A stretch of DNA of 12,256 nt from a virus, in IMG/VR virus record IMGVR_UViG_3300024262_005036; one strand, written 5' to 3'. The notes under the pieces were generated by a model. That model searched no databases. It was not told the origin of the DNA and saw nothing but the letters and a program-made list of their open reading frames with translations. The translations under genes and the position numbers were made by a program. Below, one piece after another: positions 1-12,256 of this stretch. How positions within the stretch are numbered: the first letter of the stretch is position 1; each line of letters starts with the position of its first letter.

Positions 1-514
1 TTTCTTTTTTAGAACTTTCTTTTTTAAAAACATTAAAAGGTTCCTTTTCCATTTCCTTGAAGGATAATTTACCCCTCTCATACTTCTCAACTTGTTCTTC
101 CACATAATCAACAATCTCATCGACATCTCTATTTATATAGACACTTTTAGATTTCAACATTATGTAAAAATCATTAGATAATTTCGTAGGAAGTTCAAAA
201 GAGTAATATTTATCACTAACAAGAATACACTTTACTCGTTTATTATTGTAATGAAATAAAAATAGATTATCATCATTTATAAAACATGCAAAAGATATAG
301 AATCTTTATCTGACACAATCCCTCTTGATGATGAAATTATTGTTTCAATATCTTTAGTATTTTCTATTATTGAAAGCATTAATGAGTCACCAATTTTATG
401 TTCTGGTATTGATTTACCAAATAAATATATTTTATCGTAGTGATAGTTCCAATAGTAAAATGCACCAATAAGTATTAGTGCTGTTAGAGATATCCATTGC
501 CAATTTTTTATCAT
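1..514 (-). CDS. hypothetical protein, partial. The N-terminus is at 514 and the C-terminus lies beyond the window start. The N-terminus has a hydrophobic signal-anchor.
   Basis: ATG sits at 514..512 on the minus strand. Hand translation of the minus strand from 514 down to 1 gives MIKNWQWISLTALILIGAFYYWNYHYDK...KEMEKEPFNVFKKESSKKE with no stop codon. The ORF is missing from the supplied table only because it is open-ended. Confidence 0.5.
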   Translation of the reverse strand, partial: MIKNWQWISLTALILIGAFYYWNYHYDKIYLFGKSIPEHKIGDSLMLSIIENTKDIETIISSSRGIVSDKDSISFACFINDDNLFLFHYNNKRVKCILVSDKYYSFELPTKLSNDFYIMLKSKSVYINRDVDEIVDYVEEQVEKYERGKLSFKEMEKEPFNVFKKESSKKE

Positions 515-564
515 AAAGATTAAATTTTAATATTAATATAATTATTACTAATATACTTGAAAGT

Positions 565-768
565 TTAATCTATTTCTTTAAAATCTATTTCCAAAATTCT
601 ATGAGGGGGATAATATTTCTGACCACTCTCATTAGTATAAATTAAACCATTTGTACCAATATTTGTTAACTCAGTTTGAGCCTGCCATTTATTTTCAAAT
701 GTTCTATGTATTGAGAGTATTTCAGGTATGCTATCTGTCTTGATAGTCACTTCAAATTGATATGTCAT
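565..768 (-). CDS. hypothetical protein (67 aa)
   Basis: This ORF is in the table. Its start overlaps the stop of the upstream minus-strand ORF by 4 nt (an ATGA-type overlap), which suggests translational coupling. No motifs were recognised. Confidence 0.4.
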   Translation of the reverse strand: MTYQFEVTIKTDSIPEILSIHRTFENKWQAQTELTNIGTNGLIYTNESGQKYYPPHRILEIDFKEID

Positions 769-1034
769 TTTGTATTTTTATTTTTTGATCTAACTACTAA
801 TTCATTCTTTATTTTTCCAATATTCATATCATAATTTACAAGATGCTCTTTATTATAAAAAATTATACTTTCATTATCATTTTCGATCAACTTCATTAAA
901 TCTTCTTTCAAGACTAAATAGTTGGTTAATAAGTCTAACAGTTCATCCGTTGTTTGTTCTCGCAATTCTTTATATGTCCAAATTCGCATATGATATATAT
1001 AAAAATGATTACGATAATTTCTCTTCTTTACCAC
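765..1034 (-). CDS. hypothetical protein (89 aa)
   Basis: This ORF is in the table. It lies co-directionally in the operon-like minus-strand block and overlaps the next gene by 26 nt. Confidence 0.45.
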   Translation of the reverse strand: MVKKRNYRNHFYIYHMRIWTYKELREQTTDELLDLLTNYLVLKEDLMKLIENDNESIIFYNKEHLVNYDMNIGKIKNELVVRSKNKNTK

Positions 1035-1419
1035 TTTTACCTATATATGTAATATCATTACATTCATATGAAACCTTTATCTCTTTATCTTTGTTTTCTC
1101 TATTAAATGCGAAATCAATTAAGCCATTAATTTTAGTAAATAATATTTTATTGAACTTAATTTTACCTAAAACCACATCATCTTCTCCACGCAAAACAAC
1201 AATAACATCTCCAATAGTTTTATTGGAAATAAATCTCACAATGAGTTCTAGGGGTTCAATTTTTTGTTTTGATTCAATCAGTTCAAATACCAAATTTTCA
1301 TCATCAATTTTAACAAATGTACTTTTTAGAATCTCATATTCAGCTTCTTTGGTTCCTTTAAAATTAACAAATTCAATTTCAAAATTATCCTTGTAGCTGG
1401 TTAATACATCAAAATTCAT
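1009..1419 (-). CDS. hypothetical protein (136 aa)
   Basis: This ORF is in the table and has a non-repetitive, K/E-rich composition typical of the window. The antisense plus-strand ORF 950..1396 is low-complexity (S/L/I) and is rejected. Confidence 0.55.
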   Translation of the reverse strand: MNFDVLTSYKDNFEIEFVNFKGTKEAEYEILKSTFVKIDDENLVFELIESKQKIEPLELIVRFISNKTIGDVIVVLRGEDDVVLGKIKFNKILFTKINGLIDFAFNRENKDKEIKVSYECNDITYIGKSGKEEKLS

Positions 1420-1497
1420 ATTTTTTGATTATTTTTAATTATATATTAAAATAAATGAAACTCGTTTTTAATATATACTAAAAATGAACAAGTTATT

Positions 1498-1965
1498 ATG
1501 CCGATGCTAAGAAAACACTCTGATGATCAACTTAAACACATAAAAAGTATGATTCAAAAACAGGGTGGAGACATATCTAAGAAATTAAAAGGTGATTTGG
1601 GTGACAAATATACTGTGAACACATTGGACCATCCGATAGATTTGTCAGATAACGAACCCAACGCCAACACAAAAACAGATAAACAATTAAAAAATCTACC
1701 TAAGAATAGTTTAATAACTAAATTTGAGAAATTTAGACAATTTGAAGCCGCAACAATAAAACAACAACCTGGAGAATTAAATGTCGGTTCACACATACAA
1801 TTTGTTGATGATGAAGATAATAATTCAACACAAGGTAAAATAACTAAAAGTATAAAATCTATGTATCATGTTAAATATAAAAGTGGAATCAGAAAAGTTA
1901 AAAAGTCTGATATTAAAATAAATATTCATGGTCAAGCACAAACTAATATATCAAATTTAATTTAG
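1498..1965 (+). CDS. hypothetical K-rich protein (155 aa)
   Basis: This ORF is in the table. It is the lone plus-strand gene inside the minus-strand block and converges on the DUF4326-like gene with overlapping stop codons at 1962-1965. Its composition is normal. The antisense ORF 1554..1796 is F/L/C-rich and is rejected. Confidence 0.45.
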   Translation: MPMLRKHSDDQLKHIKSMIQKQGGDISKKLKGDLGDKYTVNTLDHPIDLSDNEPNANTKTDKQLKNLPKNSLITKFEKFRQFEAATIKQQPGELNVGSHIQFVDDEDNNSTQGKITKSIKSMYHVKYKSGIRKVKKSDIKINIHGQAQTNISNLI

Positions 1966-2264
1966 AAAGAAAATGATGGTAATTTAGGTTTTTCAATTAG
2001 TTCAACCAATATATCACCATGACAAGATTTAGGTTTACAAAAACAACCTAATCTTTTACCTTTAAGTTCGTGTAAATCATTTAATAAATCAGGACTATTT
2101 AAAATGTACTCTCTATATTTATCAATTGCCTCCTTCCTACTACTTACAATAAATTCTGCTTGTGTATTTTTATCTTTTATGTGTGTATAAGGATTACCCC
2201 ATTTACTTGGTCTTGAAATTAATACATCATATTCATCCGTTTTAATATTTACAACTGTTGTCAT
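1962..2264 (-). CDS. DUF4326-like protein. The start is taken at the internal Met MTTVVNIKTDEYDVLISRPSKWGNPY...CHGDILVE.
   Basis: The motifs SRPSKWGNPY, LGCFCKPKSCHGDIL are as I recall for the DUF4326 family of small phage and bacterial proteins. The 2264 start leaves a 22-nt gap to the upstream gene. The table start at 2339 would instead overlap that gene by 53 nt. Confidence 0.55.
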   Translation of the reverse strand: MTTVVNIKTDEYDVLISRPSKWGNPYTHIKDKNTQAEFIVSSRKEAIDKYREYILNSPDLLNDLHELKGKRLGCFCKPKSCHGDILVELIEKPKLPSFSF

Positions 2265-2286
2265 AAAATTTATAGTAAATAAATAT

Positions 2287-2664
2287 TTAATTGTTTCTAT
2301 TTGGTAATATTGGAGTGCTAATATTATCATCCAACCCAATATTAGTTTCTATCGGTTTACCGAAAGTAATAATATTTAAAGTATTTAGTTGAGATTGTTG
2401 TACTGATAATATTCTGAAAACCTGAGGTATATCTTCAGATTTGATAACATATATTTTAGTACCATTATCATCAACTTTTTTTTCTTCTAACTCTTTAATA
2501 TTAGATTTTAATCCTGAAATTTGAATTTCTTGCCAACCAAATAGAGTACTAAACACAATTACAATAATTCCTGCAATCCATATTACCATTTTCAATTTAA
2601 TTTGTATAATATTATCTTCTGAGATTATAGGCATATCATTTATTTTATTTTTATATTTTCCCAA
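2287..2664 (-). CDS. small single-pass membrane protein (125 aa)
   Basis: There is one hydrophobic helix, VIWIAGIIVIVFSTLFGW, followed by a charged coiled-coil-like segment. An alternative start at the internal Met (MPIIS, about 2634) would remove the 25-nt overlap with the upstream gene. Confidence 0.5.
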   Translation of the reverse strand: MGKYKNKINDMPIISEDNIIQIKLKMVIWIAGIIVIVFSTLFGWQEIQISGLKSNIKELEEKKVDDNGTKIYVIKSEDIPQVFRILSVQQSQLNTLNIITFGKPIETNIGLDDNISTPILPNRNN

Positions 2665-3080
2665 AAAATTTGAGTTTGAACTTCAGGTGCATTAAAAAAG
2701 AAATAATGTATTTGAGTCGCAACATTACCGACAATTATCCATTCAACAAAAAAACTCATTCTCCATAATTTTCCATCCCAAACTAAAATTTTTACATTTC
2801 TCAACTCAATATTTTTTATAGCACCATTTATTTGAACATTTGATGTTACCCAAACTCTATGCAAATATCCATTTTTAGTTAGTTCTGTATTTTTTGTAAC
2901 AATAAAAGATGGTAATGTTGAATACTGTGATAATTTATCGATTGTAAATGTTGTGGAATTGTGTTGAACTACTCTAACCCATTGATTTTGTTCCAAATTA
3001 GCAAATTTTACATCTTGTTGACTAAATAATTTAATCGAAAAAAACAAAATAACTAATGTGAATAATAACTTTTTATACAT
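2640..3080 (-). CDS. secreted or exported hypothetical protein with an N-terminal signal peptide (146 aa)
   Basis: The N-terminus MYKKLLFTLVILFFSIKLFSQQ is a classic Bacteroidetes-style signal peptide with a cleavage-like ...LFSQQ. Confidence 0.55.
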   Translation of the reverse strand: MYKKLLFTLVILFFSIKLFSQQDVKFANLEQNQWVRVVQHNSTTFTIDKLSQYSTLPSFIVTKNTELTKNGYLHRVWVTSNVQINGAIKNIELRNVKILVWDGKLWRMSFFVEWIIVGNVATQIHYFFFNAPEVQTQIFWENIKIK

Positions 3081-3122
3081 TGTCTTATTTTTTATTGTAT
3101 ATATTAAAAAAATAAAATAATG

Positions 3123-3926
3123 TTATTTTACGTCAAATATCTTGGATTCAGGATCTATCTTCCTGATAAGTTGTTTGATTCGTTTCTTGTTAATAATAAA
3201 TATGGTTTCTTCATTAGTAACATTTACATTTGGGTGGGATGTCTTAGATTCGACAATTAACTGTTCGTCTTTTTCAGTAATAACATTTAATATTGAAACA
3301 TCTTGTCTAACATCAATCTCCGCACTAGAATAAATAATTTCAGCGTACATTCCATTAGGGGGATTTATATGTTCACCATTCATATAATAATTAATAAGAA
3401 AGGGTATTTTCACATTAACTATAGTTCTATTGTTGTCACCATAATCAATTGAATCTGAGACATATAATAAATTATTATTACCAACCGAAAAGTCGGGCTC
3501 AAAAAGTTTATATTCAACTTTTTGAATATTTTTTAATTCGCAATTTTCAGATATGAGGTTTATATTTTCCTTTTCAACTTTTTTAAAACGTTCTTCCATA
3601 CTTTCATATTTTTTTCTCCAATTTGGAAGAATCTTATTAGATTCGAGTCGTTTTATTAATTGTATATTTTCTTCCACACAATTTGATAACTCTTGTTCTT
3701 TCTTCTTCTTATATTCTTTCATACCTTCGAGTGTATCTACTGTAAACTCAACTGTTCTATTGAGATAATATGCACAAGAATCTAAATCATATTGTGTAGA
3801 ATCTATAACAATAATTTCATTTTGATTAATATTTATTACATTTGTAAAATTGAATATTTCTGATAATAGAAATAATATACCAACAACTAAAATGCTGATA
3901 ATAGGTAATATAATTTGTTTTTTCAT
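3123..3926 (-). CDS. membrane-anchored hypothetical protein with a coiled-coil region (267 aa)
   Basis: The N-terminal helix is MKKQIILPIISILVVGILFLLSEIF. A K/E-rich segment from about aa 70 to 140 looks like a heptad coiled coil. This is the first gene of the minus-strand block, lying downstream of the divergent promoter gap 3927-3996. Confidence 0.6.
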   Translation of the reverse strand: MKKQIILPIISILVVGILFLLSEIFNFTNVININQNEIIVIDSTQYDLDSCAYYLNRTVEFTVDTLEGMKEYKKKKEQELSNCVEENIQLIKRLESNKILPNWRKKYESMEERFKKVEKENINLISENCELKNIQKVEYKLFEPDFSVGNNNLLYVSDSIDYGDNNRTIVNVKIPFLINYYMNGEHINPPNGMYAEIIYSSAEIDVRQDVSILNVITEKDEQLIVESKTSHPNVNVTNEETIFIINKKRIKQLIRKIDPESKIFDVK

Positions 3927-3996
3927 ATTTTTTAAGGATTATTTTAACTAATTATATATTGTGTTTTTTATTAAAAGTTTTTAGTATATATACACG

Positions 3997-4185
3997 ATGA
4001 ATAACAAAGAAGATTTACCAAGATATCGTTGTTATTGGTGTGACAATGTTATGAATGAAAATAGAATTTTAATAAAGGATAAAGAAGAACGAAACAAATA
4101 TAAAAATGTAGTTCTACCTTATCGTTATTGCAAAGAATGTTATGACTATATCCAATGGGAAAATAAAACATATGGATTTGATTGA
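3997..4185 (+). CDS. small zinc-ribbon-like protein (62 aa, CxxC...CxxC)
   Basis: There are two Cys pairs, CYWC and CKEC, separated by 27 aa. A TATATA box lies just upstream of the ATG. Confidence 0.45.
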   Translation: MNNKEDLPRYRCYWCDNVMNENRILIKDKEERNKYKNVVLPYRYCKECYDYIQWENKTYGFD

Positions 4186-4261
4186 GACTACACATTACTA
4201 ATATATAAAAATATTAAGTAAAACTTTTTTTATTTAAAATAATATAGTACTTTTGTATCGG

Positions 4262-4306
4262 ATTCGAAAATGAAATGCGTTCTACCAACTGAACTACTCC
4301 CGCAAT
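4262..4306 (-). pseudogene. tRNA-like fragment: acceptor 5' strand, complete D-arm and T-loop, but no anticodon arm or 3' acceptor strand. It is either a tRNA remnant or a tRNA-mimic element.
   Basis: The minus strand reads GCGGGAG-TA-GTTC-AGTTGGTA-GAAC-G-CATTTCAT-TTCGAATCC-GATAC. The first 26 nt are a textbook tRNA positions 1-26. TTCGAATCC is the canonical T-loop with the start of the 3' T-stem. I could not fold an anticodon stem or a 5' T-stem. No CTCCCGC partner strand lies downstream. The element sits 34 nt upstream of the RNA-ligase N-ORF. Confidence 0.45.
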
Positions 4307-4339
4307 TAATTTAGTTAGAACAAAAAAAATTTTAGAATC

Positions 4340-4693
4340 ATGAGAAAATTAGCTTCAATTAGAAAAATTGGTAATCTGCAACCAATCAAAGATGCAGATA
4401 GAATTGAACTTGCAATCGTTGATGGTTGGAAAGTTGTAGTAAACAAAGGTGTTCACACTATTGGTGAATTAATTGTTTACTTTGAAATTGATTCATTGCT
4501 TCCTATTCAGGAAGAATTTGAATTCCTTAGAAAATCATCTTACAAAATGATGTCTGATGGAACCGAAGGTTTCAGATTAAAAACTATTAGACTTCGTGGC
4601 GTTTATAGTCAAGGACTTATACTACCATTAAACATATTAAATTCTTACGGAAAACTTATCGAAGAGGATGGTGAGACATTTTTTGAATTTTAA
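4340..4693 (+). CDS. RNA ligase, N-terminal OB-fold (tRNA_bind/Myf-like) domain fragment of a split DraRnl/NgrRnl-type ligase
   Basis: IRKIGNLQPIKDADRIELAIVDGWKVVV ... LKTIRLRGVYSQGLILPL matches the OB-fold tRNA-binding domain pattern found in the MetRS C-terminus, Trbp111, CsaA and EMAP-II (hPDADkL.v..VD.G...qiV ... K...RGv.SqGMLl). The DraRnl-clade N-module is, as I recall, a fold of this kind. The ORF stops at a TAA, 33 nt before the HEG. Confidence 0.65.
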   Translation: MRKLASIRKIGNLQPIKDADRIELAIVDGWKVVVNKGVHTIGELIVYFEIDSLLPIQEEFEFLRKSSYKMMSDGTEGFRLKTIRLRGVYSQGLILPLNILNSYGKLIEEDGETFFEF

Positions 4694-4725
4694 ATTTTTA
4701 TATATAGATTAAAAACAATAAAGTT

Positions 4726-5649
4726 GTGATGTTAGATATATACAAAATTTATAAAATTGAAAATATGGTCAACAATAAATTGTATGTTGGTAAAACAAAA
4801 TTATCATTAGATAAAAGATTTAAAAGACACATATACAATGCTGAAAATAAAATAAACAGATATTTGTATGATGCAATGAACCATTATGGATATGATAATT
4901 TTAAAATTGAATTATTAGAAACTTGCACAGAGGACGAGTCCAATAATAAAGAAAAATTTTTTATTAAACACTTTAATTCTAATGATAAAATGTTTGGTTA
5001 TAATATGACAAAAGGAGGTGACGGTGGAAATACTGGAAATTATCATTATGGTAAATCATTTTATGATTGGTGGCTTAAGAAATATGGTAAAAAGATTGCT
5101 GATAAAATGAAAAATGATACATATAATCTAATTTCAAAAAAATTAAAGATAATATATTCAGGTGTTTCTTTTGATGAAAGATTTGGTGATAATTCCGAAA
5201 GTGTTAAGAATAAAATTAGAAACACATTAAAAATTAAAGGACATAAACCACCAACACAATATTGGAAAGATAAAAAACATCCAATGTTAGGTAAAACACA
5301 TTCGGAAATATCTAAAAATAAAATGTCAAATTTTAGATCAGGAAAAACATATGAAGAGATATATGGTGAGGAAAAAGCAAAACAAATGAGAAAGAAAAAA
5401 TCTTTATTTTTATCAGAAAATAATCCTAATAAAAGAGAAGATTTTTCTACTAACGATAAGATATTTATATTGGAAAATATACAAAATATGACTATTAAAA
5501 TTATATCAACACACATAAATAGAAGTCCATATGAAATTAGAAAATTTTTTAGAATATTAGGAATAAAAAACATTCAAAAATTTAAAGTAGATAAAAATAT
5601 TGAAAATAAATTAATGGACTTAATTGAAAAAATAAGAAAGGAAAAATAA
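4726..5649 (+). CDS. GIY-YIG homing endonuclease with NUMOD3 DNA-binding repeats (I-TevI/Seg-like), inserted inside the RNA ligase gene
   Basis: The N-terminus carries the full GIY-YIG catalytic signature: DIYKIYKIEN...NKLYVGKT...RFKRH...KIELLE...E.FFIKHF...GYNMTKGG. Downstream, GKTHSEISKNKMS and KKHPMLGKTHSE fit NUMOD3 (GKxHSEETKxKIS). The C-terminus is basic. Confidence 0.85.
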   Translation: MMLDIYKIYKIENMVNNKLYVGKTKLSLDKRFKRHIYNAENKINRYLYDAMNHYGYDNFKIELLETCTEDESNNKEKFFIKHFNSNDKMFGYNMTKGGDGGNTGNYHYGKSFYDWWLKKYGKKIADKMKNDTYNLISKKLKIIYSGVSFDERFGDNSESVKNKIRNTLKIKGHKPPTQYWKDKKHPMLGKTHSEISKNKMSNFRSGKTYEEIYGEEKAKQMRKKKSLFLSENNPNKREDFSTNDKIFILENIQNMTIKIISTHINRSPYEIRKFFRILGIKNIQKFKVDKNIENKLMDLIEKIRKEK

Positions 5650-5651
5650 TT

Positions 5652-6350
5652 ATGAAATTAAAAATAAAAGAAGGTTTAGATTTAACGCAGATATTAAATA
5701 TTATAAAATATGAACCACCTATTCCTCCAGAATTGTCTGGTAAGGTAATTGGACAATTCCCAAGTTTCATTCGTAAAACAGATGAAGAAAGAATTCAAAA
5801 CTTTTCTGACGAATATCAAGAAATGAGAAAATTTAGATATTTCGCTTCTGAAAAACTTGATGGAACTTCATGTACTATGTACTTCAACCAAAAATTTGGC
5901 ATCTGTTCAAGAAATCTTGAATTGGCTGAAGGTGACACAACACAATGGAAACTTGCAAGAGAATTTGGTTTAATTTCTAAATTAGAAAATTTAGGACGAA
6001 ACATAGCTCTTCAAGGTGAAATAATTGGAGAAGGTATTCAGAAAAACAAATACAAATTAAAAGGACAAGAATTCAGACTTTTCAACATCTTTGATATTGA
6101 TAACTACGAATATTTACCAAAAAGCGAAATGTTAGAAATCGCAGAACAATTTTGTTTGAAAATTGTACCTACTGTTTTTGAGAATATAGAACTTCCATTA
6201 ACTATTGATGAACTTTTAGAAATTGCAGAAGGAAAGTCAGTTCTTAATACACAGACTGAAAGAGAAGGTTTAGTGTGGGTATCTGTTGACTCACCTGAAA
6301 GAATTTCCTTTAAGACAATCTCTAACAGATTTTTGTTGAAATATGAATAA
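5652..6350 (+). CDS. RNA ligase, nucleotidyltransferase (adenylyltransferase) domain fragment of the same split ligase
   Basis: Motif I YFASEKLDGTS is a KxDG lysine-adenylylation motif, with K68 encoded at 5853-5855. The downstream GEIIGEG, EGLVWV and ISFKTISNRFLLK resemble ligase motifs III, IV and V. Its own ATG lies 2 nt after the HEG stop, and an AAGGAAAAA purine tract sits inside the HEG 3' end. Confidence 0.7.
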   Translation: MKLKIKEGLDLTQILNIIKYEPPIPPELSGKVIGQFPSFIRKTDEERIQNFSDEYQEMRKFRYFASEKLDGTSCTMYFNQKFGICSRNLELAEGDTTQWKLAREFGLISKLENLGRNIALQGEIIGEGIQKNKYKLKGQEFRLFNIFDIDNYEYLPKSEMLEIAEQFCLKIVPTVFENIELPLTIDELLEIAEGKSVLNTQTEREGLVWVSVDSPERISFKTISNRFLLKYE

Positions 6351-6354
6351 TCTT

Positions 6355-6393
6355 TTGGTTGTAACTTTTAATATATAGATAGGTTACAACCAA
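6355..6393. repeat. 11-bp perfect inverted repeat TTGGTTGTAAC / GTTACAACCAA with a 17-nt spacer that contains TATATAGAT
   Basis: This is seen directly at 6355-6365 and 6383-6393. It lies immediately 3' of the ligase C-ORF stop. There is no T-run, so it is not a canonical terminator. Confidence 0.6.
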
Positions 6394-6410
6394 AAAATAA
6401 TCATAATACA

Positions 6411-6656
6411 ATGAAACATTTAAAACATATAAATGAAGAATATAAAAGTAAAGAACTCAAAAAAGGTATAAAACATGAAAAAGAGCATGATAAAACCTAT
6501 GAGAACATTAAAAAGTATTATGAAAAGAATAAAGATTTCCCAGGAAAAATGTTAATTTTTAAATGGATTGCAGAGGATCATTTGGATGATTTCAAAGATT
6601 ATTATACAAGACATAAGAAAATGGAAAAAGGTGCCAAATCAGGCGGGAAAGATTAA
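6411..6656 (+). CDS. hypothetical small basic protein (81 aa). Its C-terminal 19 aa are encoded by direct-repeat copy A.
   Basis: This ORF is in the table and is K/E/H-rich. Its 3' 58 bp (6596-6653) recur exactly at 7483-7540. Confidence 0.5.
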   Translation: MKHLKHINEEYKSKELKKGIKHEKEHDKTYENIKKYYEKNKDFPGKMLIFKWIAEDHLDDFKDYYTRHKKMEKGAKSGGKD

Positions 6657-6709
6657 TAAATAGTACTCTAATAAAGAAAAATTAATATTAACAAAAAAAT
6701 ATATATAAA

Positions 6710-7255
6710 ATGAAGCATATTAAGAAATATAATGAAAATGTATCTGAACAAAAAGAAAAACTATTTGTGCCAGATAATTTAGATGAAATATATAAAATTC
6801 TATTCTCTTCTAATGATAAAAACGAATTTAAAAAGAATCTAATAGATAACGGTTACAACAACTATGTAGCCGATTATATATTTTATGAAATTGAGGATGC
6901 CGCAGAACGAGAGTATGTTATGATCGAACAAGATAATGAATACTTAGAAAAAGAAAATAAAAAAGAAAAGTTTACACAAGCATTTATAAACTATGTAGAA
7001 AAATTAAGAAAAGATGATTTCAATAATATTCCAATATCTGATGATTTCAATAAACATGTGAAATATACAGCAGAAAATATATTTAAGTTTAGACTAAAAA
7101 AAGAGAGAGATAGAGTTGAAAATTGGGGCGGTTTCGCATTATATATAAAAGAGGGTGAATTAGATATAACAGAACATGGAGTTGAAAAAAAATATAAAAA
7201 AATATACAAAAAAACAGTTAAATATTATAATGCTGAAAACTTATTTGAGCAATAA
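6710..7255 (+). CDS. hypothetical protein (181 aa)
   Basis: This ORF is in the table. Its N-terminus MKHIKKYNEN resembles the MKHLKHINEE of the preceding ORF. A terminator lies about 100 nt downstream. Confidence 0.55.
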   Translation: MKHIKKYNENVSEQKEKLFVPDNLDEIYKILFSSNDKNEFKKNLIDNGYNNYVADYIFYEIEDAAEREYVMIEQDNEYLEKENKKEKFTQAFINYVEKLRKDDFNNIPISDDFNKHVKYTAENIFKFRLKKERDRVENWGGFALYIKEGELDITEHGVEKKYKKIYKKTVKYYNAENLFEQ

Positions 7256-7350
7256 TTATGTTATTTATTTTAACAAAATTAATTCATAGATAATAATCAT
7301 AATTATTAGTAAGAATTTTAACCAGTAATATTATTGTTTTTAAGATATAA

Positions 7351-7382
7351 AAAAGAGAATTTTTTCAAATTCTCTTTTTTAT
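7351..7382 (+). terminator. rho-independent terminator
   Basis: The stem AGAGAATTT (7354-7362) pairs with AAATTCTCT (7367-7375) around the loop TTTC, and a T-run follows at 7376-7380. Confidence 0.6.
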
Positions 7383-7405
7383 TTAAACTAATTTAAATAT
7401 TTACG

Positions 7406-12256: not shown

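Follow-up and report, generated by a model that had tools for sequence, protein, structure and literature searches.

The window analysed here, a 12,256-nt stretch of viral DNA, carries on its minus strand a short tRNA-like element that descends from a tRNA-Gly gene. We consider it probable that this element is an old tRNA-Gly fossil, lying antisense within the structured leader of an Rnl5 RNA ligase gene and partly co-opted there. The surviving parts of the fossil would be tRNA positions 1-28 and 54-62, whereas the anticodon arm, both strands of the T stem and the 3' acceptor strand would have been lost. A Bacteroidota-type promoter at 4225-4255 is predicted to start plus-strand transcription at G4260, exactly where the fossil ends. 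The transcript of the ligase would then open with the reverse complement of the T-loop remnant, followed by the complements of the D arm and of the acceptor strand. The 5' end of the leader, formed by the T-loop complement, is predicted to pair with GAAUC-AUG at the ligase start codon; the D-stem complement would pair deeper in the hairpin, and the acceptor complement would occupy the apical region. Selection would retain the promoter, the 5' end and the hairpin stems rather than the likeness to a tRNA, and the leader probably serves mRNA stability or the restraint of ligase translation. The strand that looks like a tRNA is probably not the expressed strand, and the element is almost certainly neither a working tRNA nor a tRNA mimic.

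A fragment of a tRNA-Gly gene

Read along the minus strand, the element opens with a segment equivalent to tRNA-Gly positions 1-26 (4278..4303, minus strand), which comprises the 5' acceptor strand GCGGGAG, U8 and A9, the D arm GTTC-AGTTGGTA-GAAC, and G26. A 9-nt filler, CATTTCATT (4269..4277, minus strand), follows in place of about 27 nt of anticodon arm, variable loop and 5' T stem. The filler leads into the T-loop remnant TTCGAATCC (4260..4268, minus strand), equivalent to tRNA positions 54-62, with the T stem absent on both sides. The match GCGGGAG TA GTTC AGTTGGTA GAAC G, described in the first-pass annotation of this DNA, is thus real, and the T loop behind it and the position upstream of the ligase were also correctly recognised. 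The limits of the element, given there as 4262-4306, are shifted by about 3 nt and are corrected to 4260-4303; the filler is 9 nt long instead of eight, and the distance to the ligase ATG at 4340 is 36 nt instead of 34. The anticodon stem, the 5' T-stem strand and the 3' acceptor strand are all missing from the sequence, as that annotation had stated. Its account overlooked the antisense orientation of the element relative to the ligase transcription unit.

The tRNA 1-26 part has a GC content of 54%, versus 26% for the window. An assembly artefact is excluded: the element region is identical in two independent metagenome contigs, and an orthologous copy is found in a diverged phage. The source samples are ENA ERZ27249621 and JGI 3300009149.

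Exact matches to the 25-mer GCGGGAGTAGTTCAGTTGGTAGAAC number 82 in genome and metagenome collections, and 80 of the 82 are the 5' ends of tRNA-Gly genes called by ARAGORN. With tRNA-Gly(GCC) of the Wolbachia/Rickettsiales type the identity reaches 28 nt, the initial CA of the filler corresponding to positions 27-28. The 9-mer TTCGAATCC is also found in many of the recovered tRNA-Gly genes. The element therefore combines 25/25 identity to 80 tRNA-Gly genes with a 9-nt T loop in the correct order, and its descent from a tRNA-Gly gene is established. The tRNA-gene remnant considered in the first-pass annotation is in this way borne out and given a specific identity. By estimate, the 25-mer would arise by chance in a window of 26% GC with a probability of about 5e-13, and the T-loop 9-mer would fall within 40 nt with a probability of about 6e-5. 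A distant blastn search with the element yields matches confined to the 5' parts of ordinary phage tRNAs.

The architecture of a tRNA is absent from the element. The D arm is preserved, with four pairs in GTTC-AGTTGGTA-GAAC and with the conserved U8, A14, G18, G19 and A21 all in place. The acceptor stem contains four non-pairs in the covariance-model alignment. No anticodon arm is present, as 9 nt separate G26 from the T loop, and forced alignment to the model yields a 4-bp A/U pseudo-stem with the loop CAUUUUC, which has neither U33 nor a purine at position 37. The T loop is present, but its flanks TCATT and CCGAT form 0/5 pairs. A generic tRNA covariance model selects the element as its best match in the window, yet with a score of 11.1 bits (E = 0.087).

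The element is called neither by a tRNA finder nor by Rfam. ARAGORN detects 0 tRNA and 0 tmRNA genes in the window, and Rfam returns no tRNA, tmRNA or Y RNA there, at the gathering threshold or at E<=10; these runs, which had been proposed together with the original observation, reveal no full tRNA. A tmRNA-type tRNA-like domain, with acceptor stem, T arm and tag reading frame, is likewise not found by ARAGORN or Rfam, and no T-box or other known tRNA-sensing riboswitch matches in Rfam on either strand at E<=10. ARAGORN and Rfam, run on 31 kb of the 70-kb source contig, detect no further tRNA and no other Rfam family, and the 3' acceptor strand CTCCCGC is not found on the minus strand across 20 kb. 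A hidden full, split or intron-containing tRNA was rejected on these results, which are negative in the window and in the 31 kb and provide no 3' half in 20 kb.

The D arm and the T loop, both of which form the tRNA elbow, are the parts that survive, a slightly odd outcome for random decay. Survival of exactly these two parts requires either two separate deletions or an ancestor that had no anticodon arm.

The ligase locus and its ortholog

Downstream of the element, an Rnl5 RNA ligase is encoded in two fragments. The N-terminal OB fragment (4340..4693, plus strand; PF21189, E = 3.7e-35) corresponds in alignment to residues 4-100 of 5cot, the RNA ligase of Naegleria gruberi. The nucleotidyltransferase fragment (5652..6350, plus strand; PF09414) is contiguous with it in this alignment, and the joined fragments align end to end with 5cot at E = 1.5e-71. 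Between them, a GIY-YIG homing endonuclease gene (4726..5649, plus strand; PF01541 and NUMOD3) splits the ligase gene; it is not present in the L143 ortholog. The first description of the N domain as a tRNA-binding OB fold holds for the OB domain, which is that of Rnl5 (PF21189), but nothing indicates tRNA binding.

The truncated layout is conserved orthologously. L143, a syntenic diverged phage, carries this truncated element in the equivalent position, and the Rnl5 ligase that follows it, of 322 aa, is unsplit. The link between the element and the RNA-ligase gene, noticed at first in the window, is real, since the distance to the ligase is the same in L143. The flanking genes of the two phages share 72-86% DNA identity, the ligase proteins merely 33%.

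Within the tRNA 1-26 part, 6/26 positions differ in L143 (23%), about as many as in neighbouring coding DNA (26%), which is itself constrained, so that this divergence could mask some constraint. The L143 filler is 8 nt long and carries a substitution, with 3/9 columns differing, and the T-loop remnant TTCGAATCC is unchanged (0/9 differences). A C11/A24 mismatch breaks one pair of the L143 D stem, and the generic tRNA model scores the L143 element at 4.6 bits (E = 8.9), which is noise. In the window copy, identity to genuine tRNA-Gly genes remains complete (25/25). In this comparison of two diverged copies, window and L143, the tRNA features decay in the ortholog and likeness to a tRNA is not maintained, the behaviour of a pseudogene as seen in one ortholog. 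The sharing of the truncated form with L143 suggests that the fossil is old, not fresh.

The element is not found in relatives gathered through the ligase N domain, and its absence from 33 viral and 10 metagenome loci indicates that the ligase type is not what the element accompanies. Megablast of the window against GenBank phages returns no match. Searches of viral contigs for more orthologs give 0 matches with GTATCGGATTCGAAAATG and the gapped leader pattern, and none in a scan with the vault-like protein. The 62-aa zinc-ribbon ORF upstream has no homolog by viral-contig scan, and a protein search with it returned the ORF itself alone. L143 clearly encodes a homolog of this zinc-ribbon ORF. 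Candidate patterns by which further orthologs may be recognised are GGATTCGAAAATG...GTTCTNCCNACTGA, or TAGYTCAGTYGGYAGAAC followed by TTCGAATCCGATAC within 8-12 nt.

Predicted promoter and leader of the ligase gene

The predicted promoter of the ligase operon (4225..4255, plus strand) consists of a T-run at 4225-4231 and the -7 box TACTTTTG at 4248-4255, of the Bacteroidota type TAnnTTTG, and lies 4 nt from the element. The motif TAnnTTTG is the -7 consensus of Bacteroidota promoters (PMC7641319). In 31 kb, TAnnTTTG is preceded by a T-run of five or more at ten sites, 8/10 of which are intergenic and face plus-strand genes, in DNA that is 14% non-coding; the composite motif is strongly enriched ahead of plus-strand genes. 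The 31-kb scan finds no TAnnTTTG with a T-run on the minus strand upstream of the element, and the nearest bare TAnnTTTG is located about 500 nt off, in a coding region. The promoter block is 55/56 identical in L143. At three other such promoters the ATG follows exactly 4 nt past the box, which points to a transcription start at the fifth nucleotide, here most plausibly G4260. The predicted 5' UTR of the ligase would thus span 80 nt (4260..4339, plus strand) and begin with the 44-nt tRNA-like element in reverse complement.

From the window and L143 together, RNAalifold predicts a consensus hairpin in this leader (4260..4343, plus strand). Its stem P1 (4260-4265 with 4335-4341) touches the AUG, followed inwards by P2 (4268-4271 with 4329-4332) and P3 (4279-4283 with 4317-4321), and the apex corresponds to the complement of the acceptor and D region. 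Folding of the plus strand gives z = -2.2 for the window and -2.96 for L143, with -0.7 and -1.0 for the minus strand. Between the two leaders, 0/34 paired columns and 18/56 unpaired columns differ, a distribution on which a Fisher test is biased, because the structure is predicted from the same two sequences, and in which the stems overlap promoter-proximal and translation-initiation regions that are conserved in any case. All 17 predicted pairs are invariant between the two phages, with no compensatory changes and no covariation. We infer from these predictions that the hairpin forms, and it would appear to be of functional importance.

The leader also contains a short upstream ORF (4270..4314, plus strand), encoding MKCVLPTELLPQLI and a stop. 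From the same conserved ATG, L143 has a 21-codon ORF in another frame with an unrelated peptide, and the upstream ORF could be due to chance.

Some structured 5' leaders, such as ompA-type stabilisers and translational operators, have a stem-loop at the extreme 5' end or mask the start codon. Similarly, the ligase transcript is predicted to start in a helix that pairs with the start-codon region, and the stems are invariant between orthologs. Unlike in ompA-type and operator leaders, one arm derives from a tRNA gene, covariation is absent, and the hairpin is a predicted one. To our knowledge, the origin of one arm of such a leader hairpin from a tRNA gene has not been described. The element would be an example of a tRNA-gene fragment that survives as part of the promoter-proximal leader hairpin of an RNA-repair ligase gene.

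Alternative ancestries and functions

The fossil may alternatively derive from an ancestor that already had no anticodon arm, and from which the T stem and 3' strand disappeared as the promoter came to occupy that DNA. This reading, to which we give a small but appreciable chance, concerns ancestry alone and fits with the explanation favoured above. Genes of that layout exist: viral contigs of IMG/VR contain 84 distinct complete arm-less tRNA-like genes, in which the T loop lies 11-17 nt past the D stem. In these genes, 6.2/7 acceptor and 4.9/5 T-stem positions are paired, versus 3.1 and 3.3 with shuffled partners, and covariation is strong in the 7-bp acceptor stem and the 5-bp T stem. With the Rfam tRNA model, the four of these genes that were checked reach 43-51 bits, the gathering score being 29 bits. 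The class is delimited by at least 6/7 acceptor and at least 4/5 T-stem positions paired, a gap of 11-17 nt between D stem and T54, and an Rfam tRNA score that exceeds gathering.

The window element shares with these genes the canonical D arm, the short linker, the T loop and the lack of an anticodon arm. Its spacing of 10 nt (9 nt in L143) is in favour of such an ancestor, from which one truncation and a small deletion would suffice, in place of two large deletions. However, this spacing is below that of every complete member, and the element falls outside the class, having no acceptor stem or T-stem pairing and no Rfam match. Of the (T)GTC and T-stem sequence that is usual in the class, nothing can be recognised in the filler; the first 28 nt exactly match canonical tRNA-Gly genes, and no arm-less element is seen in relatives of the window phage. 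A literature search for arm-less tRNA-like RNAs or for tRNA fragments in phage leaders retrieved nothing specific. The complete arm-less phage genes, exposed by checking the element, merit separate study.

It is considerably less likely that the leader acts as an anti-tRNA riboregulator. Its 28-nt complement would pair with unfolded tRNA-Gly, or with the 5' fragments of tRNA-Gly that a host anticodon nuclease or tRNA nuclease generates, and thereby open the AUG-hiding hairpin, with the consequence that the RNA-repair ligase is made solely upon tRNA damage. The element is indeed predicted to be transcribed antisense in the ligase leader, the predicted hairpin sequesters the AUG region, and the controlled gene is an RNA-repair-type ligase, Rnl5. 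On the other hand, conservation within the leader is lowest in the anti-tRNA segment (6/26 and 3/9 positions differ) and the stems are invariant, so that the two phages would need different target tRNAs. The titled species-representative genomes with the exact 25-mer include no Bacteroidota, though the promoters suggest a Bacteroidota host, and pairing to positions 1-28 would not directly release P1 and P2, which cover the AUG. We know of no precedent for a sensor of this kind. Control of a bacterial RNA-repair operon by damaged tRNAs is known, through the protein sensor RtcR (PMC7790460), where a CARF domain senses and the ligase is RtcB. The conceptual coupling of RNA-repair ligase expression to tRNA damage would be common to both, whereas sensing in the present leader would require antisense pairing, which is unsupported. 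If true, the sensor would represent an RNA-only antisense counterpart of the RtcR response and a new coupling of RNA repair to tRNA damage.

We think it very unlikely, too, that a small RNA from the minus strand works as a tRNA mimic or decoy through its D arm and T loop, either YrlA-like or as bait for tRNA-modifying enzymes or nucleases. In both phages U8, A14, G18, G19, A21 and the whole T loop are retained, the minus strand has a pair of sigma-70-like hexamers upstream, at 4358-4329, and complete anticodon-arm-less tRNA-like genes exist in other phages. The scan for sigma-70-like sites is uninformative, however, with 4 found versus 7 expected by shuffling, and this is not the promoter type of the phage; no promoter of the phage type is present upstream on the minus strand. 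Acceptor pairing and T stem are both missing. On the minus strand, folding is not stronger than for shuffled sequence (z = +0.9 and -0.7), with no significant tRNA-sense fold and no helix beyond the D hairpin. Rfam Y RNA, tRNA and tmRNA are all without a match at E<=10, and in L143 a D-stem pair is broken and the tRNA-model score equals noise. The YrlA-like mimic module suggested in the first-pass annotation is not upheld by these results.

A closed acceptor-like stem, a T arm and a Ro60-binding helix characterise YrlA, which is encoded next to a Ro60 (rsr) gene. The window element has none of these four and does not belong to the bacterial Y RNAs; Ro60/TROVE is absent from the ten window proteins scanned, and the gene calls across the 20-kb locus record none. 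What the element shares with the tRNA-like module of YrlA and bacterial Y RNAs (Chen et al. 2014, PMC4201824) is the presence of tRNA-like D and T features where an anticodon is lacking.

Equally improbable is a recombination or integration footprint, in the form of an attP-type core that shares identity with a host tRNA-Gly gene, or of a scar from host DNA captured in double-strand-break repair near the homing endonuclease. Segments identical to tRNAs are common at attP in phages, and the element resembles such cores as a phage segment identical to part of a tRNA gene. The GIY-YIG endonuclease gene is 420 nt away, and truncated tRNA-Gly 5' fragments adjoin full genes in two bacterial contigs (L046 and L070). 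Nevertheless, attP cores hold the 3' portion of the tRNA and lie near an integrase gene, whereas the element consists of the 5' part with a detached T loop, and the called genes across 31 kb of the 70-kb contig include no recorded integrase family. The titled 25-mer matches name no genome from Bacteroidota. The element is inherited vertically with the leader, and it predates the endonuclease insertion, because L143 has the element yet an unsplit ligase. An integration or excision footprint, as had been raised earlier, is disfavoured on these grounds.

A eukaryotic Pol III reading, prompted by the surviving A-box and B-box regions and the nearby vault-like protein, was rejected because a Bacteroidota phage is indicated by the promoters, by the lack of Shine-Dalgarno sequences and by the genes present. 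An accidental likeness to a tRNA, envisaged at the outset for the 26-nt match and favoured by nothing except the low scores of full-length tRNA models, can be dismissed in view of the 25-nt exact identity to genuine tRNA-Gly genes (80/82 matches), the colinear T-loop 9-mer and the GC-rich island within 26% GC DNA, with an estimated probability of <1e-6.

The favoured reading, an old tRNA-Gly fossil in the ligase leader, is of limited import for biology at large as it stands. For annotation, it carries the warning that a highly tRNA-like phage 26-mer can be a dead fragment. The element resembles phage tRNA pseudogenes and fragments in its colinear pieces, its incomplete cloverleaf, the lack of a call by tRNA finders and its neighbourhood of RNA-repair or tRNA-related genes. 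In other phages, related Rnl5 genes are often found 1-2 kb from tRNA clusters, and one phage locus, L133, has a truncated 5' tRNA fragment within a cluster of 15 tRNAs. Unlike such fragments, the window element is isolated, with no tRNA in 31 kb, runs antisense to the local transcription unit, and is kept in its truncated form in two diverged phages, within a conserved leader.

The split Rnl5 ligase locus and its tRNA-like element

The window forms part of a 70-kb metagenomic phage contig and contains a switch in gene direction, from leftward (up to 3926) to rightward (from 3997). On the + strand, a 62-aa zinc-ribbon ORF (3997-4185) is followed by a 154-nt spacer holding the tRNA-like element, and then by an RNA ligase in pieces: an OB fragment (4340-4693, PF21189), a GIY-YIG/NUMOD3 homing endonuclease (4726-5649) and a nucleotidyltransferase fragment (5652-6350, PF09414). 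Once joined, the ligase fragments give a contiguous, end-to-end alignment to the RNA ligase of Naegleria gruberi (NgrRnl, 5cot; E = 1.5e-71), the enzyme that serves as structural exemplar for the nick-sealing Rnl5 family. The N domain, considered tRNA-binding in the first-pass annotation, is the OB module of this family, and nothing here demonstrates tRNA binding. The N/GIY-YIG/C order recurs in other phages (L119-L124), Rfam detects no group I intron, and among database homologs of the N domain many are ORFs of ~120 aa that stand alone. The cumulative GC-skew minimum of the window (~3900-4300) coincides with the gene-orientation switch near 4000, ~300 nt from the element, and could mark a replication origin or merely divergent transcription units.

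The element, read from the minus strand antisense to the ligase, consists of tRNA positions 1-26 (GCGGGAG TA GTTC AGTTGGTA GAAC G, 4303..4278), a 9-nt filler CATTTCATT (4277..4269) and a T-loop remnant TTCGAATCC (4268..4260), followed by GATAC; it lies 36 nt from the ligase ATG (4340, + strand). The first-pass annotation placed it 2-3 nt too high, at 4262-4306, with a gap of 8 nt instead of 9 before the T loop, and was otherwise accurate: the anticodon arm, T stem and 3' acceptor strand are all missing. The T-loop flanks form 0/5 pairs, leaving no T stem, and the 3' acceptor strand CTCCCGC occurs nowhere on the minus strand in 20 kb. ARAGORN calls neither a tRNA nor a tmRNA in the window. In Rfam, nothing reaches gathering score in the window and nothing relevant appears around the site at E<=10; the 31 kb read of the source contig contains no tRNA genes or Rfam families.

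The earlier proposal of a tRNA-gene remnant holds, and the parent is a tRNA-Gly gene. The 25-mer GCGGGAGTAGTTCAGTTGGTAGAAC has 82 exact matches in genome and metagenome collections, 80 of which make up the 5' end of a tRNA-Gly gene that ARAGORN calls, with GCC, UCC or CCC as its anticodon. This refutes a chance resemblance, the probability of which is estimated at <1e-6. The hosts of these genes include Wolbachia/Rickettsiales, Elusimicrobia/Endomicrobia and Saccharibacteria, identity reaching 28 nt in the GCC type of Wolbachia/Rickettsiales, and many of the genes share the T loop GGTTCGAATCC with the element. The piece is an island of 54% GC within a window of 26% GC. By a generic and unbiased tRNA covariance model, derived from 28 phage tRNAs none of which was selected through the element, it ranks first in the window yet scores only 11.1 bits (E = 0.087), as expected of a tRNA fragment. 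Its sequence is identical in two independent assemblies, themselves 99.88% identical over 4.9 kb, and is thus not an assembly artefact. Other truncated pieces occur elsewhere. An Elusimicrobia MAG has a tRNA-Gly 5' piece (L046, 6543, minus) at a distance of 330 nt from a complete tRNA-Gly, and a metagenome contig has another (L070, 2550, plus); within a phage cluster of 15 tRNAs, a tRNA 5' fragment breaks off in the anticodon loop (L133, ~1982-2045, minus).

Age and drift of the element

The element is not found in relatives collected via the ligase N domain (33 viral and 10 metagenome loci), in several of which genuine tRNA clusters lie upstream of the ligase at a distance of 1-2 kb. A diverged syntenic phage locus, L143, was found through the left-hand neighbour, a 267-aa protein (67% protein identity). 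In this locus the zinc-ribbon ORF is joined by an additional one of 67 aa; a spacer of 150 nt leads to an Rnl5 ligase of 322 aa that is unsplit, and the vault-like protein is encoded as well. The spacer holds the element too, identically placed and oriented (tRNA sense: GGCGGAG TA GCTC AGTCGGCA GAAC AAGTCCATT TTCGAATCC GATAC), which bears out the suggested link between element and ligase. The truncated layout, shared with L143 and standing there before an unsplit ligase, is therefore older than the divergence of these phages and older than the arrival of the endonuclease. At the DNA level the loci are 72-74% identical across the adjacent genes; identity reaches 81-86% for the best-conserved genes (86% for the vault-like gene) and 86% for the spacer, and the two ligases share only 33% of residues. 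The vault-like protein of the window (807 aa, 7686-10109) combines major-vault-protein shoulder and repeat domains (PF11978, E = 3.3e-28; PF17795), and a single-protein scan of IMG/VR gave no relatives.

Within the spacer and leader, the segments diverge to different degrees. The promoter block up to ...GGATTCGAAAATG shows 1/56 differences and the T-loop remnant 0/9, as against 3/9 in the filler, 6/26 in tRNA positions 1-26 and 9/38 in the 3' part of the leader. In L143, C11 lies opposite A24, breaking a D-stem pair, and the generic tRNA model gives this copy 4.6 bits (E = 8.9), a noise level. The tRNA-likeness of the element is not being maintained. At positions 11, 17 and 20 the copies differ by T versus C, which suggests that the one in the window may have shifted towards A+T; in that case the repair of the 11-24 pair, and with it the perfect match to AT-rich tRNA-Gly genes, would be partly fortuitous.

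The probable expressed strand and the predicted ligase leader

The contig promoters are of a uniform Bacteroidota type, a TTTTTTTATTT-like T-run followed after about 15 nt by TAnnTTTG, the -7 consensus of Flavobacterium and Bacteroides (PMC7641319). Requiring TAnnTTTG after a T-run of at least 5 yields 10 sites in 31 kb (in the window at 4248, 7406, 10170 and 12223), 8 of them intergenic and directed at + strand genes, with non-coding DNA only 14%. Together with genes lacking Shine-Dalgarno sequences, this promoter type points to a Bacteroidota host. In three sister promoters the ATG stands exactly 4 nt past the box, implying leaderless transcripts that start at the fifth nucleotide. Applied to the predicted ligase promoter (4225-4255, + strand; box TACTTTTG at 4248-4255), this rule would set the start at G4260, the last base of the element, giving a predicted mRNA leader of 80 nt, of which the first 44 nt would be the tRNA fragment in reverse complement. 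The minus strand has no promoter of this type upstream of the element, and the sole sigma-70-like match there falls below shuffle expectation. A 42-aa ORF starting 4 nt after the predicted promoter at 7406 ends in one copy of a 65-nt direct repeat (6596-6660 and 7483-7547, 97% identical); the other copy ends a DUF5661-like gene at its 3' side.

On the + strand, the leader is predicted to form a long hairpin consisting of P1 (GGAUUC, 4260-4265, with GAAUC-U, 4335-4341, touching the AUG), P2 (4268-4271 with 4329-4332) and P3 (GUUCU, 4279-4283, with AGAAC, 4317-4321), the acceptor complement occupying the apical region. Fold z-scores are -2.2 (window) and -2.96 (L143), compared with -0.7 and -1.0 on the minus strand, where the G-U pairs do not work. 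All 18 leader differences fall in unpaired columns (paired 0/34, unpaired 18/56; Fisher p = 7e-5), in a test biased by a structure predicted from the same sequences and by stems overlapping promoter-proximal and initiation-region sequence. The two loci show no compensatory changes, and the hairpin is thus plausible but unproven. A 14-codon upstream ORF (4270-4314, +) opens with a conserved ATG that lies 11 nt past the predicted start of transcription; its L143 counterpart (~7198-7133, minus strand of that locus) has 21 codons and stops 5 nt before the ligase ATG. The peptides are unrelated, and the ORF could be fortuitous or could serve as a coupling device by which the hairpin is opened.

The best-supported reading sees the element as an ancient fossil of a tRNA-Gly gene, placed antisense within the leader of an Rnl5 ligase gene. 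Fragments of tRNA genes are known from phage genomes; the setting of this new example is unusual. Its T-loop end would now serve as the transcript 5' end and as one strand of a helix covering the start codon, the D and acceptor part being drifting apical filler, and the hairpin would likely protect the 5' end or restrain translation. Such an origin agrees with how often Rnl5 genes lie near tRNA clusters in phages, and with the truncated tRNA pieces that occur in such clusters, as in L133. That the leader is instead an antisense sensor of tRNA-Gly fragments, a riboregulator of RNA repair, appears very improbable: RNA-repair operons are able to respond to damaged tRNA (PMC7790460), which makes the idea attractive, but the anti-tRNA segment is the least conserved of the leader. 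An attP or recombination scar, the integration footprint of the first-pass annotation, is a rival that would involve the wrong half of the tRNA and an element older than the endonuclease, with no integrase family on record in 31 kb. A YrlA-like tRNA mimic expressed from the minus strand, also proposed there, is not supported, having no acceptor or T stems, no significant fold, no promoter and a decaying ortholog in L143.

Complete tRNA-like genes without an anticodon arm

IMG/VR viral contigs scanned for a D arm with a T loop close behind yield many complete tRNA-like genes devoid of the anticodon arm (84 distinct sequences, 54-62 nt). In each, a canonical D arm is followed through an 8-9-nt linker by a T loop on a 5-bp T stem, and the acceptor stem has 7 bp. 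They are found in L137 (~12868-12930, minus), L139 (7165-7225), L142 (13880-13945) and among L146-L250, for example L166 (406-465), L161 (2781-2840) and L184 (596-655). Covariation in the stems is strong: 6.2 of 7 acceptor positions and 4.9 of 5 T-stem positions are paired, against 3.1 and 3.3 with shuffled partners. Four examples score 43-51 bits with the Rfam tRNA model (gathering score 29), ARAGORN calls none of the four tested, and a literature search found no description of such phage genes. Eighteen of the 84 lie within 300 nt of real tRNAs, some directly after them. The window element, with no stems, a shorter spacing and no Rfam match, is not a member of this group but could descend from such a gene. 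Below its gathering score, the Plastid-ycf2 5'UTR RNA model (RF04354) picks up ordinary phage tRNA genes on their antisense strand (L219 918-991, +, 40 bits; L157 365-435, -, 22 bits), suggesting that the model partly resembles antisense tRNA.

What the first reader, a model, noticed from the sequence alone, without database searches (positions are those of the whole stretch)
4340..6350. RNA ligase gene split at its domain boundary by an inserted GIY-YIG homing endonuclease gene
I see three consecutive plus-strand ORFs in three different frames.
- ORF 4340-4693 (117 aa) encodes an OB-fold of the tRNA_bind/Myf type.
- ORF 4726-5649 encodes a textbook GIY-YIG + NUMOD3 homing endonuclease.
- ORF 5652-6350 (232 aa) encodes a covalent nucleotidyltransferase with the KxDG motif I (EKLDGTS) and motif III/IV/V-like elements.

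An N-terminal OB-like module followed by an NTase domain is the architecture of the DraRnl/NgrRnl (Rnl5-like) nick-sealing RNA ligases. In that clade the N-module is needed for adenylylation and nick sealing. Here the two halves would be made as separate polypeptides. The C-half starts 2 nt after the HEG stop (AAATAAttATG), with a purine-rich AAGGAAAAA inside the HEG 3' end. Only 33 nt upstream and 2 nt downstream of the HEG are non-coding, so there is no room for a group I intron core. This looks like a free-standing HEG that has fractured its host gene, analogous to T4 gp39/gp60 with mobA and to Aeh1 NrdA split by mobE. A split RNA ligase has not, to my knowledge, been described. It raises three questions: whether the halves reassemble in trans, whether the ligase is inactivated, and whether splitting is a regulatory state.
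Basis: partly seen in the sequence, partly recalled or inferred. Interest (0 to 1): 0.8.

Follow-up and report, generated by a model that had tools for sequence, protein, structure and literature searches.

The report
Phage RNA ligase split by homing endonuclease
A mobile homing-endonuclease gene has cut a phage nick-sealing RNA ligase gene into two separately encoded halves, and the same cut recurs in many uncultured phages, so the two-piece enzyme probably still works.

Summary

- **The three ORFs.** ORF 4340-4693 is the OB module of an Rnl5 (NgrRnl/DraRnl) RNA ligase. ORF 4729-5649 is a GIY-YIG/NUMOD3 endonuclease. ORF 5652-6350 is the nucleotidyltransferase domain, with all checked catalytic residues intact.
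- **Empty-site alleles.** Syntenic relatives about 90% identical in DNA, one from the same metagenome sample, carry one uninterrupted 333-aa ligase gene. Against them, window ~4598-5705 is a foreign tract: the HEG plus diverged ligase-coding flanks. This is the signature of homing with co-conversion.
- **Tail and head.** The flanks add a 14-aa tail to the N-half and a 7-aa head to the C-half. The HEG-less alleles lack both.
- **Recurrence.** Nine other loci are confirmed N | endonuclease | C, and at two more an endonuclease gene follows the N-half. At least 31 distinct stand-alone N-halves share this tail, one of them in a ligase only 33-36% identical.
- **Alternatives.** I found no intron or intein signal, and dN/dS of 0.10-0.15 shows no detectable relaxation.
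- **Not tested.** Reassembly and activity of the two halves are inferred.

The closest precedent is phage Aeh1 NrdA split by mobE. I rate this a new member of a known kind.

The parts
4340..4693 (+). N-half of the Rnl5-type RNA ligase (117 aa): OB module plus a 14-aa C-terminal tail and a stop codon
   Evidence: PF21189 E 3.7e-35. Aligns to NgrRnl 4-100, E 2.5e-17. Keeps the equivalents of Arg4 and Asp53, as R2 and D51. Codons 1-86 are ~90% nt identical to the HEG-less alleles. dN/dS 0.10-0.15.
4598..5705 (+). Foreign (co-converted) tract. It replaces 96 nt, 32 codons, of the uninterrupted allele. It holds a diverged ligase 3' segment, the spacer, the HEG, and a diverged ligase 5' segment.
   Evidence: Per-codon comparison with L097, L098 and L099 shows a sharp drop at N-half codon 87 and recovery at about C-half codon 19. 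blastn breakpoints agree. GC falls to 17-26% here against 30-32% in the ligase halves.
4649..4690 (+). Tail of the N-half (GKLIEEDGETFFEF). Absent from HEG-less alleles and predicted to form a beta-hairpin.
   Evidence: Alignment with unsplit L098, L006 and L018. The tail class is conserved in 32 stand-alone N-halves that end at nearly the same column. The AF2 model has strands 106-109 and 112-115 at pLDDT 84-87.
4694..4728 (+). Spacer and HEG leader carrying the motif TATATAGATTAAAAACAATAAAG. The motif travels with related HEGs. It may be a promoter or translation-initiation region, but this is unverified.
   Evidence: The same motif lies directly upstream of the HEG start in L014, L056, L121 and L122. 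There is no significant hairpin, z 0.09. The sigma-70 scan is not above chance.
4729..5649 (+). Free-standing GIY-YIG / NUMOD3 homing endonuclease gene (306 aa from ATG 4729; a GTG at 4726 is also possible)
   Evidence: Pfam GIY-YIG 3.6e-8 and NUMOD3 2e-4. I-TevI catalytic domain 1mk0, E 4e-6. The nearest relatives, 49-53% identical, also sit inside split ligases, in L056 and L121.
5652..6350 (+). C-half of the ligase (232 aa): a 7-aa head (MKLKIKE), the linker segment bearing the Lys121 equivalent, and the complete nucleotidyltransferase domain
   Evidence: PF09414 E 9e-26. Aligns to NgrRnl 111-337, E 1e-52. The equivalents of K121, T145, D146, R149, K170, D172, E227, F248, E312 and K326 are all kept. 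dN/dS 0.12-0.14. The ATG lies 2 nt after the HEG stop. In the seven other loci where I read the junction, the HEG stop overlaps or abuts this ATG.

Best explanation
A free-standing GIY-YIG homing endonuclease gene entered the linker of an Rnl5-type (NgrRnl/DraRnl-like) nick-sealing RNA ligase gene by homing.

Shown here:
- Double-strand-break repair copied in more than the HEG. About 96 nt upstream and 54 nt downstream of diverged ligase-coding sequence came from a donor allele that was already split.
- That imported sequence supplies a stop codon after a 14-aa beta-hairpin tail, an AT-rich leader for the HEG, and an ATG plus a 7-aa head for the downstream part.
- The gene is therefore now encoded as two ORFs. 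The N-half is the OB barrel with the ATP gamma-phosphate contacts Arg4 and Asp53. The C-half holds Lys121 and the whole NTase domain with the Lys170 nucleophile.

Inferred:
- The C-half is translated from its own ATG, probably coupled to HEG translation.
- The two polypeptides reassemble non-covalently, helped by the tail and head. They rebuild the composite step-1 (lysine adenylylation) active site, so the insertion is close to neutral for the phage.
- The cassette (tail, stop, leader, HEG, start, head) behaves as a mobile unit that has invaded several divergent Rnl5 lineages.
For: Identity of the parts.

Insertion and co-conversion:
- The HEG-less syntenic alleles L097, L098 and L099 carry one 333-aa ORF.
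- Flanks are 85-91% nt identical, and window ~4600-5700 replaces 61-92 nt.
- The per-codon breakpoints are sharp, at N-half codon 87 and about C-half codon 19.
- The tail and head are absent from the HEG-less alleles.
- HEG+ (L124) and HEG- (L097) alleles come from the same JGI sample, 3300009149.

Recurrence:
- Nine other loci are confirmed N | endonuclease | C: L013, L014/15, L016, L056, L114, L120, L121 and the contigs of P0100 and P0089.
- The P0016 contig shows N | GIY-YIG and then ends.
- P0296 is a HEG fused in frame to a C-half.
- Ten of these eleven carry a GIY-YIG gene and L013 carries a LAGLIDADG gene.
- Thirty-two stand-alone N-halves share the tail and the stop position.

Mobility between lineages:
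- The window's ligase is 79-88% identical to unsplit relatives but only 50-59% to other split ones.
- L114's ligase core is 33-46% identical to the others, yet its tail is 64-80% identical.

Maintained function:
- All 12 NgrRnl active-site positions are kept in the window, and nearly all in five other split loci.
- dN/dS is 0.10-0.15 for both halves, equal to the unsplit-versus-unsplit baseline of 0.10-0.12.
- In all eight loci where I read the junction, the C-half ATG sits at the same alignment position and overlaps or abuts the HEG stop.
- The AF2 model of the fused sequence (pLDDT 94.8) places the break after a surface beta-hairpin between the domains.

Precedent: the Aeh1 NrdA-a/NrdA-b tails, derived from the mobE insertion, are essential for activity (PMC3045599).
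Against: - No expression, interaction or activity data exist for either half.
- The window's insertion may be recent, since 88%-identical HEG-less alleles coexist with it. In that case pairwise dN/dS cannot reveal relaxed selection after the split.
- No split locus lacking a HEG was found. Such a locus would show that the split state is kept for its own sake.
- L114 has three active-site substitutions (no Arg4 equivalent, K121H, R149N). L013 and L016 have D146N. Some split copies may therefore be decaying.
- The structure model used a fused chain, so it does not test association in trans.
- The charge pattern of tail and head is not consistently complementary across loci.
- In the best 80 IMG/VR relatives only 3 are broken, so the split state is a minority.
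Confidence: 0.65

Rival explanations
1. The HEG insertion is real but it inactivated the ligase. The halves are not yet degraded, or only the C-half retains a partial activity, namely step-3 sealing of pre-adenylylated nicks. The arrangement persists because the HEG drives itself and the ligase is dispensable.
For: - The NTase domain alone is defective in adenylylation and nick sealing but active in step 3 (PMC4408790, PMC7261155).
- DraRnl is inessential for growth (abstract of PMC5397189).
- The window's insertion may be recent, because HEG-less alleles at 88% identity occur in the same sample.
- L114 carries active-site substitutions.
- P0095 is an internally deleted variant.
- Every split locus still has a HEG.
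Against: - At least 31 other diverged N-halves (53-70% identity to the window) are intact, with an invariant Arg4 equivalent, and all end at the same place.
- The C-halves of loci only 46-65% identical to each other keep the catalytic residues and a conserved start position.
- The tail is better conserved than the enzyme core between distant lineages. That would be unexpected for junk.
- dN/dS is 0.10-0.15.
Confidence: 0.22
2. The HEG lies in a self-splicing group I intron. The mRNA is spliced and a single-chain ligase is made, as found for HEG-separated gene fragments in phage ICP1.
For: - GIY-YIG enzymes such as I-TevI are classically intron-encoded, and several database relatives are labelled 'group I intron endonuclease' by JGI.
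- ICP1 fragments separated by HEGs are spliced (PMC10448857).
- A LAGLIDADG gene occupies the same site in L013.
Against: - No Rfam intron match in the whole window at E<=1, in 4500-5800 at E<=10, or in eight other loci.
- Only 32-35 nt upstream and 2 nt downstream of the HEG ORF are non-coding. Even counting the tail and head, no more than about 100 nt lie outside the ORF.
- The tail is conserved as a peptide with a stop at a fixed position in 32 sequences.
- Every C-half examined begins with an ATG at the same column, overlapping or abutting the HEG stop. An intron does not require that.
- The leader has no significant structure, z 0.09.
Confidence: 0.07
3. The tail and head are remnants or a miniature form of a split intein, and the halves are joined by protein trans-splicing.
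For: - In L010/L011 the same ligase family is broken at another site by a genuine-looking split intein with a Vsr-like endonuclease gene between the fragments.
- 'Fractured genes' of this kind are known (PMC2677866).
- Crona et al. raised a degenerate intein as one possible origin of the NrdA tails (PMC3045599).
Against: - No Hint or intein match in either half.
- The tail (14 aa) plus head (7 aa) are far too short.
- There is no Cys/Ser at the start of the tail, and no His-Asn followed by Cys/Ser/Thr at the end of the head.
Confidence: 0.02

Closest known systems
Phage Aeh1 nrdA-a / mobE / nrdA-b (Friedrich 2007; Crona et al. 2011, PMC3045599)
   Same: [quoted passage not shown]
- The HEG overlaps or abuts the downstream fragment.
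[quoted passage not shown]
- Each fragment carries an extra C- or N-terminal tail that is absent from uninterrupted homologs and came in with the insertion.
- GC dips over the HEG.
   Different: - The host gene is an Rnl5 RNA ligase, not ribonucleotide reductase.
- The HEG is GIY-YIG (LAGLIDADG in one locus), not HNH.
- The break is in an interdomain linker, not inside a barrel.
- The Aeh1 case was a single genome. Here the same junction recurs in at least 12 loci and in divergent host-gene lineages, and HEG-less alleles in the same sample define the co-conversion tract.
- Function of the halves and tails is untested here.
Naegleria gruberi NgrRnl and Deinococcus radiodurans DraRnl (Rnl5 family; PMC4408790, PMC7261155, PMC1807946)
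   Same: - An N-terminal OB module plus a C-terminal NTase domain, with no C-terminal appendage.
- 41-42% identity and TM 0.87-0.90 to NgrRnl.
- All the ATP and metal-contact residues I checked are conserved.
   Different: The characterised enzymes are single polypeptides. Here the OB barrel and the NTase domain are separate gene products. The linker also carries about 20 extra residues.
'Fractured genes': split intein plus free-standing GIY-YIG or Vsr-like HEG (Dassa et al. 2009, PMC2677866)
   Same: - Gene parts are kept in order at one locus with a free-standing HEG between them, mostly in environmental phages.
- Gene-control elements are brought in with the HEG.
- That paper also notes an SbcD-like gene fractured without an intein, with 25-aa and 9-aa extra termini.
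   Different: - The window has no intein, so repair at the protein level by trans-splicing is not available.
- RNA ligase was not among the hosts reported (0 occurrences).
- L010/L011 show that the same ligase family also occurs in the true fractured-gene form.
T4 topoisomerase gp39 / gp60 with mobA
   Same: A HEG-associated split of an enzyme gene into two polypeptides that carry tail-like extensions, as discussed in PMC3045599.
   Different: The host gene differs, and gene 60 also has the 50-nt translational bypass. I did not examine it here, so this comparison rests on the cited paper.
Intron-borne HEGs separating gene fragments (T4 td / I-TevI; ICP1 TMP and terminase, PMC10448857)
   Same: A GIY-YIG catalytic domain related to I-TevI, and a HEG located between two pieces of one gene.
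   Different: No intron core is detectable and there is no room for one. Both pieces here are complete ORFs with their own stop and start.

Membership tests
Rnl5 RNA ligase (NgrRnl/DraRnl clade) | N-terminal OB module followed by a C-terminal nucleotidyltransferase domain, with no C-terminal appendage | tested here: met
   PF21189 plus PF09414. The N-ORF aligns to NgrRnl 4-100 and the C-ORF to 111-337. The fused model matches NgrRnl at TM 0.87-0.90. The C-ORF ends with the NTase domain.
Rnl5 RNA ligase (NgrRnl/DraRnl clade) | Motif I lysine nucleophile (KxDG) and the NTase residues Arg149, Asp172, Glu227, Glu312 and Lys326 | tested here: met
   C-half residues K68, D70 and R47, plus E of QGE, E of REG and K of SFK, align to these positions.
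Rnl5 RNA ligase (NgrRnl/DraRnl clade) | N-module residues that orient the ATP gamma-phosphate and second metal (Arg4, Asp53, Lys121) | tested here: met
   R2 and D51 on the N-half and K19 on the C-half. Roles are from PMC7261155. The three residues are split between the two polypeptides.
Rnl5 RNA ligase (NgrRnl/DraRnl clade) | Single polypeptide, as in all characterised members | tested here: not met
   There is a stop at 4691-4693, a 306-aa foreign ORF, and a new ATG at 5652. This is a split derivative of the family.
Rnl5 RNA ligase (NgrRnl/DraRnl clade) | ATP-dependent sealing of 3'-OH(RNA)/5'-PO4 nicks via lysyl-AMP | not testable with these tools
   Needs biochemistry with the co-expressed halves.
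Free-standing GIY-YIG homing endonuclease | GIY-YIG catalytic domain plus a C-terminal DNA-binding region (NUMOD / HTH) | tested here: met
   GIY-YIG E 3.6e-8. NUMOD3 scores 21.6 bits against a cut-off of 20.4. There is also a weak HTH_6 hit. I-TevI 1mk0, E 4e-6.
Free-standing GIY-YIG homing endonuclease | Presence/absence polymorphism among close relatives, with a co-conversion tract around the insertion | tested here: met
   The HEG-less alleles L097, L098 and L099 have ~90% identical flanks and sharp breakpoints at codons 87 and ~19. Both alleles occur in sample 3300009149.
Free-standing GIY-YIG homing endonuclease | Not embedded in an intron or intein | tested here: met
   No Rfam intron and no Hint domain. 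Only 32-35 nt and 2 nt flank the ORF.
Free-standing GIY-YIG homing endonuclease | Cleaves the HEG-less allele near the insertion site | not testable with these tools
   Needs a cleavage assay on the L097/L098-type sequence.
HEG-fragmented 'genes in pieces' with insertion-derived tails (Aeh1 NrdA type) | Host gene divided into two co-oriented ORFs flanking the HEG, each with terminal residues absent from uninterrupted homologs | tested here: met
   The tail GKLIEEDGETFFEF and head MKLKIKE have no counterpart in L098 or L006. The same holds in the other split loci.
HEG-fragmented 'genes in pieces' with insertion-derived tails (Aeh1 NrdA type) | The fragments reassemble into an active enzyme, and the tails are required | not testable with these tools
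   Only indirect support: conserved catalytic residues, dN/dS 0.10-0.15, tail conservation.
Group I intron carrying a HEG | Conserved catalytic RNA core (P3-P9) flanking or surrounding the ORF | tested here: not met
   No Intron_gpI hit at E<=10 in 4500-5800, nor in nine loci at E<=1. Too little non-coding sequence is available.
Group I intron carrying a HEG | RNA splicing joins the exons | not testable with these tools
   Needs RT-PCR or RNA-seq.
Split-intein 'fractured gene' | Hint-domain N- and C-fragments at the break, with Cys/Ser +1 residues | tested here: not met
   No intein match in the window's halves. By contrast, L010 has Intein_splicing matches on both fragments.

The most novel reading that the evidence does not exclude
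The mobile unit may be more than the endonuclease gene. It may be a portable 'split-junction' module: a beta-hairpin tail with a stop codon, a leader, the HEG, and a start codon with a beta-strand head. On this reading the module is co-converted into whatever Rnl5 allele it invades, and it supplies the protein-protein glue that keeps the fractured enzyme active. That would be a third way for a selfish element to be phenotypically neutral inside a gene, alongside RNA splicing and protein splicing. Here it would be visible as a natural, replicated experiment across ligase lineages as little as 33-36% identical. The tail/head pair would also be a candidate natural protein-complementation tag.
Probability: 0.35. 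Interest if true: 0.75.

Novelty: new member of a known kind. Interest (0 to 1): 0.58.

Why it matters
- **Rarity.** A 2023 survey still cited the Aeh1 NrdA split as the known case ("at least one instance") of a HEG splitting a gene that keeps working as two peptides (PMC10448857). Crona et al. proposed that insertion-derived tails 'may represent a general mechanism'. This locus offers a second host enzyme for that idea.
- **Natural replicates.** The locus comes with HEG-containing and HEG-less alleles in one sample, a co-conversion tract defined to the codon, and one tail/head pair riding with different endonucleases into divergent ligases.
- **A question about Rnl5.** The enzyme's step-1 active site is built from OB-module and NTase residues. 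This locus asks whether that site can be assembled in trans, and the experiment is easy to do.
- **Annotation.** Stand-alone 'PHA02142 OB-fold' proteins of about 120 aa and 'RNA ligase' proteins of about 235 aa in phage metagenomes should be read as two halves of one enzyme.

Tried and rejected
- **Group I intron.** Three kinds of Rfam scan found nothing. Folding the HEG leader gave z 0.09. Rejected on these grounds and on lack of space.
- **Intein.** No Hint match in the window. Rejected for the window but found in L010/L011.
- **tRNA_bind assignment of the OB module.** Pfam gives PF21189 instead.
- **Promoter motif.** A specific motif for the HEG was not enriched in the window, and the sigma-70 scan was at chance level. 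I report only the leader motif shared between loci.
- **Single-sequence AlphaFold model.** Unusable at pLDDT 31. Replaced by a run with a 105-sequence alignment.
- **Megablast of the whole window against annotated phages.** No match.
- **Proportion of split alleles from the hit list.** Rejected, because that list is biased to short proteins: only 370 candidates were scored and none was full length. The IMG/VR census shows that most relatives are unsplit.
- **Back-translated tail motif scan of IMG/VR.** 20 stretches matched, but only one (L114) was a real split ligase.
- **HEG-less split locus.** None found in the 11 other loci examined.
- **Complementary tail/head charges, as in NrdA.** Not consistent across loci.
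- **L122.** The ligase next to a related HEG there is not Rnl5, so it is not an 'intergenic ancestor' of this insertion.
Full report
**1. The observation.** The window has three consecutive plus-strand ORFs in three frames: 4340-4693 (117 aa), 4726-5649 (307 aa from GTG, 306 aa from ATG 4729) and 5652-6350 (232 aa).
- Pfam assigns the first to PF21189 'PHA02142 OB-fold domain' (E 3.7e-35).
- It assigns the second to GIY-YIG (3.6e-8) plus NUMOD3 (2e-4, just above its cut-off).
- It assigns the third to PF09414 RNA_ligase (9e-26).
- ARAGORN finds no tRNA, and Rfam finds no intron or other credible RNA family.

The only corrections are that the OB module is PF21189 rather than tRNA_bind, and that the HEG probably starts at ATG 4729.

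**2. What the two outer ORFs are.** Against PDB sequences, the N-ORF aligns to residues 4-100 of the Naegleria gruberi RNA ligase NgrRnl (E 2.5e-17). The C-ORF aligns to residues 111-337 (E 1e-52), with K68 of EKLDGTS on the Lys170 nucleophile. An AlphaFold2 model of the concatenated halves, built with a 105-sequence alignment, is confident (pLDDT 94.8, pTM 0.89). It superposes on NgrRnl structures at TM 0.87-0.90 and 41-42% identity.

All twelve NgrRnl active-site positions I checked are conserved: Arg4, Asp53, Lys121, Thr145, Asp146, Arg149, Lys170, Asp172, Glu227, Phe248, Glu312 and Lys326 (roles from PMC7261155). One nuance matters. The break maps to NgrRnl ~101-110, after the OB barrel. 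Lys121, which the Shuman laboratory counts in the N module (their deltaN removes residues 1-126), lies on the C-half. The step-1 active site would therefore have to be assembled from Arg4 and Asp53 on one polypeptide and everything else on the other. The N module is needed for ligase adenylylation and nick sealing but not for step 3 (PMC4408790, PMC7261155, PMC1807946).

**3. The halves normally form one gene.** tblastn finds the N-half in 334 annotated phage records and the C-half in 330. These include Pseudomonas, Aeromonas, Sinorhizobium and cyanophages. In every record I opened, the two matches lie in one gene of about 340-370 aa, often annotated 'RNA ligase' and once 'DRB0094 family'. In the 80 best IMG/VR loci holding the OB module:
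- 75 have one uninterrupted ORF;
- two are cut off by the contig end;
- one (L056) is split like the window;
- two (the contigs of L010/L011) are broken in a different way.

**4. Empty-site alleles and the co-conversion tract.** The closest relatives of the C-half in the 5.8-billion-protein collection are unsplit 333-aa ligases at 79-88% identity (P0122-P0128). Their contigs L097, L098 and L099 are syntenic with the window: DUF4326 and the same small ORFs lie upstream.
- Window 4199-4599 matches them at 90-91% nt identity, and window ~5670/5701 onward at 85-88%. Between these, about 1070-1100 nt of the window replace only 61-92 nt.
- Codon by codon, the match is near-perfect through N-half codon 86 (…RLRG). 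It then collapses to chance level and recovers at about C-half codon 19 (KYEPPIPPEL).
- The foreign tract is therefore ~4598-5705. It holds 96 nt of homologous but strongly diverged ligase sequence ending in a stop, a 32-nt spacer, the HEG, 2 nt, and 54 nt of diverged ligase sequence starting with ATG.

This is the classical footprint of homing with co-conversion of flanking markers from a donor that already carried the insertion. The HEG region also has lower GC, 17-26% against 30-32%. The split allele was assembled independently three times: ENA ERZ27249621 (70 kb), JGI 3300009149 and Logan SRR5210834. The JGI sample also yielded the HEG-less contig L097, so both alleles coexist in one community.

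**5. The same junction recurs elsewhere.** The database holds many stand-alone proteins of about 117-125 aa that carry PF21189 only. Thirty-two of them, aligned together, are intact. They have an invariant Arg4 equivalent and end within a few residues of the same column. Their tails are conserved, either TGGKIIEKNGKLILIY* or the window-type YGKLIEE..g..F/Y..*.

Every context I could retrieve has an endonuclease gene right after the N-half.
- **Confirmed N | endonuclease | C:** L013, L014/L015, L016, L056, L114, L120, L121 and the contigs of P0100 and P0089.
- **Partial:** the P0016 contig shows N | GIY-YIG and then ends. P0296 is a HEG fused in frame to a C-half.
- **Endonuclease type:** ten of these eleven carry GIY-YIG and L013 carries LAGLIDADG/AP2.

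In the eight loci where I read the junction, the C-half starts with ATG at the same alignment column (MK..K/L.E.G.D.T). That ATG overlaps or abuts the endonuclease stop: ATGA overlaps, longer overlaps, or gaps of 2 nt.

The split state is not monophyletic on the ligase tree. The window is 79-88% identical to unsplit alleles but only 50-59% identical to other split C-halves. L114's ligase core is only 33-46% identical to the others, yet its tail is 64-80% identical to those of L013, L014 and L056. The HEGs themselves are only 32-56% identical to each other, and the window's nearest HEG relative is at 53%. A short leader motif, TATATA[GA].ATAAAAAC.AT.AG..T-ATG, accompanies related HEGs in the window, L014, L056 and L121. 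It also appears in L122, where the HEG is intergenic next to a non-Rnl5 ligase.

**6. Where the tail and head come from.** The HEG-less alleles of the window's lineage have a short linker (…VLPAGVPIIEGEDVT) with no counterpart of the tail (GKLIEEDGETFFEF) or head (MKLKIKE). These roughly 20 residues came in with the cassette. In the model the tail forms a beta-hairpin (strands 106-109 and 112-115, pLDDT 84-87), followed after the break by a short strand in the head. One class of unsplit ligases (L018, L053, L066, L094) has a long linker, …GDEMMIGISEQPSGPQLQLGPYDNALVIEEGADVT. It aligns strand for strand with tail plus head. I infer that the first insertion occurred in a loop of such a linker mini-sheet, and that the junction has since travelled with the HEG. 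This step is inference.

**7. Is the two-piece enzyme functional?**

Evidence for:
- The catalytic residues are conserved in the window and, with minor exceptions, in five other split loci.
- The N-halves are intact and conserved across at least 31 other diverged clusters.
- The tail is conserved more strongly than the core between distant lineages.
- The C-half start position is conserved.
- dN/dS outside the foreign tract is 0.10-0.15 for both halves against HEG-less alleles. The unsplit-versus-unsplit baseline is 0.10-0.12.

Evidence against, or limits:
- The window's insertion may be recent, so pairwise dN/dS has little power.
- No HEG-less split locus was seen.
- L114 has lost three active-site residues.
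- The model is of a fused chain.

The precedent is phage Aeh1. There NrdA split by mobE is fully active, and the insertion-derived tails are essential (PMC3045599).

**8. Alternatives.**
- **Intron.** PMC10448857 shows that HEG-separated fragments in phage ICP1 are spliced, so I tested this harder. No Intron_gpI or gpII match appears in the window at E<=1, in 4500-5800 at E<=10, or in eight other loci. Even counting the tail and head, no more than about 100 nt lie outside the HEG ORF. The leader has no significant fold. A fixed stop, a peptide-conserved tail and a fixed ATG are not expected of an intron. RNA data are still needed.
- **Intein.** No Hint match appears in the window's halves, and the tail and head are too short and lack the splice-junction residues.
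- **Artefact.** Excluded by three independent assemblies.

**9. Comparison and novelty.** In kind, this is a HEG-fragmented 'gene in pieces' with insertion-derived tails, as in Aeh1 NrdA/mobE and probably T4 gp39/gp60/mobA. [quoted passage not shown] Four full-text searches found no paper describing a split, fragmented or interrupted RNA ligase, and Dassa et al. do not mention RNA ligase. The library lacks most subscription journals, so this is absence of evidence only.

I rate the finding a new member of a known kind. The added value is threefold: many natural replicates, a codon-resolved co-conversion tract with both alleles in one sample, and a junction that appears to be portable between divergent host genes.

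**10. Verdict.**
- Observation: confirmed.
- Interpretation, an Rnl5 ligase fractured at its linker by a free-standing GIY-YIG HEG: supported.
- HEG insertion by homing: probability about 0.9.
- Functional reassembly of the two halves: about 0.6-0.65.
- Inactivation: about 0.2.
- Intron: about 0.07.
- Interest: 0.58.

Noticed in passing
L010:4132-6564 (= L028; also L011/L030): The same Rnl5 ligase family is broken at a different site, after ...FPSFISKTDEVR and before motif I, by what looks like a split intein. The N-fragment reads CLSEET...TGNHRIW and the C-fragment ends ...NGVLVHN|C. Pfam Intein_splicing matches both pieces. A 322-aa Vsr/DUF7487-like endonuclease ORF lies between them. This is a 'fractured gene' in the sense of Dassa et al. 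2009, with a host gene not listed there.
   Followed up: partly
L010:578-1908, 10488-10887, 11705-12097: The phage contig that carries the intein-split ligase also encodes a GOLLD RNA (330 bits), a tmRNA (97 bits, minus strand) and an array of at least 8 tRNAs.
   Followed up: no
window:7686-10109: An 807-aa ORF matches the eukaryotic major vault protein: MVP_shoulder E 3e-28 and Vault_3 2e-8. This segment (~6350-10100) is absent from the related contig L097.
   Followed up: no
window:6596-6660 and 7483-7547: A 65-nt direct repeat (97% identical, spacing 887 nt) encodes ...DYYTRHKKMEKGAKSGGKD at the end of two ORFs. It brackets a segment (~6485-7510, including ORF 6710-7255) that is missing from the related contig L099. 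This looks like an insertion or deletion mediated by the repeat.
   Followed up: partly
window:4257-4306 (minus strand): A tRNA-like fragment lies just upstream of the ligase N-half: GCGGGAGTAGTTCAGTTGGTAGAACGC...TTCGAATCC. It has an acceptor 5' strand, a D-arm and a T-loop, but no anticodon arm or 3' acceptor strand. ARAGORN and Rfam do not call it. The region is conserved in L097 and L098.
   Followed up: no
L122:1394-3430: A GIY-YIG HEG 48% identical to the window's, with the same leader motif, sits intergenically just downstream of a 344-aa PF09414 ligase that is not Rnl5 (motif TVKLHG; no match to the window's halves).
   Followed up: partly
P0296 (523 aa; 3-kb Logan contig): A related GIY-YIG/NUMOD3 endonuclease is fused in frame to a ligase C-half (…IENLS-MNLLKDEFAVDSILGIQKWEAP…). 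Here the HEG stop has been lost, or the two are read as one ORF.
   Followed up: no
L114:10799-11620 (minus strand) and L114:11663-13835: The most divergent split ligase has a LAGLIDADG/HTH ORF immediately downstream of its C-half, which is a second endonuclease gene at the locus. It also has three substitutions at NgrRnl active-site positions (no Arg4 equivalent, K121H, R149N). It may be decaying.
   Followed up: partly
P0095 (115 aa), P0102, P0068: These are variant N-half proteins. P0095 joins the OB module directly to the last ~20 residues of the NTase domain, an internal deletion. P0102 and P0068 diverge after ...SQGL as if frameshifted. They are possible degraded ligase alleles.
   Followed up: no
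L014:6347-7429; contigs of P0016 and P0089: Neighbours of split ligases include other RNA repair or modification genes: a T4 Rnl1-like ligase (L014), a Thg1-family gene (P0016 contig) and a SpoU methylase (P0089 contig).
   Followed up: no
window:1962-2339 (minus strand): A DUF4326 protein (E 5e-22) is conserved in position in the HEG-less relatives L097, L098 and L099.
   Followed up: no
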